A stretch of 64,000 nt of DNA. It comes from an uncultured bacterium. Lineage in GTDB: Bacteria > Bacillota > Clostridia > Oscillospirales > Acutalibacteraceae. Location: contig CAJMRT010000003.1 of the NCBI GenBank assembly GCA_905215855.1, forward strand, positions 12,597 to 76,596. Reading direction: 5' to 3'. The notes under the pieces are model-generated. The model saw only the letters and a program-made list of their open reading frames with translations, made no database searches and was not told the origin of the DNA. Made by a program: the position numbers and the translations under genes. Below, piece by piece: positions 1 through 64,000 of this stretch (its first letter is position 1; the number at the start of each line of letters is the position of its first letter).

Positions 1-3
1 CTG

Positions 4-912
4 TTGAGTGCAGTGGTAATTATGCTCGGAATAAACAAGGGCATTGAGCGACTGAGCAAATTTTTGATGCCTGTTCTGCTTGTTCTGACAGTCGGAATTT
101 CAATCTACACACTCACGCTCCCGAACGCAATGGAGGGTGTTTCGTACTACCTCATTCCCGACTTCAGCAAACTGTCAATTTGGACATTTGCGGCAGCACT
201 CGGTCAGCTGTTCTTCTCAATGAGCATTGCAATGGGAATTATGGTAACCTACGGTTCATACACAAAAGATGAGGTAAACCTCACAAAGTCGGTTAACCAA
301 ATTGAGATTTTTGACACAGCCGTTGCGCTTCTTGCAGGTCTTATGGTAGTTCCTGCGGTTTATGTATTCAGCGGTGAAGAAGGTCTTGGTGCAAGCGGTC
401 CCGGACTTATGTTCATCACACTTCCAAAGGTATTCAACGAAATGCCTGCCGGCGGAATCATCGGATTTTTGTTCTTTGTTCTTGTATTCTTTGCAGCTAT
501 CACAAGCTCAATCTCCGTAATGGAAGCAATTGTTTCTTCGCTTATGGACAAGTTCAAGCTTACACGAATCAAGTCCTGTCTTATAGTTATCGGCATCTGC
601 CTTATTATGGGTATTCCGTCATCACTCGGCAACGGTGTATGGTCAAATGTTAAGATTCTCGGAATGGACTTCCTTACATTCTTTGACTTCCTGAGCAACA
701 GCATTATTATGCCGATTGTCGCACTTTGCACTTGTATTCTCATCGGCTGGGTTATCAAGCCAAAGACTATTGCAGACGAAATCACAAGGAACGGCGAGCG
801 TTTCAGCAGAAGGGCTTTGTTTGATGTTATGATTAAATATATAGCTCCAATCTGCCTTGTGTTCATCTTAATTTCCTACACACTTGCGCAGTTCGGCATT
901 ATTTCACTTTAA
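4..912 (+). CDS. Sodium-dependent transporter of the NSS/SNF family, 3' portion. The reading frame is open to the window start, so the N-terminus is missing.
   Basis: Multi-TM protein with typical NSS C-terminal half motifs (GLGASGPGLMFITLP, FFVLVFFAAITSSIS). The frame is open from base 1. Confidence 0.7.
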   Translation: MSAVVIMLGINKGIERLSKFLMPVLLVLTVGISIYTLTLPNAMEGVSYYLIPDFSKLSIWTFAAALGQLFFSMSIAMGIMVTYGSYTKDEVNLTKSVNQIEIFDTAVALLAGLMVVPAVYVFSGEEGLGASGPGLMFITLPKVFNEMPAGGIIGFLFFVLVFFAAITSSISVMEAIVSSLMDKFKLTRIKSCLIVIGICLIMGIPSSLGNGVWSNVKILGMDFLTFFDFLSNSIIMPIVALCTCILIGWVIKPKTIADEITRNGERFSRRALFDVMIKYIAPICLVFILISYTLAQFGIISL

Positions 913-1107
913 CCCGACACTCTAACACGATTATTTATGAATTCAGACAGTAATATCACCGAAATGAATCCTAAATAATTGTCTTTAAATGAAACATACA
1001 ACAATTAACTATTCTCCGTTTATACCATGAACTCTTGAAATTATATGCAATAATTGGTATAATTACAGTTACAGCTCATTTGCTGAATTTTAGGGAGGAC
1101 AAATACT

Positions 1108-3054
1108 ATGTGTCAGAAAAAACCATTTTACATTACAACGCCTATTTATTATCCGTCAGGCAATCCCCACATCGGTCATTGCTACACCACCGTTGCGTGC
1201 GATTCCATCGCCCGTTACAGACGAATGCAGGGATATGATGTTATGTTCCTTACGGGTACGGATGAACACGGTCTTAAAATTGAACAGAAGGCTGCCGAAA
1301 AGGGTGTTACTCCCAAAGAGTATGTTGACGAAATTGTAAAAACCTTTAAAGGTTTATGGAAATTTATGGACATAAGCTATGACAGATATATCCGCACAAC
1401 AGACGATTACCACATTGAAACGGTTCAGAAAATTTTTAAGGAGCTGTATGACAAGGGCTACATCTACAAGGGCGAATACAAGGGCAAATACTGCACCCCC
1501 TGTGAAAGCTTCTGGACAGAAAGCCAGCTTATTGACGGCAAATGTCCCGAATGCGGACGAGAGGTTACAGAGGCAAAGGAGGAGGCATATTTCTTTAAGA
1601 TGTCACCTTTTGCCGACAGAATTGAAAAGCTCCTCACGGAAACAGACTATTTACAGCCAAAGACAAGAGCGGTTGAGCTTGTAAACAACTTTATCAAGCC
1701 GGGACTTGAAGACCTTTGCGTATCGAGAACAACCTTCAAATGGGGCATTCCAGTTACATTTGACGAAAAGCATATTGTTTATGTTTGGATTGACGCACTT
1801 TCAAACTATATCTCCGCTCTCGGCTACAAGAATGAAAAATTTGACGAATTTGACAAATACTGGCCTGCCGATGTTCATATGGTAGCAAAGGACATCATGC
1901 GTTTTCACGCTATCATCTGGCCTGCAATGCTTATGGCTCTTGACCTTCCGCTTCCAAAGCATCTTGCCGTTCACGGCTGGATTACTTTCAACGGACAGAA
2001 GATGTCAAAGTCACTCGGCAATGTTGTTGATCCGTTTGTACTCGGCGAGCGTTACGGTGCTGACGCAATCCGTTATCACATTATGCGTGAAATGGCTCTC
2101 GGTGCAGACAGCTCATTCTCAAACGAAATTATGATTAACCGTATCAATTCCGACCTTGCAAACGGTCTTGGCAACCTTGTTTCAAGAACAGTTGCAATGG
2201 TTCAGAAATATTTCGGCGGCACACTTCCCACAGAGCGTGAGAACGGCGAATTTGACGATGAGCTTATCGAAATCGCAACATCGCTCCGTGCAAAGGTTGA
2301 CGATTTCATGGACAAAACTCAGCTCCAGAACGCACTTGCCGAAATCTTCAAGCTTGTTTCCCGTGCAAACAAGTACATTGACGAAACTGCTCCGTGGGTT
2401 ATTGCCAAGGACGAAACAAAGAAAGCAAGACTTGCAACCGTTCTCTACAATCTTCTTGAGGCAATCCGTATTGCCTGCACCCTCCTTTCGGCATTTATGC
2501 CAACAACAATGCCAAAGGCTCTTGAGCAGATTGGTGCGTGTGAAAAGTGTGCAAGCTACGAAAACTGCGACAAGTTCGGCGTTCTTCCTGCTGATGTCAC
2601 AGTTCACAAGGGAGATGCACTCTTCCCACGAATTGATGTTGAAAAGGAAATTGAAGAACTCAACAGCATCATCAAGAACAACGAGGGCGAAAGCGAGGAA
2701 ACAAAGGCGCTCCGTGAAGAGCTTGAAGGTGTTGCACAGATTGGCATTGATGATTTTGCAAAGGTTGACCTCCGTGTGTGTGAGGTTAAGACCTGCGAAC
2801 CCGTTAAAAAGAGCAAAAAGCTTTTACAGTTCACAATTTTTGACGGTGTAAAGGACAGAACCGTTGTCAGTGGTATTGCAAACTACTACAAGCCCGAGGA
2901 GCTTATCGGCAAGAAGATTATTCTTGTTCAGAACCTCAAGCCTGCAAAGCTTTGCGGTGTTGAAAGCTGCGGTATGATTCTTTCTGCAGTTCACGGCGAT
3001 GATTTAAAGGTTGTTTTTGTTGACAATATGCCTGTCGGCTCAAAAATCTGTTAA
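1108..3054 (+). CDS. metG: Methionyl-tRNA synthetase with a C-terminal tRNA-binding (EMAP/Trbp111-like) domain
   Basis: Class I aaRS HIGH motif (NPHIGH) and KMSKS motif. Zn-knuckle CPECG. C-terminal OB-fold tail (...LVQNLKPAKLCGVESCGMILSA). Length 648 aa. Confidence 0.95.
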   Translation: MCQKKPFYITTPIYYPSGNPHIGHCYTTVACDSIARYRRMQGYDVMFLTGTDEHGLKIEQKAAEKGVTPKEYVDEIVKTFKGLWKFMDISYDRYIRTTDDYHIETVQKIFKELYDKGYIYKGEYKGKYCTPCESFWTESQLIDGKCPECGREVTEAKEEAYFFKMSPFADRIEKLLTETDYLQPKTRAVELVNNFIKPGLEDLCVSRTTFKWGIPVTFDEKHIVYVWIDALSNYISALGYKNEKFDEFDKYWPADVHMVAKDIMRFHAIIWPAMLMALDLPLPKHLAVHGWITFNGQKMSKSLGNVVDPFVLGERYGADAIRYHIMREMALGADSSFSNEIMINRINSDLANGLGNLVSRTVAMVQKYFGGTLPTERENGEFDDELIEIATSLRAKVDDFMDKTQLQNALAEIFKLVSRANKYIDETAPWVIAKDETKKARLATVLYNLLEAIRIACTLLSAFMPTTMPKALEQIGACEKCASYENCDKFGVLPADVTVHKGDALFPRIDVEKEIEELNSIIKNNEGESEETKALREELEGVAQIGIDDFAKVDLRVCEVKTCEPVKKSKKLLQFTIFDGVKDRTVVSGIANYYKPEELIGKKIILVQNLKPAKLCGVESCGMILSAVHGDDLKVVFVDNMPVGSKIC

Positions 3055-3138
3055 TTTATGTTCGTGCAGACAGTTTGATAAATTAAAAACTATCTATGCC
3101 CGAGCGTAACACGACAATTATCCGTACAATATTTCAAT

Positions 3139-3186
3139 GTGGGACTGTTGCAAATTTTACTCATTTGCAACAGCCCCACTTTTCTT
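3139..3186 (+). terminator. Rho-independent terminator of metG
   Basis: 16-bp stem (gtgggactgttgcaaa / tttgcaacagccccac, 1 mismatch), 9-nt loop, then TTTTCTT. It overlaps the nominal ATG of track ORF 3137. Confidence 0.75.
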
Positions 3187-3214
3187 GACAAAGCCTCATA
3201 CCTATTATTATAAT
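3185..3214 (+). promoter_or_regulatory. Sigma-A type promoter (TTGACA-18-TATAAT) driving the accessory insertion
   Basis: Perfect -35 TTGACA at 3185-3190 and perfect -10 TATAAT at 3209-3214 with an 18-nt spacer. It sits immediately after the metG terminator and upstream of RBS AGGAGAG and ATG 3251. Confidence 0.55.
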
Positions 3215-3250
3215 GATGATGACCATGAACTCCCATTCCCAGGAGAGAAA

Positions 3251-3727
3251 ATGTCCCCGGATGGTGGTAATAACCGGTATGTTTACACAATTTACGGTGT
3301 GAACAATCCGAGAGTTATTTTTAATAACAACACTACTGATCCTGCAACCAGACAACAACATCCCGGTATTAATCAACCTGGAATTGAAATAACAGAAGAT
3401 GAAATGTGGGTAGTAAATGAAACTGCATATAGCAAAAAACCACAGGGAATTACTGTTCATTTTTATCGTCCTTCTGATTGGGAATATTGGGACACAAGAA
3501 TTTACTTCTATGAAGATAATAATATTCTGATGGAATGGCCTGGTACGCTGATGAATAGTCAAATGTACGATAATTGGTTAGCCTATACGATATATGGTAT
3601 AGACAATCCTAAAGTAATATTTAATGATTCTCAAAATAAGCAGATACCAGGAGTATTACAAGAAGGTCACTTAGTAACACGGGATGTGTGGTATAAAGAT
3701 GGTATATGGTCAACATATAAACCGTAA
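3251..3727 (+). CDS. Hypothetical protein with a CBM25/CBM26-like starch-binding module flanked by a repeated YTIYG(V/I)(N/D)NP(R/K)VIFN motif. No signal peptide, so it is likely a fragment of a multi-module amylase.
   Basis: The start is re-placed at Met39 of the track ORF (RBS aggagag). Internal repeat NRYVYTIYGVNNPRVIFNN / NWLAYTIYGIDNPKVIFND. The core ITVHFYRPSDWEYWDTRIYFY...EWPGTLM resembles starch-binding beta-sandwich modules. This family assignment is from memory. Confidence 0.35.
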   Translation: MSPDGGNNRYVYTIYGVNNPRVIFNNNTTDPATRQQHPGINQPGIEITEDEMWVVNETAYSKKPQGITVHFYRPSDWEYWDTRIYFYEDNNILMEWPGTLMNSQMYDNWLAYTIYGIDNPKVIFNDSQNKQIPGVLQEGHLVTRDVWYKDGIWSTYKP

Positions 3728-3811
3728 TATACTTTGATAAGCAATCGGATGACAAAGTCTTTTGCTATGTCATCCGATTACAATATACTATAACAAAAAG
3801 AGTGATAGTGT

Positions 3812-4699
3812 ATGAATAAAAAAACTAAAATTATATTGATAATTGTATTAATTGTAGCATTTATAGCATTAATAATACTTTTGCTTCATCCTTGGAAGAG
3901 TAACAAATCAGATGGTACGGAGTATTATATGTCAAAAAAATATAACTATTGGTTTGAGGTGGATAATGGTCAAGCAACTTTGATTAAATATACGGGTGAA
4001 GAGTATCATGTTAAGCTTCCGTCAAGTGTTTATGGAGTTCCAGTTACAAAGTTAGGTGAGTATGAGGTGCTTAATCTTTCAGGAGCAGCTAAAAGGGGAA
4101 TATTCGAAGACAGTAATGTGTCAGAAGTGAGTATCCCTGAAGGTGTAACGGAAATATGTAATGATGCATTTTATTCTTCAGGTCTCTGTGAAGTGAATAT
4201 ACCTTCCAGCGTTAGAGTAGTCGGGACAAGGGCGTTTGCTTTTTGTAAGTATTTAAGGTCTGTGGAATTTGAAACAGGAATAAAAACAATAAGTGAATCA
4301 ATGTTTAGTAATTGTAAAAACCTGCGTTTTATCGAATTGCCAAGTAGTGTAGAAAAGATAGAAGGTGATGCCTTTGCAGAATGTGCGTTACAAAAAATAG
4401 ATTTACCTGAAAACATAAATACAATTGAATCTTATGCATTTAGGGAGTGTGATTCTCTAACATTTGTTACTATACCACCAAAAGTAACATCTATTAATAG
4501 TGGGACGTTTTATAGCTGCGACTTTTTAGAAAAAGTAAATATTCATGATGAAGTTAAATATATAGCTAATGATGCCTTTGACAGATGTGATAAACTTACA
4601 ATCTGCGGAATAAAGGGCTCATATGCCGAGCAATATGCAAACGAACACAATATACCTTTTGAAGAATTAGATGCAACTATTGAGTTTCTAAACAAGTGA
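3812..4699 (+). CDS. BspA-type leucine-rich-repeat (LRR_5-like) surface protein with an N-terminal TM/signal anchor
   Basis: N-terminal hydrophobic segment. Repeated units of the form xxCxxLxxIxIPxxVxxIxxxAFxxC. C-terminal tail CDKLTICGIKGSYAEQYANEHNIPFEEL. Confidence 0.6.
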   Translation: MNKKTKIILIIVLIVAFIALIILLLHPWKSNKSDGTEYYMSKKYNYWFEVDNGQATLIKYTGEEYHVKLPSSVYGVPVTKLGEYEVLNLSGAAKRGIFEDSNVSEVSIPEGVTEICNDAFYSSGLCEVNIPSSVRVVGTRAFAFCKYLRSVEFETGIKTISESMFSNCKNLRFIELPSSVEKIEGDAFAECALQKIDLPENINTIESYAFRECDSLTFVTIPPKVTSINSGTFYSCDFLEKVNIHDEVKYIANDAFDRCDKLTICGIKGSYAEQYANEHNIPFEELDATIEFLNK

Positions 4700-5157
4700 G
4701 TAACTGTTTGTTGATATTATTTTGCATTATAGGGTTACCATGTATATACTATGGTGATGAAATAGAGTTAGATGGGAGAGTTGATGAAAAAGAAGGATGC
4801 AGATACCCTATGGATTGGGAACATAACTATGAAGATAATTCTATATACAATTTGTATAAAAAGCTATGTGTTATTAGAAAAGAAGAGGAATTAATTGATG
4901 GTGGGTTTAAAATTGTTCATATGTCAGATGAGATATTCTCATTTGCTAGATTTTCGGATAAAAGAGTTTATTTTGTAATTTGTACACAGAATAATACTTC
5001 AACTTCAGTTAATATAAATGTAGGTGTTTTTGGAATTTGTGAAATAAACAAAATAAATAACTTATTGAATAATGAGATTCATTATGAGTTTAACAAAAGC
5101 ATATTGTCAATCCAGGTTGTACCGAATGAATCATATCTCTTTTTTATAGACATATAG
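4696..5157 (+). pseudogene. C-terminal remnant of a GH13 alpha-amylase/neopullulanase-type enzyme (conserved region VII plus C-domain only)
   Basis: GLPCIYYGDEIELDG matches the conserved GH13 'G-P-x-IYYGDE(I/L)G' region. It is only 153 aa, has no catalytic N-terminal regions, and abuts the LRR gene stop. Confidence 0.5.
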
Positions 5158-5175
5158 AGAATTTTATAAAGTTAG

Positions 5176-6099
5176 GTGATTGTAATGAAAAAATTCTTAT
5201 GTATAAATATTAGCGTTATTTTGTTGTTTTTGTTTGCCTTGAGTGGTTGTAGTGAAAACATAGAGATTGCTGAGGATAATATATATAACTTCATAAACTA
5301 TCAAAATGAAGAAGTATACGACATAGAGCAAATAGAGTTAAGTAATAGTTTGAGTAAAAGTTGTATCTCGTATAAATTTACATATATTTCTGATGGTTAT
5401 CAAGTAAAAGCTTATATATCTATTCCTCTGAGTCTTGTTGAAAATCAATCGCTAGGAAAGTGTATATTATATAACAGAGGAGGAAATAGCAAAATCGGTT
5501 TGCTTGGTGATGAAGATACCGCAAAACTTTGTGTATTGACAAATAGGATTATTGTTGCATCGCAATATAGAGGAGCAGATGGCGGAAGTGGTAAAGATGA
5601 GTTTGGTGGTAAAGATCTTAATGATGTTATAAAACTAATTGATTTGTGTGAAACACATTTTGACTTTATTAGCATGAAAGATTTTTGTGTTGCGGGTGTT
5701 TCTCGTGGTGGTATGATGACTTATATGACTGCCAAGCAGGATAATAGAGTTAAAGGAATTATAGCCATATCTGCTGTTAGTGATTTGTTTCAATCTTACG
5801 AAGCTCGTGAAGATATGCAAAAATTACTTTACAACTATATTGGGACAACTCCTGAGCAAAACCCAGAAGAATATGAAAAAAGATCAGCTATTTATTGGAC
5901 AGAAGAAATTACTGTACCTGTTTTGATTATTCATAGCAAATATGATGAACAAGTTTCTTTTTCACAAGCAGAAGATTTGTATAAAAAATTAAAACAAAAT
6001 AATAAACATATATATTTTAGTGTGCGTGATGATAATATACATGGCTTAAGTGATGGTGATCTCGAAGTAATACTAGATTGGCTTGATACAAATATTTAA
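5176..6099 (+). CDS. Lipoprotein, alpha/beta-hydrolase fold (S9 peptidase / dienelactone-hydrolase-like)
   Basis: Lipobox LSGC. Nucleophile elbow GVSRGG (GxSxG). ~300 aa with an acid/His region near the C-terminus (DDNIHG). Confidence 0.55.
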   Translation: MIVMKKFLCINISVILLFLFALSGCSENIEIAEDNIYNFINYQNEEVYDIEQIELSNSLSKSCISYKFTYISDGYQVKAYISIPLSLVENQSLGKCILYNRGGNSKIGLLGDEDTAKLCVLTNRIIVASQYRGADGGSGKDEFGGKDLNDVIKLIDLCETHFDFISMKDFCVAGVSRGGMMTYMTAKQDNRVKGIIAISAVSDLFQSYEAREDMQKLLYNYIGTTPEQNPEEYEKRSAIYWTEEITVPVLIIHSKYDEQVSFSQAEDLYKKLKQNNKHIYFSVRDDNIHGLSDGDLEVILDWLDTNI

Positions 6100-6152
6100 G
6101 TATATAGGGCTAAAGTATATAGGGCTAAGTTAACGAAAAGGATGTTAAATAA

Positions 6153-6452
6153 GTGTTTTTTGATGTTGATAAAAATAAATATGTAATGCAAATTGACTCG
6201 ACAGATAGATTAATCAATAAGATACCTAAAATTGAGGCTCATCTAAAAGGAATTCGTCACAAAGCATTTTCTGTATTAATATTTAATAATGATGATAAAA
6301 TGTTGATTCAAAAGAGAGCAAAAGAGAAGTATCATTCTGGCGGATTATGGTCTAATGCGTGTTGTGGTCATCAAATTACTCAGGATTTATTATACGAAGC
6401 CCAAAAACGTTTGTTTGAAGAATTAGATACAACATATGAGCCTACAGACTAG
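6153..6452 (+). pseudogene. idi: Truncated isopentenyl-diphosphate delta-isomerase (type 1, Nudix-like) N-terminal fragment
   Basis: HKAFSVLIFNNDDKMLIQKRAKEKYHSGGLWSNACCGH matches the IDI-1 signature (hRAFSVFlFn...LLlQrRa.KithPGlWtNtcCsHP). It is only 99 aa against ~175 aa for the intact enzyme. Confidence 0.5.
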
Positions 6453-6542
6453 AAAGTAGTAGTTGTTAAAAATCAGCGGAACATAGATGATATTGCATAT
6501 TCCGCTGATATTATTTTATAATATTTATTTTACCAAGGTGAT

Positions 6543-7409
6543 ATGATGAAAAAAATAAAAAAATATAAACTACCTATCGGGATATTGTGCGTAGTGTTAG
6601 TGATATTTATATTGTTGCAAATCTTTTCAAGTGAACATTGGTGGTTTGGGTACACATATGAAACCGATGGATATACAAATAAATCGGCAACAATTGTAAA
6701 GATAAACTACCCGTCAGAGAAAGTTGTAATTCCTTCAACAATATTTTTCCATAAAGTAAATGCTTTAGGCGGATATATTACAGGATATAATTTGTGGGGT
6801 GCGGAAAGAAAAGGAATGTTTGAGGATAACGACATAGTAAAGGAGATTGTTGTTTCTGAAGGGATAGAGTATACATTTAACCGATGTTTTTACAATTGTA
6901 CTTCATTAGAAAGCATACAACTCCCAAGTACTATAAAACAATTCTCTTTTACGAATTGTGAAAGTCTGAAAAATGTTAATTTTAATGGTGATGTAAAAGA
7001 AATTGAAAGTTTATCATTTTCAGGCTGTTCTTCATTAGAAACGCTTGTAATTCCGGATAATATTGCTGATCGTGGAATAGCATACGGTGCTTTTTCCGGT
7101 TGCACATCACTAAAAAGTATAAATATTCCCGATAATATTACTGCAATACAACAATATACATTTAGTAATTGCATATCCTTAAAACAGTTAGTTTTGTCTA
7201 AAAATATTAAGAGCATTGAATGGGGTGCTTTTGAAAACTGCACCTTGCTGGAGAAAATTATCATTTACGATAAGGCAGAAGATATTGCGGATAATGCCTT
7301 TGAAGGTTGCGATAAGCTCACAATTTATGGAATAAAGGGTAGTTATGCAGAACAGTATGCAAACAAACATGACATATCATTTGAAGAATTGAATAACATA
7401 GTTGACTAA
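6543..7409 (+). CDS. BspA-type leucine-rich-repeat surface protein, paralog of 3812..4699
   Basis: N-terminal TM. LRR_5-like repeats (NCxSLxxIxIPxxI). Tail CDKLTIYGIKGSYAEQYANKHDISFEEL is near-identical to the paralog tail. Confidence 0.6.
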   Translation: MMKKIKKYKLPIGILCVVLVIFILLQIFSSEHWWFGYTYETDGYTNKSATIVKINYPSEKVVIPSTIFFHKVNALGGYITGYNLWGAERKGMFEDNDIVKEIVVSEGIEYTFNRCFYNCTSLESIQLPSTIKQFSFTNCESLKNVNFNGDVKEIESLSFSGCSSLETLVIPDNIADRGIAYGAFSGCTSLKSINIPDNITAIQQYTFSNCISLKQLVLSKNIKSIEWGAFENCTLLEKIIIYDKAEDIADNAFEGCDKLTIYGIKGSYAEQYANKHDISFEELNNIVD

Positions 7410-7510
7410 TTATATTTGCGGAGATTAAATAAAGTCAAATTTTAGAATTTAAATGCCGACAAGTTATAGCTTTTAATGCTATTGCCTGATACTTTTAGGG
7501 AGATATACCG

Positions 7511-8284
7511 ATGTCACTTTACAACAACATTTTCGATGCACACGCACATTATGACGACAAATGGTTTGACGATGACCGTTTTGAGCTTTTGGAAAACATT
7601 CACACAAAGGGTGTGTGCGGAATTGTCAACAATGCGGTTGACCTTGAAACGGCAAAAACCTGCATTGAATATGCCGAAAAATATGATTTTATGTATGCCG
7701 CAGTCGGATTTCATCCCGAAAACCTCGAAAATATTCCGAACAATTATCTTGAACAGCTTGCACAGCTTTCAAAACATAAAAAGGTTGTCGCAATCGGCGA
7801 AACAGGTCTTGATTATCATTGGGATATTCCGAAAGACTTGCAAAAGCGTGTTTTTGAGGAACAGATCAGGCTTTCTCTTGACCTTGAAATGCCGCTTATA
7901 GTTCACGACCGTGAGGCTCACGGTGATGTGTACGACCTTCTGAGAAAATACAAACCGAATGCGCTGGTTCATTGCTTTTCGGGCAGTGTTGAGCTTATGC
8001 GTGAAGCGGTTCGCATGGGAATGTACATCAGCCTCGGCGGTGTTGTTACATTCAAAAATGCCCGTCACAGCCTTGAAGTTGCTTCGGAAATTCCGCTTGA
8101 CAGACTTCTGCTCGAAACCGATGCCCCATATATGGCACCGGTGCCGTTCCGTGGCAAGCGTTGCGACAGCTCTATGATTGTCTATGCCGCAGAAAAAATC
8201 GCATCTCTGCGTAATATGAGCATTTCGGAACTCCTGCAAATCACCTGCGACAACGCAAAACGATTTTACAATATTGATGATTGA
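7511..8284 (+). CDS. tatD: TatD-family metal-dependent hydrolase/DNase
   Basis: N-terminal FDAHAHYDD, internal GETGLDYHWD, C-terminal LLETDAPYMAP: the canonical TatD/YabD motifs. This is the usual downstream neighbour of metG in Firmicutes. Confidence 0.9.
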   Translation: MSLYNNIFDAHAHYDDKWFDDDRFELLENIHTKGVCGIVNNAVDLETAKTCIEYAEKYDFMYAAVGFHPENLENIPNNYLEQLAQLSKHKKVVAIGETGLDYHWDIPKDLQKRVFEEQIRLSLDLEMPLIVHDREAHGDVYDLLRKYKPNALVHCFSGSVELMREAVRMGMYISLGGVVTFKNARHSLEVASEIPLDRLLLETDAPYMAPVPFRGKRCDSSMIVYAAEKIASLRNMSISELLQITCDNAKRFYNIDD

Positions 8285-8290
8285 TTCATA

Positions 8291-8340
8291 AAAAAAGACA
8301 CGGTCGGAATCCTTATTCGGAAATCCGACCGTGTTTTACA
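8291..8340. terminator. Bidirectional intrinsic terminator between convergent tatD and the 8396..9226 gene
   Basis: 11-bp stem acacggtcgga / tccgaccgtgt with an A-run 5' and a T-rich 3' side. Confidence 0.6.
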
Positions 8341-8395
8341 TTCACAAATTTTTAACTATTCACTTTTACCTACATTTGGCATATTGCCAAATGTA

Positions 8396-9226
8396 TCATT
8401 CTTCGCTTGCTTTTCTGCGCATATTTTTGTGCAGGAAGAAGAGTCCTATTGAAATGATGAGGAAAACCACAGAACAGATTGCAAGTGCGATAAGCACGCT
8501 GTTCATACTCTGAACAAAGAGGTTGTAGAAAGCTCTTGACTCAATATTGATTTTGCTCACATAGCCTGTTGAAAACAAAACAGCAGGGATAATTCCCACC
8601 GTGATAAATGTTCCGGATGTTGCGTAACAGATATATCTGACCGCCCTGTGCTTCCAACGGTTTGCAAAGATGATAATCACACAAAGGATTGCGGCAAAAA
8701 CTACCAGTCCGCCTATTAGAAGCGGCATCATATCTTTCAAGGCCGTGAGATACGGCGAAAGCATTGAAAACATCGGTATTCTGAGATTCGCCTCATAAAC
8801 AGACGCAGCTTTATTTATAAGATATTCCCTGCTGTTACTGCTTGCAACCTTAACATTATTTTTCTTTATGTAGCTGTCAAGCTCTGAATTAAAACGCTGA
8901 CGAAAGGCAACCGTGCTGATTTTTGCCGAGCCGCCGTTATAATAGCTTTCAAGGTAATCCTCTGTATCGTCATGAATTGTTACAGTTTCAACCACATTAC
9001 CAAAAAAGCTTTCTTTAAGACCCGACGCGTAACCGAGGTCAACAAGCTCTCTTGTTATTTCGTCCTTTTTGTCGGTAAAATAATTGGTTGTGTTCATATT
9101 GTCGAGAATATACGAGGGATTCAGAATCGTGGCTTCAAGCATCACCGAAATTGAAAGCAGAAGCAACACAAATGACAAAACAAACGAAAGCAAGCAGAAA
9201 ACAATACCTCTTATCTTAGAATGCAT
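8396..9226 (-). CDS. Hypothetical integral membrane protein (one N-terminal TM, three or four C-terminal TMs). Last gene of the sortase operon.
   Basis: Hydrophobicity pattern only. No recognisable catalytic motif. Confidence 0.4.
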   Translation of the reverse strand: MHSKIRGIVFCLLSFVLSFVLLLLSISVMLEATILNPSYILDNMNTTNYFTDKKDEITRELVDLGYASGLKESFFGNVVETVTIHDDTEDYLESYYNGGSAKISTVAFRQRFNSELDSYIKKNNVKVASSNSREYLINKAASVYEANLRIPMFSMLSPYLTALKDMMPLLIGGLVVFAAILCVIIIFANRWKHRAVRYICYATSGTFITVGIIPAVLFSTGYVSKINIESRAFYNLFVQSMNSVLIALAICSVVFLIISIGLFFLHKNMRRKASEE

Positions 9227-9227
9227 A

Positions 9228-9953
9228 TCAGTTGCCCCCCTTATCTATCTGGGTTCCCGACACAAGCTTTGCATACACGAAAAATCTTTTTGATGTGAGT
9301 CCTAATTCATCAAAGGGATAACAGGTGTACATTATCAGATTTTCGTAATCAGCAGAAAGGTCGTAGGCGCTGCTGTCGTTAGCACTTTTTACGGCTGTAT
9401 CGGTAATTTCATACACATAGTTACCATAGCTTGTCTTAATTTCAACCCTTTGACCAACCTGAGCATTTTTCAAACCGTTAAAATAGGTATTGTTATGACC
9501 TGCAACAAGAATTGTTCCTCCGTAACCGGGTACAAAACTGCCTGCGTAAATGCCTACGCCGTTTCTCAAAGCAACATCACCGTCGCCAAAGAACAGATTT
9601 GCATCAACATTGCAGTCGCTTATTATGAGTTCACCGAACAGATTGCCATAGTCTGGATACTGAACGGAATCTTTTTTTACATATGATTTTTCCTTACCGT
9701 CAGAATCTTTCTTGGTCACGGTAGGAACAGTTGCGTTTTCTGACACGGGCACAAAAATATTATCGTACTCTGTCGAATAATTCTTTTCATTATCCGAAAA
9801 GAACATACCCATAGCCGAAATTATCGGAGAAAATGACGGAATAAACGCCAAATACAGCACCAGATATGTTACCAGACAAAATATAATGGGAAGAATTATA
9901 AAACCCTTCCCATTCTTTGATCTATGACCGTGTCTGACTTTTTTATCAGACAT
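9228..9953 (-). CDS. Sortase-family transpeptidase (class B-like by size, ~240 aa, single N-terminal TM)
   Basis: N-terminal TM. Catalytic His in ILVAGHNNTYF, the TLxTC motif as LIMYTCYPF, and a downstream Arg (TSKRFF). Confidence 0.6.
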   Translation of the reverse strand: MSDKKVRHGHRSKNGKGFIILPIIFCLVTYLVLYLAFIPSFSPIISAMGMFFSDNEKNYSTEYDNIFVPVSENATVPTVTKKDSDGKEKSYVKKDSVQYPDYGNLFGELIISDCNVDANLFFGDGDVALRNGVGIYAGSFVPGYGGTILVAGHNNTYFNGLKNAQVGQRVEIKTSYGNYVYEITDTAVKSANDSSAYDLSADYENLIMYTCYPFDELGLTSKRFFVYAKLVSGTQIDKGGN

Positions 9954-9958
9954 TTAAA

Positions 9959-10549
9959 TCAAGCTCTTTCTTTCTTAGTTTTTACAAGGTAGAAAGCTCC
10001 GCCTGCTACCATAATGAGTGCTACTGCAGAAACTGCTGCAACGCCGCTGAAATCAGCTGCAACACCTGTTGTCTTGATTGTGCTGCCGTCTTTAACCTGT
10101 CCAACCTTTGAAAGAGTAGGAACAGCTGAAAATGCAACCTTGCCGTTTGCGTCATAAATTGTAAGAGTCTTTGTTGATGTGTCATATGACATTGTCATAC
10201 CAAGAACACCTACGCCCTCCTTGCCGTAAGCAAGAAGTGTCTGCTTCTGAGCAAATGTGAGATCTGCGATGCTAGATGCGCCTGAGTTTTCAAGGAAGCT
10301 CTCGCCCTTCTTGAGTACAGCGATAATCTGTGATGACTCATCTGCTGTCATGTCAATTGTGTTAAAGTAGTTCTCAGCCTGGTTTACAAACTCGCTCGGA
10401 ATAACCATCTCTGAGCCATTCATCTTAACAGATGTTTTGAGTTCGTCAAGAACAGCCTGCTCACTGTCATTGATGCCTGCTGCAAAAGCAGTAAAGGCTG
10501 TTGCTGCAACAAGGATGAGTGCTACTAACATTGCTGATAATTTTTTCAT
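9959..10549 (-). CDS. Secreted small protein with a cell-wall-sorting-signal-like C-terminus. Candidate substrate of the adjacent sortase.
   Basis: Signal peptide MKKLSAMLVALILVAATAFTAFA. C-terminus ...STIKTTGVAADFSGVAAVSAVALIMVAGGAFYLVKTKKERA is a (non-canonical KTTG) motif, hydrophobic stretch and basic tail. Confidence 0.45.
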   Translation of the reverse strand: MKKLSAMLVALILVAATAFTAFAAGINDSEQAVLDELKTSVKMNGSEMVIPSEFVNQAENYFNTIDMTADESSQIIAVLKKGESFLENSGASSIADLTFAQKQTLLAYGKEGVGVLGMTMSYDTSTKTLTIYDANGKVAFSAVPTLSKVGQVKDGSTIKTTGVAADFSGVAAVSAVALIMVAGGAFYLVKTKKERA

Positions 10550-11220
10550 AGTTCATACCACCTTGTATTTTATTTTGTTTTCATCAGCAAGAAGCTTCAC
10601 GGATTCATTGGCATAATACGCATCTGCAAGCCGAAAACTGCAGGGAGCACAATGGAAAACTTCACCATTTAACTTCTTTGTACAGTATTATACACCACAT
10701 TTCGCATTTTGTAAAGCATTTCATTATAAATATTTGTTATATTCGGAAAAATTACAATCCTTTTGTCAAATCAGGTATTTTCATTGTGCATTATGCCGTT
10801 CCGAATCAATTAAGTACTGTGTCACACCGTGTCGGTTTCGTCTGGACTTTGTATTTTTATCCGTCTTTGCACATCATTTTTGCATAAAATATACATACTG
10901 GTTTGTAAATTACTCTTTGAACAAATATCCGTGCAGCGGCTCTGCCTGCATATTATTACAGTAATTGCTTTCTTATCATGACATATTGTGACATACTAGT
11001 ATATGAGTAGAAATTTTATCGGTTATTTACCTTATTTTTGTTTATTTTTTTCGCAAATTTTGCCTGAGCTTTATTTCAGCTCGTTATTTATGTACTTATC
11101 GGCTAACTGTAACAAAATAATCATATATTTTATGTATGTTTTGTACACATAAAAAATCAGAGTAATTGCATATTCTGCAAAAAAAGACATCTTTTTTCTT
11201 TATTGAAACCTTTGTTCATA

Positions 11221-11249
11221 TTGATTTTTTTACTGATTTAAAATATAAT
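11221..11249 (+). promoter_or_regulatory. Sigma-A promoter (TTGATT-17-TATAAT) for the capsule/EPS operon
   Basis: -35 ttgatt at 11221-11226, 17-nt spacer, -10 tataat at 11244-11249. Followed by RBS aggagtg and ATG 11259. Confidence 0.5.
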
Positions 11250-11258
11250 AGGAGTGTC

Positions 11259-11366
11259 ATGTTTAAAAGTATTTTGTGCTTTTGTGCCGTTTTTTGCCTG
11301 CAGTACTTTTGTGTTGACTGTGGCATTATCTCGTCATATGCGTACAAAAGCCGAGAAGAGGAGTAA
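11259..11366 (+). CDS. Small Cys-rich ORF (35 aa, MFKSILCFCAVFCLQYFCVDCGIISSYAYKSREEE) directly upstream of the CPS operon. Possibly a leader peptide or small membrane protein.
   Basis: Strong RBS and promoter. Five Cys in a hydrophobic 25-aa stretch. The stop is 4 nt before the wzz start. Confidence 0.3.
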   Translation: MFKSILCFCAVFCLQYFCVDCGIISSYAYKSREEE

Positions 11367-11370
11367 TTTA

Positions 11371-12093
11371 ATGGAGATAACATTCAAGGACATAACGAGA
11401 ATAATAAAGAAAAACTTGGCTTTTATTGCAGTGCTTTCTCTTTTGTGCGCTACAGTATCTTTCTTTATTACAACCTTTTTTATTCCGAAAACCTACACCT
11501 CAAGTGTAAAGCTATATGTTGAAACCAACTACAAGAGCCAGTCGGCATACGAGGATTACCAGAGTGTAAACTATGCAAAGAATCTTGTGCTTACATATAT
11601 TGAGCTTCTTGATTCAAACTCATTCTACAATCAGATTTCCGAAGCGCTCAACGAAAAGTACACAGCGTCACAGCTTAAATCTATGATTAAGTTTGAGAGC
11701 ATTGAAGATACCGAGGTATTTAAGGCTCTTGTAAATTCGAGCAGTCCTACCGAATCAAAAAGAATAGGCGACGCAATTGCGAAGATTGCACCAAAGACGA
11801 TTGCAAATGTAAAGGACAACGCAAAGCTTAAAATTGTTGACAAGGCAACTCTTCCAAAAGCTCCTGCTTCACCGAGTGTATCCAAAAATGTGATTATCGC
11901 ATTTGCGGCAGGTCTTATCATTGCTTTGATTATTTCATTCGTCCGTGACTTCCTTGATGTCAAAATCAAGTACAACGAAGAGATGACAACCGTTCTTGAC
12001 CTTCCGCTGCTTGCCGCTATTCCCGACTTTGAATATTTTTCGAATCAAAAGGCAGCCGAAAAGAAGTACGGCAACTATGAATCGGGTTATTAA
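11371..12093 (+). CDS. cpsC: Polysaccharide chain-length determinant (Wzz/CpsC/YveK family)
   Basis: N-terminal TM, periplasmic-type domain, second TM near the C-terminus (NVIIAFAAGLIIALIISFV). RBS gaagaggag. It sits next to the BY-kinase gene. Confidence 0.8.
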   Translation: MEITFKDITRIIKKNLAFIAVLSLLCATVSFFITTFFIPKTYTSSVKLYVETNYKSQSAYEDYQSVNYAKNLVLTYIELLDSNSFYNQISEALNEKYTASQLKSMIKFESIEDTEVFKALVNSSSPTESKRIGDAIAKIAPKTIANVKDNAKLKIVDKATLPKAPASPSVSKNVIIAFAAGLIIALIISFVRDFLDVKIKYNEEMTTVLDLPLLAAIPDFEYFSNQKAAEKKYGNYESGY

Positions 12094-12114
12094 TGTTAAA
12101 GGAGTGAAGCTGCA

Positions 12115-12828
12115 ATGAAAAAGACTAAAATCGACCGTTCAATCGACACCGAGGCACTCGGCTTTCAGGTTCGTGAATCATACAAAACAGCCAGAACAAA
12201 CATCGCATACTCAATCTTTAAAAAGGGCTGCAAAAAGGTAGCGTTTACCTCGTCAACAAAGGGCGAGGGCAAAACGGTAACATCAATCAATGTTGCGTCT
12301 GCGCTTGCTCAGCAGGTTGGCACAAAGGTTATCGTTGTTGAATGTGACCTTCGCCGTCCGAGAGTCAACACCGCACTCAAAATCTCACCTACCCCCGGCA
12401 TTACAAATTACCTTAACGAGGAATGTTCTCTTAAAGAGGTCACCAAGGATACAAAGATTGAAAACCTCAAAGCTATTACCTACGGAGCTATTCCGCCAAA
12501 CCCGTCGGAGCTTCTTGCAAGTGAAGCTATGGCAGAGCTTATAAAAACCCTTGAAAAGGATTATGACTATATTATTTTTGACACACCGCCAATCGGCGTT
12601 GTTATTGACGCTCTCCCCATTATGAAGGCATCTGACGGTGTTGTTATTGTTGCAAGAAACAATTCAACGACATACCCCGAGCTTGAAAGGACGGTTGAGG
12701 TTATTAAAAGAACCAACGCAAAAATTCTCGGTGTTATTCTTAACCGTGTAAAGCCTCACGAAACCCGCAAGGGCAAGGGCTACTACTCAAGATACGGCGG
12801 ATATTACAAAACAAAAACAAAAGACTGA
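12115..12828 (+). CDS. cpsD: Tyrosine-protein kinase (BY-kinase, CpsD/CapB/YveL family)
   Basis: Walker A TSSTKGEGKT. Walker A' and Walker B (IIFDTPP). C-terminal Tyr-rich tail KGYYSRYGGYYKTK. Confidence 0.85.
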   Translation: MKKTKIDRSIDTEALGFQVRESYKTARTNIAYSIFKKGCKKVAFTSSTKGEGKTVTSINVASALAQQVGTKVIVVECDLRRPRVNTALKISPTPGITNYLNEECSLKEVTKDTKIENLKAITYGAIPPNPSELLASEAMAELIKTLEKDYDYIIFDTPPIGVVIDALPIMKASDGVVIVARNNSTTYPELERTVEVIKRTNAKILGVILNRVKPHETRKGKGYYSRYGGYYKTKTKD

Positions 12829-12886
12829 TAACAAGCCGCCTGCGTAAGCATAAACTAACAGGCTCGTCCTGTCCACGGAGGGGAAA

Positions 12887-13561
12887 ATGGAATCCGCAAA
12901 AAGCAAAAGTATAAATAAAAGTGCGTCACCAAGTGGACACGCAATTAAAAAAAAGCCTGTTTATGATTTTTTCAAACGGATTTTTGACATTGTATGTTCA
13001 CTCATCGCTTTAATAATCCTTTCACCTGTATTTCTCATTATGGCAATTCTTGTTAAAACAACAAGCGAGGGTCCTGCATTCTTTGCACACAAGCGTGTCG
13101 GAAAGAACGGCAAGGAAATTAAAATCTACAAATTCAGAAGTATGGTGACAAATGCCGAGGAACTTATCAAACAGTTCACCCCTGAACAAAAGGCTGAATA
13201 CGAAAAGAACTTCAAACTTGAAAATGACCCGAGAATCACAAAAGTTGGAAAATTTATGAGAAAAACAAGTCTTGATGAGTTGCCGCAGCTTTTGAACATT
13301 CTTAAAGGTGACATTTCAATCGTCGGTCCAAGACCCGTTACGGAGGTTGAAACCGAAATTTACGGCAACTACCGTGATATGCTTTTGAGCGTAAAACCCG
13401 GTCTTACAGGTTTTTGGGCAGCAAACGGCAGAAGTGACACTACATACACACGCAGAAGAGCAATGGAAATTTACTATGTAAAGAACCGCTCTTTGTGGCT
13501 CGACATTAAAATTATTTTCAAAACTTTCGCCTCTGTATTCAAGGGCGAAGGTGCAGTTTAA
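12887..13561 (+). CDS. Initiating undecaprenyl-phosphate sugar-1-phosphate transferase (small 'bacterial sugar transferase' family, PglC/WcaJ C-domain type)
   Basis: Single TM followed by the conserved KRVGKNGKEIKIYKFRSM ... LPQLLNILKGDISIVGPRP motifs. Confidence 0.85.
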   Translation: MESAKSKSINKSASPSGHAIKKKPVYDFFKRIFDIVCSLIALIILSPVFLIMAILVKTTSEGPAFFAHKRVGKNGKEIKIYKFRSMVTNAEELIKQFTPEQKAEYEKNFKLENDPRITKVGKFMRKTSLDELPQLLNILKGDISIVGPRPVTEVETEIYGNYRDMLLSVKPGLTGFWAANGRSDTTYTRRRAMEIYYVKNRSLWLDIKIIFKTFASVFKGEGAV

Positions 13562-13573
13562 GGAGGTACTGTG

Positions 13574-14353
13574 ATGAAAGCTGTTATACTTGCAGGTGGT
13601 TTTGGAACGAGAATTTCCGAGGAATCACAGTTTAAACCGAAGCCTATGGTTGAAATAGGCGGAATGCCGATTATGTGGCACATTATGAAGCTTTATTCCC
13701 ACTACGGAATTAACGAATTTGTTATATGTGCAGGCTACAAACAGCATGTAATCAAGGAATGGTTTGCCGACTACTTCCTTCACACCTCCGACATCACCTT
13801 TGATTTTACACAGGATGACAAGATAATCGTTCACAACAAGAGAGCGGAACAGTGGAAAGTTACTGTTGTTGATACAGGACTTCACACAATGACAGGCGGC
13901 AGACTCAAAAGAGTTCGTGAGTTCATCGGTGACGAACCGTTCTTTATGACCTACGGTGACGGTGTTTCCGATGTTGATATAAACGCTCTGCTCGAATTTC
14001 ACAAGAAGAACGGAAAGCTTGCCACTATGTCTGCGGTAAAGCCTGACAGCCGTTTCGGCGTGCTTGATTTATCCGAGAACAGCGAAGTCAAGGCATTTCG
14101 TGAAAAGAGTGCCGTTGATTCAGGCTGGATTAACGCAGGCTTTATGGTGCTTGAACCGAAAGTGCTTGACTATGTCAAGGATGATACAATAATGTTTGAG
14201 CGTGAACCGATGGAACAGCTTGCAAGCGAGGGTCAGCTTATGTGCTACAAGCACAACGGCTTCTGGCAGTGTATGGACACATTGCGTGACAAAGAAAGAC
14301 TCGAAAAGCTATGGACTGAAAATAAAGCTCCGTGGAAAGTGTGGGAAGATTGA
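13574..14353 (+). CDS. rfbF: Glucose-1-phosphate cytidylyltransferase
   Basis: MKAVILAGGFGTRISEESQFKPKPMVEIGGMPIMWHIMKLY is the hallmark N-terminus of DdhA/RfbF. The ATG at 13574 is preferred over the GTG at 13571. Confidence 0.85.
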   Translation: MKAVILAGGFGTRISEESQFKPKPMVEIGGMPIMWHIMKLYSHYGINEFVICAGYKQHVIKEWFADYFLHTSDITFDFTQDDKIIVHNKRAEQWKVTVVDTGLHTMTGGRLKRVREFIGDEPFFMTYGDGVSDVDINALLEFHKKNGKLATMSAVKPDSRFGVLDLSENSEVKAFREKSAVDSGWINAGFMVLEPKVLDYVKDDTIMFEREPMEQLASEGQLMCYKHNGFWQCMDTLRDKERLEKLWTENKAPWKVWED

Positions 14354-15405
14354 TGCTTGACTTCTATAAAGGCAAAAAGGTGTTTGTAACAGGACACACA
14401 GGTTTCAAAGGCAGTTGGCTCTGCAAAATTCTCGCAAATGCAGGTGCAGAGGTTACCGGCTATTCGCTTAAACCGCCCACAAATCCAAACCTTTTTGAAA
14501 TTGCAAATATTAAAAATGACATAAATTCCGTAATCGGAGATATAAGAAATTGCGATTCACTTAAAAAGGCATTTGATGAGGCACAGCCTGAGATTGTACT
14601 TCATCTTGCCGCACAGCCGATTGTGCGTGACAGCTACAAAATGCCTGCATATACATATGAAACAAATGTTATGGGAACGGTCAACATTCTTGAATGTGTA
14701 AGACAGACTGACTGCGTAAAATCGTTCCTTAATGTCACAACCGACAAGGTTTATGAAAACAAGGAATGGCAGTGGGGTTACCGTGAAAACGAACCTCTTG
14801 ACGGCTTTGACCCATACTCAAACAGCAAAAGCTGTTCCGAGCTTGTGACACACAGCTACAAAAATTCATTTTTTGCAGACGGCAGAACAGCCATTTCCAC
14901 AGCAAGAGCGGGTAATGTTATCGGCGGCGGTGATTTTGCAAATGACCGAATTATTCCCGACTGCGTTCGTGCCTTGGAAAAGGGCGAGGATATTATCGTA
15001 AGAAATCCTTTCTCAACAAGACCGTATCAGCATGTGCTTGAACCGCTTTTTGCGTATCTTATGATTGCAAAGGCTCAGTATGAAGATATTAATTTTGCCG
15101 ACTACTACAATGTAGGTCCCGATGAATGTGACTGCGTAACAACAGGAGAGCTTGTTGACTTGTTCGTAAAGTACGCGGGAAACATAAAGTGGATCAATAA
15201 GAGCGAGAAAAATGCCGTGCATGAGGCAAACTTCCTCAAACTTGATTGTTCAAAACTCAAGTCTGTTTTTGGTTGGACACCGCATTGGCATGTTGACAAG
15301 GCTGTTGAAAAAACAGTTGAATGGTCACGCTGTTATATGAACGGCGACGATGTTCGCAGTTGTATGGACGAACAGATAAATGATTTTCTTAAAAGCAGAA
15401 TTTAA
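14353..15405 (+). CDS. rfbG: CDP-glucose 4,6-dehydratase
   Basis: FYKGKKVFVTGHTGFKGSWL plus a YxxxK SDR active site. The start overlaps the rfbF stop (TGATG), which suggests translational coupling. Confidence 0.8.
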   Translation: MLDFYKGKKVFVTGHTGFKGSWLCKILANAGAEVTGYSLKPPTNPNLFEIANIKNDINSVIGDIRNCDSLKKAFDEAQPEIVLHLAAQPIVRDSYKMPAYTYETNVMGTVNILECVRQTDCVKSFLNVTTDKVYENKEWQWGYRENEPLDGFDPYSNSKSCSELVTHSYKNSFFADGRTAISTARAGNVIGGGDFANDRIIPDCVRALEKGEDIIVRNPFSTRPYQHVLEPLFAYLMIAKAQYEDINFADYYNVGPDECDCVTTGELVDLFVKYAGNIKWINKSEKNAVHEANFLKLDCSKLKSVFGWTPHWHVDKAVEKTVEWSRCYMNGDDVRSCMDEQINDFLKSRI

Positions 15406-15438
15406 GTTTACAACGAATGATATAAAAGAGGTTAATCT

Positions 15439-16359
15439 ATGAAAAAAGCAATTGTAACAGGAGCAAACGGTTTTGTCGGTTCAAATGTCTGCAAAAAACT
15501 TTGTGCTGACGGTGTAAAGGTTTTTGCCGTTGTAAAGGATGAAAACGAAAAAATCGAAAATATCAAAGACCTTAACGGCATTGAAATCGTGTATTGCGAG
15601 CTTGATGAGATTGAAACCTTGGCTGAAAAAATTTCCGACAGAGATGTCGATGTTTTCTACCATTTTGCATGGGTAGGCTCAGCCGGTCCGCTCAGATGCG
15701 ATGAAAACATTCAGCTTCAGAATGCACTCTGGACAGCAAGAACACTCAGAACAGCAGACAAAATGCAGTGCAAAAAGTTTGTCAATGCGGGTTCTATTAT
15801 GGAAAAGGAAACCTACACTGCTGTTTACACTCAGGAAAGCAAACCGGGTTTGCCCTACATTTACGGTGCGGGCAAGCTTATTGCAAGAGCAATCTGCAAA
15901 CCTATTGCAAACAGCCTTTCAATTGACCTTTGTTGGGCAGTTATTACAAACGCTTACGGTGCAGGCGAGGTATCACCTCGTTTTGTAAACTCAACAATCC
16001 GCAAGATTATTGCAGGCGAACCGCTACAGTTTACCGCTGCAACACAAAACTATGACTTCATCTACATTGATGATGTTGCAAAAGCATTTGAGGCTATCGG
16101 AGAATACGGTATAGCAAACAAGGAATACACTATCGGCAGCGGTAATGCAAGACCGCTCAAGGAATTTATCCTTGAAATGCAGCAGGAGCTTGCCCCCGAA
16201 GCAAAGCCGATTTTCGGCGATGTTCCTTTTACGGGAGTAAATATGCCGCTTGAGGCTTTTGATACAACAGATATTGAAACAGATTGTCATTTCAAACCCG
16301 AAATTTCATTTGCAAAGGGTGCAAGAATGACTATGGACTGGATTAAATCAGTTGACTAA
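15439..16359 (+). CDS. NAD(P)-dependent sugar-nucleotide epimerase/reductase (extended SDR). Likely the 4-ketoreductase of the CDP-6-deoxyhexose pathway.
   Basis: GANGFVGSNVCKKL Rossmann motif, ~300 aa. Position between ddhB and the RmlC-like gene. Confidence 0.6.
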   Translation: MKKAIVTGANGFVGSNVCKKLCADGVKVFAVVKDENEKIENIKDLNGIEIVYCELDEIETLAEKISDRDVDVFYHFAWVGSAGPLRCDENIQLQNALWTARTLRTADKMQCKKFVNAGSIMEKETYTAVYTQESKPGLPYIYGAGKLIARAICKPIANSLSIDLCWAVITNAYGAGEVSPRFVNSTIRKIIAGEPLQFTAATQNYDFIYIDDVAKAFEAIGEYGIANKEYTIGSGNARPLKEFILEMQQELAPEAKPIFGDVPFTGVNMPLEAFDTTDIETDCHFKPEISFAKGARMTMDWIKSVD

Positions 16360-16447
16360 GACAACACAAAGGGCGAAATGTAACTTTCGCCCTTTCTATG
16401 TGTAAGGGTATTGCTTACATATAAAGATTTTTAAAGGAGAGAGAACG

Positions 16448-17020
16448 ATGATTCAGAAGTTTGAATTTTGCAACACAGATTTTGAAGGCGCATATCTTAT
16501 CAAGCCGTTTTGTGCAACAGATGTAAGAGGTGCATTTATAAAGGATTATTCCAAGGAAGTTTTCGAGGCAAACGGTCTTAAACATGACCTTGCGGAGGTT
16601 TTCTACACTGTATCACACAAGGGTGTAATCCGAGCACTTCACTTTCAGAGAGTTCACGAGCAGGCAAAGCTTGTAAGATGTATCAAGGGCAAAGTTTTTG
16701 ATGTTATCGTTGACCTCCGCCCCGAATCACCGACATTCAAAAAGTGGCAGGGCTTTTACCTTTCAGAGGAAAATATGAACGAACTCTATGTTCCCGAGCA
16801 TTTTGCACACGGCTATCTCGTTCTTGAACCGTCAGTTGTTTCATACAAATGCGGCGAAAAATTCTACGGTGAATATGACGACGGCATTATGTATAACGAC
16901 CCCGATTTTGGCGTTGAATGGCCGTTTGATGAAATCGGCGGAGAAGAAAACCTTATTCTCGCCGACAAGGACAAAAATCTTCAGACATTCAAGGAGTTTG
17001 AAGAAAAGTATCTTAAATAA
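16448..17020 (+). CDS. RmlC-like cupin sugar-nucleotide 3,5- (or 5-/3-) epimerase
   Basis: ~190 aa with the RmlC-family pattern (FIKDYS..., ALHFQR, HFAHGYLVLE). Confidence 0.7.
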   Translation: MIQKFEFCNTDFEGAYLIKPFCATDVRGAFIKDYSKEVFEANGLKHDLAEVFYTVSHKGVIRALHFQRVHEQAKLVRCIKGKVFDVIVDLRPESPTFKKWQGFYLSEENMNELYVPEHFAHGYLVLEPSVVSYKCGEKFYGEYDDGIMYNDPDFGVEWPFDEIGGEENLILADKDKNLQTFKEFEEKYLK

Positions 17021-17047
17021 TCAAAAATTCACCTACGGAGGGTCACA

Positions 17048-18055
17048 ATGAATGTAGTATATTCAAGCTCTGACAGCTATGCACCTATTGCGGGTGTGTC
17101 AATAATGTCGCTCCTGCACAACAACACAGATGCCGATGAAATAAATATTTATATGATTGACAACAGCATTTCCGATGAGAATAAAAAAAGATTTCAAAAT
17201 ATGACTGAAAAGTTCGGCAGAAAAATCGCCTTTATCCCTCAGCCTGACCTTAACAAGGCGGCAGGGGTTGATATAGAGGTTGGCAGATGGAATATCAGCA
17301 CATTTTTCAGACTTTTCCTATGCACAATTCTTCCCGATGACCTTGACCGCTGTATATATCTTGATTGTGACACGGTTGTCCGTCATTCTTTAAAGGATTT
17401 CTGGGAAACCGACCTCGGCGACAAAGTTGTTGCCGCAGTTGACGACTGCCGCAGTGACCGTTATAAAACCGAACTGAATCTTCCGTGCGACAGCACTTAT
17501 ACAAATAACGGTGTTTTGCTGATTGACCTTAAAAGCTGGAGAGAAATGAATGTTGAAAAGGATTTTCTCGACTTCATTATTGCACACAACGGCGACATCA
17601 CCTATGTTGATCAGGGCGTTCTCAACGGTGTGCTTGCCCAAAAGAACCTTGTAAAGGTTGTTCACACTAAGTATGATGCAATGACAGTTTTCTTTGATTT
17701 TAATTTCAAAGACCTTATGAAGGTGCGCCGTCCGGAACATCACCTCAGCGAACAGGAATATATTGAGGCTGTAACAGACCCGTATATCATTCACTACACT
17801 TCATGTTTCCTCTCGGGCACACGCCCATGGAATGAAAACAACAATCACCCGTTTGTGGGCGATTATCTTAAATATAAGGCTATGTCACCATGGAAAGATT
17901 TTCCGCAGTATCCCGATGACAGAAAGAAATCCAAAAAACTTATGACAAGTGTGTGCAATGCAATGCCAAAAGGTATGATGATTGCAGGTATTTCACTTGT
18001 ACACTCAAAGCTGTACCCAATGGTACGCTCACTTAAAGGAAAAAGGCAGGGCTAA
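17048..18055 (+). CDS. Glycosyltransferase family 8 (RfaJ/GspA-like retaining glycosyltransferase)
   Basis: N-terminal NVVYSSSDSYAPIAGVSIMSL, the DxD motif in IYLDCDTVV, and a HxxxxK-type C-terminal region. Confidence 0.75.
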   Translation: MNVVYSSSDSYAPIAGVSIMSLLHNNTDADEINIYMIDNSISDENKKRFQNMTEKFGRKIAFIPQPDLNKAAGVDIEVGRWNISTFFRLFLCTILPDDLDRCIYLDCDTVVRHSLKDFWETDLGDKVVAAVDDCRSDRYKTELNLPCDSTYTNNGVLLIDLKSWREMNVEKDFLDFIIAHNGDITYVDQGVLNGVLAQKNLVKVVHTKYDAMTVFFDFNFKDLMKVRRPEHHLSEQEYIEAVTDPYIIHYTSCFLSGTRPWNENNNHPFVGDYLKYKAMSPWKDFPQYPDDRKKSKKLMTSVCNAMPKGMMIAGISLVHSKLYPMVRSLKGKRQG

Positions 18056-18057
18056 CA

Positions 18058-19305
18058 ATGAAAATTCTGCTTGTTAATAAATACCACTATGTAAAAGGCG
18101 GCAGTGAAACCTACTATTTCGGTCTTGCCGACCTTCTCACAAAGCTTGGTCACGAAGTAATTTACTTTTCAATGGCAGACATTAACAACAAACCATGTGA
18201 ACAGGAAAAATACTTTGTTTCAAATGTCGATTTTAATTCTAATATTTCCACGCTTCAGAAAGTAAAGGCAGGTTTTCGCGTTCTCTATTCTTTTGAGGCG
18301 AAAAAAAATATTTCTGCTCTCATTGAACAAGAACATCCTGATATTGTTCATATTAACCTTGTTCACCGTCACATCACCCTTTCGATTGTTCGAGCAATAA
18401 AAAAATACAACATACCAATAGTGTTCACAATTCACGACCTTAACTGTGTATGTCCCAACCACGAAATGCTTGTAAACGGCCATGTATGTGAAAAATGCCT
18501 GCACGGCAGATATTCAAATTGCATAAAAAATAAATGTGTAAAAGGTTCAACTGCAAAAAGTACTCTTGCGGCTATTGAGGCAACAAACTATAAACGAATG
18601 AAAATATATGACGACATAGACTTGTACATCACGCCGTCATATTTTTACAAAAAGAAGCTTGAAGAATCCGGTATTATCCACAGCGAAATTATCCATATAA
18701 AAAACTTTCTGCCTACCGATACTGTTTATTCCGACAATAATCCCGACAACGGTTATCTGTTATACTTTGGCAGAATTTCCGAGGAAAAGGGTGTGCTGAC
18801 GCTCGTTAAGGCTGTTGAGAAGCTCGAGAACAATATTCCGCTCATCATTCTCGGCACAGGTCCTATTGAAGATGAAATCAAGGAATATATAAAAGCACAT
18901 AACCTTGGAAACAGAATCAAAGCATTAGGCTTCAAGTCCGGTGACGAGCTTAAAAAGTATGTTGCAGAAGCGAAATGCGTCATTCTTCCCAGTGAGTGGT
19001 ACGAAAACGGGCCCTATACAATTATGGAAGCAATGTCACAGGGAAAACCTGTTATCGTAACAAATTACGGCGGACTTCCTGAAATTGTAGAAGATGGAAA
19101 AACAGGCTTTATCTGCTCACCGTTTGACAGTGATGACCTTAAAAACTCAATTAAAAAAGTCTGCTCGCTTTCTGATGCTGAATACAAAGCAATGAGCAGT
19201 TGTGCCGTTGAGAAAGCAAAAATCGAATTTTCTCCGGTAACCTATGCGCAGAAACTCACACAAAAATATAATGAGATTATAAATAATCACAAAAAGAAAG
19301 GCTGA
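18058..19305 (+). CDS. Glycosyltransferase family 4 (GT-B, 'group 1')
   Basis: N-terminal GT4-like domain (KILLVNKYHYVKGGSETY). C-terminal EX7E region (PSEWYENGPYTIMEAMSQGKPVI). Confidence 0.75.
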   Translation: MKILLVNKYHYVKGGSETYYFGLADLLTKLGHEVIYFSMADINNKPCEQEKYFVSNVDFNSNISTLQKVKAGFRVLYSFEAKKNISALIEQEHPDIVHINLVHRHITLSIVRAIKKYNIPIVFTIHDLNCVCPNHEMLVNGHVCEKCLHGRYSNCIKNKCVKGSTAKSTLAAIEATNYKRMKIYDDIDLYITPSYFYKKKLEESGIIHSEIIHIKNFLPTDTVYSDNNPDNGYLLYFGRISEEKGVLTLVKAVEKLENNIPLIILGTGPIEDEIKEYIKAHNLGNRIKALGFKSGDELKKYVAEAKCVILPSEWYENGPYTIMEAMSQGKPVIVTNYGGLPEIVEDGKTGFICSPFDSDDLKNSIKKVCSLSDAEYKAMSSCAVEKAKIEFSPVTYAQKLTQKYNEIINNHKKKG

Positions 19306-19309
19306 TACC

Positions 19310-19386
19310 ATGAAAAAACTTGGCCTTTGCGCTTGCTACAACCACAAAAACTACGGCAGCCAGCTTCAAAACTATGCTTTAAAATT
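19310..19386 (+). pseudogene. Out-of-frame remnant of a polysaccharide pyruvyl-transferase 5' end (MKKLGLCACYNHKNYGSQLQNYAL...)
   Basis: The first ~25 codons match the conserved N-terminus of the pyruvyl transferases at 19815 and 23275 (Y..NYGs.LQaYA). The frame then runs into a short unrelated tail and a different frame encodes the acetyltransferase. Confidence 0.4.
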
Positions 19387-19809
19387 ATGTTTGGAAAGAG
19401 ATTTTCTGTCGGCAAAAATACAACATTCCGCAAAAATTTTGGCATTTATCTTGAAAAAGGTGCGTCAATAAAGATAGGAAACGATTGTTTTTTCAATCGT
19501 GGTTGTTCCATTAACTGCCTCGAAAGTGTAGAAATCGGAGATCACACTATCTTTGGCGAAAATGTAAAAATCTATGATCAGAATCATAAATTCAGAGACA
19601 GAACAAAACTTATCCGTGAACAGGGATATTCAAAAAGTCGTGTAAAAATCGGCAGCAATTGCTGGATTTGCACAAACGCTGTAATACTCAAAGGTGTTGA
19701 AATCGGCGACAATTGCGTAATCGGTGCAGGCTGCATAATTTATCATGATATTCCTGCAAATTCCGTTGTCAAGAGCAACGGTGGAATTACTGTTGAAAGT
19801 TTAGGTTAA
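19387..19809 (+). CDS. Hexapeptide-repeat (left-handed beta-helix) O-acetyltransferase (WbbJ/Mac-like)
   Basis: Repeated [LIV]G-x4 hexapeptides (IGDHTIFGENVKIYD; IGSNCWICTNAVILKGVEIGDNCVIGAGCIIY). The start is re-placed at the internal Met (MFGKRF). Confidence 0.7.
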   Translation: MFGKRFSVGKNTTFRKNFGIYLEKGASIKIGNDCFFNRGCSINCLESVEIGDHTIFGENVKIYDQNHKFRDRTKLIREQGYSKSRVKIGSNCWICTNAVILKGVEIGDNCVIGAGCIIYHDIPANSVVKSNGGITVESLG

Positions 19810-19814
19810 TTATT

Positions 19815-20933
19815 ATGGACAAAAAGAAAACCGTTGCATATCTTACAAGACATGCAGTGTCAAACTACGGCTCTGTTCTTCAGGCATATGCCACCCAAAC
19901 CGCACTTGAAAAGCTTGGATGCAATGCAGTTTGCATTGACTATTACAGAACAGATGAAAAAACAGAAAACATTGTAGATACAAGACTCAAAAGCGTCAGT
20001 GCAAAGTGGAACAAAAATGCACTGACCCGCATTGTTTTTAAAGCCACACAAAAGCCTGTCTACAAGTTTGCCGACAAGCGTTTTAAGGAATACAGAAAGA
20101 TTGTCAAGGTAACAGACAGAGAGTTCAACAGCGAAGAAGAGCTTAAAAACGATATTCCAAAGGCTGATATATATATGACCGGCAGTGATCAGGTATGGAA
20201 CACTGTTGTCTGCGGTAAAATTGATCCGGTATATTTTCTGTCTTTTCTGCCAAAAGAGGCAAAAAAAATTGCATATGCCGCAAGTTTTGGCGGAGCAAGC
20301 GTTGCAGACAGTGATAAAGAAAATATAAAAAATTGGCTTGAACAATATGATGAAGTCACAATCCGTGAAAACAGCGGTGTAAAGATTGCGTCTGAACTCG
20401 GAATAAATGCAAAACAAGTGCTTGACCCCACCTTTTTACTTGATAAAAATGAATGGGAAAAGATTATTCCGAACCGCAGCTGTAATGAAAAATATGTGCT
20501 TGTTTATCAGCTTCACCCAAACAAGCAATTTGATACATATGCAAAAAAATTTGCAAAGAAAAAAGGCTTGAAACTTTACAGAATAAGCCACTGTTTCCAC
20601 CACTTTGTACGCAGCGGTAAATTTATTTGCTGTCCTTCAATCGGAGAATTTTTGTGGTACATAAAAAATGCAGAATATTTTCTTACCGATTCATTTCACG
20701 GCACAGCTTTTTCAATCGGCTTGAACACTCAATTTGTTGATGTGCTGCCTAAAAGTTACAGTGAAAGAATTTCAAGTATTCTTCAACTTATCGGCTATGA
20801 AAACCGCATATTAAAAAGCTACAGTAACTTTGATATTGCAAATGAAAAGATTGATTTTAACATTGTAAATGAAAAGATTTCGGAAGAAAGAGCAAAATCA
20901 TTTGCCATTTTGAAATCTATGATAGGTGATTAA
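19815..20933 (+). CDS. Polysaccharide pyruvyl transferase (CsaB/WcaK family)
   Basis: N-terminal VAYLTRHAVSNYGSVLQAYAT, ~370 aa, C-terminal DSFHG motif (LTDSFHGTAFSIG). Confidence 0.75.
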   Translation: MDKKKTVAYLTRHAVSNYGSVLQAYATQTALEKLGCNAVCIDYYRTDEKTENIVDTRLKSVSAKWNKNALTRIVFKATQKPVYKFADKRFKEYRKIVKVTDREFNSEEELKNDIPKADIYMTGSDQVWNTVVCGKIDPVYFLSFLPKEAKKIAYAASFGGASVADSDKENIKNWLEQYDEVTIRENSGVKIASELGINAKQVLDPTFLLDKNEWEKIIPNRSCNEKYVLVYQLHPNKQFDTYAKKFAKKKGLKLYRISHCFHHFVRSGKFICCPSIGEFLWYIKNAEYFLTDSFHGTAFSIGLNTQFVDVLPKSYSERISSILQLIGYENRILKSYSNFDIANEKIDFNIVNEKISEERAKSFAILKSMIGD

Positions 20934-20935
20934 CA

Positions 20936-22099
20936 GTGAACAATATAATGCAGCTCGGCAAAGGCTGTTGCGGCTGTTCCGGTTGCGAACAGATTTGTCC
21001 CAAAAATTGTATATCTATGCAAAAAGACAATGAGGGCTTTTTCTATCCCGTTGTTGACGAAGATGTGTGTGTTGATTGCGGTGCGTGTGTAAAGCACTGC
21101 CCAATGATTACAGATGCTCCGAGATGCAGCGAGCCAAAGGTCTATGCAGCAAAATACAAAGACCGTGAAAGTACATTCAAAAGTACATCCGGCGGACTTT
21201 TCATACCTATTGCAAAAAACATACTGTCTGACGGCGGAATAGTATTTGGATGTGCGTATGATGAAAACCTTGTTGCAAAGCATATTGCTGTAGAAAGCGA
21301 AAATGAGCTTTGCAGATTACAAAGTTCAAAATATGTTCAGAGCGATACAAGAGGAATTTACGAACAGGTAAAATCAGCACTCAAAAGCGGCAGACAGGTT
21401 CTTTTCAGCGGTACAGGCTGTCAGGTTGCGGGTCTTAAAACCTATCTTTCAAGAGATTATGATAATCTTCTGACCGTTGACATCGTGTGTCACGGCGTTC
21501 CGAGTCCCGAACTTTTTAAGAACTATATAGACTATATGGGCAAAAAGCTGGGCGGAAGTCTTACATCATACAATTTTAGAAGCAAGGAAAAGCGTGGCTG
21601 GGATTTGTATTACAAAGCAGATAACGGCAAAAAAAGCAAATCGGATTATGGCTTTTTCGACTCATACTACAGTGCCTTTTTGTACTGTAAAACCTACCGT
21701 GAAAGCTGTTATGAATGTAAATTTGCCAACAAAAACCGTGTTGGCGACATTACCCTTGCCGACTACTGGGGAATTCAGAAGGCTCACCCTGAATTTTATG
21801 ATGAGAACGGTGTTTCACTTGTTCTTGTCAACACCGAAAAGGGAAATAAATGCCTTACTAATATTAAAGATAAGCTTGACATAATTGAGTCTGACTATGA
21901 TAAAGCATCTGTTATGAATTCAAATCTTGTACATCCCTCAAAACGACCAAGTTGCAGGGATTCAATTTATGACGGTTTTGACTGCGGCAACTTTGAAACA
22001 TATGCAAAAACTAAGCTTGCTTTTAAAATAAATCCAAAAACCAAAATCAAAAAAATGATTCCTCTCGGAGTAAAAAGGTTTCTGAGAAAATTACGCTGA
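20936..22099 (+). CDS. Coenzyme F420 hydrogenase/dehydrogenase beta-subunit-like protein with an N-terminal 2x[4Fe-4S] ferredoxin domain
   Basis: CCGCSGCEQICP and CVDCGACVKHCP cluster motifs followed by an FrhB-type domain (ST/SGG, CHGVPSP). It pairs with the pyruvyl transferase. Confidence 0.7.
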   Translation: MNNIMQLGKGCCGCSGCEQICPKNCISMQKDNEGFFYPVVDEDVCVDCGACVKHCPMITDAPRCSEPKVYAAKYKDRESTFKSTSGGLFIPIAKNILSDGGIVFGCAYDENLVAKHIAVESENELCRLQSSKYVQSDTRGIYEQVKSALKSGRQVLFSGTGCQVAGLKTYLSRDYDNLLTVDIVCHGVPSPELFKNYIDYMGKKLGGSLTSYNFRSKEKRGWDLYYKADNGKKSKSDYGFFDSYYSAFLYCKTYRESCYECKFANKNRVGDITLADYWGIQKAHPEFYDENGVSLVLVNTEKGNKCLTNIKDKLDIIESDYDKASVMNSNLVHPSKRPSCRDSIYDGFDCGNFETYAKTKLAFKINPKTKIKKMIPLGVKRFLRKLR

Positions 22100-22119
22100 T
22101 AAAGGAAGGAAAACCGATA

Positions 22120-23256
22120 ATGAGGGTACTGCAAATTGCTGTTGGAATAAACGGCGGAGGTGTCGGCGCTGTATTATTAAACTACTACAGCCATATGGAT
22201 CATAATGATGTGAAATTTGATATTATTATCGACGACCTTCCATCGGTGAAAAACGGCAGCCTTAATGAAGCTGCCTTTAAGCAGATGGGCTGCAATATTT
22301 TCCGTGTCACACCAAAGTCCGTTAATCTGAAAGAGAATATCCGACAGGTAAGTGAAATAATGAAAAGCGGCAATTATGATGTGTTACATTCAAATATGGA
22401 AGAATGGTCGGCACTGTACTGCCGTCTGGCAAAAAGGCACGGTATAAACACACGCATTGCTCATGCACATCTTGCGTATGTAAACACACCGAGCCTGATT
22501 AAAAAAATGTATAACCGTGTTTTGAAAACAGGTTTAAAACATTACGCGACTGACTTTTTTGCTTGCAGTCGTGATGCGGGAAAATACCTTTTTGGAGATT
22601 CTATTCTTAAAAAAGATAATTTTAAAGTTCTTCCAAACGCAATAGAAACAAACAAATACATTTATAATTGCGAAACAAGGAACAGAATAAGAAAAGAATT
22701 CGGAATCAGCGATAATACATTTGTGGTAGGATTTGTCGGAAGATTATATTATCAAAAAAATCCCGAGCGTATGCTCAGAATTTTTAATGAAATCTGCAAA
22801 AAGCACAGTGATTCTCGACTTATTGTTGTCGGTGATTATAAATGCTATCCAAAATTTTCAGGACTTACGGATTATGCTGTCAAAAACGGCATTTACGATA
22901 AAATCACCTACACAGGTTTGCGTCAAGATGTTCCCGATGTTATGCAGGCATTTGATGCGTTTGTTCTCCCCTCTCGTTACGAAGGTTTCGGAATAGTGTA
23001 CATAGAGGCTCAGGCGGCAGGACTTATGACATTCGGAACGGCAAAGGTAGTTCCCGAAGAAGTCAACTGTACAAAACTTATGAACTTTATTGATTCAAAG
23101 AAAACTGACAAAGAATGGGCAGAAATTATTCTGAATAAAAGCTTAAACTATACAAGGGAAGATCTGTCAACTGAAATTCAGAATTGCGGTTTTGAAATTG
23201 CCATTGAAGCAAAAAAAATGCAGAAATTTTATATTGAAAAAGCAAACAGACAATAA
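22120..23256 (+). CDS. Glycosyltransferase family 4
   Basis: C-terminal GT-B domain with EX7E (PSRYEGFGIVYIEAQAAGLMTF). ~380 aa. Confidence 0.7.
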   Translation: MRVLQIAVGINGGGVGAVLLNYYSHMDHNDVKFDIIIDDLPSVKNGSLNEAAFKQMGCNIFRVTPKSVNLKENIRQVSEIMKSGNYDVLHSNMEEWSALYCRLAKRHGINTRIAHAHLAYVNTPSLIKKMYNRVLKTGLKHYATDFFACSRDAGKYLFGDSILKKDNFKVLPNAIETNKYIYNCETRNRIRKEFGISDNTFVVGFVGRLYYQKNPERMLRIFNEICKKHSDSRLIVVGDYKCYPKFSGLTDYAVKNGIYDKITYTGLRQDVPDVMQAFDAFVLPSRYEGFGIVYIEAQAAGLMTFGTAKVVPEEVNCTKLMNFIDSKKTDKEWAEIILNKSLNYTREDLSTEIQNCGFEIAIEAKKMQKFYIEKANRQ

Positions 23257-23274
23257 ATATCGGAGGCAGTATAA

Positions 23275-25620
23275 ATGATAGGTCTGGCAACTCCATACAA
23301 AACTCAAAATTACGGCACAAAATTGCAGGCCTATGCCATGCAGACAATTTTCTCTGAAATGGGATATGATACTGAAGTTATCAGTTATATGCATATTTCA
23401 AGCAAAAAAGATAAAATTCTAACTCTGCTTTCACCCAAAAAGCTCAGAGAAAAAGCCAAGTATAAGAAAGCAGCAAAGAATGCTGTCAGCAATGCCGCTT
23501 ATACAGAATGCGTTTCTCTCAGAAACAACAAGTTCAATGAATTTGTCAACAACAATCTGCGTACAACACGCAACTTTGTAAGTCTTGATTCATTGAAAGA
23601 ATATTCTAAAAGATACGATGCGGTTATATGCGGAAGCGATCAGATATGGCTGCCTGTACATATAAGGCAGAATTATTATACACTTTCATTTGTTCCCAAA
23701 GGAACACGGAAAATTGCCTATGCCCCAAGTTTTGGCATAAGCACTGTAGAAAATTCTGATAAAAAACTCTACCAAAATGCAATCAATAATTTTGACTTTC
23801 TCTCATGCAGAGAGGAAAGCGGCTGCAAACTCATACATAATCTTACCGGTCGTGATGCTCAGCTTGTTCTTGATCCTACCCTTATGGTAAGCAAAAAAAA
23901 TTGGGATAAGATGAGCGGTGACACACCAATCGTGAATGGAAAATATATATTCTGCTATTTTCTTGGACAGAACCCCGAACACAGAAAGGCTGTAAAGAAA
24001 CTTGCAGAACAGACCGGCTTTAAAATTGTTTGTCTTCCGTATATTGAAGGATATACGGAAAGTGATGATAATTATGCAAATATTTCATTGTGTGACATAG
24101 GACCCGACGGCTTTATCAATTTGATAAAAAATGCTCAGTTTGTATGTACGGATTCATTTCACGGCAGTGTTTTTTCAACTATATTTGAGCGTCAGTATTT
24201 TGTTTTTGAGCGTTTTGCAAGCGGAACGAAAGGCTCAACCAACACCCGCCTTGAATCACTTTTAAAAAGTCTTAAGCTTGAGTACAGACACATTAAAGGC
24301 AGTGATGTTTCACCGGATTGGGACAAAAAGATTGCTAAACCTATTGACTATAACAAAACCAATGCACTTCTTGCCAATCTTAAAAACGAGTCATTCAACT
24401 ACATTTTAAAAGTACTTGACGGAATCCCGCCCAAAAAAGCAAAACATATTGAATTATTTGATAAGTTTGATTGTTGCGGATGTTCTGCTTGTGCCGATAA
24501 ATGTCCTACAAACAGTATTTCTATGAAGCCTGATGAAGAAGGATTTTTATATCCTGAAATTGACAAATCGAAATGCGTTGAATGTTCGGCTTGCATTAAA
24601 TCCTGCCCGATAAAACAGTTTCGCAAAAGTGAAAATGATTTTACTGCTTTTGCTGCTAAAAGTAATGATAAAGAAATCAGACACGAAAGCACATCAGGCG
24701 GTGTATTTACCCACCTTGCAAAAGCAATCATATCAAATGGCGGTGTTGTTGTAGGAGCTGCATTTGACGAAAGTTTCAATGTGAAGCACATTGTCATTGA
24801 AAATGAGGAAGATATAAAAAAATTCCGCAGTTCAAAATATGTGCAAAGTAATACTCAGGGTATCTATAAAAAAGTAAAAGAGCTTCTTAGTACAGAAAAA
24901 ACTGTTATGTTTTCGGGAACGCCCTGCCAAATAAGGGCATTAAAAAGCTTTCTCGGCAAAGATTACGATAATCTTATATTGGTTGACCTTTTCTGCCACG
25001 GAGTACCTTCTCCAAAAATATGGCAAAAATATCTTGATTTTACAAATCCCCAAAAAGAAAAAATTCAATCTGTTTCATTCAGAGATAAACGAATCAGTTG
25101 GGAAGACTATTCACTGACCGTCAAATATGACGGAACTGAAAAAAGTACATTTTGGAAAGATGACAGCTATGCCCGTGGCTTTGGTTTTTCATTATTTAAC
25201 CGTCCGTCATGCAGCAAATGCCGTCTTAAATCATTCCCGAGAGTAAGCGACATTACTCTTGGCGACTTGTGGCTTATCGAACAGATTTTTCCCGATTTTG
25301 ATGACCACAAAGGAACTTCTTTTGTTATCCTAAACAGTGATAAAGGCTGTAAGCTGTTTGAAAAAATTAAGAGTGAAATTACCTCTAAAGAAATTCCCAA
25401 AGATAAACTTAATCTCACCTATCCTGTAATGGGTTCTCCCACAAAAGCCCATCAGAATCGAAGCAAGTTTTTTGAACAGCTTGATACCATTCCGTTTGAC
25501 GAACTTATAAAAAAATACGCAACAGTAGACCGAAAACGAGAATACAAAATAAAACGAAATGAAGTTCTTAATAAAATGGGAGTCCTTCCATTACTTAAAA
25601 AGATAAAAAGAAAATTATGA
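23275..25620 (+). CDS. Fusion protein: N-terminal polysaccharide pyruvyl transferase plus C-terminal 2x[4Fe-4S] / F420-hydrogenase-beta-like domain
   Basis: Residues 1-~390 match the pyruvyl transferase (TQNYGTKLQAYAM ... TDSFHGSVFS). Residues ~400-781 carry CCGCSACADKCP / CVECSACIKSCP and an FrhB-like region (CHGVPSP). This reproduces gene pair 19815+20936 as one polypeptide. Confidence 0.75.
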   Translation: MIGLATPYKTQNYGTKLQAYAMQTIFSEMGYDTEVISYMHISSKKDKILTLLSPKKLREKAKYKKAAKNAVSNAAYTECVSLRNNKFNEFVNNNLRTTRNFVSLDSLKEYSKRYDAVICGSDQIWLPVHIRQNYYTLSFVPKGTRKIAYAPSFGISTVENSDKKLYQNAINNFDFLSCREESGCKLIHNLTGRDAQLVLDPTLMVSKKNWDKMSGDTPIVNGKYIFCYFLGQNPEHRKAVKKLAEQTGFKIVCLPYIEGYTESDDNYANISLCDIGPDGFINLIKNAQFVCTDSFHGSVFSTIFERQYFVFERFASGTKGSTNTRLESLLKSLKLEYRHIKGSDVSPDWDKKIAKPIDYNKTNALLANLKNESFNYILKVLDGIPPKKAKHIELFDKFDCCGCSACADKCPTNSISMKPDEEGFLYPEIDKSKCVECSACIKSCPIKQFRKSENDFTAFAAKSNDKEIRHESTSGGVFTHLAKAIISNGGVVVGAAFDESFNVKHIVIENEEDIKKFRSSKYVQSNTQGIYKKVKELLSTEKTVMFSGTPCQIRALKSFLGKDYDNLILVDLFCHGVPSPKIWQKYLDFTNPQKEKIQSVSFRDKRISWEDYSLTVKYDGTEKSTFWKDDSYARGFGFSLFNRPSCSKCRLKSFPRVSDITLGDLWLIEQIFPDFDDHKGTSFVILNSDKGCKLFEKIKSEITSKEIPKDKLNLTYPVMGSPTKAHQNRSKFFEQLDTIPFDELIKKYATVDRKREYKIKRNEVLNKMGVLPLLKKIKRKL

Positions 25621-25633
25621 CGGGAGAGTACTG

Positions 25634-26875
25634 ATGAAAAAACTAATGAATCAAAACTGGTTTATCGCCATAGTATTTATGGTTCTGTATAAACCTGCAA
25701 TATTTTCACAAATGGCTCAATATCAGACATTTGATAAAATTTCAAATGTGCTGAAGGTACTCATCATTGCCGTCCTTCTGGTGTGGGTTTGCCTCTTTTA
25801 TCAAAAATTTTCAATGTACTTTGTAATATTTTTGTTTTTCGAAGTTTGGAGGATACTGGCAACGATTTATTGTGACGGAAACTATTCTTCCTTGTTTCTG
25901 ACAATATTCAATTCTCTTGCAATTGTATTAGTTGTTGAAATGGGACTAAAAACTGACCCTGATGCACTGCTTGACGGTGCGACCTTTGTTTTGGGAATAT
26001 TCGTGTTAATTAACTTTATCACTGTACTTTTGTTTCCGCAAGGAATGTATGAGTTTAACACATACACAACAAACTACTTCCTTGGTTATAGAAATAATTC
26101 GATTATGCTTATTTTTCCTGCAATGATTTTTTCGGTTGTTCGTTCCCTCAGATTATATGACAGATTGACTGTATCTTCTGTCCTGATTTGTGCCGCATCA
26201 ACTGCGACAGTAATACTTGCATTTTCCGCAACCAGCGTTATCGGAATTACAATATTTATTCTGTTCCTTTTTCTGGCTCTCCTCAACTGGATGCCGAAGT
26301 TTCTTAACATTGTCACATATATTGCAATAAATATTGCTTACTTTTTCGGAGTAATTATTCTGCGAGTTCAAGAAGCCTTTGCGTTTATTATTGTTGATAT
26401 GCTTGGAAGGGATTTAACCTTCACAGGCCGTACCAGCATATGGGACAGTGCGCTTGAAGCATTTTACAAATCTCCTATATTTGGTGTCGGTGAAATTGAT
26501 AATCAGGCATCAAGAGATTTAATAGGTGCTACACATGCTCATAACTATTACCTGAATCTTTTGTACAAAAGCGGAGTCCCCGGATTTTTGCTTTTCTTTA
26601 CCATCCTTATTATTTGTGGTATTGCCTTATACAAAAATCGCAAAAACGGCAAGATTCCGTTTGTTGTGTCAGGCGCTCTTTGCGCATTTATGGTTATGCT
26701 GCAAAGTGAGGCTTATTACAACATATATTATTTCTTTTCAATTCTCACATTATCAACATTCATATCATATGCTCTTCCCCAAAAAGATTCTGAGGGAAAT
26801 TTCATATATAAAAATAAAAAACAGATAAAATCCAAAAAAGTAACGATTAAATTTAAGGATGTGACTCATACTTGA
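25634..26875 (+). CDS. wzy: Wzy-type polysaccharide polymerase / O-antigen-ligase-family membrane protein
   Basis: ~10 TM segments with a large loop containing ...ATHAHNYYLNLLYKSGVPG, typical of the Wzy_C/O-antigen ligase domain. Confidence 0.6.
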   Translation: MKKLMNQNWFIAIVFMVLYKPAIFSQMAQYQTFDKISNVLKVLIIAVLLVWVCLFYQKFSMYFVIFLFFEVWRILATIYCDGNYSSLFLTIFNSLAIVLVVEMGLKTDPDALLDGATFVLGIFVLINFITVLLFPQGMYEFNTYTTNYFLGYRNNSIMLIFPAMIFSVVRSLRLYDRLTVSSVLICAASTATVILAFSATSVIGITIFILFLFLALLNWMPKFLNIVTYIAINIAYFFGVIILRVQEAFAFIIVDMLGRDLTFTGRTSIWDSALEAFYKSPIFGVGEIDNQASRDLIGATHAHNYYLNLLYKSGVPGFLLFFTILIICGIALYKNRKNGKIPFVVSGALCAFMVMLQSEAYYNIYYFFSILTLSTFISYALPQKDSEGNFIYKNKKQIKSKKVTIKFKDVTHT

Positions 26876-28272
26876 GCAATGCAAGTAAGGAAAACGGTAA
26901 AAATATAAAGGCGAGTGCTTTTTACTTGGTGGGCAACCTATTCAACAAAGCTCTTGCGTTTTTTACAATACCTATATTCACAAGAATTCTTACAACATCT
27001 GAATACGGAATTTCGCAAACCTATTTATCTTGGGTCAGCATATTAACTCTTATTGTCGGACTTTCGCTTGGCAACTCAATCCGTACAGCGTATGTTGATT
27101 TTCACGATGACATTGAAGGTTATATGTCATCAATTTACGGTCTATCATTACTCAGTTTTCTTGCTTCATCAGCTTTAATCATTACAGGGATGCTAATTTG
27201 GGGAGATATTGACATAATTCTCGTCATATGCTGTCTTGTGCAATCATATTTTCAGTTTGTTGCAACTGCTATGACAACAAAATATATGATGAAAGTTGAT
27301 TACATAAGAAAAACCCTTTTGCTGGCACTTCCAAATTTGACGATTCAGGTTATTGCAATATTCACCATTATGAATATGCACGGCGATAAAAAATACTTCG
27401 GATATATTATCCCATACGCCGCAATATATATGGTGGTCGGAATATATTTTGTAATTTCGTCATTTATCCGAGGAAAAAAGCCTGTAAACAAATTATATTG
27501 GAAATATGCACTCACATATTCCCTGCCACTTATATTCCACGGCCTTTCACTTGTTCTTCTGTCAAGTTCCGACAGAATTATGATTACAAACCTATATAAC
27601 TCATCTGAAACCGGAGTTTATAGTCTGATTTATAATTTAAGTATGGTTGCCATGGCAGTCACCGCATCTCTTGAGGCTGTGTGGGTCCCATGGTTCACCC
27701 GAAAACTTATGACAGGTGAGAAATCAACCATTAACAAAAACATCACAAAATACCTTGAAATTGCCCTTGTAGTCATGCTGTGCCTTATGTTTGTTGCTCC
27801 GGAAATAGTAAAAATTATGGCAACAGAACAATATTACAGTGGTATATATATGATTCCGCCGCTTGTATTTGCTTCCTACGAAATGTATATGTACACCGTA
27901 TATGTAAATGTAGAGTATTACTATAAATCAACAAAATACATTGCTTTTAACACCATTGTAGCTGCGGTTACAAACATTGTGCTTAATTTCATTTTTGTTC
28001 CTTTATACGGTGGAATGGCAGCCTGCTTTACTACAGTTGCTTCTTATATGGTTTCATTTATAATGCACTCAAGACACTCACGCAAGCTTGACAAAGAGCT
28101 GTTTCCCCTTAAACAATTTGCTGTTCCAACCTTAATTTTTATCCTTGCAATTATTCTTGCCTACCTTTTAATGGAACTTTGGATCGCACGCTGGATAATT
28201 GCAATTGTTGGATTTATCTGTTATGCAGCGTATGCACTCTTAACAAAGAGATTTTCAAACTTCCTAAAATAA
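26872..28272 (+). CDS. wzx: Wzx-type oligosaccharide flippase (MOP/PST family)
   Basis: ~12-14 TM. N-terminal KASAFYLVGNLFNKALAFFTIPIFTRIL pattern. The start appears to be TTG, overlapping the wzy stop. Confidence 0.7.
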   Translation: MSNASKENGKNIKASAFYLVGNLFNKALAFFTIPIFTRILTTSEYGISQTYLSWVSILTLIVGLSLGNSIRTAYVDFHDDIEGYMSSIYGLSLLSFLASSALIITGMLIWGDIDIILVICCLVQSYFQFVATAMTTKYMMKVDYIRKTLLLALPNLTIQVIAIFTIMNMHGDKKYFGYIIPYAAIYMVVGIYFVISSFIRGKKPVNKLYWKYALTYSLPLIFHGLSLVLLSSSDRIMITNLYNSSETGVYSLIYNLSMVAMAVTASLEAVWVPWFTRKLMTGEKSTINKNITKYLEIALVVMLCLMFVAPEIVKIMATEQYYSGIYMIPPLVFASYEMYMYTVYVNVEYYYKSTKYIAFNTIVAAVTNIVLNFIFVPLYGGMAACFTTVASYMVSFIMHSRHSRKLDKELFPLKQFAVPTLIFILAIILAYLLMELWIARWIIAIVGFICYAAYALLTKRFSNFLK

Positions 28273-28298
28273 CAATTATAATTTAATCTTTACACAAC

Positions 28299-28340
28299 AA
28301 AAGGTCCGATGCCATCGAAATGACATCGAACCTTTTTAAA
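28299..28340. terminator. Bidirectional terminator between wzx (+) and the 719-aa repeat protein (-)
   Basis: Imperfect 12-bp stem ggtccgatgcca / tgacatcgaacc flanked by an A-run and TTTTT. Confidence 0.5.
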
Positions 28341-28376
28341 TTTTACTTTTGTTTGAAATCAATTGCGATTTAGCAA

Positions 28377-30536
28377 TTATTTCTCACCGAGATTCCAATA
28401 GCCAAGGAACATACCGTAACCATCAGTACTAGAACCCGTTACCTTTGAGTCGCATACAACAAATGTTTCACCATTGTGGTCTGCTGTTGTAAATGTACCC
28501 TTATTGTATGTTGCGCTATAACTACCGCTCTTAGCATTTAATACATTGTATCTGGGTGAAAGGAGCGTTCTAAAATCACCGTTACTGTTGCAGAATACAA
28601 CATTCTTAGCATTATCAATTGCCTCAATCTGATCACTGTTAAGTGTTACCGAGTATACAGAATACTTACCACCTACGAGAGCATTAGTTTTTAACGATGG
28701 AGTATACTTATCGTCTGTCTTCTTCATTTCAATCTTAGTAAGATCAGCCGGTGAGTTACTTGAACCATACGCAAGATATACTCCCTTGTTCATTGCCTTC
28801 TTGCCCTTTACAGGTGCCGGGAATACGCAGTAGAGTGTTGCTGTGCTTTCTACGATTTTAACTTCTGATGTTGACCAATATCCTGTGAATGTGCCGTAAC
28901 CCTCAATACTTGAACCGGTGCTAATACCGTCACAGATTACAAATGTGTTCTTTGCTCTGTCGGCAAGCTTAGCTTTTGTTTTTGTGTATTCTGATGAATA
29001 CTCTTTTCCGGCAGGAGCCTTCATTACGCTGTACTTGCCGTTGATGTAAGTTCTGTATGTACCTGAAGCATTCTCAAAGATTACATATGCTGATGCATCA
29101 ATTGCTGCCACCTGATCCTCTGTAAGAGTCACAGTATATACCGGATATGTACCTGATACAAGCTGACTAGTCTTTGAATCTACATCTACATATGTGCTTG
29201 TTCTTGTCATCTTGATCTTATTGAATGAACCAATCTTGTAATCATTACTGTATCCAATATATACACCCTGATTCCAACAGTTCTTCCACTTTGTTGATGC
29301 CGGTGCCACTGCGTATACTGTAGTACACTTTGTCCAGTATCCTGTATATGTGCCGTAACCGTCTATGCTTTTTCCTGTTGTTACTTCACCATTCATAATG
29401 AATGTGTAATCATTAAGATTTGCAAGAGATGTTTTAGCTGTGTTGTAATCTGCACTGTATGTTCCTGTCGGAGCTTTAAGAAGATTGTACTTTGAGCTTA
29501 CATATGTCTTATATGTATTTGAGTTGTTTACAAGTACTACATAGATTGCCTTGCTTACTGCCTCTGCCTGCTCTTTTGAAAGTGTTACAGTGTAGAGAGC
29601 ATATGTACCTGCTGTAAGCTTGTCTGTCTTTAAATCAGGTGTAAGGAAATCTGTTGTCTTTGTAAGCTGAATCTTTGTGAATGTGTCGATGGCATACTTA
29701 TTGCTGTATGCAAGATAGATACCGTCATCCCAACATTTCGGGCTTGATGCTGTCTTTGGTACAACAAAGTTAAGTGTTGTTTCGCCTACCGGCTGAGTTG
29801 GCTCAGTTGCAGGAACTGTTGTCGGTTCTGTAGCAGGCTGTGTGGGTTCTGTTACAGGAGCAGTTGTCGGCTCTTCTGTAGGCTCTGCTGTTGTTGGAGC
29901 TGTTGTGGGTTCTTCTGTAGTAGGTTCTGTTGTAGGCTCTTCACCCTGAACGAGTTTTGCCTCAGCAGTAAATGTAGCACCCTCTACTCTTTCTTCATCA
30001 TAATTGATGTAAGAAATGTCGATGTTCTTACCCTCAAAAAGCTCTTCATACGAATCAGCCACTGTACCGGTAAGAATCTGAACATCGAGGTCAACTGTTG
30101 TATTGCCGCTGCCTATAACATCAAATGTGAATGTACAATAAACGCTCTTCTGCTTGAAGTTGTAAAGGTCAAGACTTGTACAGTTGAAAGGTAATCTGCC
30201 ATCAAGTTTCTTATTCCAAACGATTGTGTCGCCGAATACAGGGAAAACTGTGCTTCTTGTGTTTGTTGAAGTAAGCTTAAGTACAGAGCTGTCATATGTG
30301 AGTGTGCTCTGTGTGTTAAGAATCATATTCTTAGCCTGAAGATTGTATGTAACAACAACCTGTTTTGTATTTGCATTATACTCATACGAAACAGGATCTG
30401 TTACATTTGATGTAACATTGATTTTGTTTGTAGAATCTGTTTCGGCAGCGCTTGCAGAGAATGGGAGAGCTGTGAACATACACAGTACCATCATAACCGC
30501 AAGAACCACAGAAAGCTTTTTCTGGATTTTTTTCAT
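28377..30536 (-). CDS. Secreted 719-aa protein. N-terminal ~200-aa domain, Pro/Thr/Glu-rich linker, then three tandem ~150-aa repeats of unknown function.
   Basis: Signal peptide MKKIQKKLSVVLAVMMVLCMFTALPFSASA. Linker (EPTT)n. Three repeats, each starting ...KCWDDGIYLAYSNKY / KNCWNQGVYIGYSNDY / KKAMNKGVYLAYGSSN and ending ...GYGT(Y/F)TGYW. No C-terminal anchor. Confidence 0.6.
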   Translation of the reverse strand: MKKIQKKLSVVLAVMMVLCMFTALPFSASAAETDSTNKINVTSNVTDPVSYEYNANTKQVVVTYNLQAKNMILNTQSTLTYDSSVLKLTSTNTRSTVFPVFGDTIVWNKKLDGRLPFNCTSLDLYNFKQKSVYCTFTFDVIGSGNTTVDLDVQILTGTVADSYEELFEGKNIDISYINYDEERVEGATFTAEAKLVQGEEPTTEPTTEEPTTAPTTAEPTEEPTTAPVTEPTQPATEPTTVPATEPTQPVGETTLNFVVPKTASSPKCWDDGIYLAYSNKYAIDTFTKIQLTKTTDFLTPDLKTDKLTAGTYALYTVTLSKEQAEAVSKAIYVVLVNNSNTYKTYVSSKYNLLKAPTGTYSADYNTAKTSLANLNDYTFIMNGEVTTGKSIDGYGTYTGYWTKCTTVYAVAPASTKWKNCWNQGVYIGYSNDYKIGSFNKIKMTRTSTYVDVDSKTSQLVSGTYPVYTVTLTEDQVAAIDASAYVIFENASGTYRTYINGKYSVMKAPAGKEYSSEYTKTKAKLADRAKNTFVICDGISTGSSIEGYGTFTGYWSTSEVKIVESTATLYCVFPAPVKGKKAMNKGVYLAYGSSNSPADLTKIEMKKTDDKYTPSLKTNALVGGKYSVYSVTLNSDQIEAIDNAKNVVFCNSNGDFRTLLSPRYNVLNAKSGSYSATYNKGTFTTADHNGETFVVCDSKVTGSSTDGYGMFLGYWNLGEK

Positions 30537-30850
30537 GCTAATTACTCCTTGAAAATAAAATACTTTAGTGTCACAAGTTGTGACTAACTTCCAAACCTCG
30601 GCATTTCAATCGCACCGAATTACCGAGCCTATTTAGAATTATAGCACAATAATGATGCACCTACAATAAAGGTGTTATTTTTTTAACGAAAATCTTTCTC
30701 TTTTAAATCTGTGCAAAATAACGGTAAATCTGCTATTTTACACAAATAAAAGTCCTGCTAATTGTGCATATCGTCTTATTTGGACTTTTTTTATAGAAAT
30801 ATAATTAGCAATAATATTATCATTTGCGATTTTCTTCGACAATGCTTTTG

Positions 30851-30889
30851 TAACAAAAAGTCCGTGTCAAGTATATTTTGACACGGACT
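30851..30889 (-). terminator. Rho-independent terminator of rpe
   Basis: Perfect 12-bp stem agtccgtgtcaa / ttgacacggact, 7-nt loop, followed on the minus strand by TTTTTGTT. Confidence 0.7.
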
Positions 30890-30927
30890 ATCTTGCTATT
30901 TGTGGTTAAATTTTGTCATTTGGTTTA

Positions 30928-31575
30928 TCAAAAAGATTTAAACAGTTCAATTGCCTTTGCAGGGTCAGCAGCTCTGAAAACAGCTGTACCCGCAACGCAT
31001 ACATCAACGCCTGCCTCGGCTGCCTGTTCAATTGTATCTCTGCCAATTCCGCCGTCAGCCTCAATCAGAATATTATCGAGACCTCTGCGTTCACACTCCT
31101 TCTTGATTTCTCTTACTTTCGGCATCATATCGGGCATAAAGCTTTGACCTCCGAATCCCGGTTCAACCGTCATAACAAGCACAAGGTCAAGCTTTTCAAG
31201 ATAAGGAAATACTGTCCACGCAGGAGTGTTAGGCTTTAAAACAAGACCGGACTTAATTCCTCTTGACTTTATTTTGTCAATTGTGCTGTCAATATCGGAA
31301 TCACACTCAACATGGAATGTGATAATATCAGCGCCTGCATCGGCAAAATCATCAATATACTTGAGCGGATTGCTTATCATAAGATGAACATCGAAAGGAC
31401 GGTTTGAAAACTTTCTGACTGCCTTGATAATCGGTGCACCAAAAGTTATATTAGGAACAAAGTGGCCGTCCATAACATCGAGATGCATCCAATCGGCACC
31501 TGCCTGATCCATTCTTTCTATTTCTTCACCCATTTTTGAAAAGTCACAAGATAAAAGTGACGGAGCTATTTTCAT
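30928..31575 (-). CDS. rpe: Ribulose-phosphate 3-epimerase
   Basis: MKIAPSLLSCDFSKMGEEI...DWMHLDVMDGHFVPNITFG and a C-terminal GADxxVAGTAVF, the canonical Rpe motifs. Confidence 0.9.
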   Translation of the reverse strand: MKIAPSLLSCDFSKMGEEIERMDQAGADWMHLDVMDGHFVPNITFGAPIIKAVRKFSNRPFDVHLMISNPLKYIDDFADAGADIITFHVECDSDIDSTIDKIKSRGIKSGLVLKPNTPAWTVFPYLEKLDLVLVMTVEPGFGGQSFMPDMMPKVREIKKECERRGLDNILIEADGGIGRDTIEQAAEAGVDVCVAGTAVFRAADPAKAIELFKSF

Positions 31576-31593
31576 ATTTATTTTACATCCTTT

Positions 31594-34266
31594 CTACGGT
31601 TTCTGAAGTGCAGGGGCAAACACAGCGGCAGCACCCCAGAACAACGCATAAATCAAGACTTCAAGTGAACCCATAACACCCACACCCGCATACAGTGAAA
31701 GGGTTGACGCCACAAGCAAGCCGAGAATTACGGCAATCAGCTGAATTATAATTGAAAGCGAAATATTGTGCTTAATTTTTACGCAGCCTGTAACGGCACG
31801 GGCAAGCGATGCAGCCTTACCGTTAGTAATGAGGTAAGAACGAGAGGTTTCTTCAACAGTGTCCTCTGCCTCTTTAAGAACATTTCCGAGTCCTGTCGGC
31901 AACACCTTGATACTGCGATAGAACAAATCGTAAAGATTTGCAATAAGGTCATTTGTAACATTATAATCGGTTGTTCTGATAAGGAAACTGATGCCGTTGG
32001 TTTCGGCTCTCTGCATTTCAGCCTTAAGCTGAGGGTCGGCGGTATATTTTGTAACGAACATTGCAACGAGTCTGCCCGCTCTCGAAAGATATGTAACCTG
32101 TCTGCCCTGAGAAGTATATTTCTCCTCATATTCCATATTCGGAACTTCAACGCTGTATTTTTCCATAAGGGTGCGTGAGCCGACAAGGATTCTCTCGCTG
32201 TTAATCCAGCCGACAAGACCGATTTCGTCCTCGTACAGCACACTTTCAACCTCGGGAAGAGTTTCGTTTGTTTCGGCAACAACCGAATCAAACGCATTTG
32301 CAATCGGGTTCTGAGCCTCTTTGAGAATGGCTATACCGCACAAAAGTGACTCGTCAATTGCGTACTCCTCAAAGGTTTTGATTCCCTCAAGTGAGATTGA
32401 TTCGGCAGGGAACAGCTCGGTTGCATCTATCATAATGGCAGTGCTGTCGCAGAACTGTTTTACAGACGGATAACCCGAAAGCATTGAACCGTAGGAAAGC
32501 AAAGTTTTGCAGAGCTTTCTCACAGGAGCATTGACCGACAAAAGCGTTGCCACAGGAACGGACACCGCCGTTACAAGGGCAAATGCACTCAACGCACCGG
32601 CAAATGACATTTTAACAATGCCGTACATAATTGCGATTATCACTGACGCAACCGTTGTTATCGGGGCAAGTTTTGATGCCAAATCCTCACTCGGATCGGG
32701 AGCGTAGGATATTTTCAGGAAGTTTGCAGGGAATTTTGTCTTATGCTGATATGCAATAATCGGACGGTCGGCAGCAGTACCGCTCATCATCTGTCTTGCA
32801 ACAGACTCGTTATTATAAATTTTTGACGCATACTTCTGACCCTTTGATGATACAAAGCAGAAATTATCCTTTACACGAAGAACCATCAGAAGTTTGCCGA
32901 CATTGTTCGCAAAGAATGCAACCAGCGGAATTACCGTATAATAATTTACATAGAAGCCGTTCAAATCGCCAAGGCAGAAGAATGATACTATTATCTGAAC
33001 CATTCCTGCCGCACCGGCAACAGCGACAGCCGTGTCGGAGTTGCCCTTTATACGGACAAGCGGCGAAAGTCCGCTCAGCATTGCCACACGATTAAGCACA
33101 AGTGATGCTGTCATAAGAACAAACAGCAGAATTGCGTATGCAGCGGGTGCAAACGGTATTGAGGAACAGATTGCACTCGGAAAAATTCTTGTCACAATTG
33201 TAAGCACAACAACTATAGCTGCAATTATTCCCGAAAGCAGACTTCTCATAAACAGCTTTCTTATATTAAGATTAAGCTCATAGAATATGCTCTTTTCGTC
33301 CTCTTCACCTGTATAATCCTCAACAGGCTTTGCGTTTTCCTCTTTAACGGTATCGCTGTCATCGGATTCATCTTTTGAAAAAATCCCTACAAGAGCAGAA
33401 ATCACCTTTTCACCGAGAGGACGATTGTCCTTGTGCTTTTGCTCAGCGGGAGCAGCCTCTTCATCGACAGCAGTCGGTTCAGGTCGAAGCACATGAGCTA
33501 TTACCGAAGGATTTTTTGAACGGACATACTCTTCATACTCGTTAGCGACAACCTCAGAAAATCTGCCTGCCTTAACATTAAGAATATTTCTGGGTTCATC
33601 GGGACGATAAACAGGAACTTTTGCAACCACTTTGCGTGGCGGTTTTTCGGTATTTGGAAACTGATGAACAGGGGTTTTAGAAGATTCGGGAGTTTCCTCC
33701 TTTTCCTCTTCCTTTTCTTCAGGTTTATCATCGGGAATATCAATATCTATCGTATTGTAACTTTTGATTTCAGCGTCCTCACGGAACTGTTCAACCTCGC
33801 CGAGTACTTCACCCGAAAATTCTGTATTTTCGTCATATTCAGGGGTGAGAGTTACTATCTTATTCTCTTCCTCTGCGGCTTTTTTCTTTGCCTCTTCATA
33901 CTCACGCTTAGCTTTTTCGGCTCTTTCGGCTGCCTTTTTTTCAGCTTCTGCTTTGAGCTGTTCGGGAGTTACAAGTTCATCGTCATTTCCGTCCATTATC
34001 AGCTCTGCCTGCATTGTGGCAGCCGTTTTATCTCCGACTATTGAATTTGAGGTATTAGGTTCGGATTCATCGAGCGGATTTGCATTTTTTAATCTTGGCT
34101 TTTTATCTGCATTGCTGAAAATTTCCTCAACCTTTGGTTTCGCACGGTACTTTTCAGCAGTTTGCTCCATTCGCTCCTGATCGGCAAGATAGTGGGTTTC
34201 TTCGAGTATGCTCTCAATTTCAAGCTCTTTGAGCCTGTCCTTATCCATATCAGCCAAAGCATTCAC
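31594..34266 (-). CDS. Large membrane protein: ~330-aa acidic/Lys-rich low-complexity N-terminus plus a C-terminal P-type-ATPase-like (E1-E2 fold) region with degenerate catalytic motifs
   Basis: The TM region and downstream cytoplasmic domain follow the P-type ATPase order. The motifs are altered: DKTGT becomes IDATE (the catalytic Asp may be retained), TGES becomes SGTAAD, M(I/V)TGD becomes IRTTD, GDGxNDxP becomes ITNGKAAS. A RLVAMFVTKYTADPQLKAEMQRAETNGISFLI segment resembles the conserved P-domain stretch. N-terminus (AERAEKAKREYEEAKKKAAEEENK). Confidence 0.4.
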   Translation of the reverse strand: MNALADMDKDRLKELEIESILEETHYLADQERMEQTAEKYRAKPKVEEIFSNADKKPRLKNANPLDESEPNTSNSIVGDKTAATMQAELIMDGNDDELVTPEQLKAEAEKKAAERAEKAKREYEEAKKKAAEEENKIVTLTPEYDENTEFSGEVLGEVEQFREDAEIKSYNTIDIDIPDDKPEEKEEEKEETPESSKTPVHQFPNTEKPPRKVVAKVPVYRPDEPRNILNVKAGRFSEVVANEYEEYVRSKNPSVIAHVLRPEPTAVDEEAAPAEQKHKDNRPLGEKVISALVGIFSKDESDDSDTVKEENAKPVEDYTGEEDEKSIFYELNLNIRKLFMRSLLSGIIAAIVVVLTIVTRIFPSAICSSIPFAPAAYAILLFVLMTASLVLNRVAMLSGLSPLVRIKGNSDTAVAVAGAAGMVQIIVSFFCLGDLNGFYVNYYTVIPLVAFFANNVGKLLMVLRVKDNFCFVSSKGQKYASKIYNNESVARQMMSGTAADRPIIAYQHKTKFPANFLKISYAPDPSEDLASKLAPITTVASVIIAIMYGIVKMSFAGALSAFALVTAVSVPVATLLSVNAPVRKLCKTLLSYGSMLSGYPSVKQFCDSTAIMIDATELFPAESISLEGIKTFEEYAIDESLLCGIAILKEAQNPIANAFDSVVAETNETLPEVESVLYEDEIGLVGWINSERILVGSRTLMEKYSVEVPNMEYEEKYTSQGRQVTYLSRAGRLVAMFVTKYTADPQLKAEMQRAETNGISFLIRTTDYNVTNDLIANLYDLFYRSIKVLPTGLGNVLKEAEDTVEETSRSYLITNGKAASLARAVTGCVKIKHNISLSIIIQLIAVILGLLVASTLSLYAGVGVMGSLEVLIYALFWGAAAVFAPALQKP

Positions 34267-34440
34267 TCCTTTATTTTTTCGTTCGAGTAGATAGTTTAGG
34301 TTTATCGGAAACTATGCCGCCCGAACGGTACTCTCTGTTTTTTTACAGTCTTTGTATGGGCGGATATTATCCGCCCGTTTTGATAAAACATTTTGTTTAA
34401 TCGCATATTTTTTGATATGAAGAAAGTTGTGTATTCCAAT

Positions 34441-34590
34441 GTAGGGGCGGAACCGTGTTCGCCCGTTCGTGTGCTTTGCACACGATTGAACGCAATGCGT
34501 TCAAATTTAAAACAATATTAATAATTATATTAAATTATTTTGATGAAACAGATAATCTCTTTAATGCGGGCGAACGAGGTTCGCCCCTAC
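34441..34590. repeat. MITE-like element bounded by inverted GC-rich hairpin repeats (GTAGGGGCGGAACCGTGTTCGCCC ... GGGCGAACGAGGTTCGCCCCTAC)
   Basis: ~150 bp. The terminal inverted repeats share GTAGGGGCG. Internal palindromes (gtgtgcTTTgcacac, ttgaacgcaatgcgttcaa). A homologous 149-bp copy is at 58165..58313 and a solo end at 44551..44572. Confidence 0.6.
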
Positions 34591-34644
34591 ATACATATAC
34601 TTTAATAAATTTTCCATTTTTCACTTTCAACTTTCAATTTGACA

Positions 34645-35406
34645 TTATCTGTTTTTCATCGCTTTGTACATCAAAATTCCTGCGGCAACTGATGCGTTAA
34701 GAGAATTTATCTGACCTTTCATCGGCAATGACACGATTACATCGCACTTTTCACGGACAAGTCTGGAAATGCCCTTGCCCTCGTTGCCGATGACAATTGC
34801 ACACGCACCCGAAAAATCACATTTATCGTAGTCCGTGCCGTCCATATCTGCACCGTAAACCCACACGCCTTTTTCTTTGAGTTCATCAAGCGTAACGGCA
34901 ATATTAGTCACCCTTGCAACACGCATATACTCAATTGCACCCGCAGACGCTTTTGCAACGGTGTAGCTCAAACTTGCACTTCTGCGTTTGGGAATAATAA
35001 TTCCGTGAACGCCTGCACATTCAGCAGTTCTGATGATTGCACCGAGGTTGTGAGGGTCTTCAACTTCATCAAGCACAACAACAAACGGTGCTTCGCCCTT
35101 GCTTTCAGCATATTCAAGAATTTCATCAACCGTTGAATAATCTTTTGCCGCCGCAAATGCTACAATGCCCTGATGAGTTGCGCCACCGCTAACATAGTCA
35201 AGCTTTGTGCGGTCAACTTCTTTTACAGGAATCTTTTTGTCACGGGCTTTTGCAAGTATTCCCACAATAGCCCCGCTCTTTTCGCCCTTTGCAACAAGGA
35301 TTTTGTCAATAGGGCGGTTACTGCGAACAGCCTCACTTACAGGATTTCGTCCTGCAATCACATCAGGCTTTTGTTCTGTATTTTCAAATTTTTCGTTTTT
35401 CATCAT
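34645..35406 (-). CDS. rlmB: 23S rRNA (guanosine-2'-O)-methyltransferase, SpoU/TrmH family (RlmB/YacO)
   Basis: N-terminal substrate-binding domain plus a SPOUT domain with DEVEDPHNLGAIIRTAE, VIGNEGKGIS and LNASVAAGILMY motifs. Confidence 0.85.
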   Translation of the reverse strand: MMKNEKFENTEQKPDVIAGRNPVSEAVRSNRPIDKILVAKGEKSGAIVGILAKARDKKIPVKEVDRTKLDYVSGGATHQGIVAFAAAKDYSTVDEILEYAESKGEAPFVVVLDEVEDPHNLGAIIRTAECAGVHGIIIPKRRSASLSYTVAKASAGAIEYMRVARVTNIAVTLDELKEKGVWVYGADMDGTDYDKCDFSGACAIVIGNEGKGISRLVREKCDVIVSLPMKGQINSLNASVAAGILMYKAMKNR

Positions 35407-35515
35407 AAATCAGCCTTATCCGGATTTTTTCGTGTCTGTATTGGACACACTTTTTTATTATTATGTTAATTATAACACAAAACAAAAAATTGTGAAATAC
35501 CTTTATCTTAAAAAC

Positions 35516-36106
35516 TCAAACTCTGTACAATGTATCAAGAGCAATCGCCCCCGAATCGATGTATTCGGGGATAATGCCGTACATTCCCATAGCCGTATCC
35601 TCAAAAATCACCATATGCGGAGGGAAAACCGTAAAACTGCAGTACACGGCAATCAACAGAAGCATCAAAAACACACACGGCAAAAACAAGGGTTCAAGCT
35701 TTTTGTCACTGTATTCAAGTTTTGCACTCAGAACAAAGGCACACAGGCATACTGCGACCGCACAAATAAACCTCGGCAGATTTGCGTTTTCAATGCCGAG
35801 TGCATAGATTAAAAGGTATGACAAAAGACAAAACGCACCGACAAACCAAATTGATATTATTCGTGACACGGCAAAGCGATGAAAACCCGACCGTTTGCCC
35901 ACTGCCTCAACAAGGCTCCAAATTAAGTACGACAGCATTACGATTTTTGTTTGTTCCCACATACTGTCGTTTACCGAGCCGAAAAAAATTCCCAGCAGTG
36001 CGCCGTTTGTGAGTGAATACAGATTTTTGAACACAATTATCATCAGAGGTACAATGACAATCCCCCATATCTGCATTTTTACGGTTTCTTTTTTCATAAA
36101 ACACAC
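35516..36106 (-). CDS. Hypothetical polytopic membrane protein (~6 TM)
   Basis: Hydrophobicity only. Confidence 0.35.
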   Translation of the reverse strand: MCFMKKETVKMQIWGIVIVPLMIIVFKNLYSLTNGALLGIFFGSVNDSMWEQTKIVMLSYLIWSLVEAVGKRSGFHRFAVSRIISIWFVGAFCLLSYLLIYALGIENANLPRFICAVAVCLCAFVLSAKLEYSDKKLEPLFLPCVFLMLLLIAVYCSFTVFPPHMVIFEDTAMGMYGIIPEYIDSGAIALDTLYRV

Positions 36107-36539
36107 CTCGCCGATGTATTCTATGAGTGTCGATTGTCAAATATTACCTTTTTCCGTTTTCAAAAACAGTAATGTTTGTTATTTCTTTTTACAAATTTGC
36201 AATTTATTTTTCCAATTTGGCACATATACATTCTGTATAATTCAACATTTTCAACAGCAATGTGGAAAACTATGTTGAAAGTGTTAAAAGTGGTGTTAAG
36301 AAAAGCCGATATTCCACGAAGTTTACAAACTTGTAACTTTTAACATCAAAAAACCGAGTTTTCCACATTTCTCATAAAGAATTTTAACATCAGTACTCTA
36401 TTACTAATTGTATAATCGGTGTGTCAAGGGTTATTTTTTATGTTTTTTCAACATTTTTATTTCGCAGAAAATGTCCGTGAAAATCAAAAAACAGGTACAC
36501 AACCGTGCACCTGCAAATTTCAAGGTTATTTATCATTTT

Positions 36540-37241
36540 TTAGTTTCTGAGCAGATGAATAGCCGTTTCGGCTTTCTCGATAATTCTCAAATCGTTATCA
36601 TATGAGCACATTTTTCGTGCCTGCTGCAAGTCAACCCAAATATAACTGTCAATTTCCTCTTCCTGAATCGTCACATTATCCGTAAATGCCTGTGCAAGGA
36701 AAAAGACAACCCTTTTGCGAATTTTACCGAAAGGACAGTATTCGCTGATTTCACGAAAGCCCTTTTCAATCACGACATCAAGACCTGTTTCCTCTTTAAT
36801 TTCACGGATAGCCGTCTGATGTTCGTTTTCGCCCTCTTCAATATGACCCTTCGGAAAGCTCCAATACCTACCGTTGCTGTTCTTAACAAGCAAAATTTTC
36901 GTGTTCTGCCTGCTCTTATAAAAGATAACCGCACCGCAAGACTTTTCGTAAAGACAAACAATGCTTTTCAGCTTGATATTTTTCAGTCTTGAAAGCACCT
37001 GTCGAAGCTCCGGTTCATAAAACACCTCACCAAATTGCGACACAATCGGACGCTCACCGCCCAAGCCGTCAAACTCAGCCACCGCAACAACAACGCCCTC
37101 AAAATACTCTGTAACAGGCTTGTGCGAAATAACATACGCACTCTTGTTTGATACCGAGCCGGAGGTGATTTGTGCCGAATAAAGCTTGTCGCTGATTTTT
37201 CCGAATACATTCACTTTTACATTGTCCGCTATCATCGGCAT
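36540..37241 (-). CDS. Nudix hydrolase with an ~100-aa N-terminal extension of unknown function
   Basis: Nudix box GHIEEGENEHQTAIREIKEETGL (GX5EX7REUXEEXGU) in the C-terminal half. The N-terminal 100 aa have no recognisable motif. Confidence 0.7.
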   Translation of the reverse strand: MPMIADNVKVNVFGKISDKLYSAQITSGSVSNKSAYVISHKPVTEYFEGVVVAVAEFDGLGGERPIVSQFGEVFYEPELRQVLSRLKNIKLKSIVCLYEKSCGAVIFYKSRQNTKILLVKNSNGRYWSFPKGHIEEGENEHQTAIREIKEETGLDVVIEKGFREISEYCPFGKIRKRVVFFLAQAFTDNVTIQEEEIDSYIWVDLQQARKMCSYDNDLRIIEKAETAIHLLRN

Positions 37242-37280
37242 ACACCTCCTTTTCGTAATAATTTTAAACTATTTGAACTA

Positions 37281-38582
37281 TCAGTTAAAAAGATTGCTCA
37301 TACTGTCAAGCTGAACCTGAGTGTTGGCACTCATTACGCCGTTCATAAACAGCACTTCGTCAATGCCGTTTGTCTTGCAGTAATCAACAAGATTCTGATT
37401 GAAATATCTAAAGTCGATAACATGAACTTCTTCGTAGTTATTTGTAAGGTACGGAACAAAAGCGTTGCCGTAGCTTTCCTTTACAACGGCAATCTTCTTG
37501 CCTGCTGTTGCATTTTCAGAACTTGACTTGAGAACAGTGAGAGCGTTATCACCCATAATGAACACACCGTATGTGTTTGCACCGCCCCCTGCAGCTTCAT
37601 AGTACGGACTTTCGTAGCTTGCCGAAGAACCGTCGGCTTGAGTAATATCCATTGTCACATTGTATGGTAGTTTCCAGTAACTTACCGTGTCGCTGTCAAG
37701 TCCGTCTGCCGAGTTTGTAAACGAGCCGGTAAAGCCGTTGATCTTCTGTTCCTCACAGTCGTCAAGTGAAAGAACAGGCAAATCATTTGTATCGGCAAAC
37801 GCTGTGTAGGCATAGTAAGAACCAAGACCTGTCCAGTGATGATCGCTCTTGAAGTAGATGTAATCCGTGTTATGCTCCGCAAGACGGTTGTAGCAGTTAA
37901 TCGGAGTTACCTTGTCCGAAAGAGCCGCATATGCAGCCTTGATGTTGTCAGCCTGTGAAGTTGACGGAGCATCGCTGTCCTTAAGTCTTTGCGGAAGTCC
38001 CATTTCTGTGTGGTTCGGAACAATCATATCATACACCTTTACGGAACTACCGAACTTGTCTGCAAAACCGTTGATTGTCTGTGCATAGTTCTGAGCTCTT
38101 GCGTCATCACTTCCGAACAACTCGTAGCCTGTCTTGTTCCACACATAAATACTGTATGCAAGAGTACCTTTAGTATTATTGTCCTTTATGTTAGGTGTCA
38201 TAAAGTAGGTTGGTGAAAGCTCATCCGCTGCATTGGCAGAATTATTGGCAGTTGTTGTAGCCTGAACAGCAGGTGCTGTCGTTCCGACTGTTCCTGTCGG
38301 AATTTTTGAAAGCGAGTCGTCCTTTGAACAGCCCTTTATAATAGATGACAAAATCAATATGATAACAAGCAAAATTACAATTGCACTTGTAACAATGATA
38401 ATTCTGTTTCTTGTTCTTCTCTTATTTTTTCTTCTGACAGGTCTTCTTGAGGAACGCTGAGAAGACGGCCTTGTGGCATAGCTTGCAGGACGGCGCTGCT
38501 GTCTGCGGCGATATTCGCGGCTGTCTATGCTGTCATCAAAATTATCAAGATCAAAATAATCGTAATCGTTTCGTCTGCTCAT
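37281..38582 (-). CDS. DHHW-family protein: cytoplasmic Arg/Ser-rich tail, one TM, large extracytoplasmic domain (AlgX/AlgJ-like SGNH-type putative polysaccharide O-acetyltransferase or esterase)
   Basis: Literal DHHW motif (YIYFKSDHHWTGLGSYYAY). N-terminal RRRQQRRPASYATRPSSQRSSRRPVRRKNKRRTRNR, then TM IIIVTSAIVILLVIILILSSII. The start is re-placed at MSRRNDY with RBS GGGAGAG. Confidence 0.65.
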   Translation of the reverse strand: MSRRNDYDYFDLDNFDDSIDSREYRRRQQRRPASYATRPSSQRSSRRPVRRKNKRRTRNRIIIVTSAIVILLVIILILSSIIKGCSKDDSLSKIPTGTVGTTAPAVQATTTANNSANAADELSPTYFMTPNIKDNNTKGTLAYSIYVWNKTGYELFGSDDARAQNYAQTINGFADKFGSSVKVYDMIVPNHTEMGLPQRLKDSDAPSTSQADNIKAAYAALSDKVTPINCYNRLAEHNTDYIYFKSDHHWTGLGSYYAYTAFADTNDLPVLSLDDCEEQKINGFTGSFTNSADGLDSDTVSYWKLPYNVTMDITQADGSSASYESPYYEAAGGGANTYGVFIMGDNALTVLKSSSENATAGKKIAVVKESYGNAFVPYLTNNYEEVHVIDFRYFNQNLVDYCKTNGIDEVLFMNGVMSANTQVQLDSMSNLFN

Positions 38583-38929
38583 AGTGTTCTCTCCCAACTC
38601 TCCCGAATGAAGAATAATTATATAAAGCTGCCGGTTACTCACGGCAAATATTGTATTTAAGTCTGCCTCAGCCACGCTTTGGTTGTATGGGACATTATCA
38701 CTTAGATTATACAACAGAAAGTCATTAAAAACAATACAAAAAGCACAAAAAATACAATTTTCGGGGATAAACCTCACTCATCGAAAAGTCTTTTTAAAAA
38801 ATTTATTGGGACAAATAAAACAAAATTGCAAATATGCCGTTAATTTTCTTGAACATATAGGCAATTCGTGATAAAATTATATGGCATAGAGTTTTTAAAA
38901 ACCTTATCATTTGAAAAGGAGCATATACT

Positions 38930-40114
38930 ATGGAATACAAGTTTTCCGACAGGGTTTCAAACCTCAAGCCAAGCGCTATAAGAGAAATCTTTAAATATGC
39001 GGCTGACCCGAGTGTTGTTTCACTTTCGGCAGGCAACCCTTCCCCCGATGCTTTTCCCGCAAAAGAGATTGCGGAAATCTCGGCAAAGGTTCTTGCAGAA
39101 GACCCTATTTCGGTTTTGCAGTACAGTGTTTCGGAGGGTTACACTCCGCTTAGAAAACACCTTATGGAATATATGAAAAAGGAGCACAATACAGGCTCTG
39201 ACAATGACGATATTCTCATCACAACGGGTGCACAGCAGATTATGGATTTGTGTTCAAAGGCTCTTGTAAACGAGGGCGAGGTTGTTATCTGCGAAGCACC
39301 GTCATTCATCGGTTCGCTCAACACATTCAGAAGCTATAACGCAAAGCTCGTAGGAGTTCCCGTTGAGCCTGACGGTATGAATACCGAAAAACTCGAAGAG
39401 GCTTTAAAAGCCAATCCGAACGCAAAGCTTATTTACACAATCCCGAATTTTCAAAATCCGTCAGGTGTTACAATGAGCCTTGAAAAGCGTAAGAAAGTTT
39501 ATGAGCTTGCCAAAAAATACGGCGTTCTCATCATTGAGGACAACCCGTACGGCGATTTGCGTTACAGCGGCGAATATGTTCCGAACATAAAAAGCCTTGA
39601 TACTGACGGCATTGTAATCTATGCAGGCTCGTTCTCAAAGGTAATTTCACCGGGTATGCGTGTTGCCTACACAATTGCACCAAAGCCGATTTTCCAAAAG
39701 CTTGTTGTGTGCAAGCAGGGCAACGATGTTCACACTAATATTTGGTCGCAGTATGTATGCGATGAATTTATCACAAAGTACGACTTCAACGCTCACCTTG
39801 CAAAGCTGCGTGAAATCTACACAAAGAAAGCAAGCTTCTGTATGGAGCTTCTCGACAAATACTGCGCACCGAAAATCACATATCACAAAATTGACGGCGG
39901 TCTTTTCATATGGTGCGACTTGCCAGAAGAAATTGATATGCCGAATTTCTGCAAGGAACTCGTTCTCAAAAAGGTTTGCGTAGTTCCGGGCAATGCATTT
40001 TTAACAGACGAAAACGAAACATGTCACAGTTTCAGAATAAACTTTTCAACACCGACTGACGAACAGCTTGAAAGAGGAATTAAAATCCTCGGCGAGTATG
40101 CAAACAGTCTTTAA
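38930..40114 (+). CDS. PLP-dependent aminotransferase, class I/II fold (aspartate/aromatic/2-aminoadipate aminotransferase-like)
   Basis: N-terminal ...SNLKPSAIREI. PLP-Lys region AGSFSKVISPGMRVAY. ~394 aa. Confidence 0.75.
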   Translation: MEYKFSDRVSNLKPSAIREIFKYAADPSVVSLSAGNPSPDAFPAKEIAEISAKVLAEDPISVLQYSVSEGYTPLRKHLMEYMKKEHNTGSDNDDILITTGAQQIMDLCSKALVNEGEVVICEAPSFIGSLNTFRSYNAKLVGVPVEPDGMNTEKLEEALKANPNAKLIYTIPNFQNPSGVTMSLEKRKKVYELAKKYGVLIIEDNPYGDLRYSGEYVPNIKSLDTDGIVIYAGSFSKVISPGMRVAYTIAPKPIFQKLVVCKQGNDVHTNIWSQYVCDEFITKYDFNAHLAKLREIYTKKASFCMELLDKYCAPKITYHKIDGGLFIWCDLPEEIDMPNFCKELVLKKVCVVPGNAFLTDENETCHSFRINFSTPTDEQLERGIKILGEYANSL

Positions 40115-40129
40115 TCACGGAGGACAATT

Positions 40130-41128
40130 ATGGAAAATCAGACAAAAAAAGAGGTTGTATTCAGTGCAATACAGCCCAGCGGAACAATTACACTCGGCAA
40201 CTATCTCGGTGCAGTTCGCAACTGGGTTACAATGCAGAACGAATACGACTGCATTTACGCTCTTGCAGATTTGCACACAATCACAGTAAGACAGACTCCT
40301 GCCGTTATGCGTAAAAACATAATTGACGCTTATGCTTCAATTATGGCTTGCGGCATTGATGTTGAAAAGAGTCTTTTCTTCATTCAGAGCCATGTTCACA
40401 CTCACGCAGAGCTTGCATGGGCGCTCAGCTGTTACACACAGTTCGGCGAACTTTCAAGAATGACACAGTTCAAGGACAAGTCTGCAAAGCATGCTGACAA
40501 CATTAACGCAGGTCTTTTCACATATCCTGTACTTATGGCTGCCGACATTCTTCTTTATCAGGCAGACAAAGTGCCTGTTGGTGCAGACCAGAAACAGCAC
40601 ATTGAAATCACAAGAAACATTGCAGAGCGTTTTAACGGTCTTTACGGCAATGTGTTCAAGATTCCGGACGGTTTCATTCCAAAGAACGGTGCAAGAGTTA
40701 TGAGCCTTCAGGACCCGACAAGAAAGATGAGTAAGTCAGACGAAAATGTAAACGGCTGTGTACATCTTCTTGACACACCTGAAGTTATTATGAAAAAATT
40801 CAAGAGAGCCGTTACAGACAGCGAAGCTAAGGTTCGTTATGCAGAGGGTAAAGACGGTGTAAACAACCTTATGGCTATTTACAGTGCAGTTACAGGTCTT
40901 TCATATGAGCAGATTGAAAGAGATTTTGACGGCAAGGGTTACGGCGACTTCAAGACTGCGGTAGGCGAGGCAGTTGTTGAAGAACTCCGTCCTATCCGTG
41001 AACGCTATGAAAAGCTTGTTGCAGACAAGGCATATCTCGAAAGTTGTTACAGAAAAGCAGATGAAATTGCTCTTAAAATCAGCAGCCGTACAATGGGCAA
41101 GGTTATGAAGAAAATCGGTTTCATTTAA
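40130..41128 (+). CDS. trpS: Tryptophanyl-tRNA synthetase
   Basis: Class I HIGH-type region (TITLGNYLGAVRNW), KMSKS motif, 332 aa. Confidence 0.9.
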   Translation: MENQTKKEVVFSAIQPSGTITLGNYLGAVRNWVTMQNEYDCIYALADLHTITVRQTPAVMRKNIIDAYASIMACGIDVEKSLFFIQSHVHTHAELAWALSCYTQFGELSRMTQFKDKSAKHADNINAGLFTYPVLMAADILLYQADKVPVGADQKQHIEITRNIAERFNGLYGNVFKIPDGFIPKNGARVMSLQDPTRKMSKSDENVNGCVHLLDTPEVIMKKFKRAVTDSEAKVRYAEGKDGVNNLMAIYSAVTGLSYEQIERDFDGKGYGDFKTAVGEAVVEELRPIRERYEKLVADKAYLESCYRKADEIALKISSRTMGKVMKKIGFI

Positions 41129-41145
41129 TCGGGAGAAGTTATTTT

Positions 41146-42357
41146 ATGACAAAAATCGAAAGCAAAGCGATTGACTTTATCAAGAAAAATATTCTTCTGT
41201 TTCTGCTTGCTGCTGTTACAATTTTGGCTGTTTTTATCAGAATTTGCGGAGGAATAGATTATAAAAGCGATGATTTCAACAGCTTTCTATATCCGTGGTG
41301 GCGCATAATCAAGCAGAGTGATTTTACAGGACTTGCCACTCAGGTGGGCAACTACAACATTCCGTATCAGGTAATAATTTACTTGATGACATTGTTGCCG
41401 TTCAGTGCATTGCAGTCGTACAAAATCGTATCAATAATCTTTGACTTTGTGCTTGCGTTCTCTTCGGCGGCACTTGTGTATTCGTTTGTAAAAAGCAACG
41501 CAAAGTTAAAGGCGGCAATCACTTACTCTGCCGTACTTCTTTCGACAACGGTAATTTTTAACTCATCATTTTGGGCACAGTGCGATTCGATTTACACATC
41601 GTTTATAATTCTGGCAATCCTGTTTTTGCACAAGGACAAGCCGATTGCAGCATTTGTATTCATCGGCATTGCATTTGCATTCAAACTGCAAACCGTGTTC
41701 ATCATTCCCGTTTTGCTCTATTACTGGATTTCGACAAAGAAAATCTCAATTTTGCATTTCTTTATTATTCCCGCAGTTGATGTTATAATGTGCCTGCCTG
41801 CAATTATTATGGGCAGACCGTTTATAGACATTATCACAATCTATGCGGAACAGACTGATTACGGAAAGTTGATTCAGATGAACTGCCCGAACTTCTATGC
41901 ACTTATGTGCGAGGGCAACGATATGACATATTACTATCTGTTCAAGCAGTTCTCGGTTCTCCTCACAATTGCCGTTCTCGGAATTATGATGTGCGTCATC
42001 ATCTGTAAAAAGGTTGATTTAAGGAATATGGAAACATTCCTCCTCACCTCTGCGTGGACTGTGTTCACCTGCATTATGTTCCTTTCGTCAATGCACGAAC
42101 GCTACGGTTATCTGCTTGACATCATTTTAATTGTCTATGCGGTTATAAGTGCAAAACACCTGTGGATTCCGATTGTGTCAACGCTTATAAGCCTGAGAGG
42201 CTATTGCTACTATCTGTTCTCCTACGAGCTTGTAAGCCTCAAGGTGACCGCAATCATCTGCACCGCACTTTATGTTTATATAACATTCCTGCTCGTAAAA
42301 ACAATTTTCAAAATTAAATCCTCTGATAAATTGCCAAAAGAGTCGATTTTAAATTGA
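41146..42357 (+). CDS. Polytopic membrane protein, GT-C-fold glycosyltransferase-like (DUF2029/GT87-like). Putative.
   Basis: ~11 TM with an early extracytoplasmic loop containing D-rich YKSDDFNSFLYPWW. Resembles mannosyl/arabinosyl-transferase-type GT-C proteins. Assignment is by pattern only. Confidence 0.35.
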   Translation: MTKIESKAIDFIKKNILLFLLAAVTILAVFIRICGGIDYKSDDFNSFLYPWWRIIKQSDFTGLATQVGNYNIPYQVIIYLMTLLPFSALQSYKIVSIIFDFVLAFSSAALVYSFVKSNAKLKAAITYSAVLLSTTVIFNSSFWAQCDSIYTSFIILAILFLHKDKPIAAFVFIGIAFAFKLQTVFIIPVLLYYWISTKKISILHFFIIPAVDVIMCLPAIIMGRPFIDIITIYAEQTDYGKLIQMNCPNFYALMCEGNDMTYYYLFKQFSVLLTIAVLGIMMCVIICKKVDLRNMETFLLTSAWTVFTCIMFLSSMHERYGYLLDIILIVYAVISAKHLWIPIVSTLISLRGYCYYLFSYELVSLKVTAIICTALYVYITFLLVKTIFKIKSSDKLPKESILN

Positions 42358-42380
42358 CATTTTTAATATTTAACAGACTA

Positions 42381-42427
42381 AACAAAATCCGAAACCCTTT
42401 GAAATAGGTTTCGGATTTTGCTTTTTG
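42381..42427. terminator. Bidirectional intrinsic terminator between convergent genes
   Basis: Perfect 12/13-bp stem aaatccgaaacc / ggtttcggattt with an A-run upstream and a T-run downstream. Confidence 0.75.
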
Positions 42428-42444
42428 TATGATTATAAAATAAA

Positions 42445-44238
42445 TTACTTCTTGCTTTCAAGCCACATATCAAGGGCTTTTTCGTAGACATCAATGCTTG
42501 TGATTCCGAGATTCATAATGAATGTGTGATATTCCTTTGCGTCAAAGCTTGAGCCAAGCTCGCTTTCGGCTGTTTCACGCATATCAATCATCTTGAGGTA
42601 GCCTACGGTATAGGGGAGAAAATAACCCGGATTTGAACGGGCAAGGTCATACGCCTCTTTTGTTGCGGCTGTAACGCTCTCATTGTCAGCCGAACCGAGT
42701 GCCGTTGACATATACTCCTTGACTTTATCGTAATCCCAGCCGTTGTAGTTCACACCGACATCGACCATGGAGTAAAGAATATAGCCGAGAATATCATTTG
42801 CGTAGATAAGCTTCTTAATGCCATCGCTCGTATCAAGGTAATCAAGCGTACATTTCGAGGCATACTGCGCCCAACCCTCGGTTGCGCCCATAAAGTTTAA
42901 AATCTTGCGTACATTCGGGATATCCTTGTTTGCATTTGATGCGGTAAACTGATAAAGATGACCCGGATAGCCTTCGTGGGCAAGGGTTGTGTACATCTGA
43001 GTCATACCCTTATTTGCAAAATCGGGATTTATCTTGATAATATTAACGCTTGTATCGTCAATTCGTCCCTGAACATAGTACGCTCCCACATTGTCGCTCT
43101 TTGCGGAATCGCTCATATAATCTGCCGTGTAAGAGGTTGTAACTGGAGTCGGAAAGTCCTCCTCGATATTCTCAATCAAAAATTCAAGTACCTCATCGGC
43201 GTCCTTAAAGTCGGGTTTGTAGTCCTGAAATTTGCTCAAGTCATCCTGCGAAACATTGCTCATGCTCATTCCAACCTTTGTAAAGCTGTTTGTAAGGTAT
43301 GACTTAAGCTCCTCGGGAGTCATACTGCTGCTTGTTTTGTCTTTGACAATTGCCGAATAATACTTTTTGCCGATTTTGCCGTAACCGCAAAGACCTTCTT
43401 CGTTTTTGCCTGATTTTTTTAGACTTTCAAGTGCTGAATTTGCTGATTTCAAAGCAGGGATGTAGTATTCTTCAAAATACTTTTTGTTGGTTTCGACAAC
43501 AGTCTTTTCCTCGGAATCGCTAAGACCGAGTGACTTTATTCTCGACTCAAACTCGTCAACAAGCACGGACTTGTCATTCTTAATATGCTTTTCGCACTCG
43601 TCAATTGACTGCTGTGCAATATCTTCAGCCATAAAGTAGCCGTCCTCAGCCTGTTTCCTTGTGAACTCAATACACTCGTCCATATAGCGTTTTGTGTCCT
43701 TCAAAACAGCGAGGTAGAGGTCTGTATCGTCTTTTTCATAGAAAGTGAACTCTGACAAAGTTGTAAAGAGGTTTGTAATAATTCCCGACTGCGGTGCAAA
43801 AATACTCTGCAATTCTGTTGTTCCCTCATATGAAAGCTGAATTTCAAAGTAGCTTTCAAGGGTGTCATAGGTCTGCTTTTGAGAAGAAGTAAGTCCCGAA
43901 CGGTCAAACTCCTCCAAATCCGTTTTTGCCTCTTTCAGTTTATCAAGGGATTCTTTTGTATCTTTATCGGACACATGACCAAGGGTATAGTCCTCCTCGT
44001 CATATTTCAGACCGTAGTCCGACGGATTTGAAATATCAAAATGTGCGGTAAGAGCATCATCCTCAAGTTCTTCCGAAAACAAACCGTCACAATATTTATC
44101 AAACTGAATTTGTGCATCCGTTTTGGTTGGTTCTGTGTCAGAGTCAAAGTCACAGGCACAGACAGAAAATGCCATAACGGCACACAACATAACAGCAAGC
44201 GTACCCTTGAGTGACTTTTTATTTATAATTTTCTTCAT
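42445..44238 (-). CDS. DUF885-family lipoprotein (putative metallopeptidase-like)
   Basis: Lipobox (LCAVMAFSVCAC). Conserved HEGYPGHLYQ motif near the C-terminus, typical of DUF885. The start is re-placed at MKKIINKK. Confidence 0.6.
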   Translation of the reverse strand: MKKIINKKSLKGTLAVMLCAVMAFSVCACDFDSDTEPTKTDAQIQFDKYCDGLFSEELEDDALTAHFDISNPSDYGLKYDEEDYTLGHVSDKDTKESLDKLKEAKTDLEEFDRSGLTSSQKQTYDTLESYFEIQLSYEGTTELQSIFAPQSGIITNLFTTLSEFTFYEKDDTDLYLAVLKDTKRYMDECIEFTRKQAEDGYFMAEDIAQQSIDECEKHIKNDKSVLVDEFESRIKSLGLSDSEEKTVVETNKKYFEEYYIPALKSANSALESLKKSGKNEEGLCGYGKIGKKYYSAIVKDKTSSSMTPEELKSYLTNSFTKVGMSMSNVSQDDLSKFQDYKPDFKDADEVLEFLIENIEEDFPTPVTTSYTADYMSDSAKSDNVGAYYVQGRIDDTSVNIIKINPDFANKGMTQMYTTLAHEGYPGHLYQFTASNANKDIPNVRKILNFMGATEGWAQYASKCTLDYLDTSDGIKKLIYANDILGYILYSMVDVGVNYNGWDYDKVKEYMSTALGSADNESVTAATKEAYDLARSNPGYFLPYTVGYLKMIDMRETAESELGSSFDAKEYHTFIMNLGITSIDVYEKALDMWLESKK

Positions 44239-44550
44239 TTTGTCCTCCGTAAAGATTGTTGTTTTCCAAAGTATAACATATTGTTGTCTGTTATTCAATG
44301 ATTATTTTTCATTTTACCCTTTTCCGCAGTAACCGTGGCAACGCTCAAAAGGCATTGCCGTTCTTTTTCAACAATTGTTGAAAACTATGTGGAAAATGTG
44401 TATAATAATTAACCCAGTCCAATTGCATTTTTGTAAATTGTAACCATTTGTAATTATTTGTAATTTTCTCAAAGAATTAAAAGCCTGCATAGAGAACTGT
44501 ATAACAAAAGCTGTGTATATATTCGGCTTGTTTTTGCAAACAAACCGATT

Positions 44551-44572
44551 GGCGAACACGGTTCGCCCCTAC
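44551..44572. repeat. Solo copy of the GTAGGGGCGAACCGTGTTCGCC hairpin repeat (inverted orientation)
   Basis: 22/22 identity, as reverse complement, to 58165..58186. Confidence 0.6.
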
Positions 44573-44582
44573 AAATAAAACG

Positions 44583-45926
44583 CTAACTAACTTTTCTCTT
44601 TTTCAAATAATAACCAACACCGAATGCGTCAGCCAAGAACCAACCTATGGGGATGGAGAGCCATATTCCGATAACGCCGATTAGGGGTATTCCTGACAAA
44701 ACAAGTGACAGCAGAACTCTTGTGCCGAGTGAAATCACAGTCAGCATGACTGACATAAACGGCTTGTTTACGGCACGATAGTAGCCGTACAGCATAAATA
44801 AGATTCCTATACCGATGTAGCACGCACCCTCAATTCGCAGATACTGCGAGCCGATTTCAATTGTCTGCACATTTGAGCTGTCAACAAAAATGCTCATTAA
44901 AGCACCCGAAAGGCTGAAAACAATTACGCTGACAACTGCGCTGAAAATTGCAACGCTTATCACGGCTTGTTTTATTCCCGACTTTATTCGGTCAATTTTC
45001 CCAGCACCGAAGTTTTGTGCAACAAAAACCGAAAATGCGTTTCCGAAGTCCTGCAACGGCATATAGGCGATTGTGTCAATCTTTACGGCAACCGCAAAAG
45101 CCGCCATAACAACTGCGCCAAAGCTGTTGACAATTCCCTGAACAACGAGTATGCCGAAGTTCATAACCGACTGTTGCAGACAGGTGAAGCCCGACAGCGA
45201 CAAAATATTTTTGAATTTTGCTCTGTCAAAATGCAGATCGGATTTTCTCACCCTGTATTCGGGACAGGCAAAGAGGAAGTACAGCAAAAGTCCTACTCCC
45301 GAAATGTACTGTGAAATCACGGTTGCAACCGCCGCACCGACAATTCCCATATCGAGCGAAATCACAAAATACAGGTCAAGTCCGACATTAAGTACAACCG
45401 ACACCGCAAGGAAAACAAGCGGTAAAAACGAGTTGCCCACGGCACGCAAAAGATTTGATATGTAATTGTAAAGAAATGTGGCAAAAAATCCGATAAATAC
45501 CCATAAAAGGTATGATTTAATATCACCGACAATTTCGGGCGGAACGCACAAAAGCGTTATTATAGGATCTATAAAAATATAAATGAGCGCCGTTATCAAC
45601 AGCGTGAGCGAGCCTATAAAAACCGATGACATAAAGATTCCGCCACGGATCTCGTCATTTCGTTTTCGACCGAAAGCCATTGACACAAACGCACCCGTAC
45701 CGAGCGAAAGTCCGATTATAACCGAATTGAGAAAGGTCAAAAGTGTATATGACGAGCCGACTGCCGCAAGGGCATTGTCGCCAACATATTTTCCGACCAC
45801 CCATGTATCGGCAAGGTTGTAAAACTGCTGAAACACATTGCCGAGCATAAGCGGTACTGCAAAAGACCACAGGCCGCCTGTTATACTGCCTGTGGTCAAA
45901 TCTCTGTTTTTATTTAGTTTTATCAC
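44583..45926 (-). CDS. MATE-family multidrug/oligosaccharide efflux transporter
   Basis: 12 TM, 447 aa, N-terminal ...LMLGNVFQQFYNLADTWVVGKYVGDNALAAVG, typical of MatE. Confidence 0.8.
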   Translation of the reverse strand: MIKLNKNRDLTTGSITGGLWSFAVPLMLGNVFQQFYNLADTWVVGKYVGDNALAAVGSSYTLLTFLNSVIIGLSLGTGAFVSMAFGRKRNDEIRGGIFMSSVFIGSLTLLITALIYIFIDPIITLLCVPPEIVGDIKSYLLWVFIGFFATFLYNYISNLLRAVGNSFLPLVFLAVSVVLNVGLDLYFVISLDMGIVGAAVATVISQYISGVGLLLYFLFACPEYRVRKSDLHFDRAKFKNILSLSGFTCLQQSVMNFGILVVQGIVNSFGAVVMAAFAVAVKIDTIAYMPLQDFGNAFSVFVAQNFGAGKIDRIKSGIKQAVISVAIFSAVVSVIVFSLSGALMSIFVDSSNVQTIEIGSQYLRIEGACYIGIGILFMLYGYYRAVNKPFMSVMLTVISLGTRVLLSLVLSGIPLIGVIGIWLSIPIGWFLADAFGVGYYLKKRKVS

Positions 45927-45959
45927 AAAATCATTCCGTTGCGACCGCAGATTCTGCGG

Positions 45960-46385
45960 TCATATTTTTTTGTTAAATTCACTTCCGCATTTCGGACAGC
46001 GAACAGTATGATTGCCTTTTTTGTTGCGAACACGAAGCTGCGCCTTGCACACGGGACACTTGATATAACGGTAGTCCTTGCGGTCACGAATTTTCTTGAA
46101 GGTCAGTTTGAACCAACCTGTTACCGCATTGTAAATCGGAAGAAATTTTCTGTTTTCGGCACTTCTTGCAACAATGTTGCGTGAGAACATACGAAAACAG
46201 ATAAGCACGATAATCAAGAGCATTATTCCGTCAATGATGTATCTTGCAACACGGTTCCACACAAAAATATTCACGAACCACAGTATGAGCAACAGCACCC
46301 AGAGTGCATTGTTGAGCTTATCCGTGCCGTATCTGCCCTGCATAAAATTGGCGAATCTGTTAAATAATCCTCGCATAAAGTTCAT
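45960..46385 (-). CDS. Small membrane protein with a C-terminal zinc-ribbon (CPVC...CPKC)
   Basis: Two TM segments then KCPVCKAQLRVRNKKGNHTVRCPKCGSEF. Co-oriented with, and 33 bp upstream of, the MATE gene. Confidence 0.45.
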   Translation of the reverse strand: MNFMRGLFNRFANFMQGRYGTDKLNNALWVLLLILWFVNIFVWNRVARYIIDGIMLLIIVLICFRMFSRNIVARSAENRKFLPIYNAVTGWFKLTFKKIRDRKDYRYIKCPVCKAQLRVRNKKGNHTVRCPKCGSEFNKKI

Positions 46386-46485
46386 CCTTTCCGCAAAAAG
46401 CGGTAATTACAAAAATCATCCTTCCACCATTTTATCACAGGCAGGGCGTACATTCAATAAACATTTGACGATATATGTCACTAAA

Positions 46486-48900
46486 TCAGCCGAGAACGAG
46501 CTTTGCCGTGTCAACGCTTTCTTTTGCGTCACGACAGTAGTAGTCAGCGCCGATTTTCATAGCGTAGTCCTTTGTAAGAACCGCACCGCCGACAAATATT
46601 GTACATCTGCTTGAGCCGTCGGGATTCTGAAGTTCCTTACATTCTCTTACAAGCCTTATTGTGTCTTCCATACTCTTGAGGGTTGTTGTCATAAGAGCCG
46701 AAAGTCCTATCATCGTAATATTCTGTTCAACGGCAGTATCAACAATAAGCTGAGGGTCAACATCACGACCGAGGTCAACAACTGTGTAGCCGTAGTTATC
46801 AAGAAGAACCTTTACAATGTTCTTACCGATATCGTGAATGTCGCCCTTTACGGTTGCAACGATAATTTTACCCTTGCTTACGGGAGTTCCGCTTGTCTTT
46901 GTGAGGTGCTTTTTGATTACATCAAAGCACTCCTGAGCTGTGTTTGCGCTTTGGATAAGCTGTGGAAGGAAGATTTTATTCTTTTCAAAATCTTCACCCA
47001 CTCTGTCAAGTGCAGGGATAAGCATTTCGTTTACAACCTGCATTGCATCGGTTGTTTCAAGAAGCTTTGCGGTTGCGGCTGCACCTTCGTTTTTAAGTCC
47101 GTTATAAACAGCCGCAAAAATATCAACATTGCTGTCTGCCTTTTTAACGGGAGCGGCAGGAACAGCATCGTTATATGCGTTGATAAATTCAAGCGAGTTC
47201 TTGTCAATGCCGTTAAGCACACGGAATGCTCTTACAGCGCCTGTCATCGATTCAACATTTGGGTTGATAATCGGCAAATCAAGTCCCTGTTCCATAGCCA
47301 TTGTAAGGAAAGTTCTGTTGACAAGCTCACGGTTCGGAAGTCCGAAAGAAATGTTTGATACACCGAGGCAGGTTTTACAGCCGAGTTCCGTTTTTACTCT
47401 GTGCAGAGCCTCAAGAGTCTGACGGCAAGCCGCCTGTTCTGCGGAAACCGTAAGAGTAAGGCAGTCGATATATACATCTTTTCTGTCAATGCCGACAGCC
47501 TCGGCTCTTTCAACAATTCGTTTTGCAATCTCAAATCTGCCCTCGGCGGTTTTCGGGATACCGTTTTCGTCAAGCGCAAGTCCGACAACAGACGCACCGT
47601 ACTTTTTGACAAGAGGAAGAACCGTTGCAAGGCTCTGTTCCTCACCGTTTACGGAGTTCAGAATCGGTTTGCCGTTGTAGTAGCGGAGTCCTGCCTCAAT
47701 AACCTCGGGCTTCGTGGAGTCAATCTGGAGCGGAACATCACACACACTCTGAATAGCCTTGAGAACACGCACCATCATCTTTTTTTCGTCAATTTCGGGA
47801 TGACCTACATTGACATCAAGAATTTCCGCACCGCCCTGAACCTGACTGAGAGCCTGAGTGAGAATATAGTCAATATTATTTTCAACAAGAGCCTGCTTGA
47901 ACAGCTTTTTGCCTGTGGGGTTAATTCTTTCGCCGATAATTCTCGGACCGTTGATTTCGACAACCGTCGTTGAACTGCAAACGGTTGTGTCAACGCTCTT
48001 TGTCTGAGGCTGATATTCTCTGTCGGCAACCTCTGACTTAATTTTTGCAATATAATCGGGATTCGTTCCGCAGCATCCGCCGATAACCTTAACACCGTAT
48101 TTGAGGAGCGAACAAACGCACTCGGCAAATTTGTCGGGCATAATGTTGTACTCATTGCTGTTAGGATCGGGCAAGCCTGCGTTAGCCTTGATTACAAGGG
48201 GAAGATTTGTGTATTTCGACATCTCGGAAACAACGGGTTCAAGCTCGTCCGGACCGAGTGAACAGTTGACACCGAGAGCGTCAACACCGAGTCCCGTAAG
48301 AGTGACAGCCGCACAGGAAGGCGATACACCCGTAAATGTTCGTCCGTTTCTCTCAAAGGTCATTGTTGTGAGGATAGGCTTGTCGCAGTTTTCTTTTGCG
48401 GCAAGGACTGCGGCTTTAAGCTCGTAAAGGTCGGTCATTGTTTCAAAAACTATGACATCGGCATCTTTACCGGCAAGAATCTGCTGTTTGTAATACTCGT
48501 AAGCCTCGTCAAATTTCATTGAACCGGCAGGTTCAAGCAACTGACCTATCGGACCGATATCAAGGGCAACAAGAGCGTCTGTACCCTTAACGGCTTTTCT
48601 CGCAATCTTAACACCGGCACCGATGATTTCTTCAACGCTGTAACCGCTGCCCTGAAGCTTGTAGGCATTTGCACCGAAGGTGTTTGCGTACACAATGTCA
48701 GATCCGGCATCAATATACCTCCTGTGAAAGCTCTCGATAAGCTCGGGGTGAGTAATGTTCAGCACCTCAGGCACATGGTCATACTTCACACCGCTTTTCT
48801 GAATGAGAGTTCCTGTTGCACCGTCAAGCAGAATAAAATTCTTTTGGTTGAGATATTCACTAAAGTTTGAAAAATTCTTAAACACCACAATGTTCCCCAT
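46486..48900 (-). CDS. metH: Cobalamin-dependent methionine synthase, short (~800 aa) form lacking the AdoMet reactivation domain
   Basis: Homocysteine-binding domain (LLDGATGT, GGCCGT), pterin-binding domain, B12-binding cap and Rossmann with GDIHDIGKNIV (DxHxxG). Confidence 0.85.
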   Translation of the reverse strand: MGNIVVFKNFSNFSEYLNQKNFILLDGATGTLIQKSGVKYDHVPEVLNITHPELIESFHRRYIDAGSDIVYANTFGANAYKLQGSGYSVEEIIGAGVKIARKAVKGTDALVALDIGPIGQLLEPAGSMKFDEAYEYYKQQILAGKDADVIVFETMTDLYELKAAVLAAKENCDKPILTTMTFERNGRTFTGVSPSCAAVTLTGLGVDALGVNCSLGPDELEPVVSEMSKYTNLPLVIKANAGLPDPNSNEYNIMPDKFAECVCSLLKYGVKVIGGCCGTNPDYIAKIKSEVADREYQPQTKSVDTTVCSSTTVVEINGPRIIGERINPTGKKLFKQALVENNIDYILTQALSQVQGGAEILDVNVGHPEIDEKKMMVRVLKAIQSVCDVPLQIDSTKPEVIEAGLRYYNGKPILNSVNGEEQSLATVLPLVKKYGASVVGLALDENGIPKTAEGRFEIAKRIVERAEAVGIDRKDVYIDCLTLTVSAEQAACRQTLEALHRVKTELGCKTCLGVSNISFGLPNRELVNRTFLTMAMEQGLDLPIINPNVESMTGAVRAFRVLNGIDKNSLEFINAYNDAVPAAPVKKADSNVDIFAAVYNGLKNEGAAATAKLLETTDAMQVVNEMLIPALDRVGEDFEKNKIFLPQLIQSANTAQECFDVIKKHLTKTSGTPVSKGKIIVATVKGDIHDIGKNIVKVLLDNYGYTVVDLGRDVDPQLIVDTAVEQNITMIGLSALMTTTLKSMEDTIRLVRECKELQNPDGSSRCTIFVGGAVLTKDYAMKIGADYYCRDAKESVDTAKLVLG

Positions 48901-49522
48901 TTCTTCTGAAGCGACATTTGCCTTTCATACTGCAAATTGCACACCCTCGTTTTCTTCGTTCAATCGGATTGTCTGAAATTCCGAGAACCGCCGTAACCGA
49001 CTTTGACGGCACAAGCAGACAGCTGTCGCCTGTTGTAAGACCTATTTTTCTCGGAGCGTCAAGTATTCTCAGATACTCCTTCTGCATCTCAATAGGATAG
49101 TCCCCGTAGCCGGGACTGAAACGGAAAGTCATATACTTTCCACTGTATTTTTCGGCAAGGATTTCGTCAACCTTTTGACACACCTGTTCAACGGCAACGC
49201 TTGCAAAGCTGTCAAGCACAACCGCCCTTGCCATATCCGCAATCTGACTTATGCGGATAAGTTTGTCAATTTCAGCACCGATTGTCGCACACATCATAAC
49301 GGCTGTGTGGCAGCCCTCAAGGTGCTTTTTTATATCATTGCCGAGTAAAATATCGTCAAACGGAGCTTTGCGTTCAACATAGAGAAATCTCGGCTCAGCT
49401 GTTTTCAATATTTCTTTTTCGCATTCATCCATCAGCACATCCATGCGGTAATTAAGGCTGATTCCTGCACCGCCGAGGTAGCGTATAGCCTCTTTGCGGT
49501 TTAATCTGTCAAGCGTTATCAT
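48878..49522 (-). CDS. Stand-alone methionine-synthase activation (AdoMet-binding, Met_synt_B12-like) domain protein
   Basis: 214 aa, located between metF and metH. Conserved-looking region MMCATIGAE...DSFASVAVEQ...RFSPGYGDYP. Assignment is by context and pattern. Confidence 0.5.
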   Translation of the reverse strand: MITLDRLNRKEAIRYLGGAGISLNYRMDVLMDECEKEILKTAEPRFLYVERKAPFDDILLGNDIKKHLEGCHTAVMMCATIGAEIDKLIRISQIADMARAVVLDSFASVAVEQVCQKVDEILAEKYSGKYMTFRFSPGYGDYPIEMQKEYLRILDAPRKIGLTTGDSCLLVPSKSVTAVLGISDNPIERRKRGCAICSMKGKCRFRRNGEHCGV

Positions 49523-50379
49523 AAAAGACTTGACACCGCCTCCGTAATTTTTCTTGCAACATACGGGTTGTTCATTGTGTAGAGGTGGATACCGTCAACA
49601 CCGTGTGCGATAAGGTCAACAATCTGGTCAACCGCATATGCAATGCCTGCGTCACGCAAAGCCTCGGGCCTTGTATCATACTTCTGCATAATCTTTGCAA
49701 ATTTTGCAGGAAGGCTTGCACCGCACATCGAAACCATTCTTTCAATCTGACTTTTGCTTGTTACAGGCATAATACCTGCCTCAATCGGAACATTCACGCC
49801 TGCAATCTTCGCTCTTTCAAGAAAACGATAGTAAACGGAGTTGTCAAAGAAAAGCTGTGAAATAAGGTGGCTTGCACCCGACTCAACCTTTTTGCGAAGG
49901 TTGTGAATGTCCTCAACCTCATCGGCTGCCTCGCTGTGAACCTCGGGATAACAAGCGCCGGCAAGGTCAAAATCACCCTGTGACGCAATGTATCTGCACA
50001 AATCGCTTGCATAAGTGAAATCCTTCTGCGGTTCAACACCTTCAACCCTGTCACCACGGAGTGCAAGAATATTCTCAATGCCGTTCTCCTTAAAGAGCGC
50101 AAGGTTGCGGTCAATATCAGCCTTTGTGCTGTTAATGCAGGTGAGGTGTGCCACGGATTCAACTCCGAAATCTCTCTTGATTTTTGATGCGATTTCGCAG
50201 GTGCGATTTTTTGAGCCGTTACCGCCTGCACCGTATGTTACGCTGATAAAATCAGGCTTTAAAGCCGAAATTTCTTCAAGCTTGCCGTAAACCGATTCAA
50301 TCGGAGAGGTCTTTTTAGGCGGAAATACTTCAAAAGAAAAAACTGTTTTTCCGCTGTTAAATAAATTGCTTATTTTCAT
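49519..50379 (-). CDS. metF: 5,10-methylenetetrahydrofolate reductase
   Basis: FSFEVFPPKK...SVTYGAGG N-terminal signature, 286 aa. Confidence 0.85.
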   Translation of the reverse strand: MKISNLFNSGKTVFSFEVFPPKKTSPIESVYGKLEEISALKPDFISVTYGAGGNGSKNRTCEIASKIKRDFGVESVAHLTCINSTKADIDRNLALFKENGIENILALRGDRVEGVEPQKDFTYASDLCRYIASQGDFDLAGACYPEVHSEAADEVEDIHNLRKKVESGASHLISQLFFDNSVYYRFLERAKIAGVNVPIEAGIMPVTSKSQIERMVSMCGASLPAKFAKIMQKYDTRPEALRDAGIAYAVDQIVDLIAHGVDGIHLYTMNNPYVARKITEAVSSLL

Positions 50380-50418
50380 ATATAAACACCTCGGTAATGG
50401 TTTTGTTAAACTTGATTA

Positions 50419-50447
50419 ATTATAGCATAAATGATTTTTGCATACAA
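50419..50447 (-). promoter_or_regulatory. Sigma-A promoter (TTGTAT-17-TATAAT, TGc extended -10) for metF-metH
   Basis: Minus-strand sequence ttgtat gcaaaaatcatttatgc tataat. Only ~30 nt of leader remain before the metF ATG. Confidence 0.45.
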
Positions 50448-50593
50448 TACTGTTTTGGTGGGTTTTGTCGTTTAAGGCTATCATTTTTTTGGAGGTTTGG
50501 GTATAAGCGAAAATTATATCAAAGAGTTTTATAATAATTATAATTTTGTTAACAAACAGAGTATACATTTACTTTCATAATAAAACAAAAATT

Positions 50594-50632
50594 GCATCAA
50601 TGCCGTATTCGGGCATCTGATGCAATTCCTTT
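50594..50632 (-). terminator. Intrinsic terminator downstream of mgtE
   Basis: Minus-strand hairpin ttgcatcagatgccc-gaatac-ggcattgatgcaa followed by TTTTTGTTTT. Lies ~75 nt after the mgtE stop. Confidence 0.6.
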
Positions 50633-50705
50633 ATCCGAGTATCTTCTCGAATAGATAGCGGTGGCACACCACCGACCTCAATTTTCAACTTTCAATTTAA
50701 AAAAA

Positions 50706-52076
50706 TCACAACTGCAAAACTAACTTTGCAACGCCGAAATAGATAAGCAATGATAGCGAGTCGCAGACTGTTGAAATGAGCGGATTCGCCATAACGGCAG
50801 GGTCAAAGCCCCCCCTGCTTGCCAAAAGAGGCAAGCTGCTGCCGACAAGCTTTGCCATAATAATTGTGCCGACAAGCGTAAGCGAAATTACAAGGGCAAT
50901 CATAAACGCGTTTTCCTGACCGTTGAGGTCAAACAAAAGCAGCTTTACAAAGTTTGCCGCCGCAAGCGTAATACCACAGAGGATTGACACCCTAAATTCT
51001 TTCCACAACACAAGAAAAATGCTTTTGAACTGAATTTCGCCGAGCGACAACGCACGGATTACCGAAACCGATGCCTGAGAACCTGCGTTACCGCCCGAAC
51101 CCGTAATCATCGGGATAAACGATGAGAGAATCAGCACATTTGCAAGCACAGCCTCAAATGATGAGATAATCGCACTTGTAAAGGTTGCCGAAAGCATAAG
51201 TATGAGCAGCCACGGCGCTCTTTTTCTGTACAGTCCGAAAACGCTTGTTTTCATATACGGTTTGTCAGACGGCAATACGGCTGCCATCTTTTCAATATCT
51301 TCGGTAGCCTCTTCCTGAATGACATCAATAGCATCGTCGATTGTTACAATACCGACAAGTCGGTTTTCGTTATCGACGACCGGAAGAGCAAGAAAGTTAT
51401 AGTTTGAGAACATCTGAGCAACCTGCTCCTGGTCGTCAAGAGTAGTTACCGAGATAACATTTTCCTCCATAATCGACTTTACAAGCTCGTCATCCTCAGC
51501 AAGCAAAAGGTCTTTTACGGTGGTGATACCGATAAGCTTGTTGTTGGCATCGGTCACATAGCAAGTGTAGATTGTTTCCTTGTCAACACCTGTTCTTCTG
51601 ATTCTTTTAATAGCCATTTCTGCCGTCATATCGGGACGAAGCACAATGAACTCGGTTGTCATAATCGAGCCTGCACTGTCCTCTGGATACTTTAAAAGCT
51701 CGTTAATCTGCTTTCTCATATCCTTGTCGGCCTGTCTTAAAATACGCTTTACAACATTGGCAGGCATTTCCTCGATAAGGTCAACGGCGTCATCGACAAA
51801 TAACTCATCGACTACTTCTTTCAGTTCGCTGTCGCTGAAGCCGTGGATAAGGAATTCCTGAGTTTCGTCATCCATTTCGACAAATGTTTCCGCCGCAAGC
51901 TCTTTTGGCAGAATACGAAACAGAATCGGCATTTTTTCATCCTGTAGGTTTTCAAAAACCGCCGCAATGTCATACGGTTTCATCGTAACCAGAATGTCAC
52001 GCAAGGTGCTGAACTTTTTGTCATCAAGCAGCACTTTGATAGTTTCAGTAAGGGTTACATTAACCTGTTCCATCAT
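50706..52076 (-). CDS. mgtE: Magnesium transporter MgtE
   Basis: MgtE N-domain, tandem CBS pair and a C-terminal 5-TM domain with ...GNAGSQ... 456 aa. Confidence 0.9.
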   Translation of the reverse strand: MMEQVNVTLTETIKVLLDDKKFSTLRDILVTMKPYDIAAVFENLQDEKMPILFRILPKELAAETFVEMDDETQEFLIHGFSDSELKEVVDELFVDDAVDLIEEMPANVVKRILRQADKDMRKQINELLKYPEDSAGSIMTTEFIVLRPDMTAEMAIKRIRRTGVDKETIYTCYVTDANNKLIGITTVKDLLLAEDDELVKSIMEENVISVTTLDDQEQVAQMFSNYNFLALPVVDNENRLVGIVTIDDAIDVIQEEATEDIEKMAAVLPSDKPYMKTSVFGLYRKRAPWLLILMLSATFTSAIISSFEAVLANVLILSSFIPMITGSGGNAGSQASVSVIRALSLGEIQFKSIFLVLWKEFRVSILCGITLAAANFVKLLLFDLNGQENAFMIALVISLTLVGTIIMAKLVGSSLPLLASRGGFDPAVMANPLISTVCDSLSLLIYFGVAKLVLQL

Positions 52077-52089
52077 CTTTTCCTCCTTT

Positions 52090-52300
52090 TTAATTCAATT
52101 GGAAGTAAAGACGGTGTCACCCTAAGTATTAAATTAAATCAATTCAAATCAAAATAAAAATACAAAGCAAAATCAATAAAACAAAATGAACGCACAAGCG
52201 CACATTTTGCTGCAACTTCGCCCGGGTACAGCGCCTTTATTACCGTCTGCGTCCATTAAGTTTTCACCTCATTCGCATAAAATTCGGGCAAAGCCCATAT
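52090..52300 (-). promoter_or_regulatory. Long (~230 nt) mgtE 5' leader. Candidate Mg2+-responsive (M-box-like) regulatory RNA. Unverified.
   Basis: The leader begins downstream of the TTGACA-17-TAAAAT promoter. It contains AGGUGA...AUGGA...ACG...GCGCUG..CCCGGGCG elements loosely resembling M-box core segments. Not alignable with confidence by eye. Confidence 0.2.
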
Positions 52301-52306
52301 ATATCT

Positions 52307-52335
52307 ATTTTATTCTTTTTTGTGTGCTATGTCAA
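52307..52335 (-). promoter_or_regulatory. Sigma-A promoter for mgtE (TTGACA-17-TAAAAT)
   Basis: Minus-strand sequence ttgaca tagcacacaaaaaagaa taaaat. Confidence 0.5.
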
Positions 52336-52420
52336 CGGATTTACACATTAAAAATGCACTTTTCAAATATTTTACAAGCAGCTTACAATCAGCTTTTTAC
52401 ACCGCATTATTTAATATTCC

Positions 52421-52449
52421 TTGCATTTTGCGCGCTATCAATGTATAAT
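52421..52449 (+). promoter_or_regulatory. Sigma-A promoter (TTGCAT-17-TATAAT), divergent from mgtE
   Basis: -35 52421-52426, 17-nt spacer, -10 52444-52449. Followed by RBS aggag and ATG 52490. Confidence 0.5.
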
Positions 52450-52489
52450 TGGTACTGTAATAAAAACAAATGATAGGAGTTTGCCCATT

Positions 52490-53137
52490 ATGTCAGATAT
52501 GGTAAAAAAATATGTCCCTTATGCGGTGATAATTTTCGTTGTTTATATGCTTTTGCCGCTTGTTTTTCTTCCTGCGGCAATGCAGAAGTTCTCACCTATT
52601 GCCTATGATTGTGTGTTCCCCCTTACAGCAATCGGATGTGCGGCTCATTACTGTTCAAAGTACGGACTTGACTTTCTCTTTGCACTCATTGCACCGATTA
52701 TTTATCTTCCGAGTATGCTCATTTACAACGGCGGATTTTCTTCAAGCACACTTTCAACAAACCTTATTCTTCTCGTTGTTTATCTTGTTGCAGGAATCTT
52801 CGGACTTTTCCTCGGTGACCTTGCATTCGGTGACAAGCGCCGTCAGAAAGAAAAGGCTGAACAGGAAGAAACAGAGGAGATGCTTCTTGAGGCAAGACGC
52901 CGTGAGAAGAAAGAGCTTGAAACTATGACAAAATCAAGCAGAAAACCCGAAAGAAATCCTCACAAACAGGAACGCAAACCGTCAAAGCCTGCACGCAGAC
53001 CTGCTCCCGCACCGCAGAGAACAGTCAAAGACGATACCGATGACTTTGACTACGATAAGTACCTTTCTGACATCGACAGAAAGCAAGACCCGAACGAAAG
53101 CGAAATTGACGATATTCTCAACGAATACGGTCACTAA
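52490..53137 (+). CDS. Small membrane protein (4 TM) with a highly charged, basic/acidic C-terminal tail
   Basis: TM-rich N-terminal 130 aa. C-terminal tail RRQKEKAEQEETEE...RKPERNPHKQERKPSKPARRPAPAPQ...DDFDYDKYL. The start is re-placed at MSDMVKK. Confidence 0.4.
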   Translation: MSDMVKKYVPYAVIIFVVYMLLPLVFLPAAMQKFSPIAYDCVFPLTAIGCAAHYCSKYGLDFLFALIAPIIYLPSMLIYNGGFSSSTLSTNLILLVVYLVAGIFGLFLGDLAFGDKRRQKEKAEQEETEEMLLEARRREKKELETMTKSSRKPERNPHKQERKPSKPARRPAPAPQRTVKDDTDDFDYDKYLSDIDRKQDPNESEIDDILNEYGH

Positions 53138-53172
53138 TCCAAACGACAATAAATTAAAATGTAAAATTAAAG

Positions 53173-53222
53173 TCGGAAAGACAGACTGCATATGCAGGTA
53201 AATGTCTTTCCGACTTTTTGTT
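53173..53222. terminator. Bidirectional terminator (perfect 13-bp stem agtcggaaagaca / tgtctttccgact)
   Basis: The loop contains a nested palindrome ctgcatatgcag. T-run TTTTTGTTTG follows on the plus strand. Confidence 0.75.
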
Positions 53223-53247
53223 TGTGTATTATCTGACAGTTCGGATT

Positions 53248-54129
53248 TTAGCTGTATGCTTCCACAATATATTTCTGAACAAGTGTGGCGTCAAGAATAT
53301 TGATAACGCCGTCATTATTTACATCGGACACATATATGCCGAAGTCATCAAGTGCGGCAGCTCCGAGTATATATTTTTGAATCTCGGTAACATCCATAAT
53401 ATTAACCCACCAGTCGCCGTTTGCGTTGCCCATGGTCAGCTTATCAATATAGGTACCTGTTGTACCACCGCCACCGCCCGACGCTGTATCGGTTTCATAT
53501 CCATAGCTTGTGGCATAGACCGTATCATGTCCTAGCTTGCGGCTGAGGTAAAATTCAACATATCCGTCCTTGTTCGGAGCACAGGCTGTCATAAAGCCGC
53601 CGCTCTCAATTATGAGATATGAATAATAGGTAACCTTGCCGGAACGCTGAGTTTTGTAGTTGAACTCCCATTTGCCGTTGTAGCTGTCCCTCTTGGTAGT
53701 GCCTTTTTCCGAAAAGGTCTTAGGGTCGAGGTCATGGAGCTTTACTCTGACTTTTACATATTTTCCCGAAAGGTCTGTTCTGAACAGATTTCTGTATGAC
53801 GAACTTCCGCCGCCACCGCCGTTAGTTAAATAAATGACATTGTATTTATCGGTTTTTGAAAAGTTATAAGCTTTTACCTTGTTCACAAGCGGCACAAAAT
53901 CTATCTTTGTAAGTCCGCCTTTTTCTTTTCTGAATTCCGCATAAACACTGTCGTTGGAATCAAGATTAAATGCAGTTGCCCCAAGCTGACCGTCCGCAAG
54001 TGTAAAGGATTTTCCGACATCTGTAACAGCCTTAACCTTTACAGCTGAATTTGCCGTAACAACAGATGTTAATGCCAGCACACCGCAAAGTGCCGTTGCG
54101 GTAATTTTTTTGATAATATTTTTCTTCAT
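53248..54129 (-). CDS. Secreted dockerin-containing protein of unknown function (paralog 1 of 3)
   Basis: Signal peptide MKKNIIKKITATALCGVLALTSVVTANSA (start at internal Met with RBS AGGGAGAG). A Gly-rich GGGGG segment. C-terminal type-I dockerin duplicated Ca-binding segments GNANGDWWVNIMDVTEIQKYIL and DVNNDGVINILDATLVQKYIV. Confidence 0.7.
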   Translation of the reverse strand: MKKNIIKKITATALCGVLALTSVVTANSAVKVKAVTDVGKSFTLADGQLGATAFNLDSNDSVYAEFRKEKGGLTKIDFVPLVNKVKAYNFSKTDKYNVIYLTNGGGGGSSSYRNLFRTDLSGKYVKVRVKLHDLDPKTFSEKGTTKRDSYNGKWEFNYKTQRSGKVTYYSYLIIESGGFMTACAPNKDGYVEFYLSRKLGHDTVYATSYGYETDTASGGGGGTTGTYIDKLTMGNANGDWWVNIMDVTEIQKYILGAAALDDFGIYVSDVNNDGVINILDATLVQKYIVEAYS

Positions 54130-54209
54130 TGTTCTCTCCCTATAAATCAAGATTTATGATTTGTCGCTTACAATATATTTTTGAATAAGAGTTGCGTCAA
54201 CAACATTGA
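54080..54209. repeat. ~130-bp direct repeat (copy 1) spanning a dockerin-gene junction. Identical to 55019..55148.
   Basis: Exact string caccgcaaagtgccgttgcggtaatttttttgataatatttttcttcattgttctctccctataaatcaagatttatgatttgtcgcttacaatatatttttgaataagagttgcgtcaacaacattga in both places. Confidence 0.85.
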
Positions 54210-55068
54210 TTTTACCGTCATGGTTTACATCGCTGTTAAAAAGCTGAGTCTTGCCGAATTTTACAATACCTACAACATATTTCTGAACAGATGTTGCATC
54301 TACAACCGTAATGTTTCCGTCTGGATATGCATCACCGCAAGTCAGGCAGTTCAATTTGCCACCAATCGTTGTTTTACACTCTGCGCCGTTTTTAAGTCTG
54401 CAATATTTATAAGCCATAAGGCCCGTATCCTCGCCAAGCTGTCTTGAAATATAAAACTCCGCATAGCCGTTCTTATCAGGGACAAAAGATGTTACCGCAC
54501 CTCCGCTGACAAAATATGCGCCCGAGGTTGCATAGCAAGGTTTGCCGCTGCTGTCTGTACCGAAATCCTCATATGTAAAGTCAAAATTCTTGTATGTGCC
54601 ATCGCTGAGTTTTCCGGTCATTGTGCCATCATCATTAAAGCCATCAGGAAAATAGTCGGAGAGTTTAATCCTTATCTTAACATATTCTCCGCCTGTTGAA
54701 TCATAATTGAATTTCATACCCGTATCACCAAAATAACGATTATCCGCTGTTATCATATGGCGAGTAAATTCCTGATTTTTCGGGAGATTTACAAACTTCG
54801 GTGCATCAATACAGTCCTTAAACATCACGCTGTACTTTTGATAATCCGTTGATATGAACATTGCCCCGAAATTCTTTGCCGTATTTTCGGTATATCCCGT
54901 TGTTGTAACAAAAAGCTGATTGTTTGAAATTTTCTGCGTTGTACCTGTAACTTCAAAGTCCTTGCGATCTTCATACTCGCTTACCGCACCTGTCGTAAGA
55001 ACCGAACCGACGGTAAGCACACCGCAAAGTGCCGTTGCGGTAATTTTTTTGATAATATTTTTCTTCAT
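54154..55068 (-). CDS. Secreted dockerin-containing protein of unknown function (paralog 2 of 3)
   Basis: Same signal peptide. Shared core (FVPDKNGYAEFYISRQLGEDTG). Dockerin repeats DGNITVVDATSVQKYVV and DVNHDGKINVVDATLIQKYIV. Confidence 0.7.
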   Translation of the reverse strand: MKKNIIKKITATALCGVLTVGSVLTTGAVSEYEDRKDFEVTGTTQKISNNQLFVTTTGYTENTAKNFGAMFISTDYQKYSVMFKDCIDAPKFVNLPKNQEFTRHMITADNRYFGDTGMKFNYDSTGGEYVKIRIKLSDYFPDGFNDDGTMTGKLSDGTYKNFDFTYEDFGTDSSGKPCYATSGAYFVSGGAVTSFVPDKNGYAEFYISRQLGEDTGLMAYKYCRLKNGAECKTTIGGKLNCLTCGDAYPDGNITVVDATSVQKYVVGIVKFGKTQLFNSDVNHDGKINVVDATLIQKYIVSDKS

Positions 55069-55148
55069 TGTTCTCTCCCTATAAATCAAGATTTATGATT
55101 TGTCGCTTACAATATATTTTTGAATAAGAGTTGCGTCAACAACATTGA
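55019..55148. repeat. ~130-bp direct repeat (copy 2) spanning a dockerin-gene junction
   Basis: Identical to 54080..54209. A diverged third copy lies at ~55976..56030. Confidence 0.85.
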
Positions 55149-56010
55149 CAGCACCGTCCGAATTCACATCACCGTTAAAAAGCTGAAGCTTACTCAATTT
55201 ATTTTCATTTACAACATACTTTTGAATTGCGGTTGCATCAGATACGGAAACCATCTCGTCGTCGTCTGTATTGCCGCAGATAAAGTTACTCAGCAAAGCA
55301 CTTGTTACGCCTTCATCACCCAACACACCGTTTTTCAGTACGCTTTCACAGGTTATCATTAACTCTACATCATCACCGATATTTCTTGAAACATAGATTT
55401 CCGCATAACCGTTTTTATCGGGTACAAACGAAGTAATCGCTCCGCCGCTGTGTGCATACGCACCCGATGATTCGTACAACAGCATACCTCTGTTGTCCTT
55501 TCCGTAATCATAGTAATTATAATCGTAAGTTCTTAACACACCGTTGTTCAGCGGTGCTGTAAAAGTACCGTCAGAATTGAAATACCCATTAAAATCAGAC
55601 AGTTTCACTTTCACCTTGACATATTTTCCGCCTGTTGTGTCAAATGTATGACAGGCAAAACTATTTCCGAAACCGTAGTTGTATTCATTTGCCATAAATC
55701 TTGAAAACTTCCTACCCTTAGGCAGCTGTATATATCTCGGATATTTCTCACAGCTTTTAAACTTCAATTTAAATTCGTTTTCCTGTTCGTCCTTGAATAA
55801 AACGCCGTACAGTCTTGAGGTTTTGCTCGTGTAACCTGTAGTTGTTACGAACAGCTGATTATTATTTATCTGCTGTGTTTCGCCTGTAACCTCAAACCTC
55901 TCCTGAGATTTTTCGACACTTTTCGGGGCAGCACTTACAGCAAATGCCGAGCCTGCCGCAAGCACACCGCAAAGTGCCGTTGCGGTGATTTTTTTGATTA
56001 CATTTTTCAT
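55093..56010 (-). CDS. Secreted dockerin-containing protein of unknown function (paralog 3 of 3)
   Basis: Signal peptide MKNVIKKITATALCGVLAAGSAFA (RBS GGAGGG). Shared core (FVPDKNGYAEIYVSRNIGDD). Dockerin repeats DDDEMVSVSDATAIQKYVV and DVNSDGAVNVVDATLIQKYIV. Confidence 0.7.
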   Translation of the reverse strand: MKNVIKKITATALCGVLAAGSAFAVSAAPKSVEKSQERFEVTGETQQINNNQLFVTTTGYTSKTSRLYGVLFKDEQENEFKLKFKSCEKYPRYIQLPKGRKFSRFMANEYNYGFGNSFACHTFDTTGGKYVKVKVKLSDFNGYFNSDGTFTAPLNNGVLRTYDYNYYDYGKDNRGMLLYESSGAYAHSGGAITSFVPDKNGYAEIYVSRNIGDDVELMITCESVLKNGVLGDEGVTSALLSNFICGNTDDDEMVSVSDATAIQKYVVNENKLSKLQLFNGDVNSDGAVNVVDATLIQKYIVSDKS

Positions 56011-56251
56011 TGTTTTACCCTCCGTATTTGCAGACATTACCGCAAATTTGTTCATACTTGTTTGAGTTTATCAATATATTATCCTTAAGTCAATAGCCGC
56101 AAATAAAATTTGGCATATACGGCAATATATGCGTATTTTTCCCAATGTTAATTATTACAAATGACAGACAAAATACTCGGAAATTTCTGTTTTTAACACA
56201 TTAGTTTTTAACAAAAAAAACAGACTGTACCGTAATACAGTCTGCTGTAAA

Positions 56252-57061
56252 TTATGACGCACGCTCACAGATTACATAGTAACGGTCAAAACCACCGTTT
56301 CCGTCACTTATGCAGGTGAACATTGTGAGCAAATCTTTGCCATTTTTAATATAGCAATCTTCCGATTCATTTGGCTTATTCACCTTTGTTTCAACAACTT
56401 TGTAATCTATGGTGTCCCAATAATTTGTGATTGACACCTTATCGCCCATTTTCAGATTACGCAGATTATCAAAGAAAATTCTTCCGACATATCCCGTGTG
56501 ACCTGCAAGAACAGTGTTCGTATTATTGCCACCAATCGGCAATGAGGTTGCACTCATATGTGCCGCACCGTAACTCATATTAGCACTGTTAGCACCGAGA
56601 TAAATCGGCAGTCGCATACCGATTGTTTTGGCAGAAACATATCCGTAAATACCGTCACTTATGCCGTAGTTGCTGAGATTTATCGCAGCCTGAGAGTAAG
56701 TATCGTTGCGGAACAGTTCATACTGACTGCTTTCAAGCTTTTTATTGTAGGCAACGCTGTCCTTAAAAAGTCGGTCAAGGTCAACTTTAAACACAACAGG
56801 CTGTTTTGAAGTACGCTTGCCGTCCTTGTCAACCTTGTATCCCTCTTTGTCAACCTTTCCGTCCCTGACGGCTTCTTCAAAAGAGCCATCCTCAACCTCT
56901 TCAACACGAATATCAAAGCTATCGGCCTCACCGTTTGAAATTTGTGTTCCCACAAAATTTGATATGGGAGGAAATGCCACAAGACCTATTCCGACAACAA
57001 GCATAACGATTGCAACAACTGTCAGTATCTTTTTAAGCATCTGCATCACCGCCCGAATCAT
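56252..57061 (-). CDS. Class C (pilus-assembly type) sortase
   Basis: N-terminal TM. Catalytic His in TVLAGHTGYVG. TLxTC as LLTMFTCISD. Conserved Arg after it. The start is ambiguous (M1, M6 or M8); it overlaps the end of the upstream sortase gene. Confidence 0.65.
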   Translation of the reverse strand: MIRAVMQMLKKILTVVAIVMLVVGIGLVAFPPISNFVGTQISNGEADSFDIRVEEVEDGSFEEAVRDGKVDKEGYKVDKDGKRTSKQPVVFKVDLDRLFKDSVAYNKKLESSQYELFRNDTYSQAAINLSNYGISDGIYGYVSAKTIGMRLPIYLGANSANMSYGAAHMSATSLPIGGNNTNTVLAGHTGYVGRIFFDNLRNLKMGDKVSITNYWDTIDYKVVETKVNKPNESEDCYIKNGKDLLTMFTCISDGNGGFDRYYVICERAS

Positions 57062-57977
57062 CAGAATTTTCGTCAGCAGAATCAGCTTTTAACCTCTTTG
57101 CTCCGACCGATTTCTTCTTTTTGCGTTTAAGCAGGAAGATAACAACGAACACAACAAGTGCAACAAAGCCGACGATTATTCCGGCTGCAACTGCATACGG
57201 AATCTTGTATCCGAGGAAGAATATGTAACCATTATCAAATTTTGCAAGTGAAACACCTGTTTCAACATATTTTGTGTCATCGTATGCAACATGCTTGCCA
57301 CGCACAAGAAGTCTGTGCGTATTCACACCGTAAGGCGTACAGGTCAAAAGCGTTACAAGGTCCTCGCCGTCAACAATTCTAAGTGAGTTAATCTCTGACG
57401 GCAGAACAACCTCAATTTGATCAACCTCATATTTCAGCGTTCTGTCGAGAATATGAACATAAAATTCATCGCCTACTTTCATATCGGTGAGGTAATCGAA
57501 AAATGTTTCGCCCGGATAACCCGAATGTGCCGAAATTACCGCATGGGTACTTTTTCCGCCTACAGGAAGTGATGTATTTTGCAGATGACCTGCACCTTTT
57601 GAAAGAATTTCTTCGCTTGTACCGTGATAAATCGGCAGATAAACATTGATTTTCGGAATATCTATGTAACCGATAAGTCCGTCCTCGTCAACGCTGAGCG
57701 TGTGTTCATATCGCTCACCGATTTTCTGAAAAGCCTTTTCGTCAAACGGGTCGGTGATAATCATATTGTTTGACAGGCTGTTATTATACTTTGTCGCCTC
57801 TTCAAACATTTTCTGAGTTTTCTCACTCGGCATCTGAGCAACCTTGTTGGTATATTCCTTAACACTGCTTCGACTGACATAGTTATTGATTGCCGAACTG
57901 ACAAGAGGGTAACTCATTATGCCGATTCCTGCAACAAATATTAAAACTATAAGTAAAATTGCCAGCTTTCGTTTCAT
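57033..57977 (-). CDS. Class C sortase with an N-terminal signal/TM and a C-terminal TM anchor
   Basis: His in AVISAHSGYPG. TLxTC as LVTLLTCTPYG. Conserved RLLVRGK. C-terminal hydrophobic segment AVAAGIIVGFVALVVFVVIFLL plus KRKKKK, typical of class C sortases. The start is re-placed at MKRKLAIL (RBS aaggaaa). Confidence 0.7.
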   Translation of the reverse strand: MKRKLAILLIVLIFVAGIGIMSYPLVSSAINNYVSRSSVKEYTNKVAQMPSEKTQKMFEEATKYNNSLSNNMIITDPFDEKAFQKIGERYEHTLSVDEDGLIGYIDIPKINVYLPIYHGTSEEILSKGAGHLQNTSLPVGGKSTHAVISAHSGYPGETFFDYLTDMKVGDEFYVHILDRTLKYEVDQIEVVLPSEINSLRIVDGEDLVTLLTCTPYGVNTHRLLVRGKHVAYDDTKYVETGVSLAKFDNGYIFFLGYKIPYAVAAGIIVGFVALVVFVVIFLLKRKKKKSVGAKRLKADSADENSDDSGGDADA

Positions 57978-58074
57978 AAAATTTTCCTTTTCTGCGTGTT
58001 TTTGTTCCGTTATTATTATACTATATTTTGCCGTGCAGGGCAATATATCGACAGCACAGCGATTTGTGCGAACA

Positions 58075-58097
58075 GTAGGGGCGGTCATTGGCCGCCC
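58075..58097. repeat. GC-rich hairpin repeat GTAGGGGCGGTCATTGGCCGCCC (REP-like family member)
   Basis: Near-identical, as reverse complement, to 58291..58313 (gtaggggcgttcattggacgccc). Confidence 0.55.
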
Positions 58098-58164
58098 GCA
58101 AGTAAAGACATAAACATTGTGATAGAAATAAACTATATAAATATCACAAAATTACTGCTATTTT

Positions 58165-58313
58165 GTAGGGGCGAACCGTGTTCGCCCGTTCGTGTGCATT
58201 GCACACGATTGCACGCATTGCGTGCAAAATTGAATACACAATTTATGTTATATCAAAACCTATGTGTATGAACATAATATTTCATCAAGCGGGCGTCCAA
58301 TGAACGCCCCTAC
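58165..58313. repeat. MITE-like element, homolog of 34441..34590 (inverted GTAGGGGCG...CGCCCCTAC termini, 149 bp)
   Basis: The left 60 nt are ~90% identical to the 34441 copy, including the gtgtgcattgcacac and tgcacgcattgcgtgca palindromes. Sits in the pilin-sortase intergenic region. Confidence 0.6.
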
Positions 58314-58417
58314 AGATTATACACTGCTTTTATTGTATAAAAAGCTATGTGTATAAACATATAAATTCATCAAGCGGCGGATAATATCCGCATCTACGGC
58401 TCTTCTGTAAATAGAAC

Positions 58418-58439
58418 GGGGATGCGTTGCCGCATCCCC
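58418..58439 (-). promoter_or_regulatory. Stem-loop immediately 3' of the pilin gene and 5' of the sortase genes. Candidate intra-operon attenuator.
   Basis: ggggatgcg-ttgc-cgcatcccc perfect 9-bp GC-rich stem ~50 nt after the pilin stop, with no strong U-tract. Confidence 0.35.
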
Positions 58440-58487
58440 TGAAAATTACATATATCACAGATTTTAAGATAAAAGATATTCGATTAA

Positions 58488-59906
58488 TTATTTAGCTGCT
58501 TTCTTTCTCTTAAGAACAAAGAGGAGAACGCCTGCACAAGCGATAAGTGCTGCACCGCCAATATAGAACATCATTGTACCCATACCACCTGTTGAAGGAA
58601 CTGTTACAGGATAATCAGGAACTTCTACCTGATTTACTTCGCTTGGATTACCGTCAACTGTAACTGTGATAACACCTGTTGTGCTAATATCAACTGTGTA
58701 CTCAGAAGAGTTGAGGTTGTAACCTGCAGGAGCTTTTGTCTCCTTAACCTTGTATGTACCTGCACCAAGCTTTTCAAATGTAACATGACCGCTTTCGTCT
58801 GTTATCTTAGTGCCAATCACTTTGCCCTCTTTATTCTTCAGCTCAAATGTTGCATTGCCAAGACCTTTCTTGTCAGCTGTTGTGCCATCATACTTGAATA
58901 CAGGAAGGTCGAATGTGTAAACATTTACTGTTCCACCAGACTTTGAAGCCTGACCGTATGTGTTTGTGTATGTAAGACTGTCGCTGTTGCTGTTGTCTGT
59001 TGCAGTGTTGCCCGAAACAGCTGTATCCTTAAGAATTGCTGTAAGTGTTACAGTAACATTTGAACTTGCATAGAAGTTATTACTGCCTTCTTCACCTTCA
59101 GCTTTTTCAGCATTAGCAAGATAAGCTGATGTAAGAGAAATCTTAATATCTGACTGTGATGAAGCATCTACTGTGTAATCTGAAGTTGAAAGTTTAGTGT
59201 TGCCAACCATAACTTCTGTTACAGCAGGAGTGTCAAAGCTATCTGAAAGGTTATCGTGGATTGTATACTCGGTAAGCGGAACTTCCTTAGAACCTGTAAC
59301 TGAAGCTGTGAGCTTAAATGTTACAGTGTCGCCTGCAGAAGCAGTTGTGTGCTTAGAATCGATGTCGCCACCAACGATTTCCTTAGAAACTTTAACTTGA
59401 CCTATGTTAATCTTGAGTTCGATTGGAGCTTCTGCTGAACCCTGAGTTGTCTTTGTGCCCTCAGGAAGAGCAAAGAGAGCACCGCCCTTTTCCCTTACGC
59501 TTGTTTCAGCAGGCTGGCCTGTAACCTTAACATAGTAAACACCTGCATCATTTGTACCGAAGTTGTAAACATCTTCGTCAGAAGTAAATTCATGGTTACC
59601 CTTGCTGTCTGCATCTGTAAATGTTGCACTTTCACAAGCAGCGAGAAGAGCCTCACCGTCATTACCCTTTGCACTATTCCAAGTTGTAAGAGCTGTTTTA
59701 ACAGCGTCGCCGCCCTTAATGTCAGTATATTCGCCTGTTGTTGTGTTAATTTTTGCTACCTTATAAACATTTACTTTAAAGCCGTTCTTGCCCTTGATAA
59801 ATGCGTTATAAGTATAGCTTTCTGCTGCACTTGCTGAGAATGGAATCATGAGAGCGATCATCATTACTGCAAGAACAGCTGCAAAGATTTTCTTTGTAGT
59901 TTTCAT
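58488..59906 (-). CDS. Backbone (major) pilin subunit of a sortase-assembled pilus
   Basis: Signal peptide. E-box YKVKETKAPAGY (consensus YxLxETxAPxGY). CnaB/Ig-like Thr/Ser-rich beta domains. C-terminal sorting signal VPSTG plus hydrophobic segment plus KRKKAAK. Strong RBS aaaggagaaag. Confidence 0.7.
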   Translation of the reverse strand: MKTTKKIFAAVLAVMMIALMIPFSASAAESYTYNAFIKGKNGFKVNVYKVAKINTTTGEYTDIKGGDAVKTALTTWNSAKGNDGEALLAACESATFTDADSKGNHEFTSDEDVYNFGTNDAGVYYVKVTGQPAETSVREKGGALFALPEGTKTTQGSAEAPIELKINIGQVKVSKEIVGGDIDSKHTTASAGDTVTFKLTASVTGSKEVPLTEYTIHDNLSDSFDTPAVTEVMVGNTKLSTSDYTVDASSQSDIKISLTSAYLANAEKAEGEEGSNNFYASSNVTVTLTAILKDTAVSGNTATDNSNSDSLTYTNTYGQASKSGGTVNVYTFDLPVFKYDGTTADKKGLGNATFELKNKEGKVIGTKITDESGHVTFEKLGAGTYKVKETKAPAGYNLNSSEYTVDISTTGVITVTVDGNPSEVNQVEVPDYPVTVPSTGGMGTMMFYIGGAALIACAGVLLFVLKRKKAAK

Positions 59907-59990
59907 TTTAACTTTCTCCTTTGTGTTTGATTTAATATATGTAATTATATTCTAACCGAATGGTTAAACAAAGTTGAGGTGGCTGCATGG

Positions 59991-60016
59991 CGGACACCGG
60001 CTAATAACGGTGTCCG
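59991..60016 (-). promoter_or_regulatory. Perfect 9-bp stem-loop between the adhesin and pilin genes
   Basis: cggacaccg-gctaataa-cggtgtccg with no U-tract. Possible RNA processing or attenuation site. Confidence 0.3.
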
Positions 60017-60082
60017 TAGCAGTCAAAGAGGTTTTCTATGAAAGAAACAAATGATTTTAAATCATTGTCTTTGATAGTGAGT

Positions 60083-63000
60083 TTATTTTCTGTATCTTGT
60101 TCTGCGTTTTTTACGGCTGATTCTGTCATAGATTGTATAGCTCATAAGCAATGTGCCTGCAATGCCCACAACAGCAATACCGCCGATTACAAAACCGTTC
60201 ATACCCGCACCGCTTGCCTGTGGCATTGTAAGCGGATAGTTGTTTACTGTGCCTGCCTTGATATGATAAATCATCTTGCCGTCGCTGTCGGGAAGATACT
60301 TGAATCCGACACCGCCGATTGCAAATTCAGCCTCTTCGCCTGATTCACACTGCCGTGCATACGGAACAGTAAAGAAGTGCTTTTCCGTACTCAGGTTATA
60401 ACCCGGTGCTGCCTTTGTTTCAACAAAGCAGTAAAGCTGATGTTCGCTTGTATCATCTGTATCCTGTCCTTTGAAAATACGAAGATTTTCAAACTTCACA
60501 ATACCGTTGTTGTCAATTGTCTTTGCCTCAACAAGATTATCGGCAGTCAACTCATCAGTCGGTGTGTTGAGCTTGTAGAGTGAAAACTCAACCTGACCTG
60601 CCATATTCTTGAATGTTGTACCGTCTGAGCCTGCCTTTGAAATTTCAATAGAACCCTTGTGGTAGTTGACAAATTTTACATTATCCGCAGGATTTGCAAT
60701 TTCGTTTGTTTCGCTGACTGCATCCTGTGCTGTAGAATAATATTTGACGCTTGCTGTGTTTGGAGCAGTTGTTCTGTCAACTGAAACTACAGCATAATAC
60801 TTTGCAGTATCAAAAGTATATGTATCACCGCCGAGATTTTTCTCAGCAATCTGATAGTAGAACTTATCTACTGTAGCACTTGCATTAACACTTGCACCGC
60901 CGTTTGCCTCAACAGGCTCGGCAGCCTGTGCCTTTGCCTTTGCCAAAGACCTTGTGGTTAACGGAGCCGCTCCCCACGAGCCGCCTCCCTTATCCCATGC
61001 ACCGTCGGCAATTGTATAGCATCTGTTTGTATCTGTTGCTGAAGGAATATCGAGGTCATTTGTCTGATTCCATTTTGTATCCCAGCCGTTTGTTAAGTTG
61101 GTCGGATCCATTCTGCAGAATATAAGACCTTTCCAAGTACCTGACGGAATTTCAGCCTGATAATAGCCGTCGCCGTCATCATCTGTCATTGATACCCATT
61201 GCTCCTGCTTTGGACTTGTAGAATCATTAAAGAAATAAATTGCAAATCTTGCACTATCTGTTATCCAATTTGAATTTGGTTTCAAGTAAACTGTGTTCTG
61301 ATTTACAGGGGTTGTGGTCGGAGCTGCTGTTGTCGGCTGAACAGTTGGCTTTGCAGTTGTCGGAGCAACTGTAGGCTGATCTGTTACCGGCTGAGTTGTT
61401 GTAGGAGTGTCAACTCCTCTGTACTCATACTCGAGTGCATCAAATGTGATTTTATCGCCGAAGTTGTTCTTTGTCTGCAAGAGTTTTGACTCTGTAAAAG
61501 CAGAACCGCTCTTCTTCATTTCTGTAAGTGTAAACTCAAATGTGTTGACATCAGGTATTTCGCCGTCAAGCGTCTTTGCCGCACTGAGTGTTACATGAGC
61601 ATTTGATTTATCAATTTCTCTGTTTACAAATCTTGCAACAGCACCCGAATCATTAACTTTTCCTGTTTCGCCTGTCGAAGTTACTGTGTAATCTGAGTTT
61701 GCTTCCTCAACAATCTTATACTTTGTACCGACAGGGATATTTGGGAACACTGCTGTTTCTCCGCCCTTGAGAGCAAATGTGCCGTTACTTGCAACATACT
61801 CTGTTGAACCTATTGTATATTCAAGCGGATATTGCTTATAAGTTTTTCCACCGTCAAATGAAAGGTATACAGTAAAGTTATATTTTTCATTTGTAATAGG
61901 ATTGCCGTCTTTGTCAAAAGCTGCCTTTGTTACATTAAGGTCTGCAAGCTTAGGAGTGTTTACAAAATCCACTTTATAGTCTGTTGCGTGTTTTTCGTTT
62001 ACTTCATTCTTGAAGAGGAAGTTTGCCGACGTACCGCTTCCGTTTGCTTTCTGAATTCCGTTCTTAACATCTGTTACCGAATATGTTGATGATGAGTACT
62101 TTATAAATGAATTAGCCATATTCTCGGAAACTGTCAGCCAGTTGCCTACATTGGTAATGTTTGTGAATGAAGAACTGTTGCCGTCCTTCATTGCATAGGA
62201 ACCGTTAGCGTCTGAAGTTTTAGAAGATGTTGAACCGGTTTTATCTGTGTAAAGATATTCTTTATAGCTGAGAGCAGAATTACCGCTGTTTGCAGTGCCG
62301 TTGTTAACATTAGTAAATGTGAAAGTGTCAGCTGCTGAAACTGCATCTTTGATACCATCGTTCACATTAACTGTGTTTACAGTCTTTGTTGTTGTAAGTT
62401 TGTTATCAACAGGAGTGAACGAGAACTCAACCTGAAGGTTTGACTCAATAAGACCACGCTCCATATAGAACATCTGGAGTTTGTGAACAGTATTCTTTGT
62501 ACTGCCATTCATTACATCTGAAAGTGAGTAAACACTTGATGCACTTGTGACTGATTTTGAGTTAAGACCTGTTGCATATGTTGTTGAATTCTTTGCAAAG
62601 TTAAGTGTACATGATGCGTCCTTATGGTCACCGCCAAGGTCAACAACAAGTTTGCCGTCAATGTAAATCCACACATCATCGTCACCTGTGAATGTGAATG
62701 TTACCTCCTGATCGTCAATCTTACCGCCTTCGGGAACAGTAAAGTCAACTGACAATGCCATACCAAAACCGTAGTTAAGGTCATTTCTTACATCTTCACC
62801 TGTGTGGTTGATTGTGTTGTTGTTAAAAGGGAAGAAGCCGTAACCGCTTTTGCCTGAGTTAAACCACAGCTTACCGTCATGAATAGCCTTTGAAGTATCA
62901 CTGCCGCCATACATAAGTGTAAGTGAGTCACTTGTAACACCGTTTAAGTTGTTTGTGCTTGAGCCTGTGTTTGCGTTTTTAAGATAAATGCTGTTTACAG

Positions 63001-64000
63001 GATTTGCATGAGAACTTACTGTACTTGACTGATAGCTGTACTTTTTAGTATTACTGTCATATGTAAACGGAAGAGCCGCATTGACTTTCTTACCATACGA
63101 GCTGTTCTGACCTGAACCTGTTTTTGAAAGAAAGCTGTCACTAAAGAACGGTGCAGCCACTGTACCGCTGTTACCGTTCTTCATCATCATCAAGCTGCCG
63201 TCACTGCCAAGGTTTCTTGAAACAACACCCTGATACGACCACGACCATGACTTCGGTTCGGCAGACTTTGCCAGTTCGTTTGTATTATTTACATTGACAT
63301 CGGCTGTATTACTGTCATGCCAAACTGCCTTTGAGTTATTCGGTGCGGCATCATAACCGTACAGACTGCCCTTCTTTGCATCATATGTATCTTTTCTGCC
63401 TGTTTCAGATTCAGTACCTGTATTGAAGTTGCCGTAGTAAAGAGGTTTCTTTACATTGTTATCCTCATAATACTGACTGAGATAGCTGTTAAAATTATCA
63501 AACGGATACCATGTTGCGGAGTTACCGGCTGTTTCTACATTGCCCCACTGAGTGCTGAGTTCCTGATCATCGAGATAATCATAATACGAACACGAAGCAA
63601 GGTACATACTGTCAGGAAAACTGCTGTCAATCTTTGCGTCATATTCAAAGTTATCTTCAACAACGGTTTCGCTGTATTCGCTCCAAGTACCGTTGTTATA
63701 AATCATATTCGAAGATGAAGGAATTGTAATATCACCTATTTGGGCACCGTTGCCGTCACTAAAGATAATGTTCTCTGCATTTGCGTCAACTGTTATCTTA
63801 TAGACATTATGCTTAACATTCTGCACCTTGTCCATAGCGGTACCGGGCCAATTGCCTGAGTACTTAGTGGACGAAGTCCATGTATAAGCATACACACTTC
63901 CCCAACCGTTGGTATTCATATAGTACAGGGTTTTGCTTTCGGCAGCAGCAACCTTTCCTAAATTCATACCCGACACTGCACACACTGATAACATCATTGT
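60083..64000 (-). CDS. Very large (>1300 aa) cell-surface adhesin / candidate pilus tip or ancillary pilin. The 5' end lies beyond the window.
   Basis: E-box-like YCFVETKAAPGYNL. Pro/Thr linker TTQPVTDQPTVAPTTAKPTVQPTTAAPTTTP. Multiple Ig/CnaB-like beta domains. C-terminal ...YPLTMPQASGAG plus hydrophobic segment plus RKKRRTRYRK (non-canonical sorting signal). The frame is open to base 64000. Confidence 0.6.
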   Translation of the reverse strand, partial: TMMLSVCAVSGMNLGKVAAAESKTLYYMNTNGWGSVYAYTWTSSTKYSGNWPGTAMDKVQNVKHNVYKITVDANAENIIFSDGNGAQIGDITIPSSSNMIYNNGTWSEYSETVVEDNFEYDAKIDSSFPDSMYLASCSYYDYLDDQELSTQWGNVETAGNSATWYPFDNFNSYLSQYYEDNNVKKPLYYGNFNTGTESETGRKDTYDAKKGSLYGYDAAPNNSKAVWHDSNTADVNVNNTNELAKSAEPKSWSWSYQGVVSRNLGSDGSLMMMKNGNSGTVAAPFFSDSFLSKTGSGQNSSYGKKVNAALPFTYDSNTKKYSYQSSTVSSHANPVNSIYLKNANTGSSTNNLNGVTSDSLTLMYGGSDTSKAIHDGKLWFNSGKSGYGFFPFNNNTINHTGEDVRNDLNYGFGMALSVDFTVPEGGKIDDQEVTFTFTGDDDVWIYIDGKLVVDLGGDHKDASCTLNFAKNSTTYATGLNSKSVTSASSVYSLSDVMNGSTKNTVHKLQMFYMERGLIESNLQVEFSFTPVDNKLTTTKTVNTVNVNDGIKDAVSAADTFTFTNVNNGTANSGNSALSYKEYLYTDKTGSTSSKTSDANGSYAMKDGNSSSFTNITNVGNWLTVSENMANSFIKYSSSTYSVTDVKNGIQKANGSGTSANFLFKNEVNEKHATDYKVDFVNTPKLADLNVTKAAFDKDGNPITNEKYNFTVYLSFDGGKTYKQYPLEYTIGSTEYVASNGTFALKGGETAVFPNIPVGTKYKIVEEANSDYTVTSTGETGKVNDSGAVARFVNREIDKSNAHVTLSAAKTLDGEIPDVNTFEFTLTEMKKSGSAFTESKLLQTKNNFGDKITFDALEYEYRGVDTPTTTQPVTDQPTVAPTTAKPTVQPTTAAPTTTPVNQNTVYLKPNSNWITDSARFAIYFFNDSTSPKQEQWVSMTDDDGDGYYQAEIPSGTWKGLIFCRMDPTNLTNGWDTKWNQTNDLDIPSATDTNRCYTIADGAWDKGGGSWGAAPLTTRSLAKAKAQAAEPVEANGGASVNASATVDKFYYQIAEKNLGGDTYTFDTAKYYAVVSVDRTTAPNTASVKYYSTAQDAVSETNEIANPADNVKFVNYHKGSIEISKAGSDGTTFKNMAGQVEFSLYKLNTPTDELTADNLVEAKTIDNNGIVKFENLRIFKGQDTDDTSEHQLYCFVETKAAPGYNLSTEKHFFTVPYARQCESGEEAEFAIGGVGFKYLPDSDGKMIYHIKAGTVNNYPLTMPQASGAGMNGFVIGGIAVVGIAGTLLMSYTIYDRISRKKRRTRYRK

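Follow-up and report, generated by a model that had tools for sequence, protein, structure and literature searches.

Among the known systems closest to the locus analysed here is the SpaA-type pilus of Gram-positive bacteria, exemplified by SpaABC of C. diphtheriae, BcpA-BcpB of B. cereus, RrgABC of S. pneumoniae, SpaCBA of L. rhamnosus and CppA of C. perfringens. The shared principles are an operon that combines genes for a tip adhesin, a backbone pilin and a class C sortase; a conserved lysine ahead of the middle domain of the pilin, which also has an E-box, a C-terminal CnaB domain and a sorting signal resembling LPXTG; and Lys/Glu(Asp)/Asn sets in the stalk domains. As in B. cereus, there are two subunits, a tip and a shaft, and no basal pilin. 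The four genes, in the order adhesin, pilin, srtC and second sortase, extend from position 56252 to beyond position 64000, the end of the window (the whole 64,000-nucleotide stretch of DNA that was analysed), and all four open reading frames are intact. The features described below lie on the minus strand, except for one palindromic element for which a strand is undefined. Judged from their sequences, the four genes form a genuine operon, from a gut bacterium of the Ruminococcus bromii type, for a surface fibre built by sortases. We assign a probability of roughly 0.6 to the reading that the locus encodes a two-component SpaA-type sortase pilus of the R. bromii group, with a modular, starch-directed glycan adhesin at the tip. 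The first-pass annotation had proposed a sortase-dependent pilus island with the order adhesin-pilin-sortase-sortase, and this was borne out in every test run: the class A or B sortases and the pilin devoid of isopeptide or pilin-motif lysines that would speak against it were not found, and a class C match and conserved candidate residues were found instead. The same gene order is present in 41 species-level gut and rumen genomes of Ruminococcus, Acutalibacteraceae and Oscillospiraceae. The suggestion that such pili had not been described holds for the searchable literature, which contains no paper describing them in R. bromii, but the automatic annotation at NCBI already labels homologues as 'major pilin' and 'starch-binding protein'.

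The two sortases were earlier both assigned to class C, and classification with hidden Markov models upholds this for the first of them only. The class C (pilin-polymerising) sortase SrtC (314 aa, 57033..57977) scores 290 bits with the NF033745 model (cut-off 160) and has an N-terminal membrane segment, a TDPFD lid (57741-57755) and a C-terminal membrane anchor, and its lid and catalytic motifs, with the His in SAHSG, the Cys in LLTCTPY and the Arg in HRLLVRG, are kept in 46 orthologues. A start at 58088 was rejected, the true start being the ATG at 57977, which opens the protein with MKRKLAIL and has AGGA as its ribosome-binding site. The second sortase (262 aa, 56252..57040) most likely starts at 57040, which gives an 8-nt overlap with srtC. 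The catalytic His (AGHTG), Cys (MFTCIS) and Arg (FDRYYV) are present, whereas neither a DP[FWY] lid nor a C-terminal membrane anchor is found in the protein, and its best NCBIfam match is the class C model at 138.8 bits, below the cut-off of 160, as is likewise the case for nine of ten orthologues. The nearest solved structures are class C sortases (for example 3o0p, E 6e-25), and the enzyme is thus, as far as its sequence tells, class-C-related and non-canonical.

Our preferred sub-hypothesis is that the lidless second sortase may be a tip-specific enzyme that reads a non-LPXTG signal. Where the sortases are visible, a lidless enzyme accompanies 41 of 41 non-canonical tip signals and none of the six canonical ones (Fisher p = 5e-6, a value that ignores phylogeny and is confounded by shared ancestry), and the pilins of the loci with non-canonical tip signals retain a canonical [LVIM]PxTGG. 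Possibly, the second sortase is instead a terminator or anchoring enzyme that passes the fibre to the wall, or a redundant polymerase, a role that we consider doubtful, though it has to be taken seriously. It would fit the lack of a lid, which is usual in sortases of the housekeeping type, whose active site is open, the phylogeny-blind nature of the co-occurrence statistic and the precedent of streptococci, in which two-sortase pilus islands with overlapping specificities occur. Such a role is harder to reconcile with the consistent pairing of the lidless enzyme with non-LPXTG tips next to canonical pilin signals, and with the loci L029 and L037, where another odd tip signal (LPxSG/LPxAG followed by K/R-K-G) goes together with a different second sortase; moreover, R. 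bromii L2-63 encodes a separate SrtB-family sortase that could anchor the fibre.

The tip adhesin gene (60083..64000) runs past the end of the window and has matches to CBM26, PA14, DUF7601 and SpaA in Pfam and to fibro-slime in NCBIfam. The full-length protein, taken from the otherwise identical human-gut contig L001, has 1326 residues, the first 22 codons, for the signal peptide, being outside the window. The signal peptide is followed by a CBM26 module, a poorly modelled region, a PA14/fibro-slime domain, a stalk of Spy0128-like and isopeptide-type domains and a sorting signal. The N-terminal CBM26 starch-binding module (63725..63925, window-ORF residues 25-91) scores 57.6 bits against a cut-off of 28.1; the profile matches the solved modules of R. 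bromii Amy16, Amy10, Amy4 and Sas6 and of E. rectale Amy13K, and the greatest similarity is to the CBM26s of the organism's own amylases. The family-defining head spans approximately residues 100-530 and includes the lectin-like PA14/fibro-slime core (62414..62776, residues 408-528), which scores 51.9 bits against a fibro-slime cut-off of 45 and around which the structure model (300 residues) is of low confidence. Head alleles are deeply divergent inside one species.

The stalk domains follow, and three Lys/Glu/Asn sets in them are kept across 45 adhesin homologues. The first, an isopeptide-type DUF7601 domain (61619..61942; PF24547, 56 bits), has the invariant residues K691, E764 and N792 in window-ORF numbering, corresponding to K713, E786 and N814 of the full-length protein. 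In the second, the invariant K808, E1052 and N1111 flank a variable cassette of a Pro/Thr linker and a CBM-like module of about 110 residues (60962..61414), inserted in a loop, which is present in the 1326-aa alleles and missing from the 1193-aa ones. The cassette matches the CBM26 profile weakly (E 0.0019, 18.7 bits, under the cut-off), yet its module shares 50% identity with the most C-terminal one in the multi-CBM26 protein P0386, and other species have either a canonical CBM26 or a cassette-type module at the equivalent stalk position. The C-terminal CnaB/SpaA-type domain (60362..60655; PF17802, 24.1 bits on the isolated segment) has an invariant K1121 and an E-box-like FVETKAAPGY with E1193 (K1143 and E1215 in the full-length protein). 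Finally, the non-canonical sorting signal (60086..60226) consists of LTMPQASGAG, a hydrophobic stretch and an RKKRRTRYRK tail. The adhesin had been noted for its length of over 1300 residues and for an unusual PQASGAG-type signal; both observations are correct, but the signal is no oddity, since xPx[T/A/S][S/A/G]G.G is the consensus of tip adhesins across the family.

Attachment to substrate or to host mucus had previously been left open, the CBM26 and PA14 domains having been overlooked, and starch is now favoured because the adhesin carries both a CBM26 and a PA14 lectin-like domain. Among the roughly 66 related adhesins, CBM26 modules occur in 24, at three different insertion points and sometimes in tandem. 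Starch is possibly just one ligand, since the family-wide constant is PA14 and not CBM26, and CBM26 is missing from at least 14 of the related adhesins that have the same module. Taken further, the invariance of the PA14/fibro-slime head would suggest a pilus that chiefly binds a glycan of host or microbial origin, such as mucin or the polysaccharide of a partner cell, with CBM26 as an accessory; in adhesins, the PA14 domains of structural neighbours have monosaccharides or GlcNAc as their ligands, and the divergent head alleles recall adhesins under host or phage pressure. We nevertheless consider this rather unlikely, as R. bromii specialises in starch, the CBM26s of its own amylases are those most similar to the N-terminal module, relatives have gained CBM26 at three positions by independent insertions, and the present allele has a second CBM-like cassette of a type common to multi-CBM26 proteins.

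The backbone pilin (472 aa, 58488..59906) scores 105 bits with the SpaH/EbpB major pilin model NF033902 (cut-off 95) and 72.5 bits with PF17802. The E-box and VPSTG signal ascribed to it were both located in the translation, the former, YKVKETKAPAGY, at residues 385-396 (58719-58754) and the latter at residues 436-440 (58587-58601), ahead of a hydrophobic segment and a tail of sequence KRKK. The proposed search for pilin-motif and isopeptide residues gave conserved candidates in an alignment of 52 homologues with a mean identity of 35%, where K165, K175, D218, N307, K338 and E389 are kept at 96-100%. The candidate linking lysine K165 (96%) lies ten residues ahead of the invariant K175/D218/N307 set, at the position where SpaA-type pilins bear their linking lysine, and the YPKN context is absent around it; the second set, K338/E389, is in the C-terminal CnaB domain. 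A Foldseek search with an AF2 model of the pilin, itself poor with a pLDDT of 56, returned sortase-pilus pilins for all of the best 35 matches, the best being T6 (E 1.6e-11). In mass spectrometry of cell-surface washes of R. bromii L2-63, the locus was represented by the orthologue L2-63_00713, which adjoins secA, with a weak signal of 2-8 peptide-spectrum matches, and the pilin itself was not among the matches listed (PMC9112005 supplement). Cryo-ET of R. bromii has pili unreported and describes merely 'string-like protrusions' beneath the amylosome layer (PMC12663171). A short surface layer of unpolymerised 'pilin' and adhesin monomers, each wall-anchored by the two sortases, would agree with the lack of reported fibres in R. 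bromii electron microscopy and cryo-ET, the missing YPKN context and the known sortase anchoring of the scaffoldins Sca2 and Sca5 in this species, but is improbable given a lid-bearing class C sortase, the hallmark of pilin polymerases, at 290 bits, a pilin that passes a curated major-pilin model, the high conservation of K165 at the linking position, a gene order kept in 41 genomes and predicted structural neighbours that are all polymerising pilins.

Two intergenic stem-loops had been claimed and both exist, none of 200 shuffles folding as well as either: one in the adhesin-pilin spacer (59991..60016; -22.9 kcal/mol, z -4.35), which has no U-tract, and a GC-rich one directly 3′ of the pilin stop (58418..58439; -22.5 kcal/mol, z -4.18), with a 9-bp stem of which seven pairs are G-C. 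Only the latter has a U-rich tail and was detected as terminator-like. In 37 of 38 related loci, a strong equivalent hairpin lies behind the pilin gene, whereas the adhesin-pilin stem-loop is kept among R. bromii-type loci only, the corresponding spacers of other species being short and of weak structure; the idea that the hairpins tune stoichiometry therefore gains comparative support for the post-pilin hairpin and not for the post-adhesin one. Because of the conserved post-pilin hairpin and a candidate promoter-like site upstream of srtC (TTGCCC-17-TATAAT, 58015..58043; 10 of 12 matches in a consensus scan), pilin transcripts are probably held in excess over those of the sortases. The pilin-sortase spacer also contains a MITE/REP-like palindromic element of about 240 nt (58075..58313), highly structured (fold z -9.7), with 25-nt inverted repeats (58075-58099 and 58289-58313, 92% complementary) and related copies at 34441-34623 and 44551-44605. 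The MITE-like insertion is thus real, but it is no recent one, since the element is fixed at this site, with about 95% conservation, in all other R. bromii-type loci examined. An intrinsic-terminator-like site (56219..56246), a 12-bp stem followed by TTTTTTGTTA, closes the operon.

From these features we infer that the products of the locus would polymerise a pilin and bind starch. After Sec export, the adhesin and pilin precursors would be retained in the membrane by their C-terminal anchors; a sortase would then cut the adhesin signal at MPQA|SG or nearby and join it to K165 of a pilin, and the class C sortase would extend the fibre head to tail by coupling the threonine of VPST to K165 in the following pilin. 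The completed fibre might be transferred to the peptidoglycan by the second sortase or by an enzyme of the SrtB family whose gene is located elsewhere in the genome. The CBM26, PA14 and cassette modules would be held tens to hundreds of nanometres off the wall, where they could catch starch granules or alpha-glucan chains, the pilus working in parallel with the cohesin-dockerin amylosome. A starch-binding pilus tip would suggest a second route of starch capture, besides the amylosome, in a key resistant-starch degrader.

The locus nevertheless departs from the SpaA-type pili in several respects. The tip has CBM26 module(s) and a PA14/fibro-slime head in place of a vWA or collagen-binding domain, its signal is xPx[T/A/S][S/A/G]G and not LPXTG, the second sortase is lidless and scores too low to pass the class C model, the lysine proposed as the linking residue is outside a YPKN motif, and the bacterium itself is a starch specialist and no pathogen. 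With the R. bromii amylosome and Sas proteins (the sortase-anchored scaffoldins Sca2 and Sca5, Sas6 and Sas20) it shares the organism group, the presumed ligand, the CBM26 family, as seen in the profile matches to Amy16, Amy10, Amy4 and Sas6, and a covalent sortase-dependent attachment to the wall; however, the pilus proteins have neither cohesin nor dockerin, and their assembly would be a covalent polymerisation instead of calcium-dependent cohesin-dockerin binding. The amylosome papers leave the pilus locus unmentioned. The type IV pili of the cellulolytic R. albus and R. flavefaciens, implicated in adhesion to cellulose, are likewise Ruminococcus fibres that attach to an insoluble polysaccharide, but they are built from type IV pilins with an ATPase and a prepilin peptidase, and the sequences are unrelated to those of the sortase transpeptidation system here. 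Finally, the PA14-like beta-sandwich with its GDDDxW...DLGG motif, placed at the distal end of a long stalk, recalls the PA14/GLEYA-type lectin adhesins (the Marinomonas and Marinobacter RTX PA14 domains and yeast Epa, Flo and Cea1) and the TIGR02148 fibro-slime proteins, with the difference that the PA14 domain is here borne by the tip subunit of a putative sortase pilus.

The interval from position 56252 to 64000 is filled by four open reading frames on the minus strand and is a genuine sortase-pilus operon, as the first-pass annotation had read from the order adhesin, pilin and sortases: both the class C sortase model and the major pilin model score above their cut-offs. The adhesin frame (60083-63997 as listed, the window ending at 64000) is open at the window end, since its first ATG is not directly preceded by a stop codon. 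On the otherwise identical human-gut metagenome contig L001 the adhesin is 1326 aa long, and its residues 23-1326 align with the window copy with 0 mismatches; residue numbers of the adhesin below follow the window frame. Downstream lie the genes of the pilin (58488-59906, 472 aa), of SrtC (57033-57977, 314 aa), for which ATG 57977 is the realistic start (MKRKLAIL, with AGGA before the start), and of a second sortase, srt2 (56252-57040, 262 aa as called on L001), which overlaps srtC by 8 nt. The operon ends in a minus-strand hairpin at 56246-56219, a 12-bp stem followed by TTTTTT. The window pilin is identical to the pilin on a human-gut contig and 86-97% identical to proteins of Ruminococcus bromii or Ruminococcus sp. 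entered at NCBI as 'SpaH/EbpB family LPXTG-anchored major pilin' or 'isopeptide-forming domain-containing fimbrial protein'. The adhesin, with a 133-aa indel left aside, shares 84% identity with an R. bromii protein that has the NCBI name 'starch-binding protein'. Long R. bromii-type contigs have a fixed neighbourhood, in which FtsW, PBP and SecA are followed by adhesin, pilin, srtC and srt2, then by three to four dockerin genes, MgtE and MTHFR, and the window follows the same order. Strain L2-63 has a 1495-aa protein annotated 'fibro-slime domain', encoded by L2-63_00713, directly after secA (L2-63_00712). The assignment of the organism is based on the protein names, on the identical metagenome contig and on synteny with L2-63.

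The dockerin genes beside the operon are not counted here as part of the pilus system, the sole evidence for including them being their adjacency in R. bromii-type loci. In the window they form three tandem paralogues (53248-56055) encoding proteins of about 300 aa each, with N-terminal domains of about 240 aa that lack any Pfam match. Their number is strain-dependent, with three copies in the window and in the compared loci L007 and L009 and four in L008 (13894-17735). Between the dockerin genes and mgtE, a plus-strand frame of 238 aa (52421-53137) encodes several hydrophobic segments and a Lys/Glu/Arg-rich tail, likewise with no Pfam match, and a gene of 213 aa occupies the equivalent place in L007-L009.

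The pilin has several features of a shaft subunit. It reaches 105.1 bits against the major pilin model NF033902 (cut-off 95) and 18.3 bits against TIGR01167 (cut-off 15.9), and also passes the Pfam SpaA model. Both motifs named in the first-pass annotation are present, the VPSTG signal as VPSTGG followed by a hydrophobic stretch and a KRKKAAK tail, and the E-box as YKVKETKAPAGY, which in alignments coincides with the E-boxes of CnaB domains of solved structure and has a glutamate, E389, that is invariant in 52 homologues. In the alignment of these 52 pilins, which come from related loci and share a mean identity of 35% with the window pilin, the sole conserved charged or amide residues are K165 (96%) and K175, D218, N307, K338 and E389 (100% each). 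The conserved residues form one set in the middle domain, K175/D218/N307, and another in the C-terminal CnaB domain, K338/E389, whose last strand supplies D431, an Asn in homologues; both sets, like three comparable ones in the adhesin stalk, are candidates for intramolecular isopeptide bonds. K165 lies ten residues before K175 and the first strand of the middle domain, in the context IELK as against the classical WxxxVxVYPK. This arrangement resembles that of the backbone pilins SpaA, BcpA and RrgB, in which a linking lysine precedes two domains stabilised by isopeptide bonds, and the spacing of K165 and K175 recalls the K190/K199 pair of SpaA. K165 is marked as a candidate linking lysine only. 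An AF2 model of the pilin, built on an alignment of 27 sequences that are 86-97% identical, is poor (pLDDT 56, pTM 0.36) and served for a fold search only; in Foldseek its best 35 matches are all sortase-pilus pilins, with E values down to 1.6e-11, including T6, Streptococcus sanguinis PilA/PilB, EbpB, CppA, RrgB, SpaD, SpaA, BcpA and FimP.

The two sortases differ from each other, and the earlier reading of both as class C enzymes stands in full for the first alone. SrtC covers the whole NCBIfam class C model NF033745 at 290.4 bits (cut-off 160), and its TDPFD lid, SAH, TLLTCTPY and HRLLVRG motifs and C-terminal membrane segment are kept in 46 orthologues. For the second sortase class C is also the best class, but at 138.8 bits it falls under the same cut-off, as do 9 of 10 sampled orthologues (125-152 bits). 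Its catalytic residues are kept in 46 orthologues, the His in AGHTG, the Cys in LLTMFTC and the Arg in FDRYYV, and among solved structures the nearest are of class C, for example 3o0p. However, the sequence has no DP[FWY] lid motif and no conserved substitute for it across the 46 orthologues, and no C-terminal anchor. The sub-threshold score together with the missing lid and anchor argues that this protein represents a distinct, class-C-derived subfamily and not a second canonical SrtC.

The occurrence of this lidless sortase follows the sorting signal of the adhesin. A representative search with the adhesin head region retrieved 148 clusters at E <= 1e-30, many of which end in xPx[T/A/S][S/A/G]G.G instead of LPXTG. 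A genome scan, restricted to one genome per species, yielded 80 loci from Ruminococcus, Acutalibacteraceae and Oscillospiraceae, among them metagenome-assembled genomes (MAGs) from rumen (RUG series), goat, roe deer, reindeer, sheep and horse faeces, and 41 of the 80 have the arrangement of the window, where the adhesin precedes a pilin, then a sortase with a lid and lastly one without. The tip signal is non-canonical in 41 of 41 loci with a lidless sortase, and the pilin signal there is canonical, [LVIM]PxTGG.GT. Canonical adhesin signals are found in six loci, none of which has the lidless sortase (0/6), and a non-canonical signal occurs without it in three loci, one of which (L085) is an extraction error. 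The association of lidless sortase and non-canonical tip signal has a Fisher p of 5e-6, a value uncorrected for shared ancestry. On account of this co-occurrence, we infer that the second sortase may be a tip-specific enzyme.

Several further arrangements were seen within the family. An adhesin sub-branch ending in FDLP[AQK][SA]G[RLKT]KG comprises the loci L029 and L037 and the representative proteins P0247, P0258, P0260, P0330 and P0381; in L029 and L037, its two loci with visible sortases, the tip signal is LPxSG or LPxAG followed by basic residues, and the second sortase is a different one, with a lid present and about equal scores against both window sortases. In L010-L012, uncultured Ruminococcus sp. 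and Clostridiales MAGs that are the closest other species (adhesin 58-59% identical), both sortase genes lie upstream of adhesin and pilin, not downstream, so that the module has been rearranged but kept together. Beside some related pilus loci there are Ser/Thr/Asp-rich surface proteins with SPKTGD-type ends (L047:8965-10785, L048:17266-18837, L051:9768-11087 and L088:6023-7813), a third kind of sorting signal, which is presumably read by a housekeeping sortase. In the scan of one genome per species, no species-representative genome has an adhesin more than 59% identical to that of the window, and metagenome proteins 82-98% identical to it number in the thousands; possible reasons for the ceiling are a mismatch between the search pattern and the window allele, representatives that carry the other allele, or masking of the stretch.

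The domain composition of the adhesin points to starch as a likely ligand of the tip. Residues 25-91 are a CBM26 module (PF16738, 57.6 bits against a threshold of 28.1, model positions 2-69 of 70) with the CBM25/26 beta-sandwich fold and its aromatic platform. A phmmer search of PDB sequences with the whole adhesin gave no meaningful match; a profile of the CBM26 modules of the adhesin family was required, and it matches the solved R. bromii Amy16 (E 6.5e-45), Amy10, Amy4 and Sas6 as well as the solved E. rectale Amy13K. Residues 408-528 are a fibro-slime/PA14 domain by both model thresholds and fold, and residues 686-793 a DUF7601 domain, with a weak SpaA domain near the C-terminus (Pfam/NCBIfam). 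An alignment of 45 homologues reveals three invariant Lys/Glu/Asn sets in the stalk, the second of which, K808...E1052...N1111, brackets a cassette made of a Pro/Thr linker and a module of about 110 aa that is present in 1326-aa alleles and not in 1193-aa alleles. The cassette module (60962-61297) stays below the CBM26 threshold (PF16738 18.7 bits against 28.1, E 0.0019), and BLASTP finds no similarity to the stalk CBM26 of the compared protein P0243; because of the empty BLASTP comparison, the module was not filed as CBM26. It nevertheless shares 50% identity with the terminal module of P0386, a protein with multiple CBM26 modules, and in other species the same stalk position is taken either by this module (L013, L014, L016) or by one or two canonical CBM26 modules. 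The identity to P0386 and the shared insertion site are supporting but indirect evidence for a putative CBM-like module.

A further protein search with a diverse profile, which was swamped by a second R. bromii adhesin allele and deepened the alignment little, revealed that the tip gene is dimorphic. Two or more types of adhesin occur at this one site among R. bromii-type loci: that of the window, 1193 or 1326 aa long, and that of L2-63, of about 1480-1500 aa. The mature proteins of these two types are only 15-50% identical per 60-aa block. When the window gene (60083-64000) is compared with L007:5364-9812, the flanks are conserved at the DNA level, with 96.6% identity in secA, 93.3% in the upstream spacer and 92.7% in the pilin gene. 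Judged from these comparisons, the tip-adhesin gene is a hypervariable island.

The intergenic regions hold structures that may bear on the relative expression of the genes. Two stem-loops had been proposed, and both are real by folding. The hairpin after the pilin gene (58418-58439, minus strand) has a GC-rich 9-bp stem (7 G-C) with the U-rich tail GUUCUAUUUA and passes the terminator scan rule; its U-tract is interrupted, which makes partial termination plausible. Of 38 related loci, 37 have a hairpin of equal strength at this place, the mean best 40-nt energy being -20.5 kcal/mol as against -9.9 within the pilin coding sequence. The hairpin after the adhesin gene (59991-60016) is a stable stem followed by GCCAUGCAGCC, without a U-tract; it is absent from the terminator scan and is confined to R. 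bromii-type loci. Between pilin and srtC, a spacer of 511 nt holds a structured element with 25-nt inverted repeats (58075-58313), and a promoter-like site lies upstream of srtC. Partial termination after the pilin gene combined with a separate weak sortase promoter would be a reasonable reading of this arrangement. Scanned against Rfam at E <= 1, the stretch 55900-64000 returned no match, so these structures belong to no known RNA family.

That the element at 58075-58313 is a recent insertion disrupting the operon was considered and rejected: strains with completely different adhesins retain it in the same position with about 95% conservation, and it is for this reason considered old at the site. 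The earlier description of it as MITE-like holds as far as its terminal 25-nt inverted repeats and its related copies, both at other places of the window and in further loci, are concerned, but no empty site was found, the element being present in every R. bromii-type locus examined, and a REP-like element fits equally well. Dispersed palindromic repeats of this REP/MITE-like kind, GTAGGGGCG...CGCCCCTAC hairpins, occupy a number of intergenic regions in this group of genomes, with copies at 34441-34623, 44551-44605 and 58075-58313 of the window and at about 339, 16960 and 19965 of L007.

In the human colon, R. bromii is the keystone species for the degradation of resistant starch, and to our knowledge its attachment to starch has so far been explained only via the cohesin-dockerin amylosome and the Sas proteins. 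The boldest reading, for which we would give odds of roughly one in three, is that 'glycan-harpoon' pili, a class not described before, are made by R. bromii and by many other Oscillospirales of gut and rumen, with a swappable tip, a lidless tip sortase and a starch capture independent of the amylosome. In such a model, the tip would be a swappable cassette adhesin with a PA14 head and CBM26 or CBM-like modules at several insertion sites, its alleles deeply divergent within one species between conserved flanks. The classical class C sortase would assemble the shaft from LPXTG-type pilins, while a dedicated lidless subfamily would attach the tip by reading xPx[T/A/S][S/A/G]G, and the pilus would provide the keystone degrader with an amylosome-independent route to starch. 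If true, the CBM26-tipped covalent fibre would be a second, longer-range starch capture device. Within the species this device is conserved, whereas strains differ strongly in its tip gene, so that it might be one factor in how strains vary in colonisation and in the use of starch. The occurrence of tips with CBM26 in genomes from rumen, horse and goat suggests that the design is widespread among starch-using Oscillospirales. The pairing of lidless sortase and non-LPXTG signal in 41 genomes offers a testable rule for the discrimination of tip and shaft, and protein engineering might gain from it a new orthogonal pair of sortase and tag.

Published data on R. bromii provide some points of contact with this model. 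For the L2-63 adhesin, the supplement to the Sas20 paper (PMC9112005) gives 2-8 peptide-spectrum matches from cell washes with PBS/EDTA, and the pilin is not among the matches listed from it. By cryo-ET, 'string-like protrusions' have been seen to link the cell wall to the dense amylosome layer and to reach towards starch (PMC12663171); their identity with the pili described here is only a lead. Neither pili nor this locus are mentioned in Ze 2015 (PMC4611034), Mukhopadhya 2017 (PMC5814915), Cerqueira 2022 (PMC9112005) or the 2025 cryo-ET study (PMC12663171). In a 2026 Bifidobacterium study a pilin is up-regulated on resistant starch, with no mechanism given (PMC13271388).

The first-pass annotation was aware of no such pili in a dockerin-encoding, Ruminococcus-like fibre degrader, and searches of the literature on pili, pilins and sortases, subscription-only papers aside, returned no account of pili in R. 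bromii and, with the same exception, no description of a pilus with a CBM26 or other starch-binding tip. Compared with described systems, the locus would be new in its predicted starch-binding tip, composed of CBM26, a CBM-like cassette and PA14, in a keystone degrader of resistant starch. Next, the family-wide pairing of a non-LPXTG signal of the tip with a lidless, sub-threshold class-C-like sortase appears to be without a described counterpart. Finally, the strong allelic divergence of the tip gene likewise seems to set these pili apart from the systems described so far.
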